Source: Vampirovibrionales bacterium (GTDB lineage Bacteria > Cyanobacteriota > Vampirovibrionia > Vampirovibrionales > JAJTHC01). Taken from it: DNA of 64,000 nt. The notes beneath the pieces are model-generated. The model was not told where the DNA came from. It searched no databases and was given only the letters and a program-made list of their open reading frames with translations. This document shows, one piece after another, positions 1-64,000 of the stretch. Numbering within the stretch: position 1 is the stretch's first letter; each line of letters opens with the position of its first letter. Location of the stretch: the NCBI GenBank assembly GCA_044348005.1, contig JBIKTR010000005.1:11991-75990 (forward strand), given 5' to 3'. Made by a program: the position numbers and the translations under genes.

Positions 1-1
1 C

Positions 2-751
2 GCCGCGGTTCAAGCCCGTAAAATGATTAGCAATGCCCAAACAAACCTCTTAACCCAGTGCCAACAGTGGGAATATACGCTGGATGCTCATATTCAATGG
101 TGCAGGGATTTGGCGGGTTCTGCTGTAGAATTACGGGGTAACGGCTTTCTTATCAAACGCGACGCCGTCGAAGATGTAGGCTTGTGGAATGAAAATAGTA
201 TTACAGATGATTTGGATCTTTCAACGCGTTTACACTTAAAAGGCTGGTTAATTCGCTTCGCCCACCAAGCCAGCGTGTATGAAGAAGGCATTACTCAATT
301 TCAGCCTTTGCTAAAGCAACGTGAACGTTGGGCCGAAGGGTCGTTGCGTCGGTACCTGGATTTTGGTGGAGCTATTTTATTTTCAAAAGAAGCGAGTTTA
401 CGCACCCGCACTGATATGTTTGCGTATTGGATCAACTTCCTTTTCCCGATTTTAATGGTTCTAGAAGTCTGTGTGGTGGGGGGAGCCACCGTGTTTGGTC
501 AGGCCAGTCGCGTGCATCAGTTATTGGCGATGTCCTTACTCCCCATGTTTGGGGTGGCCTTTATTCCCACGCTGTACAATGCCATCCGTCGATTTGAACA
601 CCCGCCTCGAGTAGAGGCCATGAAAGCCGCCGTGTTGACGGGGATGTATATGACGGCCGTGTGGTTCCCGATTGTGTTTTACAGTTTTGGGAAAGTTCTA
701 TTTAAGCCAAATGCCCCCTTTAAATGGGAAAAGACGCATCATCAAGGCTAA
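2..751 (+). CDS. Family-2 glycosyltransferase (cellulose/chitin-synthase-like), 5'-truncated by window edge
   Basis: Frame is open back to nt 2. The QRERW motif (QxxRW) is typical of processive GT2 enzymes. C-terminal hydrophobic segments are present. Confidence 0.55.
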   Translation, partial: AAVQARKMISNAQTNLLTQCQQWEYTLDAHIQWCRDLAGSAVELRGNGFLIKRDAVEDVGLWNENSITDDLDLSTRLHLKGWLIRFAHQASVYEEGITQFQPLLKQRERWAEGSLRRYLDFGGAILFSKEASLRTRTDMFAYWINFLFPILMVLEVCVVGGATVFGQASRVHQLLAMSLLPMFGVAFIPTLYNAIRRFEHPPRVEAMKAAVLTGMYMTAVWFPIVFYSFGKVLFKPNAPFKWEKTHHQG

Positions 752-762
752 TATAGAAAAGC

Positions 763-2697
763 TTACGGTTTGCTTTTGGGTTGTTTTTGCAGTTTCAACA
801 AGCGAATTTCTTCTTGTTCGACTTCATTGTAAAGCTTTAACTTTTTGACGTCTTTATCAGTCGATTTAAGCACCGTGGCACGACTCAGTTCTGGCGAGTA
901 ATGTTGATCCAAACGAAACATTAAATCCGCCAAATGGGCTTGCCAACTAATGTGGGTGGCCGTCCATTGACATAGCGTGCTGTTGTCTTGAAACGGCAAG
1001 CCTTCAGGAAATTGGGGCGTGACCCCTTTCAGTAATAAGCCGGGTAACGCCACCCCTGAACTACGCGCCACCTGATTACACGGATTTTTCTGTAAAGGGA
1101 GTTTCCCCAACGCTGGGTTGCCACTCATCATAATGGCGTCCCACGTGTTAAAGCCCATCAAGTAATTAAAAACATCCAGTGCGGATTTAAGATAAGCGGG
1201 GTCTTTGGTGGTGTAATACGCATCCATCCACAACAGGGCATGACGCACCCATGCATCGTTGGACGCCGGCAAAACAGGAAAGTCCTTAAACGCAAAAGGG
1301 CTTACAAAGGGGGTTTGCAACACACGAGTCCATTCCCGACTGTTTTTCGCATCTTTCAGCCACTGCGACTTAATATCTTCTGGAATGTAGGCCTTTAAGG
1401 CAGGAGAAGTCCACAAGCGAAACAATGGCGATTGCCAAGACAAATCATTCACATTCACCTTGTTCCAAAGGGGTTCTGCAACGTTAAGCAGTTGAACATT
1501 GCCAGTGGTATGCCTCAATTCTAAGGCCGCCCAAATCAGGTAAGCATTGGCAGAATCCACGGGTTGTGACCAATAACTTTCACGAAAATATGGCTGAATT
1601 GCTTGGGTATAAAGTTCTTTTTCGCCTTTCCACACCAACGTGGTATGAACGGGTTGAATACTATTTTCTTGTAAGGCTTTCCAGCCTTCTTTGGCCTGAA
1701 TTAAAGCACTTAACGCCAAATCTGGATCCAAATCCTGAAAAACGCGAGCGGCTTGGGCCAACGTGGCAACCGCCGCCGCCGTGCTTAATTGACTAGGCGC
1801 GAGCAACTGACGGGGTTGCCTGTCAAATTCAGGACGCACCCTCACCCCATCAAACGCCTTGGCCGAACCCACGCCTTCGTAAAAGCCTTTGCTCTTCATG
1901 TCTTGCATGTCTAAAATCCACCGTAGGCCATGACGTGCTTCATGCAACAGTTCAGGCATCCCAGAACGAGTGTCTTCCGATTGTGGGTAGGCCAAGCGTC
2001 CTCGTTTTTCGCTCCAAATGGGGTTGCGTTCGTACATCGTCATTAAGGCGGAACAAACCATCACGTGGCTCAGCAAATGGCGATCGTAGGTAGCGCCTTC
2101 ATACCAGCCCCCCGTGGGTAAAGCACTGTCCAAATGCCCCGCTTCTTGAAACAAACCGATGCCTCCATCTAAAAGGGATTGCCCTGAGCGTTGCGTATAC
2201 AACGCACGCATGGCGGCTTGGCCCACCAATTGAAAGACATTGGCATTGACGTTAAAGTCTGTATATTCATTAAACGCACGACGCTGAACAAACTGCCCAA
2301 AGGGGTAGAAGTGCAAGCGTCCTTCTTGTCGCAGTGGGCTTAAATCCACTAAGGCTAAATCGGTACTAATGCGATCGACCGAAGGACGTGCCACAATGCG
2401 ACCGTCTTTGATCAGTTCTGAATAGTTTTGGGCAGGATCTCTAAGAATGGGGCGAATTTGCAGTAACACGCTTTCTAGTTCGGTGTCTAACTTGGCCGTA
2501 GGTTTCACCTTTACCCACAGCAGTTTAGGGGCTTTGGGGTGGTACCCTAGTTTGTTTTGCTTGATTTCCGTGAATTCTAAGGGTTTATAGGTGGATGTTG
2601 GCGGCGTTGAAGCGCTGGCACGTTCTTCCGCGCGGGCCAAAGTAGGAAGCGCGCTTAAAAGGAATACCGCTAAAATTAAGAGGGTTTGAAAGTACAT
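763..2697 (-). CDS. Secreted hypothetical protein, possibly polysaccharide-processing
   Basis: 644-aa ORF with an N-terminal signal peptide (MYFQTLLILAVFLLSALPTLARA). It lies adjacent to the GT2 gene. No motif was recognised with confidence. Confidence 0.45.
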   Translation of the reverse strand: MYFQTLLILAVFLLSALPTLARAEERASASTPPTSTYKPLEFTEIKQNKLGYHPKAPKLLWVKVKPTAKLDTELESVLLQIRPILRDPAQNYSELIKDGRIVARPSVDRISTDLALVDLSPLRQEGRLHFYPFGQFVQRRAFNEYTDFNVNANVFQLVGQAAMRALYTQRSGQSLLDGGIGLFQEAGHLDSALPTGGWYEGATYDRHLLSHVMVCSALMTMYERNPIWSEKRGRLAYPQSEDTRSGMPELLHEARHGLRWILDMQDMKSKGFYEGVGSAKAFDGVRVRPEFDRQPRQLLAPSQLSTAAAVATLAQAARVFQDLDPDLALSALIQAKEGWKALQENSIQPVHTTLVWKGEKELYTQAIQPYFRESYWSQPVDSANAYLIWAALELRHTTGNVQLLNVAEPLWNKVNVNDLSWQSPLFRLWTSPALKAYIPEDIKSQWLKDAKNSREWTRVLQTPFVSPFAFKDFPVLPASNDAWVRHALLWMDAYYTTKDPAYLKSALDVFNYLMGFNTWDAIMMSGNPALGKLPLQKNPCNQVARSSGVALPGLLLKGVTPQFPEGLPFQDNSTLCQWTATHISWQAHLADLMFRLDQHYSPELSRATVLKSTDKDVKKLKLYNEVEQEEIRLLKLQKQPKSKP

Positions 2698-2754
2698 GTC
2701 TCTCTTCTTTTCATAATCGGGTGATATTCGCCTATTTTAGCACAAAATCCATCA

Positions 2755-5505
2755 TTATTCGTCGAACTCGCCAAGGGAATTCAAGAGCTTATCGTCGTCT
2801 CCAGTTAACAATGCGACAACTTGAACACGTAAATCATGTAAAAGAAGACGCAAACCTTTTCTCTTTTTATGTTCAGTGGCAGTTGAACCTCTGGAGCCTA
2901 TTCGGCCGGCTTCACCCTGTGAAAGATCCGTGAGGCTTTCCACATTAGTTCGACCTGCATCCTTGAGATTAAAAGGAATAGGCTCGGCAGACGGAATAAC
3001 CTGTGGCGTTACTCTCTGCACAAGGTCGCCCCCCCTTCCTGCTGGTGCTTGTGCTCCTGCTCCTGCTCCTGCTTGTGCTACTGGTGCTGTTCCTGCTCCT
3101 ACTGTTGGTGCTTGTCGTGCTGGTGTTGCTGATGCTGGTGCTGGTGTTGCTGATGTTGGTGCTGGTGCTGGTGCTGGTGTTGCTGATGTTGTTGCTTCTT
3201 TTATTGCTTGTCGTGCTTGAACAACTTTGTCTGAATAATCAGGTTGGGCATCAAGATATTTCTGTGCGTAACGTTGTTCTATACGACTGTTATTATGCTT
3301 TTTGCCGAATTCGGCAAGGGCAAATAGTGCATCTTCATTTGCTGAGTCACGCTTTAAAAGTGACCTAACTGCCTTGTAGGCTTTTACGCATTCTTTCTTA
3401 TTACCAGTTTGTGAAGCCTGATCATATTGGCTTTTCGCCAAGGTGACAATACTTGTTCGTATAGATGTTAAATCAGAAGATAGCCTATGATTATGAATAA
3501 GAGGATCCAACGAGCTGTTAGTCGCTTGCTCAATGGATTGGATTACTCTCACTACTTCAGCTTCCATTTGTTCAGATACTTTAATGGCTTTAGAGTACTC
3601 TTTTTTTGCTACATGTAGCCCAGCTAGTTTTTCTAATACATTTCGTACTTGTGTATTGGGACTATTAACCAATGCTAAACGTTCCTGTAATAAAGCTATA
3701 GCTCTATCAGGGTTTGTTGATTTATATAAGTCGGCCAGATCTTCTAGTAATATAAACCGAAGATTTGTATGATTGTTCTTTGTAGCAATTGCTTGAACAA
3801 GGGTTTCGTAGAAGCCAATTTTATTAGCCCCTCTAAGATCATTTGGAATTAACTTATCTAATTTTCCTTCACCCGAACTCAATGTAATTAAAATATCATT
3901 AATCTGTTTCAGTAAGGGTTCTTTATCCAATTTTGGATTTCTTTGAAGGGCGGACACAGCTACCTTAATTGCACGATAAGGCTCGCCTGCTTGTAAAACT
4001 TTAGCAACCCTTGCAGACGCCCTTGAGGCATCCTGAGGTAAAGCTTGGGCTGATTTGCCTGGTGACAATAGGCCTGCTATTGGCTTTGGTAGTAGGCCTA
4101 CCGTTTCTGGTCGTGCTGGTACTGGTGTTTTAACTCTTGGTGCTACTGGTGATGCTGGTAGTGATGCTGGTGTTGTTGATGCTGGTGGTCCTGTTGGTGC
4201 TTCTGCTCCTGCATTTCCTGCTCCTGCTCCTGATGCTGTTGGTGTTCCTGCTGATGCTTGTGTTCCTGCTGATGTTGTTGGTGTAGGTGCTGGTGTTGCT
4301 GGTGGTTTTGGTGCTGCTGATGCTGATGCTGTTGGTGCTGATGGTTTTGCTGTTGTTGCTGGTGAGTCTAGGTTTATATTTCGACTCAAAGTGTCAGGGA
4401 GTTCTTGCCCTGACACTTGAAGAGTTGGTATTGAATTTGGTCTAAATGGTTCTTGATTTTGCAGAATAACATCCCCATTAAGTGGGATTGGTTCTGCATT
4501 TGCTCGTTGGAACCCTAGATTAACATCTCCTGCTCCTGCTGTTGTTGCTAGTGCTGGTGCTGGTGTTGCTGATGCTGTTGGTGGTGCTTGTACTGGTGCT
4601 ACTGGTGCTACTGTTCCTGCTCCTGCATTTCTTGCTGGTGCTACTGGTTTTGGTGAGTCTAGGTCTATATGTTGACTCAAAGGGTCAGGGAGTTCTTCCC
4701 CTGACACGTGAAGAGTTTCTGTTGCATCTGATTTAATACTAGGAACAAATTCTTTTTGAATTGTCATTGATTCAAATGGTTTATCACTGTTGACTAATTG
4801 CAGATTAACATTCCCCTTAAGTGGGATTGGTTCTGCATTTGCTCGTTGCAACCCTAGATTAACATCTCCTGCTCCTGCTGGGGCTGCTGGTGCTTCTAGA
4901 TTGGAGAAGCTATTACCACCGCCACTACCACCACCACCACCACCACTGTGGCGAGCTGCTGCAGCTGGGCGCGGGGTAGTAACTTGTTTTACAGCTTCGT
5001 CAACAGAAGCAAGAGGAGGCGTCGGCCCATCTACTTCTCTTTTTAAAAAGCCAAAGGTTTTTTCCAAAAACTCTCCGACGTCTTGACGTCTCCACAATAA
5101 TAGGCCCGCCGTGGTAAGGGCAGCGGCGCCTATGGCCACGTTTCTCACCGTATGGTCTTCTTCTTGAGGCGGTGTTGTTTTGGTGGGTGCTGTGACTTTC
5201 GCAGGTGGCACGGTTTTTTGAGCCACAGGGTGGTGTTCGGCAGGTGGCGTCAAAGGACTCGTCGCCGACGAAGACGAAGAGTGAACCTCTGCCCCAGTCT
5301 TCAAATCAACAGGCGAAGGCGTGGGGGCATAGTTTAATGCGGTAGAATCCACAACGGGCGCTGGGCCTGTGTTCCTCGGGTAAAGATCCGCAGAAGATGC
5401 TCCTTGATTCAAAAGCGGTAACGTGGATGCCAAGGGGGGGGGGGGGGCGAACGCAGATTGTGGCGCTTGAGTAAACGAAAAACTATTCATATTGTTCATA
5501 GCCAT
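2755..5505 (-). CDS. Large Pro/Ala/Thr-rich repetitive protein (putative surface or secreted)
   Basis: 916 aa. Low-complexity PAPAPT/ATPAP runs are encoded by (GCTGGT)n-type DNA repeats. Two tandem ~115-aa repeats (GAGDVNLG.QRANAEPIPL...) are present. The C-terminal part looks helical, with a TPR-like composition. Confidence 0.6.
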   Translation of the reverse strand: MAMNNMNSFSFTQAPQSAFAPPPPLASTLPLLNQGASSADLYPRNTGPAPVVDSTALNYAPTPSPVDLKTGAEVHSSSSSATSPLTPPAEHHPVAQKTVPPAKVTAPTKTTPPQEEDHTVRNVAIGAAALTTAGLLLWRRQDVGEFLEKTFGFLKREVDGPTPPLASVDEAVKQVTTPRPAAAARHSGGGGGGSGGGNSFSNLEAPAAPAGAGDVNLGLQRANAEPIPLKGNVNLQLVNSDKPFESMTIQKEFVPSIKSDATETLHVSGEELPDPLSQHIDLDSPKPVAPARNAGAGTVAPVAPVQAPPTASATPAPALATTAGAGDVNLGFQRANAEPIPLNGDVILQNQEPFRPNSIPTLQVSGQELPDTLSRNINLDSPATTAKPSAPTASASAAPKPPATPAPTPTTSAGTQASAGTPTASGAGAGNAGAEAPTGPPASTTPASLPASPVAPRVKTPVPARPETVGLLPKPIAGLLSPGKSAQALPQDASRASARVAKVLQAGEPYRAIKVAVSALQRNPKLDKEPLLKQINDILITLSSGEGKLDKLIPNDLRGANKIGFYETLVQAIATKNNHTNLRFILLEDLADLYKSTNPDRAIALLQERLALVNSPNTQVRNVLEKLAGLHVAKKEYSKAIKVSEQMEAEVVRVIQSIEQATNSSLDPLIHNHRLSSDLTSIRTSIVTLAKSQYDQASQTGNKKECVKAYKAVRSLLKRDSANEDALFALAEFGKKHNNSRIEQRYAQKYLDAQPDYSDKVVQARQAIKEATTSATPAPAPAPTSATPAPASATPARQAPTVGAGTAPVAQAGAGAGAQAPAGRGGDLVQRVTPQVIPSAEPIPFNLKDAGRTNVESLTDLSQGEAGRIGSRGSTATEHKKRKGLRLLLHDLRVQVVALLTGDDDKLLNSLGEFDE
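5434..5447. repeat. Homopolymeric G14 tract (poly-C on coding strand) inside the 5' end of CDS 2755..5505
   Basis: Direct read of 14 consecutive G. On the coding strand it encodes PPPP at about residues 20-24. Confidence 0.9.
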
Positions 5506-5630
5506 GTGTGGTAATTCCCTAAAAAGTTACGCGAAGAAATGCCTAATTTATACTTCACAATAACATAAAAACAAAAACACCACAAAATTGTGCCACCACT
5601 TTTTTTAAAAAGAAAAAAGCCCCCCAACGA

Positions 5631-6338
5631 TTACCCCCCACTCGACGCAATGGCCTTGGCAATGGCCTCCACATCCTGCTGAGATACATCCCCCGAGCCC
5701 TTCGATTTCGCCTTGCTCAAGCTATTGTTCAAGTTCTGCAACGCCTGTTGCCGAGAAAACTTCGACTGCGTTATGGCATTAAAGCCCGCCAACGTGTAGC
5801 GTTGCTTGCGTGCTTCTGAATCGTCCAAAAAACCAGCCAACGCGTTAAATCGCACACTTCGGGACGCATCCGCATCCGTGAGTTCTTTTAGGGCGTTGGT
5901 AAAGCTCCCCAAATACGCGGATTCCAAGGCGCGCAAGCGGGTTTCGTTCAGGCTACCCAAGGCAATGGCACTAAAGGTGCTGTTTAACGCCCCGCCAAAA
6001 CGCTTGGCTTCACGACTGCGTAACTGGCCACTGGCTTCATTCATCGAACGGTTAATGTCGCTGGCTAGCGGGTCGTACAATTCCTTTTGGCGGTTGCTGA
6101 CGCCTTCTTGGCGTTGACTTTGGGTAAGCGCCATTTCTTGCAACAGCGTGCCTAAGCCTTTTTGGGCGATGCTGAGTTGCGCTTGGGTTTCGCCTGTTAG
6201 GGTGGATTCATCCACCAGGCCTGCGCCCGTGTCTCGCACGCTGTATTCGTTGCCGAGCGAGTCTTTGAGGCTGACGTATTTCAGGCTTTCTTCCGTTTTC
6301 TTTTTCTTGCGTTTAAATAGGTTCATAAATGACGCCAT
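5631..6338 (-). CDS. Hypothetical protein
   Basis: 235-aa ORF with a Lys-rich N-terminus. No recognisable domain. Confidence 0.45.
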   Translation of the reverse strand: MASFMNLFKRKKKKTEESLKYVSLKDSLGNEYSVRDTGAGLVDESTLTGETQAQLSIAQKGLGTLLQEMALTQSQRQEGVSNRQKELYDPLASDINRSMNEASGQLRSREAKRFGGALNSTFSAIALGSLNETRLRALESAYLGSFTNALKELTDADASRSVRFNALAGFLDDSEARKQRYTLAGFNAITQSKFSRQQALQNLNNSLSKAKSKGSGDVSQQDVEAIAKAIASSGG

Positions 6339-6498
6339 GAGTAAGGCTCCTTTTCGTTGTCATGCTAACATCAACACGTTTTTCCCTCGTCGTGTTTGGT
6401 ATAAGTATGACAAAGTTTTTCGCCTCTTCATAGTGTATAAAACCCACTATTTTACGAATTTTTCGCTTGGAAGGGTGTTGTTTTTATGCTATTTTCAG

Positions 6499-6564
6499 AA
6501 GAACTCTAAAAAGAGTTGCTAATACGCAACACCCCCATTCTGTAACGAAAGGAGGTGAGGCAAA
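6499..6564. repeat. Inverted repeat, left copy (pairs with 8342..8401). It contains a near-palindrome TTGCTAATACGCAA and the perfect SD AAAGGAGGTGA
   Basis: About 60 bp, roughly 88% identical to the reverse complement of 8342..8401. Confidence 0.8.
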
Positions 6565-6633
6565 ATGGATCATATTCAAGATATTTTAATCTTGATGAGT
6601 ATCCTCCTTCTAGCGTCTAAACTAGGAGGATAG
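6565..6633 (+). CDS. Micro-ORF, 22-aa hydrophobic peptide (MDHIQDILILMSILLLASKLGG) behind a perfect SD; candidate type I toxin-like or leader peptide
   Basis: The ATG lies 7 nt after GGAGGTGA. The predicted peptide is strongly hydrophobic. A homologous inverted copy exists at 8285..8341. Confidence 0.35.
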   Translation: MDHIQDILILMSILLLASKLGG

Positions 6634-6719
6634 CGTCGCAAAAGAGTTCTCAAGTTTACAAGACTTGGGGACTCTCCCTTTTTGTATTGTGACAAAGCAA
6701 ACGCGCTTTGTCAATCCCC

Positions 6720-7721
6720 CTAGCGAATGCCTTTAAGCGGTGTCATGGCGTCTTGGGGGGGTGGGGCAACCAGCCCTAAAAAGGCGTAAGACTTAGCGTT
6801 TTCAGGGGTTTCCGTCGTCACCACGGGGGAGGTTCCACCGCTAAACATCGGTGATGTTTCGGGCAATTTGGCGTAACTGGGGTGTTCCACCACAAAGCGA
6901 TGCAGGTCGTTTTTTTCCAAATAGCGCGCAATTTCATTGAGCCTAAACACCAAGGGGTGGGCGTTGAGTCTGTTTTCGTTGAGTTCAGGGTACTTTTTCA
7001 GAAAGAAGAGCCATGTTCGGGCTTCACGCATCCAGGCTTGTGCCTCTTCCTGCTTGGAATTGTGGGCATCGCTGTGCATGGCTTCATGCGCAATAAGGGC
7101 GGAAAGTGCTGGTATGGGAGCATTTTGGTGCTTTTCGTTGATGAAAAGCATCCAGTTGCCGTGTTTGTCAAGCCACGCAAGCGCGTCGAAATAGCGGTAT
7201 AGCGGGGAAAGTTCTTCGAGGTTTTTAAACAAGACTTTGCCTCGTTTGGCGTGCAATATAGCCAGTGATTGCACGCCTTCAGGGGATTCACCCATCATGA
7301 TGAGGGCTTTGGCGAGGGTGTCACTAGAAGTGAGGGTGATCCATGGTGGGGGGGCACCAATGGCGGGCAAAACGACAGGTGTTTCAATCGCCGTGCGGGT
7401 TTGAACAGTCGGGAGACTGAGAAAATTGACCGCCGTTTGAGCGCTGGCAGAGGGGGTGGCTTGCAGGTACACCCGCTGTTGGTGCGGAGGAGTCGGGGTG
7501 GGGGGGAGCATGGCATAGGCTGAAGATGATTGCCACCATTGCGTTTTAGTCATTTCTGCCTGAGCCCTATTGACCTGAACGAAGCTGATGATGGGGTACA
7601 GCAGTAGAAGCGTCAAGCCTAAAGCACTTGTGAGCATTTGAAATGGCGTTAAACGAGCAAGCATGCGGGTTTCCCTTTTGTAGAGGGTAGGGTGTGCGTG
7701 TGATGCTTCTTCTTCGACCAA
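6720..7721 (-). CDS. Hypothetical membrane-anchored protein with HExxH motif (possible zinc metalloprotease-like)
   Basis: 333 aa with an N-terminal TM segment. HEAMH motif in LIAHEAMHSD. It lies inside the IR-bounded segment. Confidence 0.4.
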   Translation of the reverse strand: MVEEEASHAHPTLYKRETRMLARLTPFQMLTSALGLTLLLLYPIISFVQVNRAQAEMTKTQWWQSSSAYAMLPPTPTPPHQQRVYLQATPSASAQTAVNFLSLPTVQTRTAIETPVVLPAIGAPPPWITLTSSDTLAKALIMMGESPEGVQSLAILHAKRGKVLFKNLEELSPLYRYFDALAWLDKHGNWMLFINEKHQNAPIPALSALIAHEAMHSDAHNSKQEEAQAWMREARTWLFFLKKYPELNENRLNAHPLVFRLNEIARYLEKNDLHRFVVEHPSYAKLPETSPMFSGGTSPVVTTETPENAKSYAFLGLVAPPPQDAMTPLKGIR

Positions 7722-8284
7722 AACATGAAAACCCTAAAACGTCTCCTTTTTCAGGGGGAAGCCTCGTATTTTCGACACACAGAAACCCCTTTTTTGGCCC
7801 ACGTTTATTCGTTTAAGTGGGCTTTTTTAATGTTTTGTTAAGCTTTGTAACATACGAGCAATATTCACGATTATGAAGACTTTATTAAAGTGAAGAGACA
7901 CCCAAAAGAAAACCTCTTCAAAAACCCCTCATCCCCAACAATACCTTCTTCTTCCTTCACTTCATTCCCCACCCCTCATTTACGAACCTATCCTTCCCCC
8001 TTCTTTATTTTTTAGTTCAGCACTTCACCCGTTTATGTAAACACTTTTTTCTAGGCACGCCACCTATATTTGTTGTGTTTACTGATGTACAGGCCTTTCC
8101 ACGGCGAAGGGTCTGTACCCTCATTCCCCCCTTACCTTAATGGTTTACCCCGCTTTTACAAACACGAATCCCACGCTTTTCGTGATGTTTCAACTTTACT
8201 CTCCCTCTCTCTTTTCTCTATGCCTATGTCCCCCTGTAATGTGTATTCATTACAGGCTTTTTATTGGGGAAACTCTTTAAAACA

Positions 8285-8341
8285 CTAGAGGATACAGAGA
8301 AATAGCGAAAATAACAGAAGTATGGTTTCTGACATAATCAT
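8285..8341 (-). CDS. Micro-ORF, 18-aa hydrophobic peptide (MIMSETILLLFSLFLCIL) behind a perfect SD; paralog of 6565..6633
   Basis: Reverse-complement reading of the right IR copy gives AAAGGAGGTGAGCTAAA-ATG. The composition is like Ibs-type small hydrophobic toxins. Confidence 0.35.
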   Translation of the reverse strand: MIMSETILLLFSLFLCIL

Positions 8342-8401
8342 TTTAGCTCACCTCCTTTCTGTTACAGAACGGGGGTGTTGCTATATTAGCAACCCTTTTA
8401 T
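8342..8401. repeat. Inverted repeat, right copy (pairs with 6499..6564). It contains the palindrome TTGCTAATATAGCAA
   Basis: Reverse complement aligns to the left copy through the SD and the ATG. Confidence 0.8.
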
Positions 8402-8491
8402 TTCAGGTTTTTAGTAGGCTAGCATAAAGCCTTACGTGATTCAAGAACCATGACCCCCACTTTCAAGCGTGGAGCCTTTGTGCTACACTAA

Positions 8492-10102
8492 ATGCCACAA
8501 GCCCCCCTTAATGAGGAACCTGCATCCATGCCTTTTTGGAAAACCAATTGGAAAATTACAAAAATTACGTTTGCGGTATGTACTCTATTATTGAAGGGTT
8601 TTACAACTCTATTTATTTATTCATTCCTATGGAAATTTAAACCAAAACCTCATTATAAAACCTTTTGGGGAAGTGTTGGAAGTTTTGTGCTTACAGCACT
8701 TTTAGTGCTTGTCGTTTTACTTGTTTCTTCTTGGGTTGTAACCTCTGATTTCATAAGCTCTTTAAACTTTTTACACTTGACTACTTCAAATGATGTGAAT
8801 GTCTTTTTAACACTTTTGGTATACGCCTTGACTCTTGCTGTTTTAATACAAACCCTTGACTCTCAACGAGCCTCTGCAGAACGGACGGCTCGTATGGAAA
8901 TGGCGAAGGTATTGACGGAGGCCTTTAGTCATAGTGAAATGTTTGAAGCTATTGAGTATTTCTTGCAGGTGTCACCTTATCTAGTTGATAAAAATGGAAA
9001 AGGTCGTCAAGTTTATATTGAAGAAATCAACGAAAAACCCGAAACTAAAAAATACCGTTACCGAATACTGACCACCTTACACCATGCCGAACGGCTTTAT
9101 AAAACTGAAAAAGCAGATACAGCCTTATTTACGAGTTTAATAACGCCTGACATTGTAGAAGTGGCTTTATGCTTGTACCAACTGGACGACTATATGAAAG
9201 ACGTCGATAAACCTGTTTATGAAATGGTGTATAGGGTGTTTGAAGACATTCGCACCTCTTATCTCGCACCTTATGCGAAAGCCGTTCAAAATAAAAAAGA
9301 AATCAATTCCAAGAAATTACAACACATTCGTCGTATTTTATGTAGTCTTCAAAAGTGGGACAAAGAATGGGGTGATGAAGGCGATATTATCTTAACAGAT
9401 GTTGATTTAATTATGGTTTATTTAATTGATGAAAAGTACAGCTTGGTTGCTTATAAAAATATTTCAAACGAACTCAATCTTCTTGATAAACGATTTGAAG
9501 CCTTAGCTAAGGATTCTAAAAGTACAAAGCCTTTTAAGCGATTTGCGGATCTTTATTTTTTGCGTGCAGATGGGAAATGTGAGCAAAAAGATTATAAAGG
9601 TGCCATTCAGGATTACACTAAATCCATTGAACTAAATCCTAAGAATATCTATACATATAGTAATCGAGGAATTAATCAAGTTAGATTAGGAAACTACCTC
9701 GAAGCTATAAAAGATTTTGATAAAGCGATTATATTAGACCCTAAATTCATTGGAGGGTATTGTAACCGAGGGATTGCCAAATACAACTTAGCACAATATG
9801 AAGAAGCGATAGACGATTATAACCAAGCTATTGAACTCAACCCTGAAGATGACGATGCCTACTACTTGCGAGGGCTTGCCAAAGACGACTTAGAAAAATA
9901 TGAAGAAGCTGTTGTTGATTACACCAAAGCCATTGATCTTGACCCTCAACATGCCGATGCGTACAACAATCGAGCGTTGACTTATCAGCAAATGGCTCAA
10001 CAGGCGAGAGCTAAGGGTAATCACACTGAAGGGAAAGATCTTGAATCTAAAGCCCAAGCCGATTTTGCTCAAGCAAAACGACTTGAATCTGAAAAACAAT
10101 AG
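8492..10102 (+). CDS. TPR-repeat protein with N-terminal transmembrane segments
   Basis: Multiple 34-aa TPR-like units (…AIQDYTKSIELNPKN…, …AIDDYNQAIELNPED…). The gene is AT-rich, and the true start may be at 8528. Confidence 0.6.
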   Translation: MPQAPLNEEPASMPFWKTNWKITKITFAVCTLLLKGFTTLFIYSFLWKFKPKPHYKTFWGSVGSFVLTALLVLVVLLVSSWVVTSDFISSLNFLHLTTSNDVNVFLTLLVYALTLAVLIQTLDSQRASAERTARMEMAKVLTEAFSHSEMFEAIEYFLQVSPYLVDKNGKGRQVYIEEINEKPETKKYRYRILTTLHHAERLYKTEKADTALFTSLITPDIVEVALCLYQLDDYMKDVDKPVYEMVYRVFEDIRTSYLAPYAKAVQNKKEINSKKLQHIRRILCSLQKWDKEWGDEGDIILTDVDLIMVYLIDEKYSLVAYKNISNELNLLDKRFEALAKDSKSTKPFKRFADLYFLRADGKCEQKDYKGAIQDYTKSIELNPKNIYTYSNRGINQVRLGNYLEAIKDFDKAIILDPKFIGGYCNRGIAKYNLAQYEEAIDDYNQAIELNPEDDDAYYLRGLAKDDLEKYEEAVVDYTKAIDLDPQHADAYNNRALTYQQMAQQARAKGNHTEGKDLESKAQADFAQAKRLESEKQ

Positions 10103-10114
10103 AAAACAACATCC

Positions 10115-11056
10115 ATGCCAAACGACCTGCTACGACTTAAAACCGCCCCGAGCTTCCTCCACTGGTGGCAGGGCCTTTACGCCCCCCTAGAGGCATCCGC
10201 TGAACAAGGCGTGGAAGAACTCAAGCGGTGGATCGCTTTTTTAAAGCTCCCCACTTACGAAACCCTCGCCTATGTGATGACCCCAAACGACGCCTACGAT
10301 GCCCTTCTCCCTGCGTGGGACGCTTGGCACCCCCTGCTTGAAAAACGCCTCAACGCTCGTGTGCCGATTCAATATCTGCTCGAAGAAGCCCCCTTCTTGG
10401 GCATGACACTCGTGGTGCGTCCGCCGTGCTTGATTCCACGCCCCGAAACCGAATTGCTCGTGGAAGCCGTGGTGCAACGGCTTCAACAGAACACGCAAGC
10501 GTCCACAATTTGGGAAGTGGGCATCGGCACGGGGTGCATCAGCGTGGGGATCCACCACCTGCTGAAAGGGCATCCGCACAACAAGAGCCTTCACTATTAT
10601 GGAGGGGATGTATGCGTCCATGCGTTGAAGCTGGCTCAAGAAAACGCCAACACGCAAGGGCTTGCGATCACCCTGTTTAAAAGTGACTTACTCGCGGGAT
10701 TCCCCCTTCATTTGGCACCGCCTGATTGCCTCGTGGCGAACTTGCCGTATATTGATAGGGGCTTGTATTCAAGCATGGCGGTTGAAGTGCGAGACCATGA
10801 GGGGCATCACACGCTATTTGCCGAAGACGAGGGCTTTGCACTCATCTTTCGCTTGATCGACGCCGTTCACGCGCGTTTTGGCGAAGACTGGCAAGGGTTT
10901 TTGGCGCTTGAGTTTGGCGAACACATGCACGAACGCCTCAAAACCAAGCTGGACGCTCACGGTTTTACGCATCAGGTGTGGGTGAGCGATTATACAGGCA
11001 TCGTGCGTCATGTGCTAGCCTCACGTTTTCCTTTTTGTGGTATCTTAAAAGAGTAA
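10115..11056 (+). CDS. prmC: Release-factor glutamine N5-methyltransferase (HemK/PrmC family)
   Basis: SAM-binding VGIGTGCISV motif and the catalytic NLPY (NPPY-type) motif. It lies immediately upstream of pheS. Confidence 0.7.
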   Translation: MPNDLLRLKTAPSFLHWWQGLYAPLEASAEQGVEELKRWIAFLKLPTYETLAYVMTPNDAYDALLPAWDAWHPLLEKRLNARVPIQYLLEEAPFLGMTLVVRPPCLIPRPETELLVEAVVQRLQQNTQASTIWEVGIGTGCISVGIHHLLKGHPHNKSLHYYGGDVCVHALKLAQENANTQGLAITLFKSDLLAGFPLHLAPPDCLVANLPYIDRGLYSSMAVEVRDHEGHHTLFAEDEGFALIFRLIDAVHARFGEDWQGFLALEFGEHMHERLKTKLDAHGFTHQVWVSDYTGIVRHVLASRFPFCGILKE

Positions 11057-11082
11057 GATAGCCCCACAAAGAGGATTTTTCC

Positions 11083-12153
11083 ATGAATGCCACCACGTCT
11101 TTAAGTCCTGAACACCTCAACACCCTTGAAGTTCAAGCCATTGCTCAACTCAACGCTTGTGCGAATCTCACTGAACTTGAACACGCGAAGGTCGAACTCT
11201 TGGGCCGCAGCGGAAGCCTGACCCTGTTGAAACGAGGCTTGAAAGACGTGCCTGCCGAAGATCGCCCGCAGGTAGGGGCCCTGCTGAATGCCCTGTCTCA
11301 AGCCGTGGAAGTCGTGCATGACGAGATTAAAGCACGCTTGGACGCCGACGCCTTAGCGCTTCAATTACACGCCGAAACGCTGGATGTCACCATGCCGGGG
11401 CGCCATGTGCCAGTAGGCAAGGTGCATCCACTGAGCCAGATTACGGAAGACGTCTGCCGGTTGTTTGAAGGCATGGGCTTTAGCGTGTTAGACGACAACG
11501 CCTGCCCCGAAGTGGAAACCGAGTTCTTCAACTTTGAAGCCCTCAACTTCCCAGCCGATCACCCGGCTCGAGACATGCAAGACACCTACTATACGGAAGT
11601 CGCCAGCCACGTGTTGTTGCGTTCGCAAACCAGCAATGCGCAGATTCGCCATATGAGCCAGCACAAACCGCCGATTCGTGTGATTGCTCCAGGGCGGGTG
11701 TATCGCAACGAAGAAGTGAGCAGTCGCAAGTATGTGTTGTTTCATCAGATTGAAGGGCTTTATGTGGACAAACACGTCACCTTTGCCGATTTAAAAGGCA
11801 CGCTCAATGCGTTTATCACCGAATTGTTTGGTGGTAATGAACGCCCCACGCGTTTTCGCCCCAGCTATTTCCCTTTCACCGAACCGAGTGCGGAAGTCGA
11901 TGTGCAATGCCTTTTCTGCCAAGGCGAAGGGTGCAAGGTCTGCGGTCATAGCGGATGGCTTGAGATCTTGGGGGCTGGCATGGTTCACCCCAACGTGCTA
12001 GAAAACTGCGGGATCGATTCGACGGTGTATCAAGGTTTTGCTTTCGGCATGGGCGTCGAACGATTGGCAATGTTGCGCGATGCCATTGACGACATCCGCA
12101 TTTTTTACACCAACGATCAACGTTTCCTCAAGCAATTCAAACCCAAGTACTAA
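11083..12153 (+). CDS. pheS: Phenylalanine--tRNA ligase alpha subunit
   Basis: Class II aaRS motifs, a FPFTEPS-type motif, and a typical pheS C-terminal core. Note that pheT does not follow. Confidence 0.9.
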   Translation: MNATTSLSPEHLNTLEVQAIAQLNACANLTELEHAKVELLGRSGSLTLLKRGLKDVPAEDRPQVGALLNALSQAVEVVHDEIKARLDADALALQLHAETLDVTMPGRHVPVGKVHPLSQITEDVCRLFEGMGFSVLDDNACPEVETEFFNFEALNFPADHPARDMQDTYYTEVASHVLLRSQTSNAQIRHMSQHKPPIRVIAPGRVYRNEEVSSRKYVLFHQIEGLYVDKHVTFADLKGTLNAFITELFGGNERPTRFRPSYFPFTEPSAEVDVQCLFCQGEGCKVCGHSGWLEILGAGMVHPNVLENCGIDSTVYQGFAFGMGVERLAMLRDAIDDIRIFYTNDQRFLKQFKPKY

Positions 12154-12176
12154 CAGACTGAAGGATTTAAATTTGT

Positions 12177-13742
12177 ATGCAGCTAAGCCTTTTAGAAAAG
12201 TCCACCTTTTCTGCTCAAACCATTTCTGAAGAGTTGGGTGTATGCCTTTCGACGGTGTCAAATTGGTTGAAATCAGGTATGCTTAAGGGAAGTTTAAAGG
12301 CTATCTCTAAAGACTCTTACCTCTACTTCAAAAAAAACTATTTAGGCACTCAAAAACTTAATAAACGTGCTAATAAATTACACATAACTCCTTCATTACT
12401 GGAGGCAAGTTTGCTTACTTTTGAAAATTACGAGCAAAGTCTTCCTGCTTCTTTTCGTAATTTTGAAGGTATTTTTTATACCCCCGCTCATATCATAGAA
12501 AATTTATGTGACCAAATTGAAACATCATTTCCAACATGGAGCGACTTAATTGTTTGTGACCCTTGTTGTGGGACTGGAAATTTCCTAGCAGAAGCCTACA
12601 AGCGCGGGGTTCCGCTTAATCAACTTTATGGATATGATACCGATGAAAAAGCCATTGAGCTAGCAAAAAATCGTTTTTTTGATTTGACAGGGCAATACCC
12701 TCAGCATTTAACTTGTTTGGATTTTATAGAAAATCCACCTTCATATATTCAATTTGATTTAATCATGACGAATCCTCCATGGGGTAAAAAAGCTTACAAA
12801 AATAAAACAACCCAGAACTCTTTGGAACTTGTTTTGTACAATGCATTTCGTTGTATCAAGGAAGAAGGAAAGCTTGCCTTTGTATTACCTGATTCTTTCG
12901 CCACAACTCAAGCTTTTGAAGATCTAAGAATATGGCTTCTAAAACAAAATATATCCTATTTGGCTGATTATGGGAAAGCGTTTTCTGAGATCCAAAATAA
13001 AGCCTATGGGATTATTTTCTCGCCTCAAAACAAACAGGCTGTTTCAAATGATTTTATAACGCTTTCTAATGAAAAAGGACGGCAGGCTTTAGTTAAAACA
13101 GATTTTCAAAATATGCCTAAGCATATTTTTAATTTTTCTGCGACATCGCAGATGTATACGCTTTATAAACATTTACTTAACCATCCTCACACAACTCTAG
13201 TGCAAAAGGCTGATTGGGCTTTAGGCATTGTAACAGGTCATAATGATCGTTATATTAAAAATACACAAGAAGAAGGATATGTTCCTATTGTGAGGGGAAA
13301 AGATCTCAAAAAAGAAGGGTGCCTCGTAAAATGTATGCCAACTGCCTATTTACTAAATGACTTATCTTCCATGCAGCAAGTGGCAAGTCTTAATTTTTAT
13401 CAATCTCCTAAAAAAATAGTGTACAAATTCATTACCAAGAAGCTTTGTTTTTATGTCGATACGTCTAAAAGTTATGTCCTTAATAGTGCTAATATCCTCA
13501 TTCCTGATTGTGAAGTATTAGGAATCAATATGGAACAGTTGGTTTTTTTGTTTAATACGAGCTTATATACATGGTTGCATCAATTTATGTTTGACACTCA
13601 TAAAATTTTAAGATCAGATTTAGAGCAGTTGCCTATTTATAAAGATTATTTTGATACTCATCTTTATTATGATGAAGCTTCACTATACCAATTTCTGAAC
13701 ATAAAGGAAAATCATGATGGAACTTTTAGCATTAAAAAATGA
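12177..13742 (+). CDS. N6-adenine DNA methyltransferase (gamma class) with N-terminal HTH, restriction-modification associated
   Basis: Motif I DPCCGTGNFL, motif IV NPPW (MTNPPWGKK), and an N-terminal HTH (TISEELGVCLSTVSNWLKSG). The gene is strongly AT-rich relative to its flanks. Confidence 0.7.
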   Translation: MQLSLLEKSTFSAQTISEELGVCLSTVSNWLKSGMLKGSLKAISKDSYLYFKKNYLGTQKLNKRANKLHITPSLLEASLLTFENYEQSLPASFRNFEGIFYTPAHIIENLCDQIETSFPTWSDLIVCDPCCGTGNFLAEAYKRGVPLNQLYGYDTDEKAIELAKNRFFDLTGQYPQHLTCLDFIENPPSYIQFDLIMTNPPWGKKAYKNKTTQNSLELVLYNAFRCIKEEGKLAFVLPDSFATTQAFEDLRIWLLKQNISYLADYGKAFSEIQNKAYGIIFSPQNKQAVSNDFITLSNEKGRQALVKTDFQNMPKHIFNFSATSQMYTLYKHLLNHPHTTLVQKADWALGIVTGHNDRYIKNTQEEGYVPIVRGKDLKKEGCLVKCMPTAYLLNDLSSMQQVASLNFYQSPKKIVYKFITKKLCFYVDTSKSYVLNSANILIPDCEVLGINMEQLVFLFNTSLYTWLHQFMFDTHKILRSDLEQLPIYKDYFDTHLYYDEASLYQFLNIKENHDGTFSIKK

Positions 13743-14313
13743 GATAAAAGATTGTTTCAAAGGAACAGCGGAAGAATGGCTACAATTAGAAGAATTACTT
13801 GAGGAAGATTCGAGCGTTTACCCCTTCAATAGTTTTGAATATCTTTTTCAACTTTGTACCTCTCAAAAGAAAATGACCTTTGAAGAATACCTAGAAATTC
13901 GTACTAGTTATATTCAACAGAATCCGAACTTGTGGATTTTTGAGATTGCTTCCCCTACTAAGTTTGGTATCAATTTTGCCCAAACCTACATTAAGGGAAT
14001 GGCTCCTTTTTTAGAAAAGCCATCTAAAAAAATAGACCCAACTTATAATAACGAGTATGATTTTTGGTATAAAGGTCTGCGTATTGAAGTAAAGGCGTCT
14101 CGTGTGGTACATAAAACTCTGGAAACGCCTCTTTATATCAAGGCTCTTGCCTCAAATACGCAAGAACCTTTTTTAATGAATTTTCCACAACTAAAGCCTG
14201 CTTGTTGTGATCTCTTTATTTGGGTTGCTGTTTTTAGAGACACTATTAAAGCATGGATAATGCCATCTTCTGTTGTACAAGATCATGCTTTATATGCAAA
14301 AGGGCAACATTGA
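13714..14313 (+). CDS. Putative small type II restriction endonuclease (PD-(D/E)xK-like) partner of the methyltransferase
   Basis: Overlaps the MTase stop, so it is operonic. The D…EVK pattern (EYDFWYKGLRIEVK) is consistent with a PD-(D/E)xK core. AT-rich. Confidence 0.35.
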   Translation: MMELLALKNEIKDCFKGTAEEWLQLEELLEEDSSVYPFNSFEYLFQLCTSQKKMTFEEYLEIRTSYIQQNPNLWIFEIASPTKFGINFAQTYIKGMAPFLEKPSKKIDPTYNNEYDFWYKGLRIEVKASRVVHKTLETPLYIKALASNTQEPFLMNFPQLKPACCDLFIWVAVFRDTIKAWIMPSSVVQDHALYAKGQH

Positions 14314-14490
14314 AATAATCATGGCAATGAAGGTCAATTACATATTAAGGAAAATAATATCCACTTATTTGATGCGTATCTGTGTGATGCGTCTAATATA
14401 CTTGAAAAGATAGAAAAACATCTTATCTAACACTTATTTAAAGCTACTATTTGATAATAAATACTCGATAACATTAAGAAAGAAATCCCC

Positions 14491-15426
14491 TTGCCCAAGT
14501 TGAACATAAAACGCCTGCCGTCTAAAACGCAAGTCGCCTTAACCATTGCCAAAGTGGTGGAAGGGCATTTCTTTTCGCATCACATGCAAGGCGACTTACA
14601 CGTAAGAGTCGAACGTGTTGAGGTGGCAATGAAATCACTCAACGCCCCTGTGCGCTTGCTTCATTTCTCTGACATCCACTTAGACTGGAACACCCAAGCG
14701 TGGCTCAAGGCGTTGTTGCCTCATATTCACCGCTTGTGCGAAGACTTTAGCATCGATGCCCTAATTTTTACGGGAGATGCCATTGCTTATGGTCAAGCGT
14801 ATTTACCCGCCTTAAGCGACTGGGTGAATGCCTTGCCTGATTTGCCGTGCTATGGGGTGATGGGCAATCACGATTATTATGAAGCCAGTGGGGGCAAAGC
14901 CGTCAAAGCAGCCTTAGAAGCGGGAAGAATGAGGGTTTTGGTGAATGAGTCTTGCCAGCACGCGTTTTCAGGCGATCGGGGGAGCGTGTATTTTCATGGG
15001 GTCGACGATTTCGTCAAAGGACGCCCTGATGTAGCTTCACTGCTTCACACCGCACAAGAACATCCTACCCTAACGCATGTGTTGCTGACGCACAATCCCG
15101 CTCAAATGGCACAGCCTTTTGCGTGGCAGGCGTTTGATGTCGCCTTGGCCGGTCACACCCATGGCGGGCAGTTTCGATGCCCCAATTGGTTTGCTCGCTT
15201 AGTCACCGAATCACCCTATATTCGCAACTGGTACAGCCTTGGGCAAGCCCCTTCAACCCTAGAAGCCTGCCAGCTTTTCGTGCATCACGCCACGGGAACG
15301 GCCAGTATTCCTTGCCCCATTCGACTGCCCTTTATGCCCCGCCGACTGCCGATTTCGGTGCCTCGTTGGGGGTTGATGAGTGAGGTCGTGATTCAAGAAC
15401 TTGTGCCAGTTGTTCCTTCGGCTTAG
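14491..15426 (+). CDS. Calcineurin-like metallophosphoesterase
   Basis: Carries the LHFSDIHLD, TGD and GNHDYY motifs. Confidence 0.65.
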   Translation: MPKLNIKRLPSKTQVALTIAKVVEGHFFSHHMQGDLHVRVERVEVAMKSLNAPVRLLHFSDIHLDWNTQAWLKALLPHIHRLCEDFSIDALIFTGDAIAYGQAYLPALSDWVNALPDLPCYGVMGNHDYYEASGGKAVKAALEAGRMRVLVNESCQHAFSGDRGSVYFHGVDDFVKGRPDVASLLHTAQEHPTLTHVLLTHNPAQMAQPFAWQAFDVALAGHTHGGQFRCPNWFARLVTESPYIRNWYSLGQAPSTLEACQLFVHHATGTASIPCPIRLPFMPRRLPISVPRWGLMSEVVIQELVPVVPSA

Positions 15427-16232
15427 GTGGCACTTTCTTTGCTCGCGTCAGCACTGGTTTCTTCCGCTTCTGTTTGTGCTTTAAGTTCTTCAACAGCTTG
15501 ATCAAAGCTCTGTTCATTCGGTTCCATGAGGTAAAACTTCAAGCGAGTCACCAACAACAACGGACGGTTCAAATGACGAGCAGGATCCGACTTCTTGCCA
15601 GAATCTTGACTCGAAAAATTCGTCATCAAACGTTCGCCTAGGCCTTCATAACTGAGGTACATGCTTTCCACCTGTACCAATTCCTTTTTAAAGGTGGCTA
15701 ACGTTTCCATGAACCGTTTTATTTCGGCGAAGTTGCCTCGTATTTTTAGTTCCATTTTGGTGGAATACAAGGGCAAGTCCTGTTCTTTAATGGCTTGAAA
15801 GCGTTCTAATTCTTCAGGAATTTCGCTAGACTTTTCACCGTCTTCTTTTAGTTTTTCTGCTTTTGTGGCGCTGTCTTGAAGCGCACCGCCATAGGGTTGA
15901 ATGGTGATTAATTGATTGCCTGTTTGCGTGGTTAGGGTAGAAAGCACCCGCATGAAGCCTTTCATGCGAGATTCTAAATCCTTATTTTCAAAGGTAAACG
16001 AAAGAGCTGTCTTATTTTCTTCATACTGGGTTTTGGCTTGTCCCACTTGTTGATTCAATAGCATTTGCTCGGCTTCAAGGACTTTGACTTCCCCTGTCAC
16101 TTCTATAAAAGCAGAAGCACTTCTTTCTACCGCTTTAAATTGTGGTTTTAACACCAGCAAATAGCCCATGGCTAAAATACCGACTGAACACAGCAGACTT
16201 AATAAAATGGCTTCGCGTTGATTGAATTCCAT
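15423..16232 (-). CDS. PilO/GspM-like secretion or pilus assembly protein
   Basis: N-terminal TM segment followed by a coiled coil. It lies immediately downstream of the PilM/PilN-like gene. Confidence 0.4.
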   Translation of the reverse strand: MEFNQREAILLSLLCSVGILAMGYLLVLKPQFKAVERSASAFIEVTGEVKVLEAEQMLLNQQVGQAKTQYEENKTALSFTFENKDLESRMKGFMRVLSTLTTQTGNQLITIQPYGGALQDSATKAEKLKEDGEKSSEIPEELERFQAIKEQDLPLYSTKMELKIRGNFAEIKRFMETLATFKKELVQVESMYLSYEGLGERLMTNFSSQDSGKKSDPARHLNRPLLLVTRLKFYLMEPNEQSFDQAVEELKAQTEAEETSADASKESAT

Positions 16233-16278
16233 GGGGAGGGGGGCATCCTTTATTCAAGGGGAAGGGGCGGAACGAGTA

Positions 16279-17958
16279 TTAAGTCGAAGGTTGAGAAGAG
16301 GGGGTAACGGTTTCTTTTTCGGGGTCTACAGAATCCGACGCTGTTTCAAGCGTCGCGGCTATGCCTTCAGCAGGCGTTGCGTCTTCTTTTTTTGTTTTGG
16401 GCGTGGGGGCGTGCGTGGTGTTGAGCAAGCCGCCTAGTTTGAAGCTATACAGCAAGGGTTTTTCAGGGCTTACTTCTTCTTCACGAATGTAATGCAACAC
16501 AAAATCTCGGCCGTACTGGCGTTGTTCTAACTGATTTGTCAAGTCTAAAATATCTTCATGGCGCAGGGCTTTGCCTGTGATGGAAATATCCTTGTCATAC
16601 GCCACTTCACTAAACCATAAAGAAGAGGGGAGGTGTTGAATGTCATTTAACAAGCCGAGCAACACTTTATTCACACTTTTTGATTTACGAGCAATGGAAA
16701 GAATTTTAAGCGAAAGTTGATTGTAGCGATGGTAGTAATCGACTTGATCTTTTAAGCGGGCGATATTGGCGGTGAGTTGTATCTTATTTTGTTCAGTTTC
16801 AATTTTATTAAGTTGATTAGATTTATGAATCGTTAGAGTGGCAATCCACACAATGCCCACCAACACACAAGAACCAATCACAGAAGGTAAGACCAAAGAC
16901 ATTAAAAGATTATTTTTAAAATCCATATCTTGTAAGGAAGACGCACTAAGGCTTCCAAATGTGCCTAAAGAAAAAGCAGACTTGTTCTTGTTATAGGGGG
17001 AACGTTTGTCTAAAAAATTAAGGCTATAAGGTCGAGGTTCAGGTTCGAAAAAACAACCCCCTACCGTTACAATGCCAATATCCGCTCGATCTACTTGAAA
17101 TGAAGCAGGGACTTCAAAGCTTCTAAAATTTACGCCAATGGCGTGTTGTAAATGTTGCAATAACACATAGTTTAAACGATGCGTAAACCAAAACAACGGT
17201 TCAAAGGGTTTGTTGGCCGCCACTGTTCGGTGAAGTTCATTTACCAAATCTTCTAAAATCACGGGGTTTTCATTGGCATTAGAAAGCACTTGGCCTGAAA
17301 GGGTAATTTCACGAATGTCAATCAAATTAGTACCACGCCAAATTAAGAAACGCAGTCGATCAAACTCATGCATTAAGGAACCCCAGCAAAAATTCGGATC
17401 TTCGGCTTGTTCCGCAATGTTGGAAACAATGCCTGTGGCAATCATGCTACGAACCACTTGAAGGGGTTCCACTTCAATGGAAAGCAAGTGGATTTTAGCG
17501 TCAGCCGCGGCTTTTTGATACCGTAAGAAGGTGTCTTTACGAATGGCACTGTAAATCAATTTTTGGTGAGCCACATTAACGGCATCGTCTATTTCTTCAA
17601 ACGCCACGATGGCTTCGGTGTTGTCAAAGGCTCTAAAACGTTCGGATTCACTAGCCAAGTACATATAGTAATCAGCTCGTTCCATTTTAGGCAGTTCCAT
17701 TAAACGCAACAACGTACAGGGAATGCTTAAATGCACCTTGCGGGTGGGGGCGTCCAGATCCTTCATCATCACGCTCAGTAAATCGCTCAACTGGCTCACT
17801 TCAGCGATGACATCCCCACCGGAAACCAACACCCCCATGGGCATTTTATGCACGACCGATTTAATCACGGTTTGGCGGTTATGGCAATACACCGCCCCTT
17901 CAATTTCAGTGGCGGCAATACTAATGGAAATGCTGTACTTGTCTTTTTTCTTACTCAT
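16279..17958 (-). CDS. PilM-PilN fusion (GspL-like) assembly protein
   Basis: The N-terminal actin-like ATPase domain resembles PilM. A central TM segment is followed by a coiled coil (PilN-like). The start was trimmed to MSKKK (the ORF track extends to 18036 into the divergent promoter). Confidence 0.5.
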   Translation of the reverse strand: MSKKKDKYSISISIAATEIEGAVYCHNRQTVIKSVVHKMPMGVLVSGGDVIAEVSQLSDLLSVMMKDLDAPTRKVHLSIPCTLLRLMELPKMERADYYMYLASESERFRAFDNTEAIVAFEEIDDAVNVAHQKLIYSAIRKDTFLRYQKAAADAKIHLLSIEVEPLQVVRSMIATGIVSNIAEQAEDPNFCWGSLMHEFDRLRFLIWRGTNLIDIREITLSGQVLSNANENPVILEDLVNELHRTVAANKPFEPLFWFTHRLNYVLLQHLQHAIGVNFRSFEVPASFQVDRADIGIVTVGGCFFEPEPRPYSLNFLDKRSPYNKNKSAFSLGTFGSLSASSLQDMDFKNNLLMSLVLPSVIGSCVLVGIVWIATLTIHKSNQLNKIETEQNKIQLTANIARLKDQVDYYHRYNQLSLKILSIARKSKSVNKVLLGLLNDIQHLPSSLWFSEVAYDKDISITGKALRHEDILDLTNQLEQRQYGRDFVLHYIREEEVSPEKPLLYSFKLGGLLNTTHAPTPKTKKEDATPAEGIAATLETASDSVDPEKETVTPSSQPST

Positions 17959-18037
17959 CGAACGTCCATTTTCTCGCCTTTTCGTGTATACTAAACTGGT
18001 AAAAAGCTCACAAAAAGAGTAGAGGACGATCTTCACT

Positions 18038-18772
18038 ATGTCAAAAATGGAAGGGTTTCAAGAAAAAATGGCTTTTTTTGACACAAAAAACATCCATTGT
18101 CGGCAGGTTGAAGACAGATCCTACTTTCATTATACCAAAGCCGACTGGCGTCTATGGGCGAAGGCGTGGCGTAATTCATTCAAGAGTGGGACGTTTAAAG
18201 CCCCCACCCCCAAAAAACAGGCGGATGCTCAGATCGTGAGCCTGCTTGAAGTCTTCTTTAAAACACTTACCCAGCAATCGACTCAACTCAACATTGCCGT
18301 TTACCTGCCTACCCAAAGCGAAGTGGATTTAAACCCCTTATTTAAGGCGTGTTTAGAACGGGGGCATCGACTTTTGGCGCCGCGTGTGGTGGGGAAGGCA
18401 CAGTTGGTGTGGCACCGTGTTTCTCAGCTTCTTGAAGAAGCCCCTGAACAATATCAGCAAAACCGCTACGGCATTTGGGAACCCAAGGCGTCTTTAGCGG
18501 TTTTTGAAGACTTGCCTGATGTAGTGCTAGTGCCTTGTTTAATGGTGGATTTTAAAGGCTTTCGCTTGGGGTATGGAGGGGGCTTTTACGATGCCCAACT
18601 TAAGCAGTGGCAAGGCGATGCCACTGCTGTAGAAAAACCCGTTCCGTTGAGTGTGGGGGTGTTGTATCAAGAAACCGTCATTCGAGCCTTGCCTGTGGAC
18701 GGGTGGGATTTCCCCTTGGATGCTTACATCAGCGAAGCAGGTTTATTTCCTACTGTAGGGAAAACTCTTTAA
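18038..18772 (+). CDS. 5-formyltetrahydrofolate cyclo-ligase family protein
   Basis: GYGGGFYD signature near the C-terminus. Confidence 0.65.
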   Translation: MSKMEGFQEKMAFFDTKNIHCRQVEDRSYFHYTKADWRLWAKAWRNSFKSGTFKAPTPKKQADAQIVSLLEVFFKTLTQQSTQLNIAVYLPTQSEVDLNPLFKACLERGHRLLAPRVVGKAQLVWHRVSQLLEEAPEQYQQNRYGIWEPKASLAVFEDLPDVVLVPCLMVDFKGFRLGYGGGFYDAQLKQWQGDATAVEKPVPLSVGVLYQETVIRALPVDGWDFPLDAYISEAGLFPTVGKTL

Positions 18773-18870
18773 AGTACTATAGAGTTTGATTCTTGGCAAT
18801 TTAAGTCGCATTTTTAAACTTTCGGCGGATTAAACATTTACATTTCAAAGAAAATACCTTACAATGTGAT

Positions 18871-18885
18871 TGTGTGTGTGTGTGT
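18871..18885. repeat. (TG)7 dinucleotide microsatellite in the intergenic region upstream of CDS 19013
   Basis: Direct read of tgtgtgtgtgtgtg. Confidence 0.85.
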
Positions 18886-19012
18886 TACTTGAAATCTATT
18901 TCAAATAATTTTTGTAAGTAGACATTCACCCAGAATTTTAAGTCCCCCGTGTTCTTAAACACAACCACTTTCTTAACCACTCCTTCCCTTTGATTCAGAA
19001 ACGACCGAGTAA

Positions 19013-19507
19013 ATGATGTCCTATAATATCTCTTCACCCACGCCTAGATTCACCAGTGCCGTTTCTCCTACGACGGCTCCTGAAGCGGTGACATCGAAAT
19101 CCTTGGTTATTCCGAAGATGAATCCCCCCAACTATGGGACGACCATGCCCCCTCTGCCCAATCCCGCACTAACGGCGCCCAGTCAAGATCAACTCATCAG
19201 CTCTCGTTCTTTTTCTGACTTGGTGAAACAAGTCCAACGCATTCAAGAACAGCTTAATGTGCTTCAAGCCAATCAAAACTTAACACGTAGTCAACAATTA
19301 ACGAACCCTATTCAGTATTTAAGCCAAAACGGTTTGGGCAACATTATTTCCAACTTCTTTGGTGGGCGACGCCAAATGCAAACAGGCAAAACCCTTACGG
19401 ATGCAGAACAAGATGCTCAAAAAGACACCTACTTTGAAGACATTGAAGCCCCTAAGGTGTTTAGTACCACTCGCGTTTCGCAGGTGTCTAACACATCATT
19501 ACGTTAG
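19013..19507 (+). CDS. Hypothetical Pro/Ser/Thr-rich protein
   Basis: 164-aa ORF with no recognisable domain. Confidence 0.35.
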   Translation: MMSYNISSPTPRFTSAVSPTTAPEAVTSKSLVIPKMNPPNYGTTMPPLPNPALTAPSQDQLISSRSFSDLVKQVQRIQEQLNVLQANQNLTRSQQLTNPIQYLSQNGLGNIISNFFGGRRQMQTGKTLTDAEQDAQKDTYFEDIEAPKVFSTTRVSQVSNTSLR

Positions 19508-20664
19508 TCGTCTTTTAATAAATGCGCGTTGTGAATGCCTTGTTTGTGTGAAGGCGAACAGTTCAGGGCACAGTTAATGCAGGCATCTGGCACAGCGATT
19601 TTCTTGGGTGATGCTGAAGCACGTCCTGCGAGTGTTGCATGCTGATGAATGGCTCGCGCGTATTGAAAATGGGGTGCATTCCAAAAATCGCCCTGCCATA
19701 TTTTACGGTTGCCCGCTTCAAGCAATGCCCACTTAGGGCAAGGCGACGTGTTAAAGGCGGTGTCCATGGTCACCGTGGAATAGGGGGCTTCACAAAATCG
19801 ATTGGCGGGATTTCCCCTTTGTGATTCAATCAAGGTGGGTAGTTCAAAAGCAACCCGAAAATCTTCAGGTTGAAGGCGATTTAGAAAAGTAGTGGCTTCA
19901 TGATCTTCTTGGTAGAGTGGCAGCGGTGTTTTGAAACTCTCAACGGAATCCGTATCAGTAATTTTCAACTGTTCTAAACAGGCATGGTTAATAAAGCGAA
20001 CGCCATGAACACCCCATTGTTCTGCGGTTTGAAGCATAGCAGGCATCAATTTATAGTTAGATTGATTCACCTTAAAATTAACCCACACCTGAAGGGGGAC
20101 TCTAAACGTGGGTTTTTGACTCCTGTCGTGTAAACGCTTCGTTAAGAAACGATATAACGCCTGTTGATACTGTAAAAAAAGCGAGGGAACTTTACCTGTA
20201 AGTAAGTTGAACTGCGTCGGGTGATGACTTTCCATTAAAACTGTAAGGCGCGTGATGGGCGAATCTAAAAGAGCTTGACTATGTGTAGCAAGCGTAGAAG
20301 GCGCTAGTTCTACATGACATTCAACCCCATAAGTTTCATGGAGTACGCTTAATAAGTGAGAAAAGTTGTTAAGAACGATAAAAGGATTACCATGCCCGAC
20401 AAAGCTAATTTTATTAAGCTTTGGAAGTTGAAGCATTAAATGATGAATGGTATCTTCATCCCAACGATTCGCGGAAAACGAATCTTCCAAACACACGATT
20501 AATTCTTTTGGTTCGCTATGGCGAACGATCCCACTGCTTTCATCCAAACGGGTCATTACTTTATCCAGCATTCCCGTCAACCAGGCCTTCGATTTTTCAC
20601 TAGGGGGTTGGGTGGGTGGGGGCGTCTTTTCAACGAGTCTTCGGGTTTGTGGAATGTCAAGCAT
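19504..20664 (-). CDS. Hypothetical protein with C-terminal Cys cluster
   Basis: 386 aa. C-terminal CPKW…CINCALNC cysteines. No canonical radical-SAM CxxxCxxC motif. Confidence 0.4.
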   Translation of the reverse strand: MLDIPQTRRLVEKTPPPTQPPSEKSKAWLTGMLDKVMTRLDESSGIVRHSEPKELIVCLEDSFSANRWDEDTIHHLMLQLPKLNKISFVGHGNPFIVLNNFSHLLSVLHETYGVECHVELAPSTLATHSQALLDSPITRLTVLMESHHPTQFNLLTGKVPSLFLQYQQALYRFLTKRLHDRSQKPTFRVPLQVWVNFKVNQSNYKLMPAMLQTAEQWGVHGVRFINHACLEQLKITDTDSVESFKTPLPLYQEDHEATTFLNRLQPEDFRVAFELPTLIESQRGNPANRFCEAPYSTVTMDTAFNTSPCPKWALLEAGNRKIWQGDFWNAPHFQYARAIHQHATLAGRASASPKKIAVPDACINCALNCSPSHKQGIHNAHLLKDD

Positions 20665-20834
20665 CTAAGGGAACCTTTAATATTATTAAGTATTATTTTA
20701 AAGGCCACGCTTAAAAACGACTAGGGCTTTGGCCTTGAACCCCTTCACATGGAGGAGCCTTTTTAACACACCCAGTGTTCTTACCGAAGGATTTAAAGCA
20801 ATCACACGAATGACCACACAAAGGATGAAGATCC

Positions 20835-21680
20835 ATGATAATGCTCCCGACTCCTTCTTGGGAAACAACCAAAGTACTTATAGGACGCAGTTGTACTGTT
20901 TTTATGGGGCTTTCTTCCTTATTGATTCTTCTGTCTTTTCACCCCGATGCGGTACAAAAACAGTGGGATGCCACGATTCAAGGGAAGAGCTCCGCTTTTC
21001 AGGACGGCTCCGCTTGGGTGAATGCTTCTCAAGGTAAGGGCATGCCCCCTTTAACGGCTTCTGCTGTTGCGTCTAATTCCACTAGGCGTCTTTCATTAGA
21101 AGAAAACACACGTCTTACTCCATATGAAGAACTGCTTCAAGGGCCTAATTGGTTTGAAGAATTGGCCACAAGTATTGGTCAGAATTTGCAGGAAACCCTT
21201 GGGGGTAAAGGTACACCTGTTCCCCTTCCAAGTATGCCGTCCTCGTCGTCTGTCGCTCAAGGAACCGCTCAAGTGGGGGTTTCTAAAACGGCAGGGCCCT
21301 TTACTTCTGTGCCGATGTCTGTCAAGCCAAAAGCCTTATTTATTCAAGTCAAAATTAACGACAAAGCCACTGGGCATTTTATTTTAGACACAGGTGCCAC
21401 CTACACCACCATTTCAAGACGCATGGCACGTCAGCTGGGCTTAGATTTAGAGCAAAGCGAAAAAATTGCGATTACCACTGCCAATGGCGAATTAGATGTT
21501 CCCAAGGTAAGGCTAAAAACTGTGGCCGTTAATGGGATTGAAGCGTCTAATGTGGAAGCCACCGTCATGGATTTTGGAGAAGGCAATAGTTTTGCGGGCT
21601 TATTGGGCTTAAGTTTTATTCAACACTTTAAGTTGACGTTGGATCCTAAAAATGGACAAATGATTTTTGAACCTATTTAG
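20835..21680 (+). CDS. Secreted retropepsin-like (clan AA) aspartic protease domain protein
   Basis: N-terminal hydrophobic segment. DTGAT active-site motif (ILDTGATYTTIS) in a C-terminal domain of about 120 aa. Confidence 0.55.
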   Translation: MIMLPTPSWETTKVLIGRSCTVFMGLSSLLILLSFHPDAVQKQWDATIQGKSSAFQDGSAWVNASQGKGMPPLTASAVASNSTRRLSLEENTRLTPYEELLQGPNWFEELATSIGQNLQETLGGKGTPVPLPSMPSSSSVAQGTAQVGVSKTAGPFTSVPMSVKPKALFIQVKINDKATGHFILDTGATYTTISRRMARQLGLDLEQSEKIAITTANGELDVPKVRLKTVAVNGIEASNVEATVMDFGEGNSFAGLLGLSFIQHFKLTLDPKNGQMIFEPI

Positions 21681-21716
21681 CTTCTCTCTTTAAAACACTA
21701 TGTATCTTTCGAACAC

Positions 21717-21878
21717 TATAGAAGGCTCTGCAAAAGTCTATTTTGCTTTGTTCCTCCTCCCTTAGGGAGGAGGCTAGGAGGAGGGACACCAGCTCTGACG
21801 GGGCATCCCGAATCCCTCACCCCAACCCTCTCCCTAAGGGAGAGGGAGTAAAACGCCCTTTTGCAGAGCCTTCTATAG
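21717..21878. repeat. GC-rich REP/MITE-like element with 21-bp terminal inverted repeats (CTATAGAAGGCTCTGCAAAAG) and internal CCCTCTCCC…GGGAGAGGG hairpins
   Basis: Terminal arms at 21717-21737 and 21858-21878. Internal palindromes cctcccttagggaggagg and ccctctccctaagggagaggg. Confidence 0.75.
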
Positions 21879-22074
21879 AAAAAAGCAAAATAAAAGGCGT
21901 CACTGCTTGAACAGGACGCCGCTCTCTTATGCAATGTGTTTTCAAATCGAAGATTTAACATCGTCTGAAAAACGAGGGGAAGGGAAAATTAAAAGTTAAG
22001 TCTTTAAAAAGGTCAATTTATGCATTTGATTAAAGCCGACCCTGAACATCAGTTAGTGTTTTTTAGGGGACTAG

Positions 22075-22341
22075 TCAATCCGTTTCGTTAGGCAGTTCTT
22101 TCACCCAACGCCGAGTCATTGTTATCGTTTCACTCAATCGATACAGGGACTCTTCGGTCATCCCCCCTTTCAAGGTCATATTTTTTACCGTGGTGGGTAA
22201 AAGGTTTTTAGATTCACTCAAACAAACACACATCAAGAAGAAAACAACACGAGTAGCCCTTAACTCACTGAAGGGTACACCGCCGTTAAAAGTCATGAAG
22301 CATTGAAGGGAAATAGCCGAAACCGATAGACATTGTGTCAA
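22075..22341 (-). CDS. Hypothetical small protein
   Basis: ORF only. Confidence 0.2.
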   Translation of the reverse strand: MTQCLSVSAISLQCFMTFNGGVPFSELRATRVVFFLMCVCLSESKNLLPTTVKNMTLKGGMTEESLYRLSETITMTRRWVKELPNETD

Positions 22342-22470
22342 CAGGTCGCGTTCAATCTCATGTATTTATATTAGCTGAAAAACCGAAACGGGAAAGCACT
22401 TTTTGCATTTTTAAGCGCACTTGTAACATATTTTTTGGAATGTAAAAATTTCAAAAGAGACTTGACAACC

Positions 22471-22830
22471 CTAAAAAATGAGATAATCACGCCAATTGCG
22501 TTGTAGTAAATACACCTGATTCGGTGTTAATGTATCAGTCAATTTGTTTAAATCATGTAACGATTTATAGGGACGCCCTTCAATCACAGAAAGTGCGATG
22601 CGTCCATTTGCCCCTGGAAGGGTGATGAGATCATCATAGGAAGCGAGATTGATATTGAGTTTACTTTGTATCTTGACAGTGCGATTTACCTCGTAATGTA
22701 GCAAGTCTCGATCGTCCGCATAGTTAGGGTGCCATAGGTAAGAAGAGGCATCCGTTTCTGGAATGACGCCCCAATAAAAGCCGATTGTACAAAAACCTAA
22801 ACAAATAAAACGACGCATAAACAACCACAA
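22471..22830 (-). CDS. ComEA-like helix-hairpin-helix DNA-binding protein
   Basis: N-terminal signal/TM segment. HhH pattern NINLASYDDLITLPGANGRIALSVIEGRPYKSLHDLNKL. Confidence 0.5.
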   Translation of the reverse strand: MWLFMRRFICLGFCTIGFYWGVIPETDASSYLWHPNYADDRDLLHYEVNRTVKIQSKLNINLASYDDLITLPGANGRIALSVIEGRPYKSLHDLNKLTDTLTPNQVYLLQRNWRDYLIF

Positions 22831-22889
22831 AATTTAAAAACTAAACAGGACACTAGCCTAAAAGCTTCTAAATTCTTTTTTGTGTCATA

Positions 22890-24041
22890 ATGAAAGAAAT
22901 TATTTTTAGGAGTCTTAAAATCGTGACATCCGCAGAAGCCCTCACGTTGCTTCCTTACGAAAAAAGTACCTTGCCTCAACAGCAAACGACTGCAACGCCC
23001 CTGCTCTTACAAGTATTTGAAGGAAAAGCCCTTAAACGCCCCCCTGTGTGGATGATGCGTCAAGCGGGGCGTTACATGCACGAATACCAAGCCGTGCGTC
23101 AACATTATAGCTTTTTAGAAATTTGCAAAACACCTGAAGTCGCCGTGGAAGTGACCTTGCAACCCCTTCGTGCCTTTGGCTTTGACGCCTCCATTATTTT
23201 TTCCGATATTCTCATTCCCCTTGAAGCCATGGGCTTAGACTTAAGCTTTAGCGATTCACACGGCCCTGCCTTTGCCAATCCCTTACGCACCGCAAGCGAG
23301 GTCGACGCCTTTCACCCTGCCGATGTGCAAGACACCTGCGGGTTTTTGGCCGAAGCCTTGACGATGATGCGTCGTGAACTCACAGGAACAGGCATTGCAC
23401 TCATCGGTTTTGCAGGAGCACCGTGGACGCTTGCCAGTTACGCCCTAGAAGGCAAAAGCTGGAAGACAGGGCAACATACCAAAGCTCTTCTTTTGGAAGA
23501 TCCACAACGCTTGCACACCATTTTACAACGCATTACTGAGATGCTAATTCCTTACCTGTGCATGCAAGTCGACGCAGGCGCCGAAGTGTTACAACTCTTT
23601 GACACATGGGCAGGCTTGGTGCCCACGCGTTACTATAACGACTTTGTGATGCAGTACCAAAACCAAGTGATTGAAGGCGTCAAAGCCAAACATCCGCATG
23701 TGCCTATTGTGTTGTTCGTTAAAAACAGCCGGGGCTTGCTTGAAGTCATCGGGCAAAGCCCTGCGGATGCCATTAGCATCGACGATTTGACGTCTTTAAG
23801 CGACGCTCGCCAAGCTTTAGGCGCTTCTCGCATTTTACAAGGCAACTTGGATTCAAGCTTTTTGTTTAGCCATAATGAATCGGCGCTTGTGGCGGAAGTT
23901 CATCGCTTGCTTGAAGAAGGAGGCCCTTCGCATTACATTTTTAACTTAGGTCATGGGGTGTTACCCAAAACCCCTCGTTCAAACGTCAAGCGGGTGGTGG
24001 AAACCATCAAGGCTTGGTCATCAGTCCATCACCCCTTATAA
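22890..24041 (+). CDS. hemE: Uroporphyrinogen decarboxylase
   Basis: PVWMMRQAGRY signature and the overall URO-D layout. Confidence 0.85.
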   Translation: MKEIIFRSLKIVTSAEALTLLPYEKSTLPQQQTTATPLLLQVFEGKALKRPPVWMMRQAGRYMHEYQAVRQHYSFLEICKTPEVAVEVTLQPLRAFGFDASIIFSDILIPLEAMGLDLSFSDSHGPAFANPLRTASEVDAFHPADVQDTCGFLAEALTMMRRELTGTGIALIGFAGAPWTLASYALEGKSWKTGQHTKALLLEDPQRLHTILQRITEMLIPYLCMQVDAGAEVLQLFDTWAGLVPTRYYNDFVMQYQNQVIEGVKAKHPHVPIVLFVKNSRGLLEVIGQSPADAISIDDLTSLSDARQALGASRILQGNLDSSFLFSHNESALVAEVHRLLEEGGPSHYIFNLGHGVLPKTPRSNVKRVVETIKAWSSVHHPL

Positions 24042-24052
24042 AGGAAAGCACA

Positions 24053-24784
24053 ATGACTTACAGCCCCTTATACGAACGGACTCCGCTCGCGTCTTGGAAA
24101 GAACTGCCAGAAGCGAACATGGCTCAACGCTGGATTTTTGTGGGGATTGATTTGGCCCCCAATGCGTCCTTAGAAAGCGGTGTGGCCATTTTAGACCGTG
24201 ATTTAACCCTTTTACGAATGGACAAACTCTATAGCGATGAAGCCATTTTGGATGCGCTCACTCAACTAGGGGCCCCACACACCTTGGTGGTTTGCTTGGA
24301 CATGCCCAAGAACCTGGCTATTTCTGGGCGTTTTCGTCAAGAAGAAATTAAATACAACGCCATGCGACTAGACAACCCCGAATACGACCGACCAGTGGTT
24401 GATCGCTTTTCGGATCGCGCCTATCTTCTGTACAAAAAAATTAGCGATTTAGGCATGTTACCGTTTTTAACGTATACGCCCAATACCAAATCAAGCTATA
24501 AGTTTTTCTTTCCCTATAAAAGTCGTTCGCCTCAAGGGTGCCGTGCCTTACAAGGCTTGATTCAAGAAGAGTTAAAGGTCAAGAATATGCCCACCAATCT
24601 GGCACCCAGTTCTGTGTTGGAAGCCTTGTTGGCGTCTTACAGTGCGTGGTGTACCTATTCAGGCACGCTGAATAAAGAGTTTCAAATCAAACGCAACCAT
24701 CAGGGGTTGCATGTGCTGGTGGCCAAAACCCCTGTGGCTTATGATTCCAAAAGTGATGTGCGTCCTGCGTGGGTGCCTGCTTAA
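24053..24784 (+). CDS. Hypothetical protein (possible RNase-H-like or DUF)
   Basis: The start was moved to MTY just after the hemE stop. Carries the motifs VGIDLAP and SGVAIL. Confidence 0.4.
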   Translation: MTYSPLYERTPLASWKELPEANMAQRWIFVGIDLAPNASLESGVAILDRDLTLLRMDKLYSDEAILDALTQLGAPHTLVVCLDMPKNLAISGRFRQEEIKYNAMRLDNPEYDRPVVDRFSDRAYLLYKKISDLGMLPFLTYTPNTKSSYKFFFPYKSRSPQGCRALQGLIQEELKVKNMPTNLAPSSVLEALLASYSAWCTYSGTLNKEFQIKRNHQGLHVLVAKTPVAYDSKSDVRPAWVPA

Positions 24785-24905
24785 GGTGCTTGTTTACAAC
24801 CGTATATTAGACACTAAGCTTCGTGTCTGATACCAAATTGTTACATACTTGTCAGGTCAACTCAAATCTGTATAATAAAAGTCAGGTCATGTTACTTCCG
24901 TCGCA

Positions 24906-25247
24906 TTGCCTATGAATTTCTACTGCAATTACCAACGTACAAAAATCTCAACTATAGGGAGGTTGCTCATGCCTAACAGTAAGCTTTTAGAACGCTTTAG
25001 CGTCTTGTCGTACGGTCATGAAATTCGAAAAGGACTCAGAACACTCGCGGTGGTGGCCACACGCACCACTCGTTTTCGCAATCGAATGTTAAGCTACATT
25101 ACGTTTCCTGAAGGATTAAGGGTGCTGGCTCATATTCGTAACGGGTTTGCTTTGCCACTGGGTGTTAGCGAGTTTATTAAGGACGGCGACGTGCTTATTT
25201 TTGAATCGATGCTGGAAGATGCGTCGATGCATCGACTCATTTTTTAG
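24906..25247 (+). CDS. Hypothetical small protein
   Basis: 113-aa ORF followed by a 13-bp-stem hairpin. Confidence 0.25.
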   Translation: MPMNFYCNYQRTKISTIGRLLMPNSKLLERFSVLSYGHEIRKGLRTLAVVATRTTRFRNRMLSYITFPEGLRVLAHIRNGFALPLGVSEFIKDGDVLIFESMLEDASMHRLIF

Positions 25248-25670
25248 TGCCTAAAAAAAGTCCCCTTTACAAAGCTCTGTCTTTTTATGAAATAGGCAGA
25301 GCTTTGTAACATATTGTAAAAGATTTGAATCCCCGCGCAATTTAGGGCATTGCGTGACGTTTATTTAAGTGCCTTTAGCAAGTCCAGCATATCAAGTATT
25401 CTTCAAACGTCGCAGGAGTATTCAGCGTGATTCATTCTATTGCCAGTCAATTTTCCTTGGCCAACAATGCCCTTGTTCGGCAAAGCATCACTGAAGCTGA
25501 CCGCTTGAGCTATATTCGCCGTCATTCGTGGTTTCAAACCGCTATGATGAGTAACCCCATTACGGCACCCATGGCCTTGGTGTCGGAATTATTTTCAGGC
25601 ATGAAGCGCATATAAGCCGTAAAGTGTATGACAGGATCCATTAACACGATCTTTAATCGTTTAAGGGGTA

Positions 25671-28016
25671 TTAGCCACTGCAAGAAATGCACTCATCGGG
25701 ATTGTCCAACGAGCAGGCCATCTCTTCTTCGCGTTGTTCCTTAAGCAGGGTTTTGTCCACCGTGAACTTAATGGCTTCTACTGCGGCGTTAGAACGCAAG
25801 TAGTACATACCTGTTTTCAAGCCTGCCTTCCATGAATAGAAGTGCATGCTGGCCATTTTCGCAAAATTCGGATTCGCCAAGTGAATATTCAAACTTTGGC
25901 TTTGGCAAATGTACGGGCCACGATCAGCCGCCATATCAATAATGTCTCGCTGGCTAATTTCCCAAACCGTTTTGTACATGGCCTTAATCTCTTCAGGAAT
26001 GTTGGGAATCGATTGCACAGAACCATTGGCGGAAATGATGCGTTGACGCATGCGTTCATCCCACAAGCCTAGGGCGATTAAGTCTTTCACCAAGTACTTG
26101 TTAATAATAGTAAACTCGCCTGAAAGGACTCTTCGGGTATAGATGTTGCTGGTGTAAGGCTCAAAACATTCATTATTGCCCAAAATCTGAGACGTTGAAG
26201 CGGTTGGCATAGGGGCCAACAATAAGCTGTTATATAAGCCAGATGTCTTAATCTTCTTTTTTAAAGCGTTCCAGTCATAGCGTTCTTGGCCAGGATCGAC
26301 CCCCCACATGTCAAACTGCAAGATACCTTCACTTGCTGGAGAACCCGCAAACGTTTGATACGCCCCATGTTCTTGCGCCAGTTCATTAGACGCTTCTAAG
26401 GCGCCATGATAAATCGTTTCAAAAATTTGACGATTCAGCTCTTTGGCCGCGTCACTGTCAAAGGGCATTTTAAGCTGTAAAAAAGCATCCGCAAGGCCTT
26501 GAATACCAATACCAATGGGGCGATGACGCAAGTTTGAGTTCGACGTTTCTGGCAGTGGGTAATAGTTAATGTCAATAATTTTATTTAAATTACGCGTCAC
26601 GACTTTTGAAATGTAATGCAAGCGTTCAAAATCAAACTTTCCGTGAGACACAAAGCGACTAAGCGCAATACTCGCTAGGTTACACACCGCGATTTCGTCT
26701 TTAGCCGTGTATTCTACAATTTCCGTACATAAGTTAGAAGACTTAATGGTGCCCAGGTTTTTTTGATTGCTTTTGAGGTTACAGGCGTCTTTATACAACA
26801 TATAAGGCGTGCCTGTTTCAATTTGTGATTCTAAAATAGCAAACCATAATTCACGCGCCTTCACCACACGACGAGGCTTGTCCGATTCTTCGTACTTGGT
26901 ATACAACGTTTGGAAATCTTCGCCGTACACGTCTGAAAGTCCGGGGGCTTCATTCGGGCAAAACAGGGCCCAGTCTGCATCTTCTTCCACACGTTGCATA
27001 AATAAATCAGGAATCCACAAGGCCAAGAATAAATCTCTGGCTCTGAACTCTTCTTTCCCGTGATTCTTCCGTAAATCGAGAAACTCAAAAATATCGGCGT
27101 GCCACGGTTCAATGTAAATGGCAAACGCTCCTTTACGTTTATTACCGCCTTGATCCACATAACGAGCCGTGTCGTTAAAAACACGGAGCATCGGCACAAT
27201 GCCGTTGGATGTGCCGTTGGTGCCACGAATATAACTGCCTTTGGCACGCACATTATGGATGTGTAAGCCAATGCCACCAGCGTTTTTGGAAATTAGCGCG
27301 GTTTGCTTGAGCGTGTCGTAAATGCCTGCGATGCTATCGTCTTGCATGCCGAGTAAGAAGCACGAAGAGAGCTGAGGGCTTGGCGTGCCTGCATTAAACA
27401 AGGTGGGCGAGGCATGGGTAAACCATTTTTCAGACATCAAGTTGTAGGTTTCAATCGCGGCATCTACATCGCCGGCGTGAATACCCACCGAAACACGCAT
27501 CCACATGTGTTGGGGGCGCTCAACGACTTGGCCGTACAAACGCAACAGGTACGAACGTTCCAGTGTTTTAAAACCGAAGTAATCAAACAAATAATCACGC
27601 TCATAACGAATGGCGGCGTCCAAACGCGCCGCGTTGGCTTGAATAAACGCGTACACTTCATCACTAATTAAGCCGGCGGGTTGTTCACTTTTCGGATCAA
27701 TATACGTGTACAAATCTTCAATCACACTACTAAACGATGCCTTCGTTTTTTTATGCAGGTTAGACACCGCCACCCTAGCTGCCAAGTTCGCATAATCGGG
27801 ATGTAAAGACGTCATGCTCGCGGCTGTTTCGGCGGCGAGTTGGTCGAGCTGTTCGGTGGTGACCCCGTCATAAATGCCGTCTACCACGCGTTTGGCAATT
27901 TCAATGGGTTCAATATAGCGATGATCCAAATCAAAGCACAGTGAATTGACACGGTCTAAAATTTCATCAAATCGAACTTCCACGCGTTGCCCATTGCGTT
28001 TAATCACGTGCATCAT
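25671..28016 (-). CDS. nrdA: Ribonucleoside-diphosphate reductase alpha subunit (class I) with N-terminal ATP-cone
   Basis: ATP-cone ([18 protein letters not shown]) and conserved class I catalytic core. The start was chosen at the Met preceded by GAGGAG. Confidence 0.9.
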
Positions 28017-28284
28017 TAGGGGAATCTCCTCGAAGTCAAAAAATAATAGGTATGGCAATGGGATTATAAAGCCGAGCCATAGATTGTTACCTATATTTTA
28101 TGCAAAGAAGCACTCAAAATGCAAGTAAAGTTCCATGTAACAGTTCATTGACTTTTTTCAAACATCCATGGTAAAAATAGCCGCTATTCGATGATTTCTT
28201 TTACAGAAAGTGTTCCAAAAGCAGGTTTTGCTTGATTCCAAAAAAGGACTAGGACGCGAATAGACTCCACGCTATAATAGGCGT

Positions 28285-29778
28285 ATGCAAACGATATTTC
28301 AGGAAAAAATACAACGCCTCAAACAACGATGCCCCGAAGTGACTTGGCTGGATTCTTCGGCCCAGCGTTTGGCATACGAACGGGATGCCAACGTACTGAT
28401 TGCCCAAGCCCCCGCAATAATTGCCTTGCCGACTTTTCCACAAGCGGTGGCCACTGTGGCCAAAGCCTGCTACGAACTAGAACTGCCCTTTACCACCCGT
28501 GGAGCAGGCACCGGCCTAGCCGCAGGAAGTGTGCCCCATTCGCCTGATTGCGTGATGATTTCCACCGCACGCCTGAATCAGATTCTTCACATCGATGCGG
28601 ATGCCCTAACTGCTCACGTGCAAGCAGGCGTCGTCAATGCTGAACTCAATGAAGCCCTCGCTCCCTATGGCGTGATGTACGCCCCCGATCCATCAAGCCA
28701 AAAGGCGTGCACGCTGGGGGGGAATTGGGCCGCCAATGCAGGAGGCGTCCATTGTATTGGCTATGGTGTGACAACGGATCACGTGCTGGCCTTGCAAGTC
28801 GTGACCGCTCAAGGCGACGTGCTATGGACTTCCCCTCCCGACTCTCAAGGCAATTCCCCCCTGACGCAAGCCTTTAATGCGCTTTATTGTGGCAGTGAAG
28901 GGACACTAGGCATTTTAACTGAAGCCGTGGTGAAATTAACGCCCTTACCTGCGCATGTAGGTGTTGCCCTTTTGGCCTTTAACAGCGTAGAATCTGCGAT
29001 GAAAGCCGTTACGTCTTTAACCGCCAGTGGCCTTTCTCCCAAGGCCGTTGAGTTTATGGATGCGCTTACCATTCGATGCGTGAACCAGACCTTCCATGTG
29101 GGCCTGCCTGAAGAAGCGCAAGGGGTTTTACTCATTGAACTGGCCTATTATTACGAAGCAGAACTTCAAGAAGCGTTTCAGGCCTTACATAACTTGGTAC
29201 AGGGCTGGAACGCCCTTTCCTTTGTGTGGGAAACCTCCCCCCAGCGTCGTGATGACTTGTGGAAGGCTCGCAAGGGGGCGGTGGCCAGTTATGGGCAACT
29301 TTCGCCGATGTTTTATATTTTAGACAGCGTCATTCCTCGTTCGGCCTTGCCTGAAGTACTTCAACAGATCGACGCCATTTCAAAAGCAGTCGATTTACCG
29401 ATTGCAAACGTCTTTCATGCAGGAGACGGGAATTTGCATCCGCATTTGATGTTTCACGACACGCACGAATCCACCATTGCTCGGGTCAAGGCGGGGGCGG
29501 ATGCGATTTTTGAACTCTGCTTAGCGGTAGGTGGGGTGTTAAGTGGGGAACATGGCATTGGGCTTGAAAAAGTGGCCCACATGGTAGAACAATTTGATGA
29601 ACTCAGTTTAGACGCTCAGCGGGCCGTATGGCAAGCCTTTGATTTTAAGGGTTTAGCCAACCCCATGAAGCAATTGCCTCAAAAAAGCTGTTGTGGGGGG
29701 GCGGGTCATTCGCATGGGGTAGCGCAGGCCAAAGGGCTTTCGGTAGAAGGCTTAGGGCACCAAGGTCTGTGGATTTAA
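28285..29778 (+). CDS. FAD-linked oxidase (GlcD / D-lactate dehydrogenase family)
   Basis: PCMH-type FAD-binding N-terminal domain (TRGAGTGLAAGSVP). Confidence 0.65.
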   Translation: MQTIFQEKIQRLKQRCPEVTWLDSSAQRLAYERDANVLIAQAPAIIALPTFPQAVATVAKACYELELPFTTRGAGTGLAAGSVPHSPDCVMISTARLNQILHIDADALTAHVQAGVVNAELNEALAPYGVMYAPDPSSQKACTLGGNWAANAGGVHCIGYGVTTDHVLALQVVTAQGDVLWTSPPDSQGNSPLTQAFNALYCGSEGTLGILTEAVVKLTPLPAHVGVALLAFNSVESAMKAVTSLTASGLSPKAVEFMDALTIRCVNQTFHVGLPEEAQGVLLIELAYYYEAELQEAFQALHNLVQGWNALSFVWETSPQRRDDLWKARKGAVASYGQLSPMFYILDSVIPRSALPEVLQQIDAISKAVDLPIANVFHAGDGNLHPHLMFHDTHESTIARVKAGADAIFELCLAVGGVLSGEHGIGLEKVAHMVEQFDELSLDAQRAVWQAFDFKGLANPMKQLPQKSCCGGAGHSHGVAQAKGLSVEGLGHQGLWI

Positions 29779-30110
29779 TAAAGGCTTTTTGGTGAAAATA
29801 CGACAGCCAAACAGTTGTACAGAAGCTTCTGTAGTGAAAAGTCAGGGGCTTAATCCTTAAAACAACCTTAAGATTGTTTTATGCTACTTAAACCTAATTT
29901 GTAACATCGTGTAACAAAGTCGACTTATAGAGTAAATAACAATCTTAATAAATACTTTATTACAGTAAGAACTCCCCCTTACAGTATAAAGCTTAAAAAC
30001 AACGCTTTTTTCTAGTTAGTCTATTCCCCTGTTCTCTCGTGTGAATCCTTCACCTATTCACCACAAATCGCAACACCAACATTTTTTACCAAAGAAAGTA
30101 CCCTGTAACG

Positions 30111-30440
30111 ATGTCTTTTGTGACCAATTATGCCATTACAAATATGTATAGTGCCCAACTCTATGATTTACGTTGGGAACAACAATTGATCGCTATGGCT
30201 TCAATGAATCTAGATAATCAGAAAAGTTCATATCAACAGTTAGGTCAAAATATCCGACCTGGTACAATTGAATATGTACAATTTCAACAAATATTACGAA
30301 ATATCATGCTAACTGAAAAGGCTTTATATCTACGTCAACAACAACTTCAACAAACTATACAAATGGTTGAAGCTGCACGAAAAGGTACTGAAGAAGTGGC
30401 GAAAAAAAGTATGGAAAGTACCATGAGCTTTTTTGCATAG
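30111..30440 (+). CDS. Hypothetical Gln-rich small protein
   Basis: ORF in an AT-rich accessory region. Confidence 0.3.
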   Translation: MSFVTNYAITNMYSAQLYDLRWEQQLIAMASMNLDNQKSSYQQLGQNIRPGTIEYVQFQQILRNIMLTEKALYLRQQQLQQTIQMVEAARKGTEEVAKKSMESTMSFFA

Positions 30441-30449
30441 TCTACAAAC

Positions 30450-30720
30450 CACAGAGGGTTCTACCTCACGTGTTAAGTATGGAGTCCCTTCGCGGGGTCT
30501 TGGTGCAAGAGCGAACTAGCCAGCACGTTGAGACACCCAGTTCCGCCATGTTGAGGGACAAGAGCTTGAGGCGTCAACGACAGGGGCTAGTTGCCTTCAC
30601 AACAGCATCGAAATCGCCAGTACCTTGGCGCAACACATCGCGACTCGTTAAGGGGAGCATCGAACAAACACCCCCCTGCCAGAGAGGGAGCACGCATCTC
30701 GTTTCTTATTTCCAGCCCTA
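30450..30720. ncRNA. Candidate structured ncRNA (GC-rich island with nested complementary stems) rather than the predicted CDS 30470..30754
   Basis: GC-rich block in AT-rich surroundings. Long-range pair gcgaactagcc / ggctagttgcc, with a nested cgttgag / ctcaacg-like stem. No good RBS and an odd translated composition. Confidence 0.25.
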
Positions 30721-30787
30721 TTTACAACGTCTGATAATATATATTATGTTCTAATCTACTTTATTAAAAGAAAGGTAACTTTTTAGC

Positions 30788-31456
30788 ATGACTAATTTAA
30801 GTGCAAATGGTGGTTCTTTATCGCAGCCAACTAATCCAACGCGTCGGTTTGGTTCCGAAGCTGTCTCGTATGAATTAAGAGCGTTGACTTCTCCAGATAC
30901 TCTTCCAGCAGATGATGCTGAAACGGCAAGACTTTTAGATGATGGTTGGGCTGATGAGCTTCCTTCTCTCGAAAAATATAAGCGATATGGAGGTAAAGAC
31001 GCGGTTCGTTTTGGGAATCATGAAATCGTTGAAAATACTTATGTCGATGTTATACATGATTCCCCAGTGCATCATTTTTTAGATGCCGTCGAGCCACGTA
31101 TCCCTAAAGATTCCTACGTTAAAAATCCTATTAGCTATTTTACAAGTACTTTAATCAGAGCTAAAGAAAATCAACCCTCTTCACATAATGAGTTTATCGC
31201 TCATCCGCTTGTGGCACAAGCTATGCTAAAGTCTCACGGTAATTTGGGTCGTGCAGAATATAGAGCTTTACCAGTTAATGAGGCATTGGCTAAGTATTTC
31301 CCAAATGTTGTTGAATTATTTACGCAAGTAACGGACCCTGAAAGATGTCGCACTATTTTAGGTGACGCCAGAGCATTGATAGATAAAGCAGATCCTTTCC
31401 ATAGAAAGGGTTTATTCTACCCTGTTTTAGAGATTATTCATCAGTCTATTAGGTAA
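30788..31456 (+). CDS. Hypothetical protein
   Basis: 222-aa ORF, AT-rich. Confidence 0.4.
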   Translation: MTNLSANGGSLSQPTNPTRRFGSEAVSYELRALTSPDTLPADDAETARLLDDGWADELPSLEKYKRYGGKDAVRFGNHEIVENTYVDVIHDSPVHHFLDAVEPRIPKDSYVKNPISYFTSTLIRAKENQPSSHNEFIAHPLVAQAMLKSHGNLGRAEYRALPVNEALAKYFPNVVELFTQVTDPERCRTILGDARALIDKADPFHRKGLFYPVLEIIHQSIR

Positions 31457-31509
31457 GACACGAACTCATCAAAAAGCCCTCGCACATGCGAGGGCTTTGG
31501 CTCTAACAA

Positions 31510-31911
31510 CTACGCCTTCTTGCGAGGGGGCGTCTTGCCCCAATCCTGAAACGATGCCACAAACTCCTTAGGGTCCAACCCCGCTTCTTCGAGCTCTTCC
31601 ATCATGTAATCAAACACAAAGGGGGCCACGTCGTAATCAAGCGCATCCACCCATTTCACCAGCACCGAAATCGGGGGCTTACGACGCTTCTTTTCAAAGT
31701 CGTTGATGCGTTGGGTCGGCACACCGATGACTTCCGCCAGTGCTTTCATCGTCATGCCCATGGCTTGGCGCGTTCGGGTCAACTGCCCAATCACGCTTAG
31801 ATCCACTTTTCGAGGATAAGGAATGCCTCGTTCCTTATAGAACTCTTCAATAGTCATGCTATCAGGATATTTATCATCGTCGTCGTCGTGTAAGTCAATG
31901 TCGATATTCAT
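31510..31911 (-). CDS. higA: HigA-like HTH (XRE family) antitoxin
   Basis: HTH segment MTMKALAEVIGVPTQRINDFEKKRRKP. Lies downstream of and overlapping the higB-like gene. Confidence 0.6.
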   Translation of the reverse strand: MNIDIDLHDDDDDKYPDSMTIEEFYKERGIPYPRKVDLSVIGQLTRTRQAMGMTMKALAEVIGVPTQRINDFEKKRRKPPISVLVKWVDALDYDVAPFVFDYMMEELEEAGLDPKEFVASFQDWGKTPPRKKA

Positions 31912-32167
31912 GGGGTGTAATTCTTTCTATGGTGACAATGGTCTGTGAATTTTCTTCAAAAATGACGCGCCATTGTTTGTTGAGTCTAACGGAACGCAAG
32001 CCTTTTAATTTACCTTTTAGGGCTTCATCTTTATAGCGTTTCATCCGTAAAAACAAGTTGTCTTGATGAACGCCCATAAAGTCAATCCATAAATCAAACG
32101 CTTCTTTAATGTAATATGGCGCCTTATCGTAATCTTTTAGAGCTTGCTTTTTAAGTATAACAGACAT
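31895..32167 (-). CDS. higB: HigB-like (plasmid maintenance system killer) toxin
   Basis: Shares LKGK.KG.RSVRLNKQWRVI with 45064..45336. Toxin-first higBA gene order. Confidence 0.6.
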   Translation of the reverse strand: MSVILKKQALKDYDKAPYYIKEAFDLWIDFMGVHQDNLFLRMKRYKDEALKGKLKGLRSVRLNKQWRVIFEENSQTIVTIERITPHEYRH

Positions 32168-32221
32168 GCAATTTCCTTAAAATGGATGATACACATACTA
32201 TAACCAAATATGGTTACAGTG

Positions 32222-33250
32222 TCAAGCCCCCCAGCGACGCAGCACCTGCGAAAAATGCTGATAAAAACGACGCACCGCCCCTGACGCCAACGCGTCCTTC
32301 ACCACCGCCGTTGCAGAAGCCAACGACTCATGCGGATGCACCAACTGCCACGCCAAGCCCGCATTCAACACCACCTGCCAATAGGCTAAACTCGCCGCAT
32401 CGTGACCTTCAATCATGTCAAAAAAGCGTTGCCGATTCGCGTGAGGCGACAGATCGAGGGCGGGGGCGCTTTCGATGACGTCTGATGGGGTTAAAAATGG
32501 CGCCAGCTCTAGCATTAAAGGCCGTTTTTTACCGATGTACAAGCCCTTGGTGCTTAGTTGTGGATGCCCTTCATCTAACCCGTTAGACGCCCTCACCAGT
32601 AGGCTGTAAACGTTCCCTAAATCGGGCGTTTCCAGTAATTCCCCCAGCGGAAGCATCAACGCCGAATGTGAACACCCCAGCAGTCGATGCGTGGGGCAGG
32701 TCGGATTCAACAACGGCCCCAAGAAGTTGAACGCCGTGGGATGCCCAACCCGCTTGCGAAAGGGGGCGAGCTTTGCCAAGCTGGGGTAGACTTGTGGAGC
32801 CATTAAAAACGACAGGCCTGTCTGTTCAAGTAGCGGGAAAACGGCGTGATTGGCTAAAGGCGTCGGCACGCCCAAGGCTTCTAAAAAATCGAAGCTCCCT
32901 GAGGCGGAAGTCGCCGCACGATTGCCAAACTTCAACACAGGCACGCCTAAGCTTGCCAGCACAAAGGCCACGGCAGTCGATGTATTAAAACTTGAAAGGC
33001 CACTGCCTCCCGTTCCGCAGGTGTCTAGCAGGATGCTTGGTTTTTGTGGAAAGGTTTGAAAGTCGCGAACTTGACGGGACCAGATCGCGGTATGTAACAA
33101 GCGTAAAGCTTCTGGAGTAAGCGTTTGAGCGTGAAGACTCTTGAACCGTTGAAGCATCAGGGCGTCGTCTTCTTGAGCGTCTAAAAAACGATGGATTGTC
33201 GATGTTTCAGCCAACCACGCGAGCGTGTCGGGGAGGTTCACGGCGCTCAT
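32222..33250 (-). CDS. trpD: Anthranilate phosphoribosyltransferase
   Basis: Carries the CGTGGSG motif and the characteristic PRT fold sequence. Confidence 0.85.
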   Translation of the reverse strand: MSAVNLPDTLAWLAETSTIHRFLDAQEDDALMLQRFKSLHAQTLTPEALRLLHTAIWSRQVRDFQTFPQKPSILLDTCGTGGSGLSSFNTSTAVAFVLASLGVPVLKFGNRAATSASGSFDFLEALGVPTPLANHAVFPLLEQTGLSFLMAPQVYPSLAKLAPFRKRVGHPTAFNFLGPLLNPTCPTHRLLGCSHSALMLPLGELLETPDLGNVYSLLVRASNGLDEGHPQLSTKGLYIGKKRPLMLELAPFLTPSDVIESAPALDLSPHANRQRFFDMIEGHDAASLAYWQVVLNAGLAWQLVHPHESLASATAVVKDALASGAVRRFYQHFSQVLRRWGA

Positions 33251-33843
33251 TAAACACGTTCCACAAAGTTTTGAAGCAGGCGCTGTCCTTCAGGCGTACC
33301 AATACTTTCAGGGTGAAATTGTACGCCGTATAAGGGCAGCGATGTATGTTGCACGCCCATAATTAAGCCGTGGGTTGTGTCCTTACAAGTGACTTTAAGC
33401 ACACTGGGCAAGGTGGCCTCTTCCACGACTAAGGAATGGTAACGCATGGCCTGAAAGGGGCGAGGCAGGCCCACAAAAAGGGGGCAGTCTTCATCTAACA
33501 CGTCTATTTCAGACGTTTTGCCATGAACGATGGCAGGGGCCTGCACGACGTTGGCGCCATAGACGCTAGAAAGCCCTTGATGCCCCAAACACACGCCCAA
33601 AATCGGGATGCCGTGCGTGGCTTGTGTGGCTATTAAATCCCGGCAAACGCCGAAATCGCTCGCGACATCGGGGTGGCCAGGCCCTGGGGACAAGATGATT
33701 TTTTCTGGCTGAAGGGCCAGTAGTTCTTCACAGGTTTTTTCGTCATTACGAAACACCCACACCGGCACCGTACTGATTGCCTGCACCATTTGAAAGAGGT
33801 TGAAGGTGAATGAATCGTAGTTGTCAATCAAAACAATGGGCAT
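33250..33843 (-). CDS. trpG: Anthranilate synthase component II / glutamine amidotransferase
   Basis: GVCLGHQ catalytic Cys motif. Stop/start overlap (ATGA) with trpD. Confidence 0.8.
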   Translation of the reverse strand: MPIVLIDNYDSFTFNLFQMVQAISTVPVWVFRNDEKTCEELLALQPEKIILSPGPGHPDVASDFGVCRDLIATQATHGIPILGVCLGHQGLSSVYGANVVQAPAIVHGKTSEIDVLDEDCPLFVGLPRPFQAMRYHSLVVEEATLPSVLKVTCKDTTHGLIMGVQHTSLPLYGVQFHPESIGTPEGQRLLQNFVERV

Positions 33844-33880
33844 GGGCGTTGGACTCCTTTAGCATTCGCGAAAACAAAAT

Positions 33881-33992
33881 GCCTTGTTCCTTCTCCCTTT
33901 GGGAGAAGGTTAGGATGAGGGAAACACTCGCTAAAATGGGTATCGCCGATTCCCTCACCCCAGCCCTCTCCCAAAGGGAGAGGGAGCAAAGC
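33881..33992. repeat. GC-rich REP/MITE-like element copy (CCTCACCCCAGCCCTCTCCCAAAGGGAGAGGGAG core)
   Basis: Shares the core with copies at 21815, 40390 and 56880. Also contains a ttctccctttgggagaa hairpin. Confidence 0.7.
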
Positions 33993-34081
33993 TACTTTTA
34001 CAGCGCTTTTGTACTTTACTACTCTAGCACAAAAATAACTTCACTGGGCTTTATGCCACTAAGAAATAAGGATGATGTTTC

Positions 34082-36265
34082 GTGATACCCAAGACGACGT
34101 TCCCCCAAGCCAAGCCTCCCTATGCAACCACGGCGACGACGGCCAATCCCGTTCCCGCCCCTATTTACGTGCCAGAAGGGATGTTTCACCACAACAAGGC
34201 CTTGCCTTATGTCATGGCCACAGGCGTTGGGTTGGGAATAGCCGTCTTGGGGGCAGGGGCCTACACCCTGGCCAACATCTCACATTCCAGCGGACGCCTT
34301 CAACAGTGGATTACAAAAGATCTCAAAACCATGGCCACCCATATGGATCTACAAGAAAAAGGCCAAGCCCTCAAGATTCAGTATCGTGATTTGCCCGATT
34401 CGTTTAAGTCATTGCGCACGTTGAAGCTGAATTTTGATCGTCCTTTTTTTGATGACGTTGAAGTGGTAAAGAACGGCAAACGGGTTATTGAAAAACGCTT
34501 AAACGCCAAAGAATTGAGCGAACATGTGGCCGAATGGATTCCCTTTATTGGCACGCTGTTTAATGGGTTTCCGCGTCGAACGCGCCTTGCGGTTGTCGGC
34601 TATTTCTTTTCCCCCACGTTTTGGATGAAAGACCTCTTTTCTCAAGACGCCATGTGGCTTAAAAAGCTCTTAAGCATTGCAGGCACCCCTGCTAAAAAAA
34701 TCACGCAACAGCTTGCTGAAGTCGTCAAGATGGCGTTGCCCTTAGACGAACTGGATAAGGCGGTAGCCAGTATGCACAAGCGATCAGCGGAATTGTTTCA
34801 GGAAGCGATCGCCTTTAATCCCAAAGGTCAGAACAGTCGCTTTCAAAATTTAACAGAAGCACTAGTGGCTAAGTTTATTGCCACTATGGCCAAACCCATG
34901 TATGTGGCCATGAACGACTTGCAAGACAACGCCCCCGCCTTACCCATAGGGGTGCTGGTTAAACAAATGGCGCCTTATTTTAAGAAGCAGTACCCAAAAC
35001 TGAGTCTTTCCCCACATAAATTCAAGATTTTTGCGGTGGCTTCGGTTGGGCATATTGTCACGCATGAAGATCTCCCGAATCGGGCGTTTAAAGTGATTCG
35101 CCCCATTGACAATGAAAACCTGCTGGCCACTGGGCGTGCCATTCACGGCGTAATTACCACCTTGGGGCCTGAAATCGTGAAACCTTTGTTGGGTTCAGGC
35201 AATCTACAAAACCCTCAACGTTTGAATCGATTGATGGAAACCCAAGAGTTCAGCACCTTGTCGTATCAGTTTTGCTTGCAGTTTTTAAGGGGACTCCAAA
35301 AGGAAGGCGATATTGCCCGAGAATTTGAAGCCACCAAGGCCTTTAGAACGCATTATCATGGGCATCATGGTTTAATTGTGCCTGAAGTTTTCGGCCGAGA
35401 CGAGCAAAACGGAATCATTGAAATGGAACTCATTAAAGATTCCTTGAGCATGAAAAACCTAGAAGCCCGCAGCATTGACCCCAAACAGCCCCACTATAGT
35501 CAAGAATATAAGCGAATTAAGGCCCAAGCCTTTTACGGCCTTTTACAAGGATGGCTTGATTTTTCCGACACCCACATCGTTCATACGGATCTTCACGGCG
35601 GTCAATTTCGCCTCCAAAAAGGCAGCAAAAAAATCGCCTTGCTTGATTTTGGCGCCTTTTTGTCGTTCACGCCTGAAACGCGCCAACGTATTGTAGACAC
35701 CCTACTGACCGCTCATTTAAACAAGGCCTATTACCTCAAAGGCCAGCAACCGCCTAGGCAAAGAAGTGTGAGTGCAGTGGCGTCGAAGTTGGGGTCTGGG
35801 TTGAATGAGATTCAAAATAACCGTCGACTCACGGAACTATTTAGTCGTTTAGATGACCCCCTGACGTTTACGTCTATAGGCGTGATGCACGGCCTTAAAG
35901 GGGATGGCGTCAATCAATGGGCAGTGGGCTATGACATGAAAAAACTAAACACCTTTGGCAAAAGCGTGGCGTGGGATGAAGCGGATTTATCGGCATTGAA
36001 TGTGCAAGAGCGAAAGGCCCTACAATTTATGAGGCTTGAAACCTTAGAACGCGATGTGGATCAATTGCTGGCGTCGATGTTAAAGCAGTCGAGTTTGACG
36101 TTTAAGGCTGGTGAAATAGCGTCCATTCGGGAAAGTTTACGCAACGAATTTTTAAGTACCTTTAAACCCTACATTATAGGGGCAGAAAACGAACAAGTGC
36201 AATTTTTACAGGAAGAGCATCCACGTAGTTTTTCTGGGTTCTTTGGAAGAAAGCGTCAGAAGTAA
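34082..36265 (+). CDS. Membrane-anchored atypical kinase-like protein (UbiB/ABC1-like fold suggested)
   Basis: N-terminal TM segment. HTDLHGGQF (HxDxHxGN-like) followed by LLDFGAF (DFG). Confidence 0.35.
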   Translation: MIPKTTFPQAKPPYATTATTANPVPAPIYVPEGMFHHNKALPYVMATGVGLGIAVLGAGAYTLANISHSSGRLQQWITKDLKTMATHMDLQEKGQALKIQYRDLPDSFKSLRTLKLNFDRPFFDDVEVVKNGKRVIEKRLNAKELSEHVAEWIPFIGTLFNGFPRRTRLAVVGYFFSPTFWMKDLFSQDAMWLKKLLSIAGTPAKKITQQLAEVVKMALPLDELDKAVASMHKRSAELFQEAIAFNPKGQNSRFQNLTEALVAKFIATMAKPMYVAMNDLQDNAPALPIGVLVKQMAPYFKKQYPKLSLSPHKFKIFAVASVGHIVTHEDLPNRAFKVIRPIDNENLLATGRAIHGVITTLGPEIVKPLLGSGNLQNPQRLNRLMETQEFSTLSYQFCLQFLRGLQKEGDIAREFEATKAFRTHYHGHHGLIVPEVFGRDEQNGIIEMELIKDSLSMKNLEARSIDPKQPHYSQEYKRIKAQAFYGLLQGWLDFSDTHIVHTDLHGGQFRLQKGSKKIALLDFGAFLSFTPETRQRIVDTLLTAHLNKAYYLKGQQPPRQRSVSAVASKLGSGLNEIQNNRRLTELFSRLDDPLTFTSIGVMHGLKGDGVNQWAVGYDMKKLNTFGKSVAWDEADLSALNVQERKALQFMRLETLERDVDQLLASMLKQSSLTFKAGEIASIRESLRNEFLSTFKPYIIGAENEQVQFLQEEHPRSFSGFFGRKRQK

Positions 36266-36437
36266 GTTGATTCATCTCTCACTTTTTAAAACCCTCTAAA
36301 AAGTATGCCAGCTCTCAAAATAACGATTTAAAACATAATATATAAAAACACCACTACAGGTATTCTTATACAAAGACAAAACACGGTAAACGATTATTTG
36401 TGCGGGGCACATAAAAAATGTTTCGAAATGTAAAGAC

Positions 36438-38240
36438 TTGAACTATAATAAACCCATGTACACTTCTTCCGCGCCCCACATTGTGCTTGACGCCACCGCC
36501 CTGCCGTTTGCCCTGCAAACAGGCACCCATAGCCACGAAGACTGGCGACTCATGCTCATTTCCCTCAACTGGATTCACGAACGCTATAGCCAGCATCCGG
36601 AAAATATGGGCAAGGTGTACTGGAATAGTCGCACGGTGCAAGGCTTTATGACCCTGCTTCAACTTCACCCCAAGCTCATTCGCCAGTGGAGGCAAGACGA
36701 CCCGCGACTCGAAGAGCTGCTACACCATTCACCCGTGGCCAAAGGCATTTGGCAAGCCTTCCACGCCCTAGAAGCTTCAGCTCATCGCCAAGTGGAAAAA
36801 CTCCCCTTTCACCTGCAAGACAAACTCTACCCGCTCGCGCGATATTTAGAACATCGTTCCACGATGTTTGAACTCAATCGCTATGTTGAACAGGGCGCGA
36901 CTCGTACGATGGTGCATAGCCTTGGCCTGCCTATTTCAGCCGAACACGCCGACACTGTTGACGTCATTACCGTGGCGGATGTTTCCCTGCTTCAGTTGCT
37001 TGAATCCGCCACCACCATTCGTGAGTTGCCCAAAAAACAAGCCCTGCTCAAACAACAATTAAGCTATGTGCATGAAGGGCACCGATTGGTGAGTTGGGAC
37101 GCTGAAACGGCGGATCTCCTCAAAGAAAACCTCCCCCACTTGTACGACGTTCACGTGAATGTGGCTCCACCGTGTTGGCTTATGGAAATGCCGGCAAGCT
37201 TGTCTCAAGGCACTTCAGCAGATGCCCCAGAACGCCTTGAAAAGGCCTTTCAAGCCTGGTGTGTGCAGCATCGCTGGGTGAAGACGAAACATGAACCCAC
37301 CCTAGTGGAAGCGGATGAAGCGTCCCAAGGGGGTGAAACGAGCATTGAATCCGCGTTAGAATCCATGAAAAGTAGCTTGTCACTTTCTAGTGAAGATATT
37401 AAAGAACTGCTTGAATTGGCGGAAGATCCAGATATTGAAGTCGTGTTGCATTATCAAGAAGCTGAATCAGATACGCCAGAAGCACCTGAGCGCATCGATG
37501 CCCTAGAAGCTAAAGAAACGAAAGATTTAACGAAAGAAAATAAAGAATTCGCTAAAGAAAATAAAGAAATGAAAGAAAATAAACTTTATTTTATTTCGTC
37601 TTCTGAATACCTGATTATTTCTTTGAGAGATGAAGCGCATGAAGATTTTGAAAGCACCCTAAGTTTGGCGTTGATGGCACTTTTTAATGCCTATGAATAT
37701 GAACCTGAAGAAGCCGATGGGGAAGGGGTGGGCATTCAACGCTTGGCCTACCACCTGATTCGCCAAAACGGGCGAGCGGTGGCCCAGCAAGGCCAACGGC
37801 GCTTAATGATTTTTTATAGCCCAGGGCAGTTTTTACACATCCGTGCGGAAGTGAAGAAGCATCCGCTTTATGCGTATGTGGCGGAACGTGTTATTTTAAT
37901 GCCTTCTACAGCGTATAATAAGGCCATGTTTTACCCAAAGGCGCTGGCCTTTTGCGTCGTGCCAACAGGTAAAACCTTCTACCCTACCATTTTAGAAGCC
38001 ATGGCTTATTCGCTCCCGATTGTGGCGCCAAAACGCCTTTCTTTTGAAGTTTTGGCCAAAGAAGGAGGCTTCTATTTTAACCCAGAACGCCCCACAAAAC
38101 TGCCCACCGTGCTTTACAAACTTTCCCAAGCCGAGACAAATCGAAGCAAGCGTGCTAAACTAATGGCACGACGTACGGCTGAAACGCGTAATTGGCAACG
38201 CTTTGGTGAACAATTATGGAAGGCCTACGAGTTACAATAG
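36438..38240 (+). CDS. Glycosyltransferase family 4-like protein carrying an in-frame repeat-element insertion
   Basis: C-terminal GT4-type EAMAYSLPIVA motif. Low-complexity insert EAKETKDLTKENKEFAKENKEMKENK at nt 37508-37620. Confidence 0.5.
   Translation: MNYNKPMYTSSAPHIVLDATALPFALQTGTHSHEDWRLMLISLNWIHERYSQHPENMGKVYWNSRTVQGFMTLLQLHPKLIRQWRQDDPRLEELLHHSPVAKGIWQAFHALEASAHRQVEKLPFHLQDKLYPLARYLEHRSTMFELNRYVEQGATRTMVHSLGLPISAEHADTVDVITVADVSLLQLLESATTIRELPKKQALLKQQLSYVHEGHRLVSWDAETADLLKENLPHLYDVHVNVAPPCWLMEMPASLSQGTSADAPERLEKAFQAWCVQHRWVKTKHEPTLVEADEASQGGETSIESALESMKSSLSLSSEDIKELLELAEDPDIEVVLHYQEAESDTPEAPERIDALEAKETKDLTKENKEFAKENKEMKENKLYFISSSEYLIISLRDEAHEDFESTLSLALMALFNAYEYEPEEADGEGVGIQRLAYHLIRQNGRAVAQQGQRRLMIFYSPGQFLHIRAEVKKHPLYAYVAERVILMPSTAYNKAMFYPKALAFCVVPTGKTFYPTILEAMAYSLPIVAPKRLSFEVLAKEGGFYFNPERPTKLPTVLYKLSQAETNRSKRAKLMARRTAETRNWQRFGEQLWKAYELQ
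37508..37620. repeat. AT-rich ACGAAAGAAA-type palindromic element inserted in frame inside CDS 36438..38240
   Basis: Units gaaacgaaagatttaacgaaagaaaataaagaa, then a complementary arm tttattttatttcgtc. Confidence 0.7.
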
Positions 38241-38276
38241 CAAGCCCCCTTTTCTTGTGAAAAAAGGAACGAAAAC

Positions 38277-38792
38277 GTGTTTTTAAAACCCGACTACATT
38301 TTTAGTGATTTAACGCAATTAAAACCTGAACATCTTGAAAAAATAGGCGTAAGCGGCCTTATTTTTGATTTGGACAACACACTCATGCCCCCCCACACTC
38401 AGCGATTGCAAGACTACGTTTCACAATGGCTAGAAGGCCTCTGCCAAGCGGGATTTCCCTTTGTTGTGGTGAGCAATAATAAGGATCTCGCCTATCTCAA
38501 GCAGGCGGAACATTTGTTTAATGTGCCTGTGCTTGGCCCAGCCAGAAAGCCCAGCACGCGCATGATTAAACAAGCCATTGCGTGGCTCCAACTACCGCCC
38601 CAAGCCGTTGCGGTGATTGGAGATAGACCGCTTACGGATTTGTGGTCAGGGCAGCGGGCGGGGTGTAAAACCATTTTAGTTGATCCGTTAATGAGGGCAA
38701 ACGAACGTGGGATCATCCACCTTTTACGAACATTGGAACGCCTGCCTGTTAGCGTCCCTAAACACACCCAAGAACACCTTTATTCCCTGTGA
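38277..38792 (+). CDS. HAD-superfamily phosphatase (YqeG-like)
   Basis: FDLDNTL motif I and VVVSNN. Confidence 0.6.
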   Translation: MFLKPDYIFSDLTQLKPEHLEKIGVSGLIFDLDNTLMPPHTQRLQDYVSQWLEGLCQAGFPFVVVSNNKDLAYLKQAEHLFNVPVLGPARKPSTRMIKQAIAWLQLPPQAVAVIGDRPLTDLWSGQRAGCKTILVDPLMRANERGIIHLLRTLERLPVSVPKHTQEHLYSL

Positions 38793-38802
38793 TGAAGCGG
38801 GG

Positions 38803-40074
38803 TTGACAGCTTTCCTTCAACCATTAAACGGCCGGTTTATAGGCGTGATGAGTGGCACTTCGCTTGATGCCGTGGATGTTGTGGTGGCGGATTTAGCCCT
38901 TTTGCCCGTGCAGAAAACGAAAAAAGATAAAGAAACGAAAGACTTAACGAAAGAAACTAAAAATAAAATATCTTTATTCTCTTTAGTTTCTTTCGTTTCT
39001 TTATTTTCTTTCGTTGAACGAAATATAAAACATTATGCGCACCCGTACCCTGAAAATCTAAAGAATCAAATACTCGATTTGCAAAAGGGCTCACGCCTTT
39101 CTTTAGCCCACTATGTGGACGTAGAAAAAGCACTGAGCCTGCTGTACGCTGAAGCGGTTGAAACGGCGCTAAGGCAGTGGCAGATTGAAAAATCGACTGT
39201 TGTGGCGGTGTGTAATCACGGCCAAACCGTGTTTCATCAACGGGATGAAACGGGTGATATGGGGACGATTCAACTGGGGGATGCGTCTCGCTTGGCTGAA
39301 ACACTCGGCATGCGAGTCGTCGCCGATTTTAGGCGCGGAGACATTGCCGTAGGGGGTCAAGGCGCGCCGTTACTGCCGTTTTATGACGCTTTACGCCTAA
39401 GTCAAGCCGAACAAACGATTGTGGCGCACAATTTAGGGGGCATTAGTAATGTAAGCGTTTTGCCCGCGCATGCCCTTGAAATGGATCCTTTTGCCTTTGA
39501 CACGGGACTGGCCAACCTCTGGATCGATCGTGCGATGCAGGCGTATTTTGGCAAGCCCTTCGACGAAGACGGCTCAATCGCGCGGCAGGGGAAACCGATA
39601 GAGGCACTGGTGACGGCTATTTTAGCGCATCCGTTTCATCAACAACACCCCCCCAAATCAACGGGGCGAGACGATTTTAGTGATGAAGCGTTGCATGCCC
39701 TTGTCCGTCAATACGCCAACGGGTCGAGCAAAGAAGCCATTGTCGCCAGTTTTACACACGCCACAGCGCTAAGCATGGTCAAGGCGTATCAAGCTTTTAT
39801 ACTGCCCCGCGTGGGCCACGTGGATGCCATTTTCATGAGTGGGGGAGGGGTTGATAACCGCTATTTAATCGAGTTATTTGAAACCTACTGGCAGCAGGAA
39901 GGGCTGGGTGTTTTGCCTGAACTGAAGCGAACGGAAGCGGTGGGCATCCCCAACAAAGCGAAAGAAGCACTGGGGTTTGCGTGGTTGGGTTGGGCCAAAT
40001 GGCACGGCTTACCGAACAATGTGCCGAGTTGCACAGGGGCGGGGGCCTATGTGTCTGGTGGCGTTATCTACTAA
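38803..40074 (+). CDS. anmK: Anhydro-N-acetylmuramic acid kinase with an in-frame repeat-element insertion
   Basis: GRFIGVMSGTSLDAVDVV N-terminus. Start assigned to an in-frame TTG just after the HAD stop; the ORF track starts at 38707 and the start is uncertain. The KETKDLTKETKNKISLFSLVSFVSLFSF insert is encoded by a palindromic element. Confidence 0.7.
   Translation: MTAFLQPLNGRFIGVMSGTSLDAVDVVVADLALLPVQKTKKDKETKDLTKETKNKISLFSLVSFVSLFSFVERNIKHYAHPYPENLKNQILDLQKGSRLSLAHYVDVEKALSLLYAEAVETALRQWQIEKSTVVAVCNHGQTVFHQRDETGDMGTIQLGDASRLAETLGMRVVADFRRGDIAVGGQGAPLLPFYDALRLSQAEQTIVAHNLGGISNVSVLPAHALEMDPFAFDTGLANLWIDRAMQAYFGKPFDEDGSIARQGKPIEALVTAILAHPFHQQHPPKSTGRDDFSDEALHALVRQYANGSSKEAIVASFTHATALSMVKAYQAFILPRVGHVDAIFMSGGGVDNRYLIELFETYWQQEGLGVLPELKRTEAVGIPNKAKEALGFAWLGWAKWHGLPNNVPSCTGAGAYVSGGVIY
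38912..39035. repeat. AT-rich ACGAAAGAAA-type palindromic element inserted in frame inside anmK
   Basis: aaagaaacgaaagacttaacgaaagaaactaaaaataaa paired with tttattctctttagtttctttcgtttctttattttctttcgtt. Confidence 0.75.
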
Positions 40075-40129
40075 TACCTATTAGTCGTTTAAATGGTATA
40101 GCGCTTTATAAATAAAAAGTGACTCGCCT

Positions 40130-40470
40130 TAAATGGTTGCACCAGCAGGCGTCCAAGCACTAAATCCGAGCGGGTGAGCGCACTGCGACCCCCGAGCGAT
40201 TTTGCGGACGTCGTGCAACGAGAATGATGCGAGGAGGTGGGTCAAAAGGGGGTGGATTTTCAAGGAGGGGGAAATGAGGGAGGAGAAACGCAATACGTCC
40301 TCCCTTCCCCCTCCTTGAACCGCCTTTGGGGGTTTGGGGAGTCTTTGGCGGCGCAAAGACCCCCAAGCACCAGCGTTAAAAGGAGCTAGAAAGCCACCCT
40401 CACCCCAGCCCTCTCCCAGAGGGAGAGGGGGCTTTGTTCCTTCTCCCAGAGGGAGAGGGAGTAAAACCCC
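40130..40470. repeat. Composite GC-rich repeat block: a ~150-bp unit (40231-40385, about 90% identical to 51209-51360) plus two CCCTCTCCCAGAGGGAGAGGG hairpins
   Basis: Direct alignment of both loci. ORFs predicted inside (40129..40366) are judged artefacts. Confidence 0.8.
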
Positions 40471-40598
40471 AATCGCGTCTGGCGTCCTAAAAAGGCTTTA
40501 AAGTTTTTCGTAAAACGGTCGAAACAAGGGGATAGCTCGTAGCGTTTTTAACGTATAAATGCGACAAAACAGCCTCACACATAGAAGGTTTTCTGTGA

Positions 40599-41261
40599 AT
40601 GCGTAACGCTTGGATTCATTTATTTCACCCAAAACGATTTCGTTCAAAACGCGCCTTTTCACTGATTGAAATGTTTGTTTCACTCGGTTTGCTGGCCGTT
40701 ATTTCCGTGAGTGTTATGCAAGTGTTGCGTTCGGCGATTGAACAAACGCAAAATACCCGCATGCGTATTCATCAAGCCACGGTGTTAAATACGTTTATCA
40801 CTTTTTTTAAGGCCGACGCCAACAATGCCACCCGCATTGCGTGGGATCAAGTCGACCATAATTGGATCGCCTTTGAAAACGATCAAACCGTGATTCGCTA
40901 TAGTATTCAGCCACAAAGCGCTTTTTTAGATCGTGATGTGTTTGTGAGAGAAGCCTTGATTAAAACAGCCCCTTTGCCGTATGTGATTACGTCAAGTTCT
41001 GCCATGCCCACGACTTTTGACCCGCCTGATGTACCGATGACGAACTTCATGCCTGCTGAATATGCCAGTCACATTGATTTTCGCTGCGAAGACCCTTGCT
41101 TTGATTTTCAAGCAGGGTTTCGCGTGCAATGGAATGAACCACAGGTGGAAACCGTCAGCAGTAACCCGTATGATAGCATGGTTTCCATTGTATTTGGGGA
41201 AATGGGGCATCGGCACCCAGTGGTGTTGGTCTTCAAAACACTCACCGTGCCGATTCTTTAA
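40599..41261 (+). CDS. Pseudopilin/prepilin-like protein (N-terminal cleavage/methylation-type motif)
   Basis: KRAFSLIEMFVSLGLLAVISV has F+1, E+5 and a hydrophobic helix. The leader is unusually long and has Ala at -1. Confidence 0.4.
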   Translation: MRNAWIHLFHPKRFRSKRAFSLIEMFVSLGLLAVISVSVMQVLRSAIEQTQNTRMRIHQATVLNTFITFFKADANNATRIAWDQVDHNWIAFENDQTVIRYSIQPQSAFLDRDVFVREALIKTAPLPYVITSSSAMPTTFDPPDVPMTNFMPAEYASHIDFRCEDPCFDFQAGFRVQWNEPQVETVSSNPYDSMVSIVFGEMGHRHPVVLVFKTLTVPIL

Positions 41262-41320
41262 ATATACATTTGATATTATTTAATTCTTGTAGTATACTAG
41301 TGCAGTAAGCCCTCTCTGCC

Positions 41321-43204
41321 GTGTTCAACTTTCGGGTTGAACCCCCTATCGTACAAGTGATGCTCTCTATGTCTAACCCCTTTCTGCTTTCTACCGTGTT
41401 TTCTCGCTTGCCTTTTTATGCGCCAAAAAGCACCCCTGCCCAAGAAACTCAAGATTCTACGGCAGATCAACTTCGCTGGTTTAGTCAATTACAAAACGCC
41501 TTTTCCGAAAAACCCGAACAAAAAAAAGCCTTGCTTCACCTATGGAACAAGGGGGTGTTGAGTGACCACAAGGGAGACGATGCCCATTCAACGCTTTTCT
41601 ACCTCAATAAACGCTTACAAGAACCGTGCCTACCCGGTTTGGATCCCCTGCAAACGGTGGAAGAAACCGTCAACTTATTGGCCGATTCTTCGCGGCTGAC
41701 TCAGCACATCAGCCCTCTGAATCAAACCCACCTGCTGGCCATGATGTCAAGCTACCACAACGAGAACGATTCACCTTACCAGCAACAAGCCTTGCCCATT
41801 CCGCAATCCACGCAAGAAGTACAACGCACGCAACTCAATAGTTGTAGCGTACTGGCTGAAATCGGGCGTTTGGTGGACACTCAACCCAAAGAAGTGGCAC
41901 GCATGGTGTATGAAGCGTCAAACCCCACGCAAGACCTTCACGAAATCGTCCACGCCGAAGAACTTTTCCCCGATGCTCCCATTCTGGCCGAACAAGTCTT
42001 AAAAGACTTAAACTTGGACTACCACGTTTTAGATGAAGAGACTCCTTCAAATACAACGGCGCCCACCCGTTTTCGAGTGTCGCTGCCTGTGCCTCATCTT
42101 GGGGTGATTCGTGCCATGAACGCCCAAGCCCTTAAGGATCCCGCAAGCGCTTCAGGCGCCGAATTGCTCTTGGAAGAAGCCCTGCTGTACAATTTTACGT
42201 CCAAAAGCTATGACGCCGGCCGTGACACACGCGATGCCTTGGCTTTGACAAGCGCTGAAATCAACAAAACCCCCAGCCTTACGGTGAAAGACAAGGCCGC
42301 GCTCAATCAACTCATCAACCAAAGCCCGCGGCGCCCAGATCAAGCAAAAGCAGCGATTAAGGGCTATTTAGACTCCATTCAAACCGCTCACCCCGCAGAA
42401 CTTCACGCCCTGTATGCCAGCCTAGAACAAAGCAGTGCGGGCCTTACGCAAGAAGAACAACTGATGATGGAACGCATTTTTGAAGATGACATGGCGCTTG
42501 AAAATGTGACGTATCATCACGTGGGGCAACGAAACGCGAACCCTTCTAAAGCGGTTGAACAACCCGCTGCTTCGTCAGTTTCGAACCCGCCCCCACACGT
42601 GCTACTGGGCTATACCAAGCCTTTTTCGGCTATTAAGCAAGATTTACTCATCGGCTTAGAAAGTCCGCTCACCCAAGTCTTGGCCAACGTGGTTGAACCC
42701 AAGGGAGACGGTTCGTTTGACAAGGGCCACGTGGTTAGAGTGGTGGCGTCTCGCCCTAGTCCGCTGAAAATCCCTCAATTCAACAGCACTGATTTTCTCG
42801 TGCAAGACACTTCCCTGCCTTCAAATGCCCAAGGCAAGGGCAATAATCGCTTGCAATGGTGGCATGAAAGTCAGCTCATTCCGCGTATTCACCACATTAC
42901 CGAAGCCCAACGCGACGCTGAACAAGCCTGGGCGTCCATGACACCCGCCACCGCGGAACACCCCTATGGGTTATTGAATGCCGAACAAGCCAACGACACC
43001 CGCTACACGCTTGATTTCATTACGCCTTCGCCCAATGGCACCCAAGTGCTTGAAACGCCCGAAGCGTTTCATCGACGTGTGCATGATTATCGTCACCAAC
43101 AGGCCAAGCAGGTGGAAGAAGACCTTAGGGAAAAGCAGGGTGGTCCCAGCCAAAGCAAGACAGAAAATAGCCCGGTCCTATGGGGCGCAGCACCCCGCGC
43201 TTAA
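41321..43204 (+). CDS. Hypothetical large protein
   Basis: 627-aa ORF with no recognisable domain. Confidence 0.4.
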   Translation: MFNFRVEPPIVQVMLSMSNPFLLSTVFSRLPFYAPKSTPAQETQDSTADQLRWFSQLQNAFSEKPEQKKALLHLWNKGVLSDHKGDDAHSTLFYLNKRLQEPCLPGLDPLQTVEETVNLLADSSRLTQHISPLNQTHLLAMMSSYHNENDSPYQQQALPIPQSTQEVQRTQLNSCSVLAEIGRLVDTQPKEVARMVYEASNPTQDLHEIVHAEELFPDAPILAEQVLKDLNLDYHVLDEETPSNTTAPTRFRVSLPVPHLGVIRAMNAQALKDPASASGAELLLEEALLYNFTSKSYDAGRDTRDALALTSAEINKTPSLTVKDKAALNQLINQSPRRPDQAKAAIKGYLDSIQTAHPAELHALYASLEQSSAGLTQEEQLMMERIFEDDMALENVTYHHVGQRNANPSKAVEQPAASSVSNPPPHVLLGYTKPFSAIKQDLLIGLESPLTQVLANVVEPKGDGSFDKGHVVRVVASRPSPLKIPQFNSTDFLVQDTSLPSNAQGKGNNRLQWWHESQLIPRIHHITEAQRDAEQAWASMTPATAEHPYGLLNAEQANDTRYTLDFITPSPNGTQVLETPEAFHRRVHDYRHQQAKQVEEDLREKQGGPSQSKTENSPVLWGAAPRA

Positions 43205-43721
43205 CCAAGTAGGAAAGGCGAGGGTAGACGTCTGAAAGTTTGGAGTTTTCGAAGGTTTTGCCTTGGGGGGTGCGAATGTTTTGTTCAATTAGGTAGGCGC
43301 GTACTTCGGCGGTGCTTGCTTTTCCGCCGTTTAGCACAACGGCGCGAAACAGTTCGTAGTTCATGGATTGGCGGTGTCGTAGAACGGCATCTGCCTGTTG
43401 GAAGGCCAGCTCAGGCAAAAACACCCCGCTCGATTCTGGCGCAAGCATCGTTTGAAACGTAGGCTCTGAAGGATCCAGCAAATACGCCGAAGGTTTTGGG
43501 TGCGAGTGATGGGATTGTCTCAATTCCACAGGTTTTTTTAGCAAGTGTAATAAGTGCCCCAGGCTGGCTTGAAAGGCTTCTAACTGCAATACTTTTTCAT
43601 GCAAATCGTCGATTTCTTCAACGTAGCCCGTGAGTAATTTAATGCGTTTTTGCACTTCAGCAAGTTCTTCTTTGCTTTGGGCTAACAATTCGGTGAGGTT
43701 TTGGGCATCCACAATAGACAT
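43125..43721 (-). CDS. Hypothetical coiled-coil / winged-helix-like protein
   Basis: N-terminal coiled coil and a C-terminal segment that may be a winged helix. Overlaps 41321..43204 convergently by 80 bp. Confidence 0.35.
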   Translation of the reverse strand: MSIVDAQNLTELLAQSKEELAEVQKRIKLLTGYVEEIDDLHEKVLQLEAFQASLGHLLHLLKKPVELRQSHHSHPKPSAYLLDPSEPTFQTMLAPESSGVFLPELAFQQADAVLRHRQSMNYELFRAVVLNGGKASTAEVRAYLIEQNIRTPQGKTFENSKLSDVYPRLSYLVKRGVLRPIGPGYFLSCFGWDHPAFP

Positions 43722-43747
43722 TCATCATTTCCTTTAAACGCAAGATT

Positions 43748-43930
43748 CTTTTCTTTAGTTTAGCATAGTTTTTCAAAAAATACGCTATAAAACGAAAGAA
43801 AATAAAGAAACGAAACAAACGAAAGAAAACGACCTAAAACTAAAGAAAAACGAAAGATAACGAAAGAAAGCTAAACAAAACGAAAGAAAACTATAAAAAA
43901 TAAATAAAACGAAAGAAAATAAAGAAGAAG
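43748..43930. repeat. Intergenic copy of the AT-rich ACGAAAGAAA palindromic element (tandem degenerate 11-mers)
   Basis: aaacgaaagaaaataaagaaacgaaacaaacgaaagaaaacga…cgaaagataacgaaagaaag…aaacgaaagaaaataaagaa, with the complementary arm ctttagttt at the 5' end. Confidence 0.8.
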
Positions 43931-43987
43931 CCCGACAAGGCAAAATAGGCTACACTATAAAAATATCTCACCCTAGAGGAAACGCCG

Positions 43988-44989
43988 ATGCCCACTGTCG
44001 CTTTTTTAGATCAAGCCCATCTGCCCGAGTTTACCCCCCTGTACGACGCCTTTCAACGAGAGGCCACCCTGCTTTACCAGTGGCATCACTCCCCACTCGA
44101 TTTACAAGACTTGTGGCAACGGCTCCCCCAAAACGACTTGGGCGTCTTGCTTTTGAAAGATGATGAGCATACGGTTGTGGGGTTTTGGTTCTATGCCTTT
44201 CCGCCTCATGGGGCGTTGGAAATGTCGGTTTTTTATTTGAAAGATGGCTTTTTACCTAGTGAAGACTGGGTGAAAGACGCCTTTCAACAAGCCTTTCACG
44301 CATGGAAGACTCTGGATCACTGGCAAGACTTTAGCTTTGGCATTTATGGCCTTCAAACCCAGTGGGCAAAGGCTTTAGAAGGGCTTGTCGTCAACGGATG
44401 CTCCCCAATTGGGCTGGCAGAACAGCACATTTTACGACGAGACATTATCGCTGGTGACGCCCTGCCGATTTTGAATCTCTATAAAACGCCTGTCTTCCCT
44501 TATGCGATTCATCCGTGGAAAGACAAGTACCAAGCGGGTTTGGCGGTTGCTCTTGCCGCCGCTTTTAAAGACGAGCCCGACGCCTTGTGGGACGCTCGCT
44601 TTCGCAGTGAAGCAGGTGCGAAAGAGGTGTTGACGCTCATTGAAACGCATCAATTCGGGCAGTTTCACCCTAAATTGACCTATGTCGTGCTGGACGAACG
44701 CCGAAAGCCAGTACCTGTGGGAGCCATTTTCTTGTTGCAAGGTGAGGTGGACACGGTGAACATCCCCTTGTTTTTTGTGCATCCTAATCATCAAGGCAAG
44801 GGCTTGGCGAAAATGCTGATGCTCAACTTCATGCAGGGCTTGATTCAAGCGGTGCATGCCAAGCAGTTGGGGGCGACTTCGGTGAATGCGACGACGAACC
44901 CTGTGCAGGTCAAGGCGTTGAAGGTCTACACCGACTTGGGCTTTACCCTCCATGAAGCGGGCTTTCACGCCTATAGCAGTAAGGGGTGA
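43988..44989 (+). CDS. Hypothetical protein with C-terminal GNAT-like acetyltransferase motif
   Basis: VHPNHQGKGLAKMLM (a Q/RxxGxG/A-like acetyl-CoA binding motif). Confidence 0.4.
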   Translation: MPTVAFLDQAHLPEFTPLYDAFQREATLLYQWHHSPLDLQDLWQRLPQNDLGVLLLKDDEHTVVGFWFYAFPPHGALEMSVFYLKDGFLPSEDWVKDAFQQAFHAWKTLDHWQDFSFGIYGLQTQWAKALEGLVVNGCSPIGLAEQHILRRDIIAGDALPILNLYKTPVFPYAIHPWKDKYQAGLAVALAAAFKDEPDALWDARFRSEAGAKEVLTLIETHQFGQFHPKLTYVVLDERRKPVPVGAIFLLQGEVDTVNIPLFFVHPNHQGKGLAKMLMLNFMQGLIQAVHAKQLGATSVNATTNPVQVKALKVYTDLGFTLHEAGFHAYSSKG

Positions 44990-45063
44990 AAGACTATATT
45001 CAAGCAAACTGCTTGACAAAATAAGAAAAAGTTTCTATACTAAGATAGTATAAGGAGTTACTT

Positions 45064-45336
45064 ATGACCGTCGTAGGTGTTTCAAAACAAGCCATTAAAG
45101 ACTTAAATAAGGCTCCTTCAAACATTCAGATTAAGTTTGCCACTTGGAAATTAGCGGTTGAAGTTCAAGGGATTGAAATCGTACGTCAACGTTCAGGCTT
45201 TCATGACGAACCCTTGAAAGGAAAACGTAAAGGGCAACGTTCCGTAAGGCTAAACAAGCAGTGGCGTGTGATTTATGTCGAAGTCAATGAAATCCTTAAC
45301 ATTACCGTATTGGAGGTGAATCCGCATGACTACTAA
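45064..45336 (+). CDS. higB: HigB-like toxin (paralog of 31895..32167)
   Basis: LKGKRKGQRSVRLNKQWRVIYVE. Lies upstream of and overlapping the HTH antitoxin. Confidence 0.65.
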   Translation: MTVVGVSKQAIKDLNKAPSNIQIKFATWKLAVEVQGIEIVRQRSGFHDEPLKGKRKGQRSVRLNKQWRVIYVEVNEILNITVLEVNPHDY

Positions 45337-45640
45337 AGATGAACTCGGCCACGAACTCGGGGACTATGTTCCGCCTAAGCTGACGATTGGTCAAGTGATT
45401 AAGGCACATCGTGAATGCGAAGACTGGACGCTTGAAGAAGCGGCAAAAAAGTTGGGTATTTCTAAACAAGCCTTGCACCAGTACGAAACAGGTCAAAGGC
45501 TCCCCAGTAGTGAACAAACCATTCGCTTGGCGGAAGCGTTGGGATCTTCCCCTGAAGCGTGGCTGATTTACCGCATTGAAACTGAACTTGAAAAGCACGG
45601 CATGTTTTACAAAGTTCGACTAGAAAGACGTCCAGCCTAA
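45326..45640 (+). CDS. higA: HigA-like HTH (XRE) antitoxin
   Basis: HTH segment TLEEAAKKLGISKQALHQYETGQRLP. Confidence 0.65.
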   Translation: MTTKDELGHELGDYVPPKLTIGQVIKAHRECEDWTLEEAAKKLGISKQALHQYETGQRLPSSEQTIRLAEALGSSPEAWLIYRIETELEKHGMFYKVRLERRPA

Positions 45641-45654
45641 AGTCTAAAAACATA

Positions 45655-45750
45655 CCGTCATTGCGAGCGTAGCGTGGCAGTCTGTAGAGATTCCGTAAGT
45701 GGTGAACAGATTGCTTCACATGCGTTCGCAATGACAACGCTCCACTTTTA
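45655..45750. repeat. Imperfect palindrome (arms GTCATTGCGAGCG / CGTTCGCAATGAC). Its first 24 nt recur, inverted, at 51112..51135
   Basis: ccgtcattgcgagcgtagcgtggc versus the reverse complement of gccacgctatgctcgcaatgacgg (23 of 24 identical). Confidence 0.7.
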
Positions 45751-45786
45751 AGCTAGAATATATCTAAACTAAAGGAGGGCGTTTAT

Positions 45787-47154
45787 ATGAACTGGATTTT
45801 TCTACTAAGCGGTGTGGCACTTGGGGCGTTGGTGAGCTATCTTATTTTTCAGGCCCACGCGAATCAACGTATCACCACGATTCAAGCTCAAGCCAACGAA
45901 AAAGACTTGCACCTGGTGCGCCTTGAAGAACAACGCCAGCATCTGCAAAACGAACTGGCGACGTCAAAAGAACAGGCTCAACAGTATTATGACGATCTCG
46001 CTCTCAAGCAAGATGCCTTGGCGAGCGAAAAAGAAGCCAATGCGTCCTTGAAAAGCCAAGTGGACTCATGGCAAGCGCGCTTTAGTGAATCGAAAACGGA
46101 ATGGGAAACCGTGTGGAAGGAAAATCTGCAACACTTTTTAAGCCAAGAACTGATGCAAACCCGTGAACAGCTCAACAAACTGGCGCAAGTGGAAGATGAA
46201 GAACGGCATCAACGCTTTAGCGGACTGGTGGATCCTGTGAAAAAGATGCTCGACGAGTACCAAGCCAAGCTCGATGCGATGAACACGGCCTATGCCACGC
46301 AAATCGGGATTGTCAATAACAATGTGGACAAACTCACTTCGGCGAAAAACCAGTTGCTTTCTGTGTTAAAGCATAATAAGGGGGCGGGCGATTGGGGTGA
46401 AATTCAGCTCAACATGATTTTAGAAGCGTCTGGCTTGCAAAAAGACACCCACTATTTCACGCAAAAAAAGCTCGAAGGCAGTAAAGGCATCCCTGATGTG
46501 GTGGTGAAAATGGAGCAGGAACGCTATGTGGTGATTGATTGTAAAACGCTCCGTTTTTCGAGCAAGCCCTTCCATGACTTTGAGCAAGACGAAGCTGAAG
46601 TTGCCAGCGAACCGACGTTCACCGATGCCAAGGCGCTGGTAAACTCGATTCGGCAAGCCGTGAAAAGCCTTAATTTGAAGGATTACCTTCAAAATAACAC
46701 GAAGCAAACGCCTGATTTTGTGGTGATGTTTCTGCCTCAAGAATCGATGCTGTCTCACGCGTTGGACGAAGACAAGGACTTGTGGCAATTTGCGTGGGAA
46801 AAGGGCGTCGTGTTGAGTTCACCGCTGACGCTGATTGCGCTGTTGCGGATGATCCACATGGGCTGGAGCCAATACCACTTCACCCAAAACATGGAAGAAG
46901 TGAAAAAAATTGGCCTTGAACTGCACGAGCGTTTGGTGCGACTGGCCAAAAGTCTCCATGCGGTAGATGAAAAATACAAGCACTTGGGCGAGGCGCTTCA
47001 AGATGTTAAAATCAAGCATGATGGTCAGCAAGGGCTGCTTAAAAGCATTCGCAAGCTTGAAAACATTGGGGTGAAATCGTCCGCCGTGGTGCCGAAAGAA
47101 CTCACGGTGGTGGAAGAAGCGTCCCCGTTGGCTTTAGAAACACTGCCAGTTTAG
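45787..47154 (+). CDS. rmuC: DNA recombination protein RmuC
   Basis: N-terminal TM segment, a long coiled coil, and a conserved RmuC C-terminal domain. Confidence 0.75.
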   Translation: MNWIFLLSGVALGALVSYLIFQAHANQRITTIQAQANEKDLHLVRLEEQRQHLQNELATSKEQAQQYYDDLALKQDALASEKEANASLKSQVDSWQARFSESKTEWETVWKENLQHFLSQELMQTREQLNKLAQVEDEERHQRFSGLVDPVKKMLDEYQAKLDAMNTAYATQIGIVNNNVDKLTSAKNQLLSVLKHNKGAGDWGEIQLNMILEASGLQKDTHYFTQKKLEGSKGIPDVVVKMEQERYVVIDCKTLRFSSKPFHDFEQDEAEVASEPTFTDAKALVNSIRQAVKSLNLKDYLQNNTKQTPDFVVMFLPQESMLSHALDEDKDLWQFAWEKGVVLSSPLTLIALLRMIHMGWSQYHFTQNMEEVKKIGLELHERLVRLAKSLHAVDEKYKHLGEALQDVKIKHDGQQGLLKSIRKLENIGVKSSAVVPKELTVVEEASPLALETLPV

Positions 47155-47322
47155 AAGCCACCTAAGCGTCTTATACCGCTTAAACGTCTCAATTAATTTT
47201 TAACTTGGCCATTTTAATCAAATCGCCTATAATATAGAGGACATTCAACAAAAAGAACAGACTAAAAACTTGAACCTGTGTATACTGTAGGTATTACCAT
47301 TCAGTAAAGGATTCTGCTGCTC

Positions 47323-48789
47323 ATGGCTTCAAAAAAAGAACGCATCGTTGTGGTTTCAAATAGAGAACCGTATTCCGTTAAATTGACGCTTGACGGCGTG
47401 GCGGTTCAAAAAAATGCAGGGGGGCTAGTTTCCGCCTTAGAACCGCTGGTAAAACAAAGTAACGGCCTGTGGGTGTGTTGGGAAGGTGAAGCGGGTTCTA
47501 AAAGTCAGCTTTCTTCGGTGATCAATGAAATGTCTGAAAACGAAGGGGAATCTTGCTTGCCCTTTTCCGTCTTGCCTGTGGCTTTGACAGATGATGAGAT
47601 TAATCACTATTACAATGGATACGCCAATCGCGTTTTATGGCCGTTGTTTCACTATTTGGTGAGCTACTGCGTTTTTTGGGACGAAAAAGCCTGGCCCAGT
47701 TACTACAGTGCCAATGAAAAGTTTGCCGACAAAGTCATAGCCTACAGCACCAGCAACGACTTGATTTGGGTGCATGACTACCACTTAATGCTGGTGCCTA
47801 GTATGGTTCGTGAAATTAAGCATCACGCGCGCATCGGGTGGTTTTGCCATATTCCTTTTCCCAATTATGAAATCTACCGTCACTTGCCCAATCGTGTGGA
47901 ACTGATTCGCGGGGTGTTGGGGGCCGATTTAGTGGGCTTTCATGTGCCTTCTTATGTCAATCACTTTTTAGAATGTGTGGAGCGTTGCTTGTTAGACGAA
48001 GTCGTGGTTGATCGAAGCGCGCAAAGCATCCGCTACCAAGGGCGGACGATTAAAGTCATTGCCTGCCCCATTAGTATTGACACCGATGAATTCAATGCCC
48101 TGAACGTCAATGAAGACGTTCACCAAAACTCACGCAAGCTTAAAAAAGCGTTTGGCGTGGAGTTTATAGGCGTTGGGGTGGATCGCCTAGACTACACCAA
48201 AGGCATTGTAGAGCGCTTTAAAGCCATTGAACTGTTTTTTGACAAGTACCCACAATACAAAACAAGACTCACCTTTGTGCAAATCGGTTCGCCCACGCGA
48301 ACGGATGTTCCGATGTACAAAAAACTAAAAGACGAAGTGGATTTGGTGCTCGGCAGTATTAACAGTCGTTTGGCCGAAGGGCCGTGGGTACCGATTCAGT
48401 ATTTTTATCGCAAGTTCACGCATGAGCAAATCATGCCGTACTTTGCCGCCAGCGATTTTTGCCTGGTGACCCCCCTGCGAGATGGCATGAATCTAGTAGC
48501 CAAAGAATACTGCCTGACCTGCACAGATGACTTGGGCGTGTTGGTGTTAAGCGAAATGGCCGGTGCTTCTGAAGAAATGACCGAAGCCTTAATGGTCAAT
48601 CCCTACGATTTAGAATCGATGGCCGATGCCATTTACCAAGCCATTACCATGCCCGCCTTCGAACAGAAACAACGCATGAAATCGTTACGAAAACGCATTG
48701 AAGCCTTTACCGTCTTTGACTGGGTGGATCAATTTATAAAGGAGTTCCACGACCATGAGCATTCTAGCCGAGAAGCCGTCCTTTCCTAA
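47323..48789 (+). CDS. otsA: Trehalose-6-phosphate synthase
   Basis: GT20 family features: the LWVHDYHL segment and the C-terminal PLRDGMNLVAKEY motif. Confidence 0.85.
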   Translation: MASKKERIVVVSNREPYSVKLTLDGVAVQKNAGGLVSALEPLVKQSNGLWVCWEGEAGSKSQLSSVINEMSENEGESCLPFSVLPVALTDDEINHYYNGYANRVLWPLFHYLVSYCVFWDEKAWPSYYSANEKFADKVIAYSTSNDLIWVHDYHLMLVPSMVREIKHHARIGWFCHIPFPNYEIYRHLPNRVELIRGVLGADLVGFHVPSYVNHFLECVERCLLDEVVVDRSAQSIRYQGRTIKVIACPISIDTDEFNALNVNEDVHQNSRKLKKAFGVEFIGVGVDRLDYTKGIVERFKAIELFFDKYPQYKTRLTFVQIGSPTRTDVPMYKKLKDEVDLVLGSINSRLAEGPWVPIQYFYRKFTHEQIMPYFAASDFCLVTPLRDGMNLVAKEYCLTCTDDLGVLVLSEMAGASEEMTEALMVNPYDLESMADAIYQAITMPAFEQKQRMKSLRKRIEAFTVFDWVDQFIKEFHDHEHSSREAVLS

Positions 48790-49642
48790 TCCCCTCATGG
48801 TCGAAACCCTCGTTCAAGCGCTTCACAACGGGCAACATTTGGCCCTGATGCTAGACTATGACGGCACCTTAACGCCGATTGTCAGCCGTCCGCAAGACGC
48901 GCAATTGAATGAAGAAGGCCTAAAAACGCTGGTGGCGTTGGCTCAGCATCCGCAAATACAGCTCGCGATTATTAGTGGCCGTTCTGTGGAACAGTTAAAG
49001 CACTTTATGCAAGACATTTTACCGCAAACGCTTTTGCTCGCTGGTTTACACGGTGGCCAAGTGTGGGATGCCTTCCATAATCTTCCGCTTGCAGAACCTG
49101 ATGAAGCCCTCGTTCAGCTTAAAACGCAATTCTTGCAGATGATTTCCAATCAACTTCTCGCCACCTATGGTGAAATTCCTCAAGGCGTAAGCTTTGAAGA
49201 AAAGGGCTATACCTTTGCGTTGCACTTTCGTTTGGCAGAAGCGACGCTGGCCCGTGAAGTGCATGCGCTTTTTCAAAAAATGTTTGATGAAATGCCCGCC
49301 ATTCATAACGCCTTTCGGGTGCAGACGGGGCATTGCGTGATTGAAATAGTCCCTAAGCCCTTTAACAAAGGGGCAGGCGTTCAATTTTGTGTTGATTATT
49401 GGAAAGCGCAACATCCTCAAACGTCGTTCTTTCCCCTTTTTGCGGGCGATGACAAAACCGATGAATTGGGGCTTAAAGCCGTTCTGACCCTTGAAGGCGC
49501 AGGGATTGCCGTTAGTGTAGACCCCCAACACATGCAAGCCCTTACCCCCCATGAACGAGACGCCTTATGGGTATTGAAAGATCCCGCCGAACTCCACGTC
49601 GTGCTTAAAGCCCTCGTAAACGCGCTGGCGCCACACGCTTAA
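48755..49642 (+). CDS. otsB: Trehalose-6-phosphate phosphatase
   Basis: HAD motif I LMLDYDGTL. Overlaps the otsA 3' end. Confidence 0.7.
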   Translation: MSILAEKPSFPNPLMVETLVQALHNGQHLALMLDYDGTLTPIVSRPQDAQLNEEGLKTLVALAQHPQIQLAIISGRSVEQLKHFMQDILPQTLLLAGLHGGQVWDAFHNLPLAEPDEALVQLKTQFLQMISNQLLATYGEIPQGVSFEEKGYTFALHFRLAEATLAREVHALFQKMFDEMPAIHNAFRVQTGHCVIEIVPKPFNKGAGVQFCVDYWKAQHPQTSFFPLFAGDDKTDELGLKAVLTLEGAGIAVSVDPQHMQALTPHERDALWVLKDPAELHVVLKALVNALAPHA

Positions 49643-49653
49643 AAGGAACCCGT

Positions 49654-50763
49654 ATGTTTGACGATCCAGTAAAACCGCACACCTCACGTTCTTCAGATGA
49701 AGCCTACCGTCAAGCAGGGGTGGACTTAGAGCGTGCGAAAGATGTGGTTGAAATCGCTAAAACCGCGACTCAAAAAAGCCAGCGACCCGACATCACCCTC
49801 GGCGGTATTGGTGGATTTTCAGGAGCGTTTCGGATTCCTAAGGGGTATGAATCCCCCGTTTTGTTGGCGGCTACAGACGGCGTGGGAACGAAGCTTGAAC
49901 TGGCTCAACAGTTGGGCCTGCACGACGGCATTGGCATTGATTTAGTGGCCATGAGCGTTAATGACCTACTGACCCAAGGCGGTGAACCCTTGGTATTTTT
50001 AGACTATTTCGCCACAGATCGTATTGAACCAACTCGTTTAGCCACGATTTTAGAAAGCATCGCAAGTGGGTGTGCCGAATCGAATTGTGCATTGGTGGGG
50101 GGGGAAACCGCGGAAATGCCTGGATTTTATGCCAAGAATCAATATGATTTGGCGGGTTTTGCCGTGGGCGTGGTGGAAGAAGCGAAGCTTTTACCGCGTA
50201 GTGAGGCGATGCGCGCTGGAGACGTCTTGCTGGGTGTGGCTTCTAGTGGGCCTCACGCCAACGGATATTCACTAATTCGCAAAATTTTAAAAGACGCCCG
50301 AATCACTGCTGACGTCCCCCTTCCACACAGTGAATTTTCCCTTTACAGCGCCTTGCTAAAGCCGACTCGCCTGTATGTAAAACCGATTTTAGCCCTGCTT
50401 AAAACGCATGCTGCTGCCATCAAGGGCATGGTCCATGTTACAGGCGGTGGCTTTCAGGACAACCTTCCGCGTATATTGCCAGCACATCTAAAGGCCGTGG
50501 TGGATCTTTCTTCGTGGAGCTTACCGCCCGTGTTTCGCTGGCTAGCCCAAACAGGGGGGCTTGATGCCTTGAGCTTATTACACACGTTTAATGCGGGTGT
50601 GGGCTTTGTTTTGTGTGTTTCAGGTGAAGAAGCCGATGGGGTTGCTCAGCAACTTTCAGCGATTTTAGAAGGGGAATCTGTCATTCGCTTGGGCCACCTC
50701 GATGAAAAAACCCCTCAAGACACGGCCATTTCCTTTTTACACGTCGATTCATTTACGTTCTAG
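49654..50763 (+). CDS. purM: Phosphoribosylformylglycinamidine cyclo-ligase (AIR synthetase)
   Basis: AIRS N-terminal and C-terminal domains (GGIGGFSG, DGVGTK). Confidence 0.85.
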   Translation: MFDDPVKPHTSRSSDEAYRQAGVDLERAKDVVEIAKTATQKSQRPDITLGGIGGFSGAFRIPKGYESPVLLAATDGVGTKLELAQQLGLHDGIGIDLVAMSVNDLLTQGGEPLVFLDYFATDRIEPTRLATILESIASGCAESNCALVGGETAEMPGFYAKNQYDLAGFAVGVVEEAKLLPRSEAMRAGDVLLGVASSGPHANGYSLIRKILKDARITADVPLPHSEFSLYSALLKPTRLYVKPILALLKTHAAAIKGMVHVTGGGFQDNLPRILPAHLKAVVDLSSWSLPPVFRWLAQTGGLDALSLLHTFNAGVGFVLCVSGEEADGVAQQLSAILEGESVIRLGHLDEKTPQDTAISFLHVDSFTF

Positions 50764-50874
50764 TGTGTTCGATAGATGAAACGGTCTATGGTCTCTTCGT
50801 TGTCGCGACGATTGGTTATGTATAGTTTTTTTCATTTAAGTGGAGTCTAGAAAATCATTGTATTTTAGGGTTTC

Positions 50875-51365
50875 TAGCTCCATTTAACACTGGTGCTTGG
50901 GTTTCTCGTTTGTTTTTATAGCTGGTGCTTGGAGACCTTTGTGCCGCCAAAGGTCTCCAAACCTCTAAAGGCGGCTTAAGGGGCGGCGGGGGGAGGGACG
51001 TGTTACGTCCTCCCTCCCCCCAGTACGCCCCCCTTAAGAATCCCCCATCCCCCCCTCCCTCCCGTTCCAAACCACGAGGCAAAAATAAACACACAAGGTC
51101 TATAGAAATTGCCACGCTATGCTCGCAATGACGGGCAAAAAGCTTGCCGACAACGCACTAAATGCGAGGCTTCCGAGACATTTTGCCCACGGCAGGAACG
51201 AAGATAGGGCGAGGAGGTGGGGATTCAGGGGGGATTTTCAAGGGGGGACGAAGGGGAGGAGAAACGCAATGCGTCCTTCCCCGTCCCCCCTTGAACCGCC
51301 TTTGGGGGTTTGGGGAGTCTTTGGCGGCGCAAAGACCCCCAAGCACCAGCGTTAAACGGAGCGAG
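50875..51365. repeat. About 480-bp composite palindromic repeat block: an inverted diverged copy (50882-51075) and a direct copy (51209-51360) of the ~150-bp GC-rich unit, flanking a ~130-bp core
   Basis: 51290-51360 is the reverse complement of 50885-50960. Shares the unit with 40231-40385. ORFs predicted inside are judged artefacts. Confidence 0.8.
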
Positions 51366-51434
51366 AAAACCAAACATACAATGATTTTCTAGACTGCTAC
51401 TGTTTAAATAGAAAATACTATAGCTTTATCGTGT

Positions 51435-51833
51435 CTACACCAACGCCGAAGCAATGGCTTCAGGGATGCGACGAAAGGGCTTGAAATCCGCATCGCAGAC
51501 CACACACACGGTGGTTGACTCGTAAATCAACGTCTCCGACCCGTCCGCTTCCAAACGAAATACGGGTTGCGAAAAAATTAAGCGAGGCCCCTTAATTTCA
51601 ACGGTGGTACGAATTTCAAGGGCATCTCGCAATTTGGCAGGTTTGCGAAAACGCACCGTCTGTTCCGCCACAGGATACACATAACCTTCTTGGGGCGTCT
51701 GCAAATCTAGCCCAGCTTCGACCATCACAGCATCCCGAGCTTGTTCCAGCCATTTCAAGTAATTGCCGTGCCACATCACGCCGTAACAATCCGTATCGTA
51801 AATATGCACCTTGAACTGGAGTTTAGAGACTTT
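51435..51833 (-). CDS. Acyl-CoA thioesterase (4HBT/YbgC hotdog family)
   Basis: VHIYDTDCYGVMWHGNYLKWLE hotdog signature. The start was trimmed to MKVSK. Confidence 0.55.
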   Translation of the reverse strand, partial: KVSKLQFKVHIYDTDCYGVMWHGNYLKWLEQARDAVMVEAGLDLQTPQEGYVYPVAEQTVRFRKPAKLRDALEIRTTVEIKGPRLIFSQPVFRLEADGSETLIYESTTVCVVCDADFKPFRRIPEAIASALV

Positions 51834-52566
51834 CATCTGAAGAGACCTCCTCTGTTTCAAGAACCGCTGCCTTGGCGAGTTTTTCCGCTTGACGCTTAAG
51901 TTTTCGCTTGGCATAGGGTGTCAATTTTTTTGCTGTAGATTCAGCCACCGTGTTTTCTTCAACTAAAAAACTATCTAGCCCCGTGAGCGTCAAGCGTTTT
52001 TGTGACAAATCCACGGCTTCGACAAAGTGCGCGTCAAAGGGAATGAGCGTCACTTTTTTGGATGCCTTCATCGTCAATTCAATAAAGTTTTGATCGCCCG
52101 CGTGCGTGGCACTAATAATGGCGGTAACATCTGCCAACGCTTCGGTTGATGTGGTCGTCCATACGTCTAAGCCCACCAGCTCATAAGTGCGGAAGGTAAA
52201 GGGCTCTTTTATCGCGGGGAGCTTGGATTTTTCAAGGTGTAAGGTGGCCCCAATCCATGATTTAATGACTTCGGGGGTGTTCCAGCCTTCAATTTGCAAG
52301 GTGAGCTTAAAGGGTTCGTAGGCGTCTGTTTTCGTCAGTGTCACCCATTGCGGGACTCTCCCCTTGTTGGGCTTACCTTCGGGGGGGCGTATCCAGAGGC
52401 GTTTGACGGTATGGAGCCAATCGGGGTGAGCATCCGTACTGCGGACTTTTACATCGGTGGTGATGCCAACAGCGCCCATAATCTCGCCCACTTCAACCCA
52501 TTCTTGGGCAGGGCTTGGAAAGGCTTGAGCGGTTTCGGCTTTTTCTGTTGGGTGTGTTTGATTCAT
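51823..52566 (-). CDS. rimM: Ribosome maturation factor RimM with Lys-rich C-terminal extension
   Basis: RimM N-terminal and PRC-barrel-like regions. A C-terminal KRKLKRQAEKLAKA tail follows. Confidence 0.65.
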   Translation of the reverse strand: MNQTHPTEKAETAQAFPSPAQEWVEVGEIMGAVGITTDVKVRSTDAHPDWLHTVKRLWIRPPEGKPNKGRVPQWVTLTKTDAYEPFKLTLQIEGWNTPEVIKSWIGATLHLEKSKLPAIKEPFTFRTYELVGLDVWTTTSTEALADVTAIISATHAGDQNFIELTMKASKKVTLIPFDAHFVEAVDLSQKRLTLTGLDSFLVEENTVAESTAKKLTPYAKRKLKRQAEKLAKAAVLETEEVSSDESL

Positions 52567-52572
52567 CGAGGC

Positions 52573-53019
52573 TTACCCTAAAATGGCGGTAATCACGCCG
52601 TCTTTTACGAGAATTTCCGCCCCTTTGAGGCGATCGTAAATGTTGTCTCCCACATGGAGGGTGAGAGAATCGGTGACGTTGCCTGTGGAAACATAGGTGC
52701 CATTGGGCGTATTGGCCAAAAGTTCTTGGCGATTGAGGACGTCTTGCTTGAGGCTTAAGAGTTGCGTGACTTGCTCGTCAAACTGTTGTTGCAAGTGCAT
52801 TTGCGCCAATTGCTGGTCTTCTTGGCTCAAATTGGATTGCATGAGCTCATTCAAACGCCCTTGCGCGGATTCTCTCAATTGCAGGATGTTGGCATCTAGG
52901 GCGCTGAGTTCGGCTTGGTCTTCTTTCATGGCTTTTTCGCGAAAGCCGTCGGTGACCATGGTTTTCACGGTGAGGTCTCGTTGGACGGTGATACTGGCTT
53001 GAGAAGCTAGGGCTTGCAT
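52573..53019 (-). CDS. Hypothetical coiled-coil protein (YlqD-like position upstream of rimM)
   Basis: Positional and compositional analogy only. Confidence 0.3.
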   Translation of the reverse strand: MQALASQASITVQRDLTVKTMVTDGFREKAMKEDQAELSALDANILQLRESAQGRLNELMQSNLSQEDQQLAQMHLQQQFDEQVTQLLSLKQDVLNRQELLANTPNGTYVSTGNVTDSLTLHVGDNIYDRLKGAEILVKDGVITAILG

Positions 53020-53035
53020 AGGGGTTTTCCTTTAC

Positions 53036-53476
53036 TTATGATATATTGAGTCGATAGTGATAACCATGGGCGTCAAAGCCTTCTTTGACCCAAAAGCGGA
53101 TGCCTGAAAAATTGTGGACATAGCAATTCAGTTCAATTTCTTCGATGTCGTTTTCGTCAGCATACGCTTTAATAAAATCCAGCATCGCATGCCCTGCCCC
53201 CTGCCCTTGCAAGTCGGGGAGAATAATGACGTGATCCAACTCCACCGAACGCCCACTGTAATGCCGTGTTGAAAACCATAATCCGCACAGTCCCACCAAG
53301 CGATTTTCTTGAAACACACCGAGGCATTTGTAGGCGTCTTGGGTGAAGGCGTCTAGGCATCGTTCCTTGAGTTGGGGCGGTGGTGTTTGGTGTAAGAGGT
53401 GCATTAAGGGAAGCATCTCTTCAATAAAAGAGGCGTCCAAAAAAGAAAAATGGAAAAGGGTTTTGTTCTCTTGCAT
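53036..53476 (-). CDS. GNAT family N-acetyltransferase
   Basis: LQGQGAGHAML acetyl-CoA motif. Tandem paralog of the next gene. Confidence 0.6.
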   Translation of the reverse strand: MQENKTLFHFSFLDASFIEEMLPLMHLLHQTPPPQLKERCLDAFTQDAYKCLGVFQENRLVGLCGLWFSTRHYSGRSVELDHVIILPDLQGQGAGHAMLDFIKAYADENDIEEIELNCYVHNFSGIRFWVKEGFDAHGYHYRLNIS

Positions 53477-53503
53477 AGGGTTTTCTTTATCTTTTAAATC
53501 TTA

Positions 53504-53944
53504 CTATTCGTGATTATAAATCATGTGATAACGATTGCGATTAAATCCATGCCGTTCATAAAACGCCAACCCTGCTTCATTAAAGGTGAAACAAGCGAGT
53601 TCCATTTTATCAATGCCTTGTGTTAAGCCATACGCCTTAATGAAGTCCATAATGGCTCCACCGATATTACGACCCCGAAAGGCTTCATCCACAATGTAAT
53701 GTTCTAATTCAAAGGAACGCCCCATATAGGTTTTTGTTAGCGTCCAGATGCCACAAATCCCCACGAGCTGATCGTCCACAAAAGCCCCCACACATTGATA
53801 CGCTTCTTGCATGGCTTGCAACCAACGCTCTTTCGCAAGTTCAGGGCTTAAGCTTGGATTTAAGAGACGTAATAAACGGACGACATCAGCCACATTTTCT
53901 TCGCTCACAAAATCAACTTTTAGCGTTTCAGAACTGTTTATCAT
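53504..53944 (-). CDS. GNAT family N-acetyltransferase
   Basis: FRGRNIGGAIM motif. Paralog of 53036..53476. Confidence 0.6.
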   Translation of the reverse strand: MINSSETLKVDFVSEENVADVVRLLRLLNPSLSPELAKERWLQAMQEAYQCVGAFVDDQLVGICGIWTLTKTYMGRSFELEHYIVDEAFRGRNIGGAIMDFIKAYGLTQGIDKMELACFTFNEAGLAFYERHGFNRNRYHMIYNHE

Positions 53945-53964
53945 CAGATCTTCCTTTTAACGTG

Positions 53965-55077
53965 CTACAAACTTGGATTAAACACCTGCTCTTCTGGGCG
54001 CACGTTCGTGTCAAAATCCTCATTAAACGCATAAGGCGGGAAAAACACCCCTTTTTCGGTGATAATCCCTGTAATGAGACTCGCTGGCGTTACATCAAAG
54101 CCGGGATTAAACACCGCCACGCCTTCAGGCGCCGTCCATGTTTCGCCGAGCTGTGTGACTTCAGAAGCGTCTCGCTCTTCAATGGGGATGCCTGAACCGT
54201 CCGCCAAGGTGGGGTCAAACGTCGAGCTGGGGGCCGCGATGTAAAACGGTACGTTATGAGCCTTTGCCACGAGTGCCAAGTTATACGTCCCGATTTTATT
54301 AGCGGAATCGCCATTGGCGGCAATGCGATCGGCGCCAGTGATGACGGCGTCGACCATCTTGTTTTGCATCATCAGCCCGCTCATGCCGTCAGTCACCACC
54401 GTGACAGGAATGCCGTCTTGCATGAGTTCCCATGCCGTAAGCCGAGACCCTTGCTGGCGGGGACGTGTTTCATCGGCGTAGACCATGCTACAGCGTCCTT
54501 GGGCGAAAGCTTCACGAACGACGCCCAACGCCGTCCCGTGACCGCCTGTGGCTAAGGCCCCTGCGTTACAATGCGTGTGAATGCGGGCGTCTTTCGGCAG
54601 GAGCCTGGCCCCGTGGCGACCCATCGCCAAATTGGCTTCGATGTCTTCTTTGTGAATGCGACGGGCTTCGGCTTCAAGTGTGGGCAGCGCATCGGTGAGG
54701 CTGAGGGCATTTTCTTTGACCAGCGTACGAAGCAGGCCGTTCATGCGATCGACCGCCCACATGAGGTTGACGGCGGTAGGCCTGCTTTGACGCAGGGTGT
54801 TTATTTCACGTTGCAGGTATTCATAGGCACAGTCGGCATCGCCAGCGTCATGCACGGCATTTCGCACGGCAAGCACAACGCCATAGGCCGCCGCAATCCC
54901 GATGGCGGGAGCCCCCCGCACAATCATATCCACAATGGCTCGGGTCATTTCAGGGGCGGTGTGAATGGCCACAAACTTGACTTCGGTGGGAAGCAGGCGT
55001 TGATCCAGCAACAAGCAGGCCTCAGGCGTGAGTTCAACAGCAGGGGGCATGTGGGGGTGAAGGGGCATAACTCGCAA
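53965..55077 (-). CDS. mtnA: S-methyl-5-thioribose-1-phosphate isomerase (MtnA / eIF-2B-like family)
   Basis: eIF-2B alpha/beta/delta-like family sequence. The true start is possibly at MPPAVEL. Confidence 0.75.
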   Translation of the reverse strand: MRVMPLHPHMPPAVELTPEACLLLDQRLLPTEVKFVAIHTAPEMTRAIVDMIVRGAPAIGIAAAYGVVLAVRNAVHDAGDADCAYEYLQREINTLRQSRPTAVNLMWAVDRMNGLLRTLVKENALSLTDALPTLEAEARRIHKEDIEANLAMGRHGARLLPKDARIHTHCNAGALATGGHGTALGVVREAFAQGRCSMVYADETRPRQQGSRLTAWELMQDGIPVTVVTDGMSGLMMQNKMVDAVITGADRIAANGDSANKIGTYNLALVAKAHNVPFYIAAPSSTFDPTLADGSGIPIEERDASEVTQLGETWTAPEGVAVFNPGFDVTPASLITGIITEKGVFFPPYAFNEDFDTNVRPEEQVFNPSL

Positions 55078-55304
55078 ACCTTTCCTTTGGGGGGGGGGAC
55101 TTACGCATCATACCAAAAACATACCCATTATAAAATAGGCTTTTGTGATTGGCATTCATTTTTTCTGCATTTTTTAAGGGAGCTTCTCAAGAATTACTTG
55201 TTTCATGGCAAAGTCGTGCTAAACTGGTGTAAGACGCTATATGCCCTTGTTGTGAGGGGTTGTGTCTTTAAAATAGAGATAGCTAGTTTAGGAGATTTAG
55301 GCAA

Positions 55305-56816
55305 ATGATGAACGCCACAACGGAAAGTCCTGCTTGCGCCTTGAATGCGGATGGCTCACCACAAGTGAACGTCCCTATTACGGTGGCTCGTGGAGACGGC
55401 ATCGGCCCCGAAATTATGGAAGCCACCTTGAAAGTGTTAAAAGCCGCTGGAGCCCGTATCGCCATTGAAGAAATTGAAATCGGCGAAAAAGTTTACGGCC
55501 GTGGGCATATGTCGGGTATTGAAGAATCCTCATGGGAAAGTCTTCGTCGCACGAAAGTCTTTTTAAAAGCCCCTATTACCACGCCTCAAGGCGGTGGAGT
55601 CAAAAGCTTGAATGTTACCACGCGTAAAACCTTGGGCTTGTACGCCAATGTGCGTCCGTGTGTGAGCTATTCGCCATTCGTTGCCACCAAGCACCCCACC
55701 ATGGATTTGGTCATTATTCGTGAAAACGAAGAAGATTTGTACGCGGGTATTGAACATCGTCAAACGGATGAAGTGTATCAGTGCTTAAAATTGATTTCTC
55801 GCCCTGGGACTGAAAAAATTGTTCGTTATGCCTTTGAATACGCGCGTTTGCACAACCGCAAAAAAGTCACCTGCTTTGCCAAAGACAACATCATGAAGTT
55901 GACCGATGGTCTGTTCCACAAAGTCTTCGACGAAGTGGCGAAAGAATACCCTGAACTTGAAAACGAGTTCTGGATTATTGACATTGGTGCCGCCAAAATG
56001 GCCGACACCCCCGAAGCCTTCGACGTTATTGTTATGGCTAACTTATACGGCGACATTTTGTCGGATGTAGCGGCTCAAATCGCGGGTTCTGTGGGCATTG
56101 CGGGTTCCGCTAACATTGGTGAACATTGTGCGATGTTTGAAGCCATCCACGGTTCAGCGCCTCGTCGTGCGGGTCAAAATGTGGCTAACCCTTCGGGCTT
56201 AATGTTGGGTGCGGTGCAAATGCTCGTACACATCAACCAGCCTGATGTCGCCACGTTGTTCCACAACGCTTGGTTGAAAACCATGGAAGACGGCATTCAC
56301 ACGTATGACATCTACAAAGAAGGTGTTTCTAAGCAAAAAGTGGGGACGCAAGAGTTCGCTCAAGCCGTTGTCGATCGTATCGGTCAGAAGCCTTCCACCT
56401 TGAAAGCGGTGAGCTATCAAGCCAACGTGGTTGAAGCTGGCGAGCCGAAGAAAACCTATACCCCTACGGTTCCTGCCAACAAGCAAACCGTCGGTGTGGA
56501 TGTCTTCCTTCATGTGAAAACCCCTACCGATGTTGAAGCCTTGGCGGTTAAATTGCAAGCCGCTCAATTGCCGAACTTGCCTTTGAAACTCATTTCAAAC
56601 CGTGGACAAAAAGTCTGGCCTCATGGCTTTGCTGAAACCTTCCATACGGATCACTGGCGCTGTCGCTATGAAAACAAGGAAGGTCAGTCGATTTCTCACA
56701 AAGACATCGTGACCTTGCTTACCAATGTGGATGCTCAAGGCCTTGATTTCATTAAGACGGAAAACCTTTGCACCTTTGACGGTGAACAAGGGTGGACGGC
56801 AGCTCAAGGCAGTTAA
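55305..56816 (+). CDS. icd: Isocitrate dehydrogenase (isocitrate/isopropylmalate DH family) with ~130-aa C-terminal extension
   Basis: Carries the GDGIGPEI, SLNVTTRK and NLYGDILSD motifs. The extra C-terminal domain is uncharacterised. Confidence 0.75.
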   Translation: MMNATTESPACALNADGSPQVNVPITVARGDGIGPEIMEATLKVLKAAGARIAIEEIEIGEKVYGRGHMSGIEESSWESLRRTKVFLKAPITTPQGGGVKSLNVTTRKTLGLYANVRPCVSYSPFVATKHPTMDLVIIRENEEDLYAGIEHRQTDEVYQCLKLISRPGTEKIVRYAFEYARLHNRKKVTCFAKDNIMKLTDGLFHKVFDEVAKEYPELENEFWIIDIGAAKMADTPEAFDVIVMANLYGDILSDVAAQIAGSVGIAGSANIGEHCAMFEAIHGSAPRRAGQNVANPSGLMLGAVQMLVHINQPDVATLFHNAWLKTMEDGIHTYDIYKEGVSKQKVGTQEFAQAVVDRIGQKPSTLKAVSYQANVVEAGEPKKTYTPTVPANKQTVGVDVFLHVKTPTDVEALAVKLQAAQLPNLPLKLISNRGQKVWPHGFAETFHTDHWRCRYENKEGQSISHKDIVTLLTNVDAQGLDFIKTENLCTFDGEQGWTAAQGS

Positions 56817-56840
56817 GCCTAGGGCTCATTCAATGCTTAA

Positions 56841-56873
56841 AAAGGGATGCTTTTACGAGCATCCCTTTTTTTG
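56841..56873 (+). terminator. Rho-independent terminator after icd
   Basis: aaagggatgc-ttttacg-agcatcccttt hairpin followed by a T7 run. Confidence 0.7.
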
Positions 56874-56914
56874 TGTTTACTCTCTCTCTCACTTAGGGAG
56901 AGGGAGTAAACACA
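56873..56914. repeat. REP-like hairpin copy (GTGTTTACTCTCTCTC…GGGAGAGGGAGTAAACAC)
   Basis: Shares the GGGAGAGGGAGTAAA core with the 21840 and 40450 copies. Confidence 0.7.
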
Positions 56915-56985
56915 AAAGGCAATTCACAGAACTTTCTTAGCACAAAAAAAACTGGAGCCGTCTTTAAGCCTTTGTTACCTTCGAT

Positions 56986-57258
56986 ATGGATAGGATGTCT
57001 TCCATGAATACGTGTGTTCCTAATCAACTTGATCTATTTTCCATTCGGCGTCGTTTGATTGAAGCCGATATTTTCAAACAACTGCAAGGCCGTTCTGAAC
57101 AAGACGCCAAAGAAGCCTTGGTGGAAGAATTTGGCGTGGAAATGGCGGCTTACATTGAAGCGGAATATCCGCTGTTGTATCAGGCGTATGTAGAGATGGT
57201 GTTAGACCAAGTCCCTTGGACGACGGGCGTGTTGAGTTCACCTCACTTTTTTTCGTAA
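56986..57258 (+). CDS. Hypothetical small protein
   Basis: ORF only. Confidence 0.3.
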   Translation: MDRMSSMNTCVPNQLDLFSIRRRLIEADIFKQLQGRSEQDAKEALVEEFGVEMAAYIEAEYPLLYQAYVEMVLDQVPWTTGVLSSPHFFS

Positions 57259-57422
57259 ATAAAGTGAAGAAGGGCTTTACTCAGGCAAGCCTTTGTAATT
57301 TAAGCGAGTAAATGAGGCGTGTATAGTTTTGTAACAAAACGTAAAAAGACGTCAATTTTGAGTGGGTATTTTCGTTTATTGAATAGAAGTCCTTTTCTCT
57401 ATAAATAGAGAGGTTTATCAAC

Positions 57423-57803
57423 ATGTCCATGATTAGTCGAACTAACCCTGAATACAACGCCAAGCCTTGGTTAGCAAAATCTTCAAGTCACTCTTTACCT
57501 ACGGCAGGTGGGGAGAAACTTTTTGCTCCAGCACCTGTATTTACAACACCAGCGTGGATCAAAAAAAGGTTAGGTATGCAGATAGAGGAAAATCCATCTG
57601 GATGCTATGGGAAAAATCCCCCACCTTCTTCATTGGCTAAGTTTATAGAATCATGGAATACATTTATAAACTCATGGCCTAATTTCAAGCTTAACAACGA
57701 TTTAGCTGATTCAGAGATGGATCCGTACACCATGGTACAAAACCCATGGATGCCTACTACTTCATCATCTCCAAGGACTTCTACTTTTTCTTGGCAAGCT
57801 TAG
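57423..57803 (+). CDS. Hypothetical small protein (AT-rich)
   Basis: ORF with a plausible RBS. Confidence 0.3.
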   Translation: MSMISRTNPEYNAKPWLAKSSSHSLPTAGGEKLFAPAPVFTTPAWIKKRLGMQIEENPSGCYGKNPPPSSLAKFIESWNTFINSWPNFKLNNDLADSEMDPYTMVQNPWMPTTSSSPRTSTFSWQA

Positions 57804-57855
57804 TGACGCAGAGATTCCTTCATCCTGAAAGAAACAGACGTTTCTCGACCAAGGG

Positions 57856-58590
57856 CTAGATCTTCCCCCCAGATCGCTTCAACAGTTTGACCACCGCAGT
57901 CTGTTGGCGTTCCATGGCCCAGGCCAAAGGGGTTTTGCCGTCTTTGTCTTGGGCATTAATGTTCGCCCCATTCAACAGCAACACATACACAATGTCGATA
58001 TATCCAAAAGCACTGGCCAAATGCAAAGGCGTCAAGCGTCGTTCACGCTCAACAACATTCACCTTCGCCCCGTGTTGCAATAAATCCTTGGCAATTTCAA
58101 AATGGCCGTTCTTACAGGCATATAACAAGGGGGTATCATCAAGCAAGTAAGCATCTACAGCATTGACGTTTGCCCCATGCGCAATCAGTGTTTTTACGAC
58201 GTCTACATGCCCGTTTTGGCTGGCGTTAATCAGAGGGGTACGCCCATAAGGGTTGCTCGCATCAACCGCAACGCCTTTTTCAAGCAGGGCTTTAACGATG
58301 TCGTTATTTCCCAACAAACTCGCCGTGTGCAACGGGGTGGCTCCGTCCGCATCAGCGACGTTTAGTTCACGCTTTGTGGCCAGCAGACGTTTGACTTGTT
58401 TGAGATCCTCCGCTTGAATGGCTTGATTCAAGGGATTGTGGTGTAGAGAGGGCTTTGCGCGTTTAAAGGGTGAAAACACTCCTAACCACGCGGGTTTTTC
58501 AAAGGCTTGTGCCATACCCGCACCGTGAAGGATTAAGCCACACAAGGCAAGGGTGAAAAGTCGTTTAAGCACAGGGGGATGTATTTTCAT
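57856..58590 (-). CDS. Secreted ankyrin-repeat protein
   Basis: Signal peptide followed by at least 5 ANK repeats (GATPLHTASLLGNNDIVKALLEKGVAVDA…). Confidence 0.75.
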   Translation of the reverse strand: MKIHPPVLKRLFTLALCGLILHGAGMAQAFEKPAWLGVFSPFKRAKPSLHHNPLNQAIQAEDLKQVKRLLATKRELNVADADGATPLHTASLLGNNDIVKALLEKGVAVDASNPYGRTPLINASQNGHVDVVKTLIAHGANVNAVDAYLLDDTPLLYACKNGHFEIAKDLLQHGAKVNVVERERRLTPLHLASAFGYIDIVYVLLLNGANINAQDKDGKTPLAWAMERQQTAVVKLLKRSGGKI

Positions 58591-58742
58591 GGGCGCTGTT
58601 TTTCGAGTCGTGTAGGCTTAAAGCCTAATGTTTAAAGTAATGAATGGTTCTATTATAACGGTTTTTTTGGTTTTGGTGTGTGGGCTTCTTTTTGCGATAT
58701 AATAGTAGCACTGTTTCTAACCCGTTGTAAAAGGGGCCTGCC

Positions 58743-61700
58743 TTGACTGAATCCATACAAGCCAAACCCTTTGTACACCTGCATGTGCATAGCCAATACA
58801 GTCTGTTAGAAGCGTCTAGTCGCATTAAAGATCTGGTTAAAGTGGCGACTTCTTTCGCGATGCCCGCCCTTGCTCTGACCGACAGTGGCAACTTGTATGG
58901 CGCTGTAGATTTTTATAAAAGCTGTAACGCCAGTGGAATCAAGCCCATAGTCGGCGCTGAAATTGCTGTTATTGACGGCGACATTAGCGACAAATCCACG
59001 CGTAAAGCCACGGTGCAAGTCGTGTTGTTGTGCAAAAACTATAAGGGCTATCAGAATCTTGCCAAACTCCTTTCGATTGCCCACCTTGAAGGCTTTTACT
59101 ACCGCCCCCGCATTAATTGGGACATGCTTGAAACTCATGCCGAAGGCTTGATTTTGTTGAGCGATTGCACCCATGGCCCCATTGGCTACCATGTGCTACG
59201 CGGGCATCGAGACGAAGCCAAGGCGCATTTGGCTTGGTTGAAACGCGTGTTTAAGGACGACGTATACGTCGAATTGCAAGATCACCACATCGGCACTGAA
59301 ATGCAAATCACGCAAGAAGCCGTGGCACTTGCAGACGCCTTTGAAATGGAAGTGGTGCTCACCAACGACAGTCGATTCACTGCCAAAGGCCAAGGCGAAA
59401 CCGTGGACATTTTGCTCTGTATGCAAGTCGGCACCACGCTTTCAGACGAAAACCGTCGTAAAAAGTTTAATGAACAGTACTACCTTAAAAGCCCTGAAGA
59501 AATGAGCGAACTGCTTCAACATTTGCCCAAAGGCGTTATTGAAAAAGCCATGGCAAACACGCTCAAAGTGGCTGAAAAAATTGAACTCGACTGGCCCATG
59601 GGTGAATCGCTATTGCCTGCCTACCCCTTGCCTGATGGCGAAAATGAAGCCAGCTATTTGGAAAAGCTGGTCATCGACTATTCCAAAAAGAAATACGGCG
59701 ATCCCTTGCCTGAAGAAATCCAAGCTCGTGCGGATTATGAGCTAGGCATCATCAACGCCATGGGCTTTCCTGCCTATTTCTTGATTGTGTGGGATTTTAT
59801 GAATTGGGCAAGGGAACAAGGCATTCCCGTAGGACCAGGTCGGGGCTCGGCCGCAGGTAGTTTGGTTGCTTATGTCTTGGGCATTACGAATATCGACCCG
59901 ATCGAGCATAGCTTGTTATTTGAGCGATTTTTGAATCCTGAACGAGTCAGCATGCCCGATATTGATATTGACTTTTGCATCGAACGGCGTGGGGAAGTCA
60001 TCGATTACGTGGGTAAACGCTACGGAGCAGAACGGGTTTGCCAAATTGCGACCTTTGGCACATTGGCCGCAAAAGCAGCCGTAAAAGCCGTGGCTCGGGT
60101 ACTTGAAATCCCCTTTGAAGAAAGTAATCGCATTTCTAAAATGATTCCTTCAACGCCCGGTACAAAACTAGCCGATGCCTTGGCGGAAGGCATGGAACTT
60201 CAAAAAGAACTCGACGCTCAGCCTCATCTCAAACGCTGGATTGATCTGGCGGTGGACTTAGAAGGGACGGCCTGTAATGTGGGGACTCACGCGGCGGGGG
60301 TTGTGATTTCAAAAGACCCGTTGCACGAAGTCATTGCCTTACAAGCGTCTAAAGACGGTATGATGATTTCTCAATGCACCATGGGTGATTTGGAAAAGTT
60401 GGGCTTGCTTAAAATGGACTTTTTGGGTTTACGGAACTTGACGATTATTCGAAATACCCTAAAGCTCATTGAAAAAGCAGGCAAACCCTTGCCTGATATT
60501 GAAAAAATTCATTTGGACGATGTCGACACCTATAAGCTCTTAACGGCAGGGGATACTGATGGGGTGTTTCAGCTTGAAAGTAGCGGGATGAAAACCTTGG
60601 TGCGTGACTTAAAGCCTTCCGTGTTTGAAGACATTAACGCGTTGGTGGCGCTGTATCGCCCTGGCCCCTTGAATTCAGGCATGGCAAAAAACTTTGTGGA
60701 TCGTAAGCACGGCCGTGAAGCCATTAGCTACCCCCACCCAAGCTTACAAGGTATTTTAGAACCCACCTACGGCACCATTGTTTACCAAGAACAGATTATG
60801 CAAATTGCCCAAGTCTTGGCGGGTTATTCACTGGGTCGCGCCGATTTACTTCGCCGTGCCATGGGTAAAAAAAATGCCGAAGTCATGGAAAAGGAACGAG
60901 ACGGTTTTGTGCAAGGCTGTGTGGCCAATAATGTAGATGCAACACTTGCCAACGATCTTTTTAACGTAATGAGCGAGTTTGCCGCGTATTGCTTTAACCG
61001 TTCACATTCAGCGGCGTATGCCTTTATTGCTTACCAAACCGCGTATTTGAAGTGTCACTACCCAGTGGAATACTTGTCGGCCTTGTTGTCTTCGGTGCGA
61101 GATAGTTTGGATAAAATCCAGCATTATATCTTAACGGGGCGAAAAATGGGCATCGCTGTGTTGGCCCCTTCTGTGGAATCGAGTGATGTGGACTTTACCC
61201 CTTCCTTAGACGCACAAGCCATTCGCTTTGGTTTGGCTTCTGTAAAAGGGGTGGGCGTGGGCGTGGTGGAAGCCATCGTTAAAACCCGTGAAGAAGCCCC
61301 CTTTTCGAGTTTAGAAGACTTTTTAAAACGATCGAATACGAAGATTTTGAATCGAAAAACCATGGAAGCCCTTATTTTGGCAGGCGCCTTAGAAAGCTTT
61401 GGTTACACGCGTAAGCACTTAATGAACAACCTTGAAACGATTTTTAATTACGCGGAACAATGCCATAAGCAAGCTGAAACAGGCCAAGCCAGCCTCTTTG
61501 ATTTATTGGGAGCTTCTGATGACGGCAACGCCATGAGCGGGTTGCTCCTGCAAGGGGATGCTTCTGAAGAGTTTAGCGACGAAGACATTCAACGCCATGA
61601 AAAAGACTTATTGGGCTTTTATGTGACCAGTCATCCCTTAGACAACATTAAAGACACCCTGCCTTTGATGACGACCCATCGACTTTCTGAACTCCCCAAG

Positions 61701-62183
61701 CTTAACGACGGAGACGTGGTTCGCGTAGGAGGCCTTATTTCAAGCGTTCAGCATCGCTTAAGCAAGAAAAACAAGCCCTTAATCATTGGTGTGGTGGAAG
61801 ATTTCACAGGCGAGCGAGAGTTTATTGTGTTTGGCAAGGCGGTGGAACAGCTTAAACCTGTGCTAGAAGCGGGTAAAAAGCTGATTCTTAAAGCCAAAGT
61901 GTCTTTTCGTGGGGATGATAGCGAACAGTTTAGCTTGGTGCTGAATGAAGCGTTGCCCATTGAAGCATGTCAGCCCTTTGAACTTTCCTTTAGCGCCCCG
62001 CCCACGTATGAAGAGTGGGTGTTTTTGGCGAAGACTTTGCGTGAACATCATGGAGACGTCCCCACGATTTTACATTTTTCAGATGGCACGCGTCTAAAAA
62101 CGGGGGAACGATTTTGGGTGAACCCGTCTGGCTTTACCCAATTGAAGCAATCTTTACAACGCGTGATGTCCACCTTGGGGTAG
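58743..62183 (+). CDS. dnaE: DNA polymerase III alpha subunit
   Basis: PHP-domain N-terminus (HLHVHSQYSLLEA), PolIIIA core, OB fold. Confidence 0.9.
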   Translation: MTESIQAKPFVHLHVHSQYSLLEASSRIKDLVKVATSFAMPALALTDSGNLYGAVDFYKSCNASGIKPIVGAEIAVIDGDISDKSTRKATVQVVLLCKNYKGYQNLAKLLSIAHLEGFYYRPRINWDMLETHAEGLILLSDCTHGPIGYHVLRGHRDEAKAHLAWLKRVFKDDVYVELQDHHIGTEMQITQEAVALADAFEMEVVLTNDSRFTAKGQGETVDILLCMQVGTTLSDENRRKKFNEQYYLKSPEEMSELLQHLPKGVIEKAMANTLKVAEKIELDWPMGESLLPAYPLPDGENEASYLEKLVIDYSKKKYGDPLPEEIQARADYELGIINAMGFPAYFLIVWDFMNWAREQGIPVGPGRGSAAGSLVAYVLGITNIDPIEHSLLFERFLNPERVSMPDIDIDFCIERRGEVIDYVGKRYGAERVCQIATFGTLAAKAAVKAVARVLEIPFEESNRISKMIPSTPGTKLADALAEGMELQKELDAQPHLKRWIDLAVDLEGTACNVGTHAAGVVISKDPLHEVIALQASKDGMMISQCTMGDLEKLGLLKMDFLGLRNLTIIRNTLKLIEKAGKPLPDIEKIHLDDVDTYKLLTAGDTDGVFQLESSGMKTLVRDLKPSVFEDINALVALYRPGPLNSGMAKNFVDRKHGREAISYPHPSLQGILEPTYGTIVYQEQIMQIAQVLAGYSLGRADLLRRAMGKKNAEVMEKERDGFVQGCVANNVDATLANDLFNVMSEFAAYCFNRSHSAAYAFIAYQTAYLKCHYPVEYLSALLSSVRDSLDKIQHYILTGRKMGIAVLAPSVESSDVDFTPSLDAQAIRFGLASVKGVGVGVVEAIVKTREEAPFSSLEDFLKRSNTKILNRKTMEALILAGALESFGYTRKHLMNNLETIFNYAEQCHKQAETGQASLFDLLGASDDGNAMSGLLLQGDASEEFSDEDIQRHEKDLLGFYVTSHPLDNIKDTLPLMTTHRLSELPKLNDGDVVRVGGLISSVQHRLSKKNKPLIIGVVEDFTGEREFIVFGKAVEQLKPVLEAGKKLILKAKVSFRGDDSEQFSLVLNEALPIEACQPFELSFSAPPTYEEWVFLAKTLREHHGDVPTILHFSDGTRLKTGERFWVNPSGFTQLKQSLQRVMSTLG

Positions 62184-62213
62184 GGCGTTTTATAGGAAAC
62201 ACTATACATCTGA

Positions 62214-63134
62214 TTATGCTGGGTTTGGGCGATGTTCTTTCCCTTTTTCAGAACCGTCTTCATTACCTGTTTCCATGCCTGAAAGGAAGTACACCAACGG
62301 CAGTACTTTGTCCACAAAAGGCAAAGCCCCTGTGACGGTGAATGCCGCCGCCATGTCATCGACTTGAATCAAGAAATCTTTGGCATGAATTTTACGAGGG
62401 GGAATATCATCTTTGTGAATCCGTTTATTCAACTGATTCGACAAGAAAGCACCTAGGGTTACGCCTGTCACGACCCCAGCAAGACCAATAATGGCGGATC
62501 TCGTTATTTTGGGGAAGTTTTTTTCAGAAGAAAGTAAGTCTATTTTAGGAAATTGGTGAGCTAACTTTTCAGCAATACCGTCAAAGAACTTGCAAAACAG
62601 AACAGGCATAACAATATTGGTAATAAATTGATAATTCCCTTCTTTAATTTTGGCCCAGGTGTCTTCACCTTTGTCGTTAATAACGCCTCCTAAAAATCCA
62701 CCTAAAACAGCAGACCCACCCAAAGCGATAATTTTCAAATATCCGTTTTTACTTTTGTAGTCTACATTTAAAGGTGCAAACAATTGTTTGAGACCTATGC
62801 CTATATTTTGGATTGTCTTTTCATTAACCTTAAACGGGGTCAATACTTTTTTAGTTATCTTGAGTGGTCCTTTAAGACCCTTTGCCTTTTTAAACAGATC
62901 TTCCCTACTTGCCATCACAATCATCGGCAAAATCGTCCCGATCAAACTGCCCAGCACCACAGGCAAGGATGTTTTGCGTTCGGGCTTGAGTTCTCGCACG
63001 TTAGAATGAAACACGTCTAAATCTGGTGGGGGAAAGGCGTCTTCAGGGATGCGTTGTGTAGGGGTTTTTACACCACTTGGCACAGCGGATCCCGCTTGTA
63101 AGGGTTGGTAGTGATATTGAAATGAAGCGTTCAT
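62214..63134 (-). CDS. Hypothetical membrane protein
   Basis: Multiple hydrophobic Gly-rich segments. Confidence 0.4.
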   Translation of the reverse strand: MNASFQYHYQPLQAGSAVPSGVKTPTQRIPEDAFPPPDLDVFHSNVRELKPERKTSLPVVLGSLIGTILPMIVMASREDLFKKAKGLKGPLKITKKVLTPFKVNEKTIQNIGIGLKQLFAPLNVDYKSKNGYLKIIALGGSAVLGGFLGGVINDKGEDTWAKIKEGNYQFITNIVMPVLFCKFFDGIAEKLAHQFPKIDLLSSEKNFPKITRSAIIGLAGVVTGVTLGAFLSNQLNKRIHKDDIPPRKIHAKDFLIQVDDMAAAFTVTGALPFVDKVLPLVYFLSGMETGNEDGSEKGKEHRPNPA

Positions 63135-63460
63135 GCGTTTTCCTATTTTCCCTAAGTATTACACACTTATAAGCATTAAACACTTTGGCGTCCTTTTTTA
63201 TGCTATAGGGTTCGAAAAATAAAACGGTCTATGGTCTCTTCGTTGTCGCTACGATTTTTTTGTTTGGTTATGTACGTCTGTGTACACGCCCGCACAAAAA
63301 AATCTAGGCTCCTAGAATAGCCTCATCGCCTGTTTCATCTTTGGAACCCTATAGTGCCGTTTCTAAGACCTTTGATTCGCACTTTTTTCTGTGTTTGGTG
63401 TTTAATAAGACTATAATCGCTTTTTAAAGGAAATACTTGTCAAAAAAAAAGAGGTTTTTT

Positions 63461-64000
63461 ATGACCACGCCCTCCACACTAACGCAATCACACGCCGAAA
63501 AACTTCCGCCTCACGGGTTGATTAAATCAACGGCGGCCTTTCCCAAGCTTCAAAGCAATCAGGCCGTTATTCAAGAAGTCTTTTCTTCAATTCAAGGCGA
63601 AGGGCTCCATGCTGGGCAGCGCCAAGTCTTTGTAAGAGTCGCCCACTGCCACTTACATTGTGCCTATTGCGACACCCCCATGACGACGGCTCGTGGCGAT
63701 TGTGCGGTGGAAACACAACCAGGATCCAACCAATGGGTGGCGGTACCCGGTTTACAACGCGTGGAAGACACGGAAATGTTGATTGCCGGTTTAATTGCTC
63801 AAGCCCCCCACCACAGTGTAAGCTTTACAGGTGGGGAACCCTTGTTGTACCCCTATTACCTCAAAAGCCTCATGCAACGCATTCAACGCTTGGGGGTAAA
63901 AACGTACCTAGAAACCAGTGGCACACAACCCCATAGCTTGGCCAAAGTCCTAGCGTTTACCGATGTTATTTCCATGGATGTCAAACTCCCTTCAAGCACC
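63461..64000 (+). CDS. queE: 7-carboxy-7-deazaguanine synthase (radical SAM), 3'-truncated by window edge; not in the ORF track
   Basis: Manual translation from the ATG at 63461 gives VFSSIQGEGLHAGQRQVFVRVAHCHLHCAYCDT (CxxxCxxC plus the QueE N-terminal signature). It stays open to the last base. Confidence 0.65.
   Translation, partial: MTTPSTLTQSHAEKLPPHGLIKSTAAFPKLQSNQAVIQEVFSSIQGEGLHAGQRQVFVRVAHCHLHCAYCDTPMTTARGDCAVETQPGSNQWVAVPGLQRVEDTEMLIAGLIAQAPHHSVSFTGGEPLLYPYYLKSLMQRIQRLGVKTYLETSGTQPHSLAKVLAFTDVISMDVKLPSST

What the first reader, a model, noticed from the sequence alone, without database searches (positions are those of the whole stretch)
5434..5447. G14 homopolymer tract inside the 5' coding region of the 916-aa repetitive Pro/Ala/Thr-rich protein: candidate slipped-strand phase-variation switch
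A run of 14 G (poly-C on the coding strand, encoding PPPP at about residue 20) lies just downstream of the start codon of a large low-complexity, probably surface-exposed protein. Tracts this long are highly mutable, and a ±1 change would toggle the reading frame. This is the mechanism that switches pmp-type and other surface proteins on and off in several pathogens.
Basis: partly seen in the sequence, partly recalled or inferred. Interest (0 to 1): 0.55.

Follow-up and report, generated by a model that had tools for sequence, protein, structure and literature searches.

The report
Variable poly-C tract gating a membrane-protein gene
A run of 14 identical bases sits at codons 20-24 of a large orphan protein gene in an uncultured lake bacterium (Vampirovibrionales), and public assemblies of the same gene carry 14, 13 or 11 bases, so it looks like an ordinary slipped-strand on/off switch found in a bacterial lineage where none has been described.

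Summary
The G14 run at 5434-5447 is real. It is C14 on the coding strand, spanning codons 20-24 (A-PPPP) of the 916-aa ORF 2755..5505(-), and it is far longer than chance allows. The N-terminus is genuinely coding: five distinct homologues keep the frame open and all their indels are multiples of 3. A change of ±1 base stops translation after 31 or 66 aa.

Public contigs show the tract varies:
- A contig that otherwise differs from the window at one base in 5.8 kb has C13, which is out of frame.
- A second haplotype has C11, in frame.
- A 96.7%-identical strain and the paralogues carry interrupted runs (C4AC3, C3AC7, C9AC4, C12GACCT), all in frame.

CCC is a rare proline codon elsewhere in this gene (5 of 91), so coding need does not explain the run.

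The gene belongs to a small mosaic family in a Vampirovibrionales lineage. Members share a near-identical promoter and N-terminal module but have different C-terminal parts.

The best reading is a slipped-strand contingency locus, a known mechanism in a new lineage. All length evidence comes from short-read metagenome consensus sequences, and assemblies visibly struggle at this tract. "Surface-exposed" is not shown, and the protein is not pmp-like.

The parts
5434..5447 (-). C14 homopolymer (G14 on the + strand), bases 59-72 of the ORF, codons 20-24 (A-PPPP). Proposed slipped-strand switch.
   Evidence: Length variants of the same gene are C13 in L009 and C11 in L002.
2755..5505 (-). 916-aa ORF (ATG at 5505) for an orphan low-complexity protein: conserved N-terminal module, one hydrophobic segment, P/A/T-rich repeats, TPR-like helical domain, second P/A-rich stretch, charged C-terminus.
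   Evidence: An NCBI source holds the 916-aa call; JGI called 832 aa from an internal TTG. No Pfam, NCBIfam or PDB sequence match.
4875..5595 (-). Family-wide 5' module: about 90 nt of upstream (promoter/5' UTR) sequence plus the first ~210 codons. It is shared with paralogues that have different C-terminal parts and sit at a different locus, next to thrS.
   Evidence: blastn gives 80.7% identity to L004/L005 over window 5595-4875 and 82-83% to L003/L006 over 5576-5034. The ~60 nt before the ATG and the first ~110 coding nt are nearly identical. Several contigs end at window ~5563-5566, as expected for a repeat-induced break.
5409..5411 (-). TGA stop reached in the -1 state (C13, C10, C16), giving a 30-32-aa peptide.
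   Evidence: Observed in L009, where ORF 4834..4929 reads MAMNNMNSFSFTQAPQSAFAPPPPWYPRYRF*.
5306..5308 (-). TGA stop reached in the +1 state (C15, C12), giving a 64-67-aa peptide.
   Evidence: and the sequence.
5092..5151 (-). Codons 119-138 (VRNVAIGAAALTTAGLLLWR). This is the only hydrophobic segment, a possible membrane anchor, and is followed by an RR pair.
   Evidence: Kyte-Doolittle 19-residue maximum of 1.38 at residues 119-120. Conserved in all homologues.
3184..4053 (-). Residues 485-774: all-helical, TPR-like repeat domain.
   Evidence: Single-sequence AlphaFold2 model with 14 helices and mean pLDDT 65.7. The best Foldseek PDB matches are TPR superhelices, but weak (E >= 2.4e-3, TM 0.3-0.39). 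93.9% DNA identity to the corresponding part of P0002 in L003.

Best explanation
The C14 run is a hypermutable simple-sequence tract in the first 25 codons of a strain-variable, mosaic membrane-associated protein gene of a freshwater Vampirovibrionales bacterium.

Proposed mechanism: slipped-strand mispairing during replication adds or removes C residues. Lengths of 3n+2 (11, 14, 17) read through to the 916-aa protein (ON). All other lengths end translation after about 31 or 66 aa (OFF). The population would then carry a heritable, reversible mixture of expressing and non-expressing cells.

Shown:
- The tract and its position.
- The surrounding sequence is coding.
- The effect of ±1 on the frame.
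- Length polymorphism, including one out-of-frame allele, among near-identical natural haplotypes.
- Purity of the run against the gene's own codon preference.

Inferred:
- That the length changes are biological rather than technical.
- That they are frequent and reversible.
- That switching is advantageous, for example for varying a prey-contact or phage-receptor protein.
For: 1. Position and frame effect.

2. The N-terminus is coding. Five distinct sequences (window, L003, L004, L006, L008) keep the ATG and an open frame. All five indel positions in the first 100 codons are multiples of 3, and residues such as LASTLPLLNQG and PVVDSTA are conserved.

3. Same gene, different lengths.
- L009 (JGI 3300042515, interior of a 17.2-kb contig) aligns to the window over 5,795 nt with only one gap and one mismatch. 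The gap makes the tract C13 and the mismatch lies 5 nt after it. The ORF then stops after 31 aa.
- L002 (JGI 3300042470) has C11. Apart from that 3-nt gap it differs at one base in 3.4 kb. Its upstream partner contig L010 carries linked differences: G7 instead of G6 at 5621-5626, an A-to-C change at 5516, and about 1% divergence. It is therefore a separate haplotype and not a re-read of the same DNA.

4. Relatives carry interrupted or differently sized runs at the same codons, all in frame: C4AC3 in L007/L008, the orthologue in a 96.7%-identical strain; C3AC7 in L004/L005; C9AC4 in L003; C12GACCT in L006. This pattern fits repeated expansion, contraction and interruption under selection to keep an ORF.

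5. Codon usage. Pro in this gene is 62% CCA and 9.5% CCC, and 4 of the 9 CCC codons are in the tract. Four consecutive CCC are not what coding need predicts.

6. The architecture resembles described contingency genes: a small paralogous, mosaic family with a constant promoter/N-terminal module and variable repetitive bodies.

7. G/C tracts of this size drive such switching in Neisseria, Campylobacter and Chlamydia pmpG. In pmpG, frameshifted and intact alleles with variable polyG/polyC lengths cluster together (PMC5084427, PMC3025981, PMC6740158).
Against: - Every length comes from a consensus of short-read metagenome assemblies. A ±1 difference in a 13-14-nt G/C run is the commonest PCR or sequencing stutter error.
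- Assemblies have visible trouble here. L010 ends at the first base of the tract in poly-G junk joined to unrelated DNA. L002 starts 19 nt before the tract, so its C11 sits at a contig end.
- Only one out-of-frame allele was seen among seven distinct alleles, and no read-level data were available.
- A control tract, C10 upstream of the mtnA-like gene, had the same length in the one other contig found.
- Long G/C runs also occur next to housekeeping genes in this lineage (mtnA-like, thrS), so such runs are not specific to variable genes.
- Nothing shows that the protein is exposed or under fluctuating selection.
Confidence: 0.55

Rival explanations
1. Technical variation. The genomic tract is stable, at C14 or some other single length, and the C13 and C11 calls are library-PCR stutter, sequencing or assembly errors at a long G/C homopolymer. 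The tract is then just an unusual but fixed poly-Pro codon run.
For: - L010 ends in poly-G junk and a chimeric join exactly at the tract.
- L002's C11 lies 19 nt from a contig end.
- The L009 difference is the error-typical -1.
- Several contigs break near here.
Against: - C11 differs by 3 nt, which is not a typical stutter product. It belongs to a haplotype with linked SNPs and a second indel upstream.
- The L009 C13 is about 900 nt inside a 17-kb contig and is accompanied by an adjacent base change.
- Evolutionary comparison shows five further states at the same codons, so the site changes much faster than its flanks.
Confidence: 0.2
2. Non-adaptive mutational hotspot. The run is truly unstable, but only as a by-product of runaway slippage in a Pro-coding C-rich patch. 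Out-of-frame alleles are simply deleterious or mark the start of pseudogenisation in a fast-evolving, dispensable gene family. There is no selected switch.
For: - The N-terminal module evolves fast, with non-synonymous changes outnumbering synonymous ones in every pair.
- The family is tiny and lineage-restricted.
- A related strain manages with interrupted, stable runs at both paralogues.
- G/C runs also sit beside housekeeping genes.
Against: - Six of seven alleles stay in frame.
- The L009 OFF allele shows no further decay: it is identical to the window across the 5.8 kb compared, apart from the tract and the adjacent base. That fits a recent, reversible event.
- Long pure runs recur independently at both loci: C11-14 here and C12 in L006.
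Confidence: 0.17
3. An expression-level effect rather than a DNA switch. Either RNA-polymerase slippage on the C14/G14 template gives a mixed mRNA population, or ribosome stalling on PPPP (EF-P dependence) tunes the yield. Alternatively the true start is the internal TTG at codon 85 (the JGI call), which would make the tract a 5'-UTR element.
For: - JGI called the gene from TTG codon 85, giving 832 aa.
- From established knowledge, consecutive prolines stall ribosomes and long homopolymers permit reiterative transcription.
Against: - The JGI caller also splits an identical sequence that ENA calls as one 919-aa gene, so its start choice is unreliable.
- Frame-preserving indels and conserved residues upstream of codon 85 show that this region is translated.
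- Homologues replace PPPP with PPHP, HPP or PPPRP, so a four-proline stall motif is not conserved.
Confidence: 0.08

Closest known systems
Intragenic poly-G/C contingency loci of Neisseria meningitidis/gonorrhoeae and Campylobacter jejuni (e.g. lgt, pilC, capsule and flagellar-modification genes)
   Same: - A pure G/C homopolymer inside the 5' part of an ORF.
- A ±1 change gives an early stop.
- Tract length differs between closely related genomes (PMC5084427, PMC3025981).
   Different: - The host is an uncultured environmental Vampirovibrionales bacterium and not a host-adapted pathogen.
- Switching rate and reversibility are untested.
- The gene product is an orphan protein with no known function.
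- Only one such intragenic tract was seen in 64 kb.
Chlamydia pmpG-group polymorphic membrane protein genes with polyG/polyC tracts (C. pneumoniae pmp10, C. abortus, C. psittaci)
   Same: A paralogous, fast-evolving family in which homopolymer length varies and in-frame and frameshifted alleles sit on otherwise near-identical backgrounds (PMC6740158).
   Different: - No autotransporter beta-barrel, no GGA(I/L/V)/FxxN repeats and no signal peptide. Pfam finds nothing.
- The organism is unrelated.
- The tract is at codons 20-24, not in mid-gene.
Mycoplasma variable lipoprotein families (e.g. M. hyorhinis vlp, M. pulmonis vsa; from my own knowledge)
   Same: A family whose members share a highly conserved promoter plus N-terminal module, followed by divergent repetitive low-complexity bodies, with a homopolymer in the constant module acting as the switch.
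   Different: - In vlp the tract is poly-A in the promoter, a transcriptional switch. Here it is poly-C in the ORF, a translational switch.
- There is no lipoprotein signal here.
- Only two loci per genome were detected.

Membership tests
Simple-sequence (slipped-strand) phase-variable / contingency locus | Uninterrupted repeat tract long enough to be hypermutable. In-silico screens use homopolymers of 6 or more (PMC5084427). | tested here: met
   Pure C14. Cut-off taken.
Simple-sequence (slipped-strand) phase-variable / contingency locus | The tract is placed where a length change alters expression, either within the ORF (frame) or in the promoter (spacing). | tested here: met
   Bases 59-72 of an ORF whose N-terminus is conserved and frame-preserved in five homologues. 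A ±1 change gives 31- or 66-aa products.
Simple-sequence (slipped-strand) phase-variable / contingency locus | Tract length is polymorphic between closely related genomes, including ON and OFF states. | tested here: inconclusive
   C14 (ON), C13 (OFF, L009) and C11 (ON, L002) on haplotypes at least 99.9% identical. All are short-read metagenome consensus calls at a site where assemblies fail.
Simple-sequence (slipped-strand) phase-variable / contingency locus | High-frequency, reversible switching within a clonal population, seen as read-level or colony-level heterogeneity. | not testable with these tools
   No reads or cultures were available. The organism is known only from metagenomes.
Simple-sequence (slipped-strand) phase-variable / contingency locus | The product is a surface or host-interaction (or restriction-modification) function that benefits from stochastic expression. 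| tested here: inconclusive
   One moderately hydrophobic segment and no signal peptide. TPR-like helical domain. No family match. Mosaic, strain-variable family.
Chlamydial polymorphic membrane proteins (Pmp) | C-terminal autotransporter beta-barrel with a Pmp middle domain and repeat motifs. | tested here: not met
   No Pfam hit at E <= 0.01 for the 916-aa protein. The modelled central domain (residues 485-774) is all-helical.
Chlamydial polymorphic membrane proteins (Pmp) | Encoded by Chlamydiota. | tested here: not met
   The closest genome record is a Vampirovibrionales MAG, JBIKNF010000007. Its lineage is Candidatus Melainabacteria.

The most novel reading that the evidence does not exclude
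Vampirovibrionales are non-photosynthetic relatives of cyanobacteria, and the cultured member preys on algae. The most novel reading is that they run a genuine contingency-gene system. It would be a small family of mosaic membrane or effector proteins with a shared promoter/N-terminal cassette, whose members recombine their bodies and are individually switched ON and OFF by a poly-C tract at codons 20-24. That would diversify prey-contact or phage-receptor phenotypes in lake populations. It would be the first phase-variation system described in the Cyanobacteriota/Melainabacteria group and one of few in free-living environmental bacteria. Existing lake metagenome time series could test it.
Probability: 0.25. 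Interest if true: 0.6.

Novelty: new member of a known kind. Interest (0 to 1): 0.4.

Why it matters
Phase variation by homopolymer slippage has been worked out almost entirely in host-adapted pathogens. A clear case in an uncultured freshwater Vampirovibrionales bacterium would show that the same bet-hedging device operates in environmental, possibly predatory, bacteria. It would also flag this orphan mosaic protein family as the likely interface with prey or phage.

There is a practical lesson too. The tract and the shared 5' module break assemblies and mislead gene callers. The same DNA gives 832-aa versus 916-aa calls, and 547+181-aa versus 919-aa calls. Such loci are therefore under-reported in metagenome-assembled genomes.

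Tried and rejected
Searches that led nowhere:
- The exact-flank pattern scan of metagenome contigs found nothing. A peptide-pattern scan with the N-terminal alignment also found nothing. That collection evidently lacks the samples that hold L002 and L005.
- The search for homologous proteins with the 160-aa N-terminus returned nothing. The 1.84-billion-representative phmmer search with the 210-aa N-terminus returned 0 hits. Local phmmer scores P0002 and P0003 above 200 bits with the same query, so these nulls reflect library content and not a lack of similarity.
- A third protein search with P0003 recovered only the same three proteins.
- Look-ups of the GH9 neighbour and the 314-aa upstream gene gave no further contigs crossing the tract.
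- Rfam found no RNA family in the window.
- Pfam, NCBIfam and PDB sequence searches gave no family for the protein.
- No second copy of the 5' module exists in the window.

Ideas rejected:
- That the 832-aa JGI protein reflects a frameshifted allele. It is a start-codon choice on identical DNA.
- That the L007 versus L008 gene-call difference marks a second switch. The two sequences differ by one SNP, which lies outside the gene.
- That contig ends at window ~5563 mark the tract. They mark the start of the paralogous repeat.
- A chlamydial origin or pmp membership.
Full report
**Observation**

The + strand carries exactly 14 G at 5434-5447. It is the longest homopolymer in the window; the next are G10, A9 and G8. 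G-run counts drop about 3-fold per extra base, so a 14-mer is expected fewer than 0.001 times by extrapolation.

On the minus strand the run is bases 59-72 of ORF 2755..5505 (ATG start, 916 aa). It reads GCC CCC CCC CCC CCC TTG, i.e. A20-PPPP-L25. The protein is A/P/S/T-rich and full of imperfect short tandem repeats.

**Organism and context**

An exact-flank pattern scan of one genome per species found a single hit. It is a paralogous gene in a Vampirovibrionales MAG (JBIKNF010000007), whose record title carries the JGI metagenome number 3300035681. The lineage is Candidatus Melainabacteria.

The window is ordinary chromosome. It encodes pheS, ribonucleotide reductase, dnaE, isocitrate dehydrogenase, hemE and trehalose-phosphate synthase.

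The target gene sits between an orphan 235-aa gene and a GH9 glycosidase plus a GT2 cellulose-synthase-like gene.

**Is the tract in translated sequence?**

JGI called the same DNA as an 832-aa protein from an internal TTG. An NCBI source holds the 916-aa version on a contig of the same length, 141.9 kb. The JGI caller is unreliable on these genes: L007 and L008 are identical across the gene, yet are called 547+181 aa and 919 aa respectively.

Five distinct homologues (window, L003, L004, L006, L008) keep the ATG and an open frame. All indels in the first 100 codons are multiples of three, and blocks such as LASTLPLLNQG and APVVDSTA are conserved. Substitutions are only mildly biased to third positions, so the module evolves fast, but it is coding.

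**Consequence of slippage**

Simulated lengths of 8, 11, 14, 17 and 20 C give the full protein. The -1 class stops at TGA 5409-5411 after about 31 aa. The +1 class stops at TGA 5306-5308 after about 66 aa.

**Does the length vary?**

Look-ups of the exact neighbouring proteins retrieved independent public contigs of the same locus.

| Source | Locus | Tract | Frame |
|---|---|---|---|
| Window | this gene | C14 | in frame |
| L009 (JGI 3300042515) | this gene, same haplotype | C13 | out of frame |
| L002 (JGI 3300042470) | this gene, second haplotype | C11 | in frame |
| L007/L008 | orthologue, 96.7%-identical strain | GCTCCTCCCCACCC (C4AC3, APPHP) | in frame |
| L004/L005 | thrS-adjacent paralogue | C3AC7 | in frame |
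| L003 | thrS-adjacent paralogue | C9AC4 | in frame |
| L006 | thrS-adjacent paralogue | C12GACCT | in frame |

- **L009** matches the window over 5,795 nt with one gap and one mismatch. The gap shortens the tract to C13, and the mismatch lies 5 nt beyond it (TTGGTATCC instead of TTGGCATCC). The ORF from the ATG ends after 31 aa.
- **L002** has C11. Apart from that 3-nt gap it differs at one base in 3.4 kb. The upstream contig of that sample, L010, carries linked differences from the window (G7 instead of G6 at 5621-5626, an A-to-C change at 5516, about 1% divergence), so it is another haplotype.
- **The thrS-adjacent paralogues** coexist with the GH9-adjacent gene in the same samples.

In total there are seven distinct states at one codon position, six in frame and one out of frame. 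The flanks are invariant across all of these sequences except L007/L008, where the neighbouring codons also differ.

**Codon evidence**

Elsewhere in this gene proline is 62% CCA, and only 5 of 91 Pro codons are CCC. Four consecutive CCC preceded by GCC therefore do not follow from coding need. Slippage-driven expansion, selection for a mutable run, or both, fit better.

**Caveats**

- All lengths are consensus calls from short-read metagenome assemblies.
- L010 stops at the first base of the tract and continues as poly-G junk fused to unrelated DNA. L002 begins 19 nt before the tract.
- A -1 difference is the classic stutter error.
- The one control available, C10 at 55089-55098, had the same length in another contig.
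- G/C runs of 9-10 also lie just 5' of housekeeping genes. The mtnA-like gene has one, and thrS has a run that is C9 in one strain and C6 in others.
- I could not obtain reads, so heterogeneity within a population, rate and reversibility remain untested.

**What the gene is**

No Pfam, NCBIfam or PDB sequence match was found. The parts are:

- N-terminal module of about 160 aa, with no signal-peptide-like start.
- One moderately hydrophobic segment at residues 119-138, followed by RR.
- Two P/A/T-rich repeat regions.
- A helical domain at residues 485-774. The model has mean pLDDT 65.7, and its best but weak fold matches are TPR superhelices.

The family is mosaic.

- The promoter and N-terminal module (window 5595-4875) is shared at 81-83% identity, and is near-identical around the start codon, with genes that have quite different bodies.
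- The TPR-like part is 93.9% identical to part of P0002, which has a different middle region and an extra C-terminal domain.
- Contigs commonly end at the start of this shared module, which is a repeat-induced break.
- Database searches recover only these few proteins.

**Mechanism and comparison**

The best explanation is a slipped-strand translational ON/OFF switch, as in the intragenic poly-G/C contingency loci of Neisseria and Campylobacter and the polyG/polyC tracts of chlamydial pmpG genes (PMC5084427, PMC3025981, PMC6740158).

Membership of the general class is met for tract, placement and frame effect. It is inconclusive for natural ON/OFF polymorphism and untestable here for reversibility. 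The protein is not a Pmp. The shared-5'-module architecture also recalls Mycoplasma vlp/vsa families (my own knowledge). No paper in the library links phase variation to Vampirovibrio or Melainabacteria.

**Verdict**

This is a known mechanism, probably operating in a new lineage and on an orphan mosaic gene family. It is moderately interesting, and the public read sets named above can test it directly.

Noticed in passing
window 55089-55098: G10 (C10 on the - strand) lies 20 nt upstream of the ATG (55068) of an IF-2B/MtnA-like gene, just 5' of an AAAGGAAAGG ribosome-binding-like stretch. It is the second-longest G/C run in the window. It has the same length in the one other contig found (L020).
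   Followed up: partly
L004 5807-5815; L006 and L003 equivalent positions: A C-run directly 5' of the thrS start codon is C9 in one strain and C6 in two others. A second homopolymer next to the paralogue locus therefore also varies in length between strains.
   Followed up: partly
window 5621-5626 and 5516: An intergenic G6, just upstream of the target gene's conserved promoter module, is G7 in contigs L010 and L014. It is linked to an A-to-C change at 5516 that matches the paralogue's version of the module.
   Followed up: partly
window 4875-5595 versus L003, L004/L005, L006: The promoter plus N-terminal module is shared between genes at two loci (GH9-adjacent and thrS-adjacent). The gene bodies are mosaic: the TPR-like part is 94% identical to P0002, while the other parts are unrelated. 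This suggests recombination or gene conversion within the family.
   Followed up: partly
window 6720-7721 (-): The upstream orphan Pro-rich 333-aa ORF contains three C7 runs (6755, 7348, 7500). That is 3 of the 10 seven-base G/C runs in the 64 kb.
   Followed up: no
window 12000-14300: A low-GC stretch (35% against about 47%) holds a TaqI-like/N6 DNA methyltransferase (12177..13742) and an unassigned 199-aa ORF. It is probably an acquired restriction-modification island.
   Followed up: no
window 8492-10102: This TPR-repeat protein gene (GC 37.6%) varies between strains. It is only about 78% identical to L007/L008 while its neighbours are 90-97% identical, and its product is 536 aa versus 472 and 460 aa.
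   Followed up: no
window 57856-58590 (-): A 244-aa ankyrin-repeat protein. Such eukaryote-like repeat proteins are typical of bacteria that interact with eukaryotic cells.
   Followed up: no
L010 4893-5119; L007 versus L008: Two data-quality points. Contig L010 becomes poly-G junk fused to unrelated GC-rich DNA exactly at the tract. JGI gene calls split these low-complexity genes where ENA and NCBI call one ORF on identical DNA.
   Followed up: yes

What the first reader, a model, noticed from the sequence alone, without database searches (positions are those of the whole stretch)
6499..8401. About 60-bp inverted repeats bracketing a 1.8-kb segment, each carrying an operator-like palindrome, a perfect Shine-Dalgarno sequence and an 18-22 aa hydrophobic micro-ORF
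Both copies carry the motif TTGCTAATA(C/T)(G/A)GCAA, which is palindromic. They then carry AAAGGAGGTGA, then an ATG opening a tiny hydrophobic peptide (MDHIQDILILMSILLLASKLGG and MIMSETILLLFSLFLCIL), both ending in …ATCCTC…TAG. Both read inward. Peptides of 18-22 aa that are almost purely hydrophobic, behind a very strong RBS, resemble Ibs-type or other type I toxins, which are normally silenced by an antisense sRNA. The bracketed segment holds an HExxH protein and a 560-bp pyrimidine-rich non-coding stretch (7722-8284) that could host the antisense or other RNAs. Alternatively the IRs could mark an invertible or mobile cassette.
Basis: partly seen in the sequence, partly recalled or inferred. 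Interest (0 to 1): 0.65.

Follow-up and report, generated by a model that had tools for sequence, protein, structure and literature searches.

The report
Putative new type I toxin-antitoxin family
The two "inverted repeats" are one intact and one truncated copy of an unannotated 250-bp mini-gene found many times in Vampirovibrionales genomes; each encodes a 19-24-residue hydrophobic peptide opposed by a strongly conserved antisense promoter, which looks like a new type I toxin-antitoxin family in a lineage where none was known.

Summary
The repeats are the best-conserved part (5'UTR and start of the ORF) of two convergent copies of a self-contained module of about 250 bp.

I recovered 39 near-complete copies from about 10 Vampirovibrionales assemblies, at 1-9 per assembly and often in tandem with a period of about 254 bp. 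Three more came from metagenomes using an independent 3' pattern.

Each module carries, in order:
- a weak sense promoter
- a structured 5'UTR that sequesters a perfect SD
- a 19-24 aa hydrophobic ORF under coding constraint
- a covarying hairpin over the ORF's 3' end
- an intrinsic terminator
- just beyond the terminator, on the other strand, an extended -10 promoter aimed back through the ORF and SD (TTGACA in 39/39, 17-nt spacer in 39/39, TG in 39/39, CACAAT in 38/39)

The window's left copy (6466-6714) is complete. The right copy (8445-8312) is a 5' fragment that breaks off mid-ORF and lacks the hairpin, terminator and antisense promoter.

Relatives keep the same 1.8-kb segment without a right copy, so it is not a cassette. 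The 560-bp pyrimidine-rich stretch is a separate conserved non-coding element, not the antisense.

Best reading: a new type I toxin-antitoxin-like family resembling Ibs/Sib in architecture, with no sequence homology to any known family. Neither transcription nor toxicity has been tested.

The parts
6467..6495 (+). Left module: predicted sense (peptide mRNA) promoter. -35 TTGGAA at 6467-6472, 17-nt spacer with TG at 6487-6488, -10 TATTTT at 6490-6495.
   Evidence: Aligned across 39 units: -35 TTGAAn/TTGGAA in about 30/39, spacer 17 in 39/39, TG in 36/39, -10 TAnnnT (mostly TAGyCT). Mean 6.8 of 12 consensus matches. Transcription not shown.
6502..6564 (+). Left module: 5'UTR. It has a 5'-terminal hairpin AACTCT/AGAGTT (6502-6517), the GTTGC-TAATAC-GCAAC hairpin (6515-6530), a C-run CACCCCC (6530-6536) paired with the SD GGAGGTG (6551-6557), and AAAGGAGGTGA at 6548-6558.
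   Evidence: The 5'UTR core is the most conserved segment of the family (mean pairwise identity 0.88). The MFE fold sequesters the SD, and the consensus fold predicts the same helix, which is invariant. The 5' hairpin is 92% paired with many U.G pairs; the window copy has a C-G to T-A double change.
6565..6633 (+). Left module: micro-ORF MDHIQDILILMSILLLASKLGG (22 aa plus stop), the predicted membrane toxin.
   Evidence: The family ORF is open at 19-24 aa in 38/39 units, with 31 distinct peptides in 5 subfamilies. Differences by codon position are 149/92/200, indels are multiples of 3, and the other frames are mostly closed. Mean Kyte-Doolittle hydropathy is 1.2-2.3.
6601..6631 (+). Left module: hairpin over the ORF's 3' end and stop codon (ATCCTCCTTCTAG / CTAGGAGGAT).
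   Evidence: Three pairs change on both sides in 15-16 sequences each (CG/UA; UG/AU/GC; UA/CG). The helix is 97% paired. For the whole tested structure the slid controls give 48-67% and 0/500 shuffles reach the observed covariation score.
6643..6684 (+). Left module: intrinsic terminator of the sense mRNA (15-bp stem at 6643-6675, then CCCTTTTTG).
   Evidence: The helix is conserved in 39 units, with compensatory changes at two pairs and many U.G pairs that would be A.C on the other strand, so it is a sense-strand structure. In L033 the stem sequence is different but still forms a hairpin followed by a T-run.
6686..6714 (-). Left module: predicted antisense (antitoxin RNA) promoter. -35 TTGACA at 6714..6709, 17-nt spacer, TG at 6694..6693, -10 CACAAT at 6691..6686. 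It points back into the module.
   Evidence: 10/12 matches plus TG. Across 39 units TTGACA is 39/39, spacer 17 is 39/39, TG is 39/39 and CACAAT is 38/39, while the middle of the spacer varies. A database pattern built only from this element plus the T-run recovered further modules that carry family micro-ORFs.
6505..6679 (-). Left module: predicted antisense RNA of about 175 nt. It is fully complementary to the ORF, start codon, SD and most of the 5'UTR. The candidate 3' end is the GTTGCGTATTAGCAAC hairpin (6530..6515) plus TCTTTTTAG.
   Evidence: The ends are inferred from the promoter and the terminator-like site on the - strand. It folds with z = -5.0. No conserved ORF or SD lies on this strand. 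Neither end has been mapped experimentally.
8312..8445 (-). Right copy: truncated module. It retains the sense promoter (-35 TTGAAT at 8444..8439, -10 TAGCCT at 8421..8416), the 5'UTR (hairpin 8393..8377, SD 8357..8347) and the first 10 or so codons.
   Evidence: nhmmer matches model positions 1-129 of 244 only. It is identical to MIMSE-subfamily members up to ATGATTATGTCAGAAAnCATACTTCTGTTA, after which the sequence is unrelated. No ORF-3' hairpin, terminator or antisense promoter is present.
8283..8339 (-). Right copy: 18-aa ORF MIMSETILLLFSLFLCIL. The N-terminal 10 residues are family-derived; the tail is read from unrelated sequence.
   Evidence: It lacks the family's conserved ...LLV.K C-terminus. 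The left module's predicted antisense RNA could pair with its 5'UTR (duplex -113 kcal/mol vs -43 +/- 5.5 for shuffles).
7824..8267 (+). Not part of the module: a conserved, pyrimidine-rich, non-coding element with its own terminator (8233-8256 plus T-run).
   Evidence: 73-76% identity to L021 and L025 with indels that are not multiples of 3. No Rfam match.
6720..7721 (-). Not part of the module: a 333-aa ORF with HEAMH (313 aa from the first ATG at 7661), convergent with the left module.
   Evidence: Orthologue in L021 at 70% aa identity. No hit in Pfam, NCBIfam or PDB sequences.

Best explanation
The finding consists of two members of a previously undescribed multi-copy family of stand-alone modules of about 250 bp in Vampirovibrionales (Melainabacteria). 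The modules are built like cis-encoded type I toxin-antitoxin loci.

Proposed mechanism:
1. A weak promoter makes an mRNA of about 185 nt. Its perfect SD is locked in a hairpin with an upstream C-run. It encodes a 19-24 aa hydrophobic peptide that ends in a conserved Lys.
2. Immediately beyond the mRNA's terminator, an invariant near-consensus extended -10 promoter on the other strand makes an RNA of about 175 nt that is complementary to the whole ORF, the start codon and the SD.
3. Pairing of this RNA with the mRNA, and possibly collision between the convergent polymerases, blocks translation and/or triggers duplex cleavage.
4. If the antisense RNA falls, the peptide is made and inserts into the membrane, causing depolarisation or growth arrest.

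The left copy in the window is intact. The right copy is a 5' remnant with no antisense promoter of its own. It could still be silenced in trans through the shared 5'UTR.

Shown here: the sequence architecture, its conservation, the coding constraint and the hairpin covariation.
Inferred: transcription of both strands, the RNA-RNA effect and the toxicity.
For: - Family: 39 near-complete units in about 10 assemblies, 1-9 per assembly, with tandem arrays.
- Coding: ORFs of 19-24 aa in 38/39 units. There are 31 distinct peptides with a conserved pattern of a polar N-terminus, a hydrophobic core and Lys. The third codon position varies most, and 40% of single-base codon changes are synonymous. L033 has a divergent 5'UTR and a GTG start but keeps the peptide.
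- Antisense promoter: TTGACA/17/TG/CACAAT is essentially invariant while the spacer sequence varies. The sense promoter is much weaker, at 6.8 vs 10 of 12 consensus matches.
- Independence: a pattern taken only from the 3' T-run and antisense promoter recovered modules that carry the micro-ORF.
- RNA structure: the ORF-3' hairpin and terminator covary, the structure is 96.9% paired against 48-67% when slid, and 0/500 shuffles reach the observed score. The SD is sequestered. The mRNA folds with z = -6.4.
- The antisense strand has no conserved ORF.
- No linked protein gene, and flank orientation is random, so the modules stand alone.
- Decay typical of selfish modules: a truncated copy (window right), an internal deletion (L021), and partial copies and short fragments including lone 3'/promoter remnants.
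- Plausibility of toxicity at this size: IbsC is 19 aa and remains toxic at 15 aa with at least 10 hydrophobic residues (PMC8309996).
Against: - No expression data exist for either strand. The transcript ends are inferred from consensus motifs only.
- Toxicity and neutralisation are untested.
- The candidate antisense terminator is weak (a 5-bp stem with a short U-run), so the 3' end of the antisense RNA is uncertain. In the window it could read on toward the 235-aa gene at 6338.
- The SD hairpin, the GTTGC hairpin and the 5'-3' clamp are invariant, so covariation can neither support nor refute them.
- There is no sequence homology to any known toxin or antitoxin family.
- Multi-copy small membrane proteins under antisense control need not be toxic.
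Confidence: 0.6

Rival explanations
1. The modules encode ordinary, non-toxic small membrane proteins (for example modulators of membrane complexes) whose level is tuned by a cis-antisense RNA. The architecture is the same, but there is no toxin-antitoxin behaviour.
For: Everything shown here (coding constraint, antisense promoter, structures) fits this equally well. Many bacterial micro-proteins of this size are benign regulators (general knowledge). One unit position, beside the TPR gene, seems to recur across several MAGs.
Against: - Housekeeping micro-proteins are normally single-copy and sit in operons with their partners. These are 1-9 copies per assembly, in tandem arrays of different subfamilies, with no linked gene and random flanks.
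- Frequent truncated or deleted copies.
- An antisense promoter much stronger than the sense promoter, together with SD sequestration, suggests that expression must be kept off.
Confidence: 0.2
2. The peptides are exported effectors (a leaderless bacteriocin or a predation-related membrane-active peptide of these predatory bacteria), and the antisense RNA merely times their production.
For: Vampirovibrio is described as a predator (general knowledge). The family shows rapid diversification, with 31 distinct peptides among 39 copies.
Against: No transporter, immunity or processing gene is linked to the modules. The peptides are almost purely hydrophobic with a single Lys, not amphipathic or cationic like known leaderless bacteriocins or PSMs (the comparison is from general knowledge).
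Confidence: 0.07
3. The micro-ORF is a leader peptide or attenuator, or the antisense promoter is really the promoter of a neighbouring protein gene, so the module is a cis-regulatory leader.
For: In the window the antisense promoter points toward the 235-aa gene (6338..5631), which starts about 130 bp beyond the module on the same strand.
Against: - Each module has its own terminator directly after the ORF.
- Downstream of the unit: same-strand gene 15, opposite-strand gene 12, another unit 6.
- Upstream of the unit: opposite-strand gene 19, same-strand gene 12, another unit 6.
- Neighbouring genes are unrelated between loci.
Confidence: 0.05
4. One reading: the inverted repeats are the ends of an invertible or mobile 1.8-kb cassette. 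A related version is that the unit is a generic non-coding REP or MITE-type repeat.
For: There are two inverted copies 1.76 kb apart. The repeat is multi-copy. An assembly contig breaks inside the right arm.
Against: - L021 and L025 carry the same segment (235-aa gene, left module, HExxH gene, non-coding element) without a right copy. L002 has a complete unit at the TPR side but different neighbours.
- No recombinase or transposase lies in or beside the segment.
- The right arm is a truncated gene fragment.
- The units are oriented genes with coding constraint and promoters, not symmetrical repeats.
Confidence: 0.03

Closest known systems
Ibs/Sib type I toxin-antitoxin loci of E. coli and relatives
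   Same: - A very short (18-19 aa), almost purely hydrophobic toxin: IbsC is 19 aa and stays toxic at 15 aa (PMC8309996).
- A cis-encoded antisense RNA that spans the entire ORF (PMC8594479).
- Several copies per genome. The Sib loci were first noticed as intergenic repeats (Rudd 1999, as cited in PMC8309996).
- The antitoxin has its own promoter.
   Different: - No sequence similarity. The peptides hit no Pfam family, including small-toxin families, and no Rfam antitoxin model matches.
- In Ibs/Sib the asRNA is fully contained within the mRNA. Here the two predicted transcripts are nearly co-extensive, with each promoter sitting just outside the other's terminator.
- These peptides carry a conserved C-terminal Lys, whereas IbsC lacks positive C-terminal residues.
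- The host is Melainabacteria rather than Enterobacteria.
Tandemly repeated type I loci (Ldr/Rdl long direct repeats, Zor/Orz)
   Same: [quoted passage not shown] Here the arrays have a period of about 254 bp.
   Different: [quoted passage not shown] In Ldr/Rdl it lies 5' of the ORF. Here it overlaps the whole ORF.
- Arrays here mix different peptide subfamilies that share one near-identical 5'UTR.
Microcystis aeruginosa msoT1/msoA1 candidate type I system
   Same: It is the only type-I-like system reported from the cyanobacterial side of the tree. It was also predicted from small TM ORFs with overlapping antisense promoters and terminators (PMC12390103).
   Different: - Its candidate toxins are 39-81 aa, and MsoT1 is predicted to have two TM helices. 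The peptides here are 19-24 aa.
- That work was on a single genome without a conserved multi-copy family.
hok/sok and AapA/IsoA-type toxin mRNAs
   Same: A highly structured toxin mRNA with the SD sequestered, and a possible 5'-3' clamp. The consensus fold pairs AAGGG in the 5'UTR with CCC..UU in the terminator tail.
   Different: - The clamp and the SD helix are invariant here, so they are unproven.
- No leader ORF is present.
- In Hok/Sok the asRNA lies 5' of the ORF.

Membership tests
Type I toxin-antitoxin systems (generic class) | A small (<60 aa), usually hydrophobic or transmembrane protein encoded on a short dedicated mRNA (150-400 nt) | tested here: met
   ORF of 19-24 aa under coding constraint, with hydropathy 1.2-2.3. 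The distance from predicted promoter to terminator is about 185 nt. Definition from PMC8594479 and PMC12390103.
Type I toxin-antitoxin systems (generic class) | An antisense RNA antitoxin transcribed from its own promoter on the opposite strand | tested here: inconclusive
   The promoter sequence is present and essentially invariant (39/39, 39/39, 39/39, 38/39), and it retrieves modules independently. No transcript has been observed.
Type I toxin-antitoxin systems (generic class) | Complementarity between the antitoxin RNA and the toxin mRNA at a site that controls translation or stability | tested here: met
   By geometry, the predicted antisense RNA covers the ORF, the start codon and the SD. 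This depends on the inferred transcript ends.
Type I toxin-antitoxin systems (generic class) | The protein is toxic when over-expressed, and the RNA neutralises it | not testable with these tools
   Needs induction and rescue experiments.
Ibs/Sib family | Sequence homology of the peptide to Ibs toxins and of the RNA to Sib | tested here: not met
   Pfam scan of 5 peptides at E<=10 gave 0 families. Rfam at gathering and at E<=10 gave no antitoxin family.
Ibs/Sib family | The antisense RNA spans the whole toxin ORF; multi-copy loci | tested here: met
   Predicted transcript geometry. There are 1-9 copies per assembly, with tandem arrays.
Invertible or mobile cassette bounded by inverted repeats | Both repeat arms are conserved at the ends of the segment in relatives, with a recombinase or transposase present | tested here: not met
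   L021 and L025 lack the right arm. No recombinase or transposase domain was found in the internal or flanking ORFs. The right arm is a truncated gene.
REP / MITE-type non-coding repeats | A short non-coding repeat with no ORF or promoter content, often palindromic as a whole | tested here: not met
   The units are polar, carry a conserved SD plus an ORF with a codon-position signature, and have two promoters.
Leader-peptide attenuators | A micro-ORF upstream of, and co-oriented with, the regulated gene, with the terminator acting as an attenuator | tested here: not met
   The downstream neighbour is co-oriented in only 15 of 33 informative cases, and the neighbouring genes are unrelated.

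The most novel reading that the evidence does not exclude
The modules form a cross-regulating network rather than isolated pairs. The 5'UTR/SD core is about 88% identical among all paralogues and species, while the ORFs diverge to about 53%. Any copy's antisense RNA could therefore silence every paralogous toxin mRNA in trans through the shared SD region. That would include orphan, promoter-retaining fragments such as the window's right copy (predicted duplex -113 kcal/mol). This would make a communal antitoxin pool guarding a diversified toxin arsenal, in a predatory, non-photosynthetic sister lineage of Cyanobacteria where no type I system has been described.
Probability: 0.2. Interest if true: 0.7.

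Novelty: new variant of a known kind. Interest (0 to 1): 0.55.

Why it matters
- Type I toxin-antitoxin systems have been reported only from Proteobacteria, Firmicutes and Tenericutes, plus one recent candidate in Microcystis (PMC12390103). A well-supported family in Melainabacteria would widen that range.
- It would show that the narrow distribution is a detection artefact. None of the peptides checked is present in a 15-billion-protein collection.
- The family offers about 40 natural variants, with a covarying mRNA hairpin and an invariant antisense promoter. That is a ready-made comparative data set for studying antisense specificity, SD sequestration and the evolution of tandem toxin arrays.
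- Practically, these 250-bp repeats break short-read assemblies and are missed by gene callers.

Tried and rejected
- Rfam, whole window at gathering threshold and 6400-8500 at E<=10: only noise (PyrR at E = 5.6, and similar).
- Pfam on five peptides: nothing.
- Pfam, NCBIfam and PDB-sequence searches on the HExxH ORF and the 235-aa neighbour: nothing usable.
- Exact look-up of the 313-aa version of the HExxH ORF in public assemblies: not on record.
- Viral contig scan with the 3' pattern: 0 hits, so there is no sign of a phage association.
- Two of the five metagenome hits (L031, L032) matched only the promoter-like pattern, with no module upstream. I treated them as chance or unrelated.
- An antisense-encoded peptide: rejected, because there is no conserved ORF or SD on that strand.
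- A linked protein partner: rejected.
- Leader or attenuator, or a promoter for a neighbouring gene: rejected on flank statistics.
- Cassette or invertible segment: rejected on synteny.
- Using G.U/A.C asymmetry to assign the ORF-3' hairpin to one strand: inconclusive by inspection of the aligned arms, because an alternative register with a 2-nt bulge avoids the G.U pair.
- Covariation tests of the SD hairpin and the GTTGC hairpin: uninformative, because both are almost invariant.
- The + strand promoter-like site inside the right copy (8311-8338) has no conserved counterpart in the family alignment, so I did not count it as an antisense promoter.
Full report
**1. The observation**

The inverted repeat is real. 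Ungapped arms at 6526-6573 and 8334-8381 are 71% complementary, with sub-blocks of 21 nt at 90% and 16 nt at 94%. A gapped alignment of the two copies in the same orientation shows near-identity across AAAAGRGTTGCTAATA..GCAACACCCCCRTTCTGTAAC(A)GAAAGGAGGTGAG..AAAATG. Shuffles of the window give no chance matches for either half of this motif, and the window holds only these two copies.

Both micro-ORFs exist and read inward: MDHIQDILILMSILLLASKLGG at 6565-6633(+) and MIMSETILLLFSLFLCIL at 8339-8283(-).

There is one small error in the finding.

**2. The repeat belongs to a large family**

I scanned one genome per species with GCAACACCCCC-N9-13-AAGGAGGTGA. This returned 29 loci, nearly all from Vampirovibrionales MAGs and one complete Vampirovibrio genome. 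Several contigs had multiple copies, and some were tandem arrays with a period of about 254 bp.

Every match is followed, 4-6 nt after the SD block AAGGAGGTGA, by an ATG and a short hydrophobic ORF.

Full-length alignment shows that the conserved unit is about 250 bp, not 60 bp. An nhmmer profile of the unit finds one complete copy in the window (6466-6714, model positions 1-242 of 244). It also finds one partial copy (8445-8312, model positions 1-129 only).

The window's own genome is not among the species representatives. Its closest relative, L025, is about 81% identical across the shared region. A Logan contig from the same organism ends inside the right arm, which is what a repeat does to a short-read assembly.

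**3. Anatomy of the module, in the sense orientation**

- *Sense promoter.* -35 TTGAAn, an exact 17-nt spacer containing TG, and a poor -10 (TAGyCT). It averages 6.8 of 12 consensus matches.
- *5'UTR.* It has three elements:
  - A 5'-terminal hairpin. It is 92% paired and rich in U.G, and the window copy carries a C-G to T-A double change.
  - A C-run (CACCCCC) that pairs with the SD (GGAGGUG), both in the single-sequence fold and in the consensus fold.
- *SD and ATG.* The GAAAGGAGGTGA block is invariant in 39/39 units, followed by the ATG.
- *Micro-ORF.* 19-24 aa.
- *Hairpin over the ORF's 3' end and stop codon.* Its sequence differs between subfamilies while the pairing is kept (CCUCC/GGAGG, CUUCUU/AAGAAG, ACCUAU/AUAGGU, CUUGUU/AACAAG). 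Three pairs change on both sides in 15-16 sequences each.
- *Intrinsic terminator.* Its many U.G pairs make it a sense-strand structure.
- *Antisense promoter.* It sits directly after the T-run, on the opposite strand, and points back into the module. TTGACA is present in 39/39, a 17-nt spacer in 39/39, TG in 39/39 and CACAAT in 38/39, while the centre of the spacer varies freely.

For the whole structure, 96.9% of cells are paired against 48-67% when the 3' partners are slid. No shuffle out of 500 reaches the observed covariation score.

Read on the antisense strand, the GTTGC hairpin is followed by a U-run. It is the only terminator-like element available to a transcript from that promoter.

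In the window these elements lie at:

| Element | Coordinates |
|---|---|
| Sense -35 / -10 | 6467-6472 / 6490-6495 |
| 5'UTR hairpins | 6502-6530 |
| SD | 6551-6557 |
| Micro-ORF | 6565-6633 |
| ORF-3' hairpin | 6601-6631 |
| Terminator | 6643-6684 |
| Antisense -10 | 6691..6686 |
| Antisense -35 | 6714..6709 |

**4. The ORF is a gene, and the antisense strand is not**

The ORF is open at 19-24 aa in 38 of 39 units. The exception, L021, has an internal deletion.

There are 31 distinct peptides in five subfamilies (MDIREA.., MITSET.., MDHIEH.., MDEIQQ.., MNITET..). All share a polar or acidic N-terminus, a core of the type IIxLLLV, and a conserved Lys followed by one to a few residues.

Among close pairs, differences by codon position are 149/92/200, and 85 of 213 single-base codon changes are synonymous. 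Indels are in multiples of three.

A divergent metagenomic member, L033, has a different SD region, a GTG start and a different terminator stem. It keeps the peptide (VDKIQQLISLIIILLLVVKL) and the antisense promoter.

The antisense strand has no conserved ORF or SD.

**5. An independent test**

I built a pattern from the T-run and antisense promoter only. It shares no bases with the first pattern. It retrieved five metagenome loci. Three of them are modules with family micro-ORFs and two look like chance matches. It retrieved nothing from viral contigs.

**6. Context**

No protein gene is consistently linked to the modules. The recurring neighbours are syntenic orthologues or generic TPR proteins.

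Flank orientation is mixed on both sides:

| Side of the unit | Opposite-strand gene | Same-strand gene | Another unit |
|---|---|---|---|
| Upstream of the sense promoter | 19 | 12 | 6 |
| Downstream of the unit | 12 | 15 | 6 |

The module is therefore neither a leader for, nor in an operon with, its neighbours.

Decayed copies are common. Besides the truncated right copy in the window and the internal deletion in L021, one search lists partial copies and short fragments. These include lone 3'/promoter remnants in L013, L019 and L027.

**7. The 'bracketed' segment**

L025 and L021 are syntenic with window 5634-8267. They share the 235-aa gene, the left module, the HExxH gene and the pyrimidine-rich stretch. 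Neither has a right-hand module.

L002 has a complete module next to the TPR gene homologue but a different gene on its other side.

The right copy in the window matches MIMSE-subfamily members for about 134 nt. It then switches to unrelated sequence in the middle of the ORF. It lacks the hairpin, the terminator and the antisense promoter.

So there is no cassette. The convergent arrangement is an accident of where two family members sit.

The stretch 7824-8267 is a separate element. It is conserved at 73-76%, has indels that are not multiples of three, and carries its own conserved + strand terminator at 8233-8256. It has no Rfam match.

**8.

Conservation is very uneven along the module (mean pairwise identity):

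| Segment | Mean pairwise identity |
|---|---|
| 5'UTR core | 0.88 |
| Antisense promoter | 0.81 |
| Terminator | 0.75 |
| ORF 3' half | 0.67 |
| ORF 5' half | 0.53 |

The window's two copies belong to different peptide subfamilies, and one is truncated. Only the 5'UTR core therefore stands out between them.

**9. Mechanism**

The best-supported reading is a cis-encoded type I toxin-antitoxin-like module.

- A weakly transcribed, tightly folded mRNA (z = -6.4, SD sequestered) encodes a membrane peptide.
- A strongly and probably constitutively transcribed RNA of about 175 nt is complementary to the ORF, the start codon and the SD.
- This RNA would block translation and/or trigger cleavage of the duplex.
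- The convergent promoters, about 190 bp apart (-10 to -10), would add transcriptional interference.

The sequence architecture, its conservation, the coding constraint and the helix covariation are shown here. Transcription of both strands, the transcript ends, the RNA-RNA effect and toxicity are all inferred.

Toxicity at this size has a precedent. IbsC is 19 aa and is still toxic at 15 aa with at least 10 hydrophobic residues (PMC8309996).

I put this reading at about 0.6. The main rival, at about 0.2, is a family of non-toxic micro-membrane proteins under antisense control.

**10. Comparison with known systems and novelty**

In architecture the modules are closest to Ibs/Sib. Both have a toxin of about 19 aa, an antisense RNA that spans the ORF, and multiple copies (PMC8594479; PMC8309996).

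Membership of Ibs/Sib fails on sequence. There is no Pfam hit for the peptides and no Rfam antitoxin hit.

T1TAdb lists 24 families from 218 species, and its paper does not mention cyanobacteria at all. A 2025 paper states that type I systems are known only from Proteobacteria, Firmicutes and Tenericutes. It proposes the first cyanobacterial candidate, in Microcystis, with toxins of 39-81 aa (PMC12390103).

Full-text searches linking Vampirovibrio or Melainabacteria to toxin-antitoxin systems found nothing relevant. None of eight peptides checked is in a 15-billion-protein collection.

Vampirovibrionales belong to Candidatus Melainabacteria, within the Cyanobacteriota/Melainabacteria group.

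I therefore rate this as a new family, that is, a new variant of a known kind. It is of moderate to good interest, subject to experimental proof of the antisense RNA and of toxicity.

Noticed in passing
window 7824-8267 (+); L021 2978-3431; L025 4853-5331; L035 4-244 (-): The 'pyrimidine-rich non-coding stretch' is a conserved element at 73-76% identity. It has indels that are not multiples of 3, a very conserved 5' block (TTAAT..TGTTAAGCTTTGTAACA...AAGACTTTATTAAAGTGAAGAGAC), conserved internal hairpins (GTAAACA../..TGTTTAC; GTACAGRCCTT../..AAGGnTCTGTAC) and a conserved + strand terminator at 8233-8256. It has no Rfam match. It is probably an unknown ncRNA of about 400 nt. With only 3-4 sequences there is no covariation to test.
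   Followed up: partly
window 6690-6713 (and alignment A3 columns 264-287 in all 39 units): The antisense promoter contains an invariant inverted repeat, TGnCAAA-N10-TTTGTCA. In the window it is a perfect 9-bp repeat, TGACAAAGC/GCTTTGTCA, with a 6-nt spacer. The repeat overlaps the -35 and the TG/-10 region. Conservation extends beyond what a promoter alone needs, so it could be an operator for a regulator of the antitoxin promoter.
   Followed up: no
L005, L011, L024, L030 (JBEISK01 contigs): A MAG titled 'Gammaproteobacteria bacterium Sample-107-S80-bin-40' carries 5 modules. One of its contigs (L011) shares several flanking genes with Vampirovibrionales MAG loci L009 and L015. Its taxonomic label is probably wrong.
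   Followed up: partly
L033 3056-3389: A divergent module variant. About 125 nt of extra sequence lies between the GTTGC hairpin and the SD region. The SD is weaker (AAGGTAG), the start is GTG and the terminator stem has a different sequence. The peptide and the antisense promoter are conserved.
   Followed up: partly
L013 2744-2784; L019 2931-2956; L027 6286-6310; L008 4066-4123; L007 50-101; L021 1425-1649: Fragments of modules: short 3'/antisense-promoter remnants just upstream of intact units, 5' or internal fragments, and one unit (L021) with an internal ORF deletion (MEQ*). These indicate ongoing birth and decay of copies.
   Followed up: partly
L001 1-71 = window 8375-8445: A Logan short-read contig from the same organism (100% identical to window 8375-11500) starts inside the right repeat arm. 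The repeats break assemblies.
   Followed up: yes
window 2755-5505 (-): A 916-aa Pro/Ala/Thr-rich ORF with an internal duplicated block (...GAGDVNLG[LF]QRANAEPIPL[KN]G[ND]V...SGEELPD.LS..I.LDSP...). It has no Pfam domain. It lies next to GH9 and GT2 (cellulose-synthase-like) genes.
   Followed up: no
window 6720-7721 (-) and 5631-6338 (-): The HEAMH-containing 333-aa ORF and the 235-aa ORF that flank the left module are conserved in L021, L025 and L035. Neither has a Pfam, NCBIfam or PDB-sequence match. They are lineage-specific proteins of unknown function.
   Followed up: partly

What the first reader, a model, noticed from the sequence alone, without database searches (positions are those of the whole stretch)
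12177..14460. AT-rich restriction-modification island inserted between pheS and a metallophosphoesterase gene; methyltransferase has N-terminal HTH; small downstream ORF looks like a PD-(D/E)xK nuclease
GC content drops sharply (to roughly 33%) for about 2.3 kb immediately after the pheS stop. The 521-aa protein has the gamma-class N6A motifs (DPCCGTGNF and NPPW) and an N-terminal HTH, suggesting autoregulation like C-protein fusions. The overlapping 199-aa ORF carries a D…EVK pattern compatible with a minimal restriction endonuclease. pheT, the usual partner of pheS, is absent downstream.
Basis: partly seen in the sequence, partly recalled or inferred. Interest (0 to 1): 0.5.

Follow-up and report, generated by a model that had tools for sequence, protein, structure and literature searches.

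The report
Restriction-modification island with a dead nuclease gene
This is an ordinary two-gene restriction-modification cassette acquired by horizontal transfer, in which the DNA-cutting gene has been knocked out by a premature stop codon while the protective methylase gene stays intact.

Summary
A 2.3-kb stretch at 34% GC (12154-14486) lies between pheS and a metallophosphoesterase gene, both 53% GC. A near-identical relative has the empty site, so it is an insertion.

It carries a gamma-class N6-adenine methylase (521 aa). Overlapping it by 29 nt is a homolog of a widespread PD-(D/E)xK Type II restriction endonuclease family. In 77 of 80 other genomes the same M-then-R pair is found.

The 199-aa ORF is not a minimal nuclease. 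It is a 238-aa endonuclease gene cut short by an in-frame TGA at 14311-14313 (Arg200, CGA to TGA). That Arg is invariant in 57 homologs. The frame continues for 38 conserved codons to a TAA at 14428-14430.

The same TGA occurs in three independent assemblies, and a sister lineage keeps CGA. A second hit, Q158P, also falls on an invariant residue. The methylase is intact and under purifying selection (dN/dS about 0.10).

The locus is therefore most likely a restriction-modification system decaying into an orphan methylase. About 18 of the 80 related loci show the same fate. The recognition sequence could not be determined. The missing pheT is a lineage trait and has nothing to do with the island.

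The parts
11083..12153 (+). pheS (phenylalanine-tRNA ligase alpha subunit), the left flank of the island; host gene at GC 0.53
   Evidence: TIGR00468 pheS 3.2e-97 and Pfam tRNA-synt_2d 3e-95. Best named homologs are Vampirovibrionales/Melainabacteria.
12154..12176 (+). Left junction: 23-nt spacer between the pheS stop and the methylase ATG, containing a GAAGGA ribosome-binding-like site. No promoter or terminator was predicted, so co-transcription with pheS is inferred.
   Evidence: Sequence, junction alignment with the empty site L094, promoter/terminator scan.
12177..13742 (+). M gene: 521-aa gamma-class N6-adenine DNA methyltransferase, intact. It has an N-terminal HTH (about residues 4-50), motif I DPCCGTGNF (nt 12558-12584), motif IV NPPW (nt 12771-12782) and a TaqI_C target-recognition domain (residues 370-487, nt 13284-13637).
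   Evidence: Pfam N6_Mtase, Eco57I and TaqI_C. PADLOC MTase_II PDLC03356 2.5e-112 over the full length. All 55 family-invariant residues are kept. dN/dS is 0.096 against the sister lineage and 0.10 against a 98%-identical strain.
13714..14430 (+). R gene, ancestral full-length frame of 238 codons: a PD-(D/E)xK Type II restriction endonuclease homolog, here a pseudogene. The catalytic candidates are D116 (14059-14061), E125 (14086-14088) and K127 (14092-14094).
14311..14313 (+). Premature stop: TGA at codon 200, where 57 of 57 intact homologs have Arg and the sister lineage has CGA. This is a single C-to-T transition at 14311.
   Evidence: The same TGA is present in L085/L088, L087 and L086 from independent assemblies.
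14185..14187 (+). Second damaging change in R: codon 158 is CCA (Pro) where Gln is invariant in 57 homologs and CAA is found in the sister lineage.
14314..14430 (+). Orphaned 3' tail of R (codons 201-238 plus TAA). It still encodes the conserved N-x-G-N-E-G-Q-L-H block, which holds 7 invariant residues.
   Evidence: One strain (L086) carries G207C in this tail.
14431..14486 (+). Right junction: AT-rich spacer (GC 0.27) that is absent from the empty site. No target-site duplication, terminal repeat or mobility gene was found.
   Evidence: Junction alignment, repeat search.
14491..15426 (+). Metallophosphoesterase gene, the right flank. The start is ambiguous: TTG at 14491 gives 311 aa, while gene callers on identical contigs use ATG at 14584 (280 aa).
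   Evidence: Pfam Metallophos 9.8e-12; gene calls in L085/L087.

Best explanation
A horizontally acquired Type II restriction-modification cassette sits between pheS and a metallophosphoesterase gene. It is an M-then-R operon with overlapping genes.

M is a gamma-class N6-adenine methylase with an N-terminal HTH. It is intact and would methylate one adenine-containing target sequence, which remains unknown, throughout the chromosome.

R was a 238-aa PD-(D/E)xK endonuclease that cut the same sequence when unmethylated. In this lineage R has been inactivated by a CGA-to-TGA nonsense mutation at invariant Arg200, plus Q158P at another invariant residue. The locus therefore now behaves as an orphan methylase beside an endonuclease pseudogene.

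This order of loss is the expected one. Losing R is harmless, whereas losing M first while R is active would be lethal.

Shown here: the gene identities, the insertion, the mutation and its reproducibility, the conservation of M, and recurrent R decay in the family. Inferred: loss of cleavage activity, continued methylation, and co-transcription with pheS.
For: - Insertion: L094 belongs to the same species as the island-bearing L001/L002 (flanks 97-99.7% identical). It has pheS, 74 nt, then the metallophosphoesterase gene, with no M or R.
- Identity of M: PADLOC MTase_II 2.5e-112, Pfam N6_Mtase/Eco57I/TaqI_C, motifs I and IV in gamma order.
- Linkage: 77 of 80 genome loci with an R homolog have the M homolog directly upstream on the same strand, overlapping it.
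- Nonsense mutation: the frame continues for 38 codons after the TGA. The profile score rises from 235 to 275 bits, and all homologs have Arg at codon 200. The sister lineage has CGA with identical neighbouring codons.
- Not an assembly error: the same TGA is found in SRR27425987, SRR27428159 and JGI 3300042340.
- TGA is a normal stop in this genome. It ends 4 of 38 long ORFs, including M.
- Further decay: Q158P, and G207C in one strain.
- M is constrained: dN/dS is 0.096 and 0.10.
- Same fate elsewhere: R is disrupted in about 18 of the 80 loci, M in only 4. This agrees with Seshasayee et al. 2012 (PMC3424554).
Against: - No activity data exist. The 199-aa product keeps the D/E-x-K core and could retain some function.
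- The nonsense mutation is recent. The tail is otherwise identical to the sister lineage, so there is little independent evidence of relaxed selection beyond Q158P and one G207C polymorphism.
- No promoter was found for M, so its expression is assumed.
- The low dN/dS of M was measured against lineages whose R is intact or of unknown state. It does not prove selection on M after R was lost.
- The recognition sequence is unknown.
Confidence: 0.8

Rival explanations
1. The system is a fully active restriction-modification system, and the 199-aa ORF is a functional, unusually small endonuclease.
For: The truncated product retains the invariant D116, E125 and K127 and most of the core beta-sheet of the model. 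dN/dS of codons 1-199 against the sister lineage is 0.195, so it is not neutral.
Against: - The truncation removes R200 and 7 further invariant residues, one predicted strand (207-211) and two helices.
- All 57 intact homologs are 236-247 aa.
- The downstream frame still encodes the conserved tail, so the stop is secondary.
- Q158P hits another invariant site.
- The dN/dS mostly reflects history before the recent mutation.
Confidence: 0.08
2. The TGA is not a real stop. It would be either a sequencing or assembly artefact, or a decoded or read-through codon, so a full-length endonuclease is still made.
For: The 38 codons after the TGA are perfectly conserved against the sister lineage. Positions 14280-14453 are identical except for the C-to-T change. 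UGA is generally the leakiest stop codon (general knowledge).
Against: - The same TGA is present in three independent assemblies, one of which differs elsewhere in the gene.
- TGA terminates 4 of 38 long ORFs here, including M itself.
- Near-cognate read-through would insert Trp at an invariant Arg.
- No RNA structure or Rfam element lies downstream.
- The conserved tail fits a recent recombination tract covering 13941-14560.
Confidence: 0.04
3. The whole island is a dead relic. M is also non-functional or not expressed, and simply has not yet accumulated visible damage.
For: No promoter-like site lies upstream of M, and there is only a 23-nt spacer. The HTH match in the window protein is weak. 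Fully degraded cassettes exist in the family (L075, L081).
Against: M keeps all 55 family-invariant residues. It has dN/dS of about 0.10 at both deep (dS 0.64) and shallow (dS 0.075) divergence. Its position 23 nt after an essential gene, with no terminator predicted, makes read-through transcription likely.
Confidence: 0.08

Closest known systems
Classical Type IIP restriction-modification systems with a gamma-class m6A methylase carrying a TaqI_C-type recognition domain (the TaqI, PstI, PaeR7I/XhoI and HincII group; named from general knowledge)
   Same: Separate M and R genes in one operon. M has motif I, then NPPW, then a C-terminal TaqI_C domain. R is a small PD-(D/E)xK protein. The pair is tightly linked across phyla.
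   Different: R matches no Pfam or NCBIfam endonuclease family at all, so it is not a sequence-level member of any curated REase family in those libraries. M has no significant sequence match to any solved Type II methylase; its best PDB match is a Type I StySJI M subunit at 1.5e-7. The recognition site is unknown. In this window R carries a premature stop.
REBASE-derived PADLOC families PDLC03356 (MTase_II) and PDLC03414 (REase_II)
   Same: Full-length matches: M 2.5e-112 over profile 6-533 of 545, and the read-through R 1.8e-82 over profile 7-232 of 244.
   Different: The window R is truncated at profile position 204. The PADLOC models carry no enzyme name or specificity.
Orphan (solitary) methyltransferases that arise by decay of the partner endonuclease (Seshasayee et al. 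2012, PMC3424554)
   Same: An intact, constrained M sits next to a damaged R. The same asymmetry is seen across the family, with R broken in about 18 loci and M in 4.
   Different: This is a very early stage. There is one nonsense and one missense change, and the rest of R is still recognisable at 92% identity to an intact ortholog.
Methylases that autoregulate through an N-terminal HTH (M.SsoII, M.Ecl18kI, M.EcoRII, M.ScrFIA; reviewed in PMC3874152)
   Same: An N-terminal HTH is fused to the methylase. 34 of 44 family members hit HTH_17 and 26 of 44 hit MerR.
   Different: From my own knowledge, not checked here, those examples are C5-cytosine methylases, whereas this one is an N6-adenine gamma-class enzyme. 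No operator or own promoter was found, so the regulatory role is untested.
NhoI (PDB 8q5n, 8rpx) and the homing endonuclease I-Ssp6803I (PDB 2ost)
   Different: Identity is only 11-19%. NhoI was crystallised with methylated DNA and is not paired with a methylase in this way. The protein here has an extra roughly 100-residue N-terminal helical domain.

Membership tests
Type II restriction-modification system | A DNA methyltransferase gene with AdoMet-binding and catalytic motifs | tested here: met
   Pfam N6_Mtase 3.1e-13, PADLOC MTase_II 2.5e-112, and the DPCCGTGNF and NPPW motifs.
Type II restriction-modification system | An adjacent separate endonuclease gene, linked to the methylase across genomes | tested here: met
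   PADLOC REase_II 1.8e-70. M lies directly upstream of R in 77 of 80 loci. Two of the exceptions are at contig ends and one is a 48-residue fragment.
Type II restriction-modification system | Intact endonuclease reading frame | tested here: not met
   In-frame TGA at codon 200 of 238, reproduced in three assemblies. Q158P falls on an invariant residue.
Type II restriction-modification system | Sequence-specific cleavage blocked by the cognate methylation | not testable with these tools
   This needs biochemistry or methylome data. Palindrome-avoidance analysis was inconclusive.
Gamma-class N6-adenine DNA methyltransferase | Order of motif I (FxGxG-like), then motif IV (NPPW/Y), then a C-terminal target-recognition domain | tested here: met
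   Motif I at residues 128-136, NPPW at 199-202, TaqI_C at 370-487.
Gamma-class N6-adenine DNA methyltransferase | Product is N6-methyladenine in a defined sequence | not testable with these tools
   No methylome data are available.
PD-(D/E)xK nuclease superfamily | Core alpha-beta fold shared with solved members | tested here: met
   [not shown]
PD-(D/E)xK nuclease superfamily | Conserved acidic residue plus (D/E)-x-K on adjacent strands | tested here: met
   D116, E125 and K127 are invariant in 57 homologs and lie on the predicted hairpin 117-119/122-130.
XhoI/PaeR7I-type endonucleases (considered because of similar gene sizes and M-then-R order, from memory) | Match to the Pfam XhoI endonuclease family. 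That this family exists in Pfam is my recollection. | tested here: not met
   No Pfam family matches the R protein at E up to 0.1.
HTH-methylase autoregulators (M.SsoII type) | N-terminal HTH domain on the methylase | tested here: met
   34 of 44 family members hit HTH_17 (best 9.6e-8). The window protein gives only HTH_23 at E 0.0095, but it keeps the invariant N29-W30 of the recognition helix.
HTH-methylase autoregulators (M.SsoII type) | Operator overlapping the methylase's own promoter | tested here: inconclusive
   No shared motif was visible in 68 upstream regions by eye. In the window there is only a 23-nt spacer and no promoter-like site. No formal motif search was run.
Orphan methyltransferase derived from restriction-modification decay | Methylase intact and under purifying selection while the neighbouring endonuclease is degraded | tested here: met
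   M dN/dS is 0.096 and 0.10. R carries a nonsense change and Q158P.

The most novel reading that the evidence does not exclude
The premature stop could be a maintained state rather than simple decay. The truncated 199-aa protein keeps the catalytic D/E-x-K core. It, or rare UGA read-through product, might provide an attenuated or altered activity, for example low-dose restriction, nicking, or a dominant-negative subunit that blocks re-invasion by the intact system. The unusually conserved 13941-14560 tract would then reflect selection rather than recombination.
Probability: 0.04. Interest if true: 0.5.

Novelty: new member of a known kind. Interest (0 to 1): 0.2.

Why it matters
It matters little beyond correct annotation. 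The locus should be annotated as an orphan or orphan-in-the-making m6A methylase plus an endonuclease pseudogene, not as an active defence system.

It is a clean natural snapshot of the restriction-modification life cycle in an uncultured Vampirovibrionia lineage. The same locus is seen with an empty site, with an intact cassette, and with a freshly inactivated endonuclease.

The endonuclease family itself is large (1,724 hits) and highly conserved, yet absent from Pfam and NCBIfam. A curated model and a determined specificity would be useful.

Tried and rejected
- Recognition-site inference from palindrome avoidance. I tried it in the window and in 789 kb of host DNA around 80 homologous cassettes, and by contrasting loci with intact and degraded R. 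Only generic avoidance appeared (GAGCTC, CTGCAG, CCGCGG, ATTAAT). The one contrast (GGGCCC, 0.34 against 1.09) has no adenine and cannot be the target.
- XhoI/PaeR7I identity, suggested by similar gene sizes from memory. Rejected because R has no Pfam hit.
- Named homologs. All named R hits are 'hypothetical protein'. There is no homolog in the plasmid or phage collections and no solved structure by sequence. No paper contains the conserved peptide motifs.
- Mobility signatures. No target-site duplication, terminal repeats, integrase or transposase were found. A TTTAAA near both borders is not shared by the sister lineage and looks like chance in AT-rich DNA.
- A conserved operator for the HTH. 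None was seen in 68 upstream regions.
- An RNA element to explain the conserved 3' tract. There was no Rfam hit, and folding z-scores were +1.0 and +1.6.
- The afdb50 fold library was unavailable.
- A 98%-identical strain (L083/L084) could not be checked for the TGA, because its contigs end before codon 200.

Full report
**1. Observation**

GC is 0.34 and 0.338 for the two reading frames. The flanking pheS is at 0.532, the downstream metallophosphoesterase gene at 0.527, and the whole window at 0.466. The 521-aa gene has the lowest GC of all 38 long ORFs in the window. The drop is real, although a TPR gene at 8492-10102 is also AT-rich at 0.368.

**2. The large protein**

- Pfam gives N6_Mtase (3.1e-13), Eco57I (9.9e-10) and the TaqI_C specificity domain (1.1e-13, residues 370-487).
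- The PADLOC Type II methylase model PDLC03356 matches end to end at 2.5e-112.
- Motif I (DPCCGTGNF, residues 128-136) precedes NPPW (199-202), and the recognition domain is C-terminal. This is the gamma arrangement. The core residues of both motifs are invariant or nearly so in an alignment of 44 homologs.
- The N-terminal HTH is weak in this protein (HTH_23, E 0.0095). It is a family feature, however: 34 of 44 homologs hit HTH_17 and 26 hit MerR. The window protein keeps the invariant N29-W30.

**3. The small ORF is a truncated gene**

The 199-aa product matches the PADLOC Type II endonuclease model PDLC03414 at 1.8e-70, but only over profile positions 7-204 of 244. The ORF ends at TGA 14311-14313, and the same frame runs on for 38 sense codons to TAA at 14428-14430. 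Read through, the match rises from 235 to 275 bits and extends colinearly to profile position 232.

A search of 5.8 billion proteins found 1,724 homologs, almost all 236-247 aa. One of them (P0001) is a 92%-identical 238-aa protein. In alignments of 13 and 57 sequences every homolog has Arg at codon 200, inside the block K-G-Q-H-R-G-N-x-G-N-E-G-Q-L-H.

The contigs encoding P0001 (L001, L002) have the same pheS-M-R-metallophosphoesterase order. At codon 200 they carry CGA, with identical neighbouring codons. The window therefore carries a single C-to-T nonsense mutation at 14311.

**4. The stop is real**

The exact 199-aa product and the TGA are found in Logan assemblies of SRR27425987 and SRR27428159. 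They are also found in JGI 3300042340, whose copy differs by one other base.

TGA is used as a stop here. It ends 4 of 38 long ORFs, including the methylase gene.

Of the 54 residues invariant in 57 intact homologs, the window protein deviates at exactly two: R200* and Q158P. The sister lineage keeps both. The JGI strain adds G207C, at an invariant residue downstream of the stop. This is what relaxed selection on the tail would produce, although it is a single case.

**5. Fold**

An AlphaFold2 model of the intact ortholog (57-sequence alignment, pLDDT 81.5) has an N-terminal six-helix domain and a C-terminal alpha/beta domain.

- It then gives D212, RecU, Hjc, EcoRV, PvuII, NaeI, ThaI, DpnI and HhaI.
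- Foldseek agrees, with NhoI at E about 1e-4 and probability 1.00.
- D116 and E125-x-K127 are invariant and sit on the predicted hairpin 117-119/122-130.

The truncation removes a predicted strand (207-211), two helices and eight invariant residues.

**6. It is a restriction-modification pair**

In 80 loci from GTDB representative genomes that encode an R homolog, 77 have the M homolog immediately upstream on the same strand and overlapping it. Two exceptions lie at contig ends and one is a 48-residue fragment. The hosts span many phyla, including Bacteroidota, Proteobacteria, Verrucomicrobiota, Spirochaetes, Saccharibacteria and Melainabacteria. This spread is typical of horizontally mobile restriction-modification genes. 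No homolog was found in the plasmid or phage collections.

**7. It is an insertion**

L094 (JGI 3300037189) is 97-99.7% identical to the island-bearing L001/L002 in the flanking genes. It has pheS followed after 74 nt by the metallophosphoesterase gene, with no M or R. This defines the borders at about 12154 and 14486. No target-site duplication, terminal repeat or mobility gene is present.

More distant relatives (L090, L093) have other genes after pheS, and never pheT. The missing pheT is therefore a lineage trait. pheS homologs place the host in Vampirovibrionia/Melainabacteria.

**8. Evolutionary state**

Against the sister lineage, dS is 0.64 for both pheS and M, so the island is as old as the split. 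M has dN/dS of 0.096, and 0.10 against a 98%-identical strain. M also keeps all 55 family-invariant residues.

R is heterogeneous. Codons 1-76 have dS 0.62, codons 77-199 have dS 0.12, and codons 201-238 have no difference at all. Mismatch density is 13.6% up to 13940, 4.4% in 13941-14560 and 20% beyond. No RNA family or structure explains this. A recent homologous-recombination tract between the two lineages is the simplest reading. It implies that the nonsense mutation is young.

**9. Recurrent decay in the family**

Among the 80 loci, 59 have an intact-looking R. About 18 have in-frame stops, frameshifts, N-terminal deletions, an insertion or truncations. M is disrupted in only 4. This asymmetry is what post-segregational killing predicts, because R can be lost safely and M cannot. 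It also matches the proposal that many orphan methylases are degradation products of restriction-modification systems (PMC3424554).

**10. Mechanism**

Originally M methylated an adenine in a specific, probably palindromic, site. R, probably as a homodimer, cut unmethylated copies. The overlap of the genes suggests translational coupling.

The HTH may repress M's own promoter, as described for other HTH-methylases (PMC3874152). Here this is only an analogy. No operator was found, and in this genome M starts 23 nt after pheS with no predicted promoter or terminator. That arrangement suggests read-through transcription from pheS.

In this lineage restriction is most likely lost and methylation retained. 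The recognition sequence could not be inferred.

**11. Verdict**

This is an ordinary Type II restriction-modification island caught just after inactivation of its endonuclease. The key correction is that the '199-aa minimal nuclease' is a nonsense-truncated 238-aa gene. Novelty is that of a new member of a known kind, and interest is low.

Noticed in passing
window 1-64000: CCGG is strongly under-represented: 26 observed against 107 expected from a Markov model (O/E 0.24). GATATC (0 against 6.5) and TACGTA (0 against 3.8) are absent. This hints at other, possibly past, restriction systems in this genome. None was looked for.
   Followed up: no
window 13941-14560, compared with L001: This tract covers the 3' two-thirds of R, the downstream spacer and the start of the next gene. 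It is only 4.4% diverged from the sister lineage, against 13.6% and 20% on either side. Positions 14280-14453 are identical except for the nonsense change. No RNA element was found, so recent inter-lineage recombination is the likeliest cause, but this is unproven.
   Followed up: partly
80 genome loci L003-L082: The endonuclease family is more conserved than its methylase partner in the same loci: 48-57% against 33-41% identity to the window proteins. This is the reverse of the usual pattern for restriction-modification pairs.
   Followed up: no
[not shown]
   Followed up: no
window 8492-10102; also 30788-31456 and 2755-5505: Other compositionally odd genes are present. A TPR-repeat protein two genes upstream of pheS has GC 0.368 and GC3 0.305. 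Two further ORFs have GC3 of about 0.26. These may be other horizontally acquired segments.
   Followed up: no
window 14487-14586: The metallophosphoesterase start is ambiguous. TTG at 14491 lies in a stretch conserved in all three lineages, including the empty site. The ATG used in the sister lineage (equivalent to 14533) is lost here. Gene callers pick ATG at 14584.
   Followed up: partly
L064 (4635-4796 and 6001-6507); L075; L081: In a Porifericomitaceae genome the R homolog is split by about 1.2 kb of inserted DNA. In two other genomes (Desulfobacterales, Myxococcota) both M and R are riddled with stops and frameshifts. These represent later stages of the same decay.
   Followed up: partly
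window 15423-18036 (- strand): Two conserved neighbouring genes (269 aa and 585 aa) have no Pfam match. They are syntenic in all related contigs (L001, L085, L087, L094).
   Followed up: no
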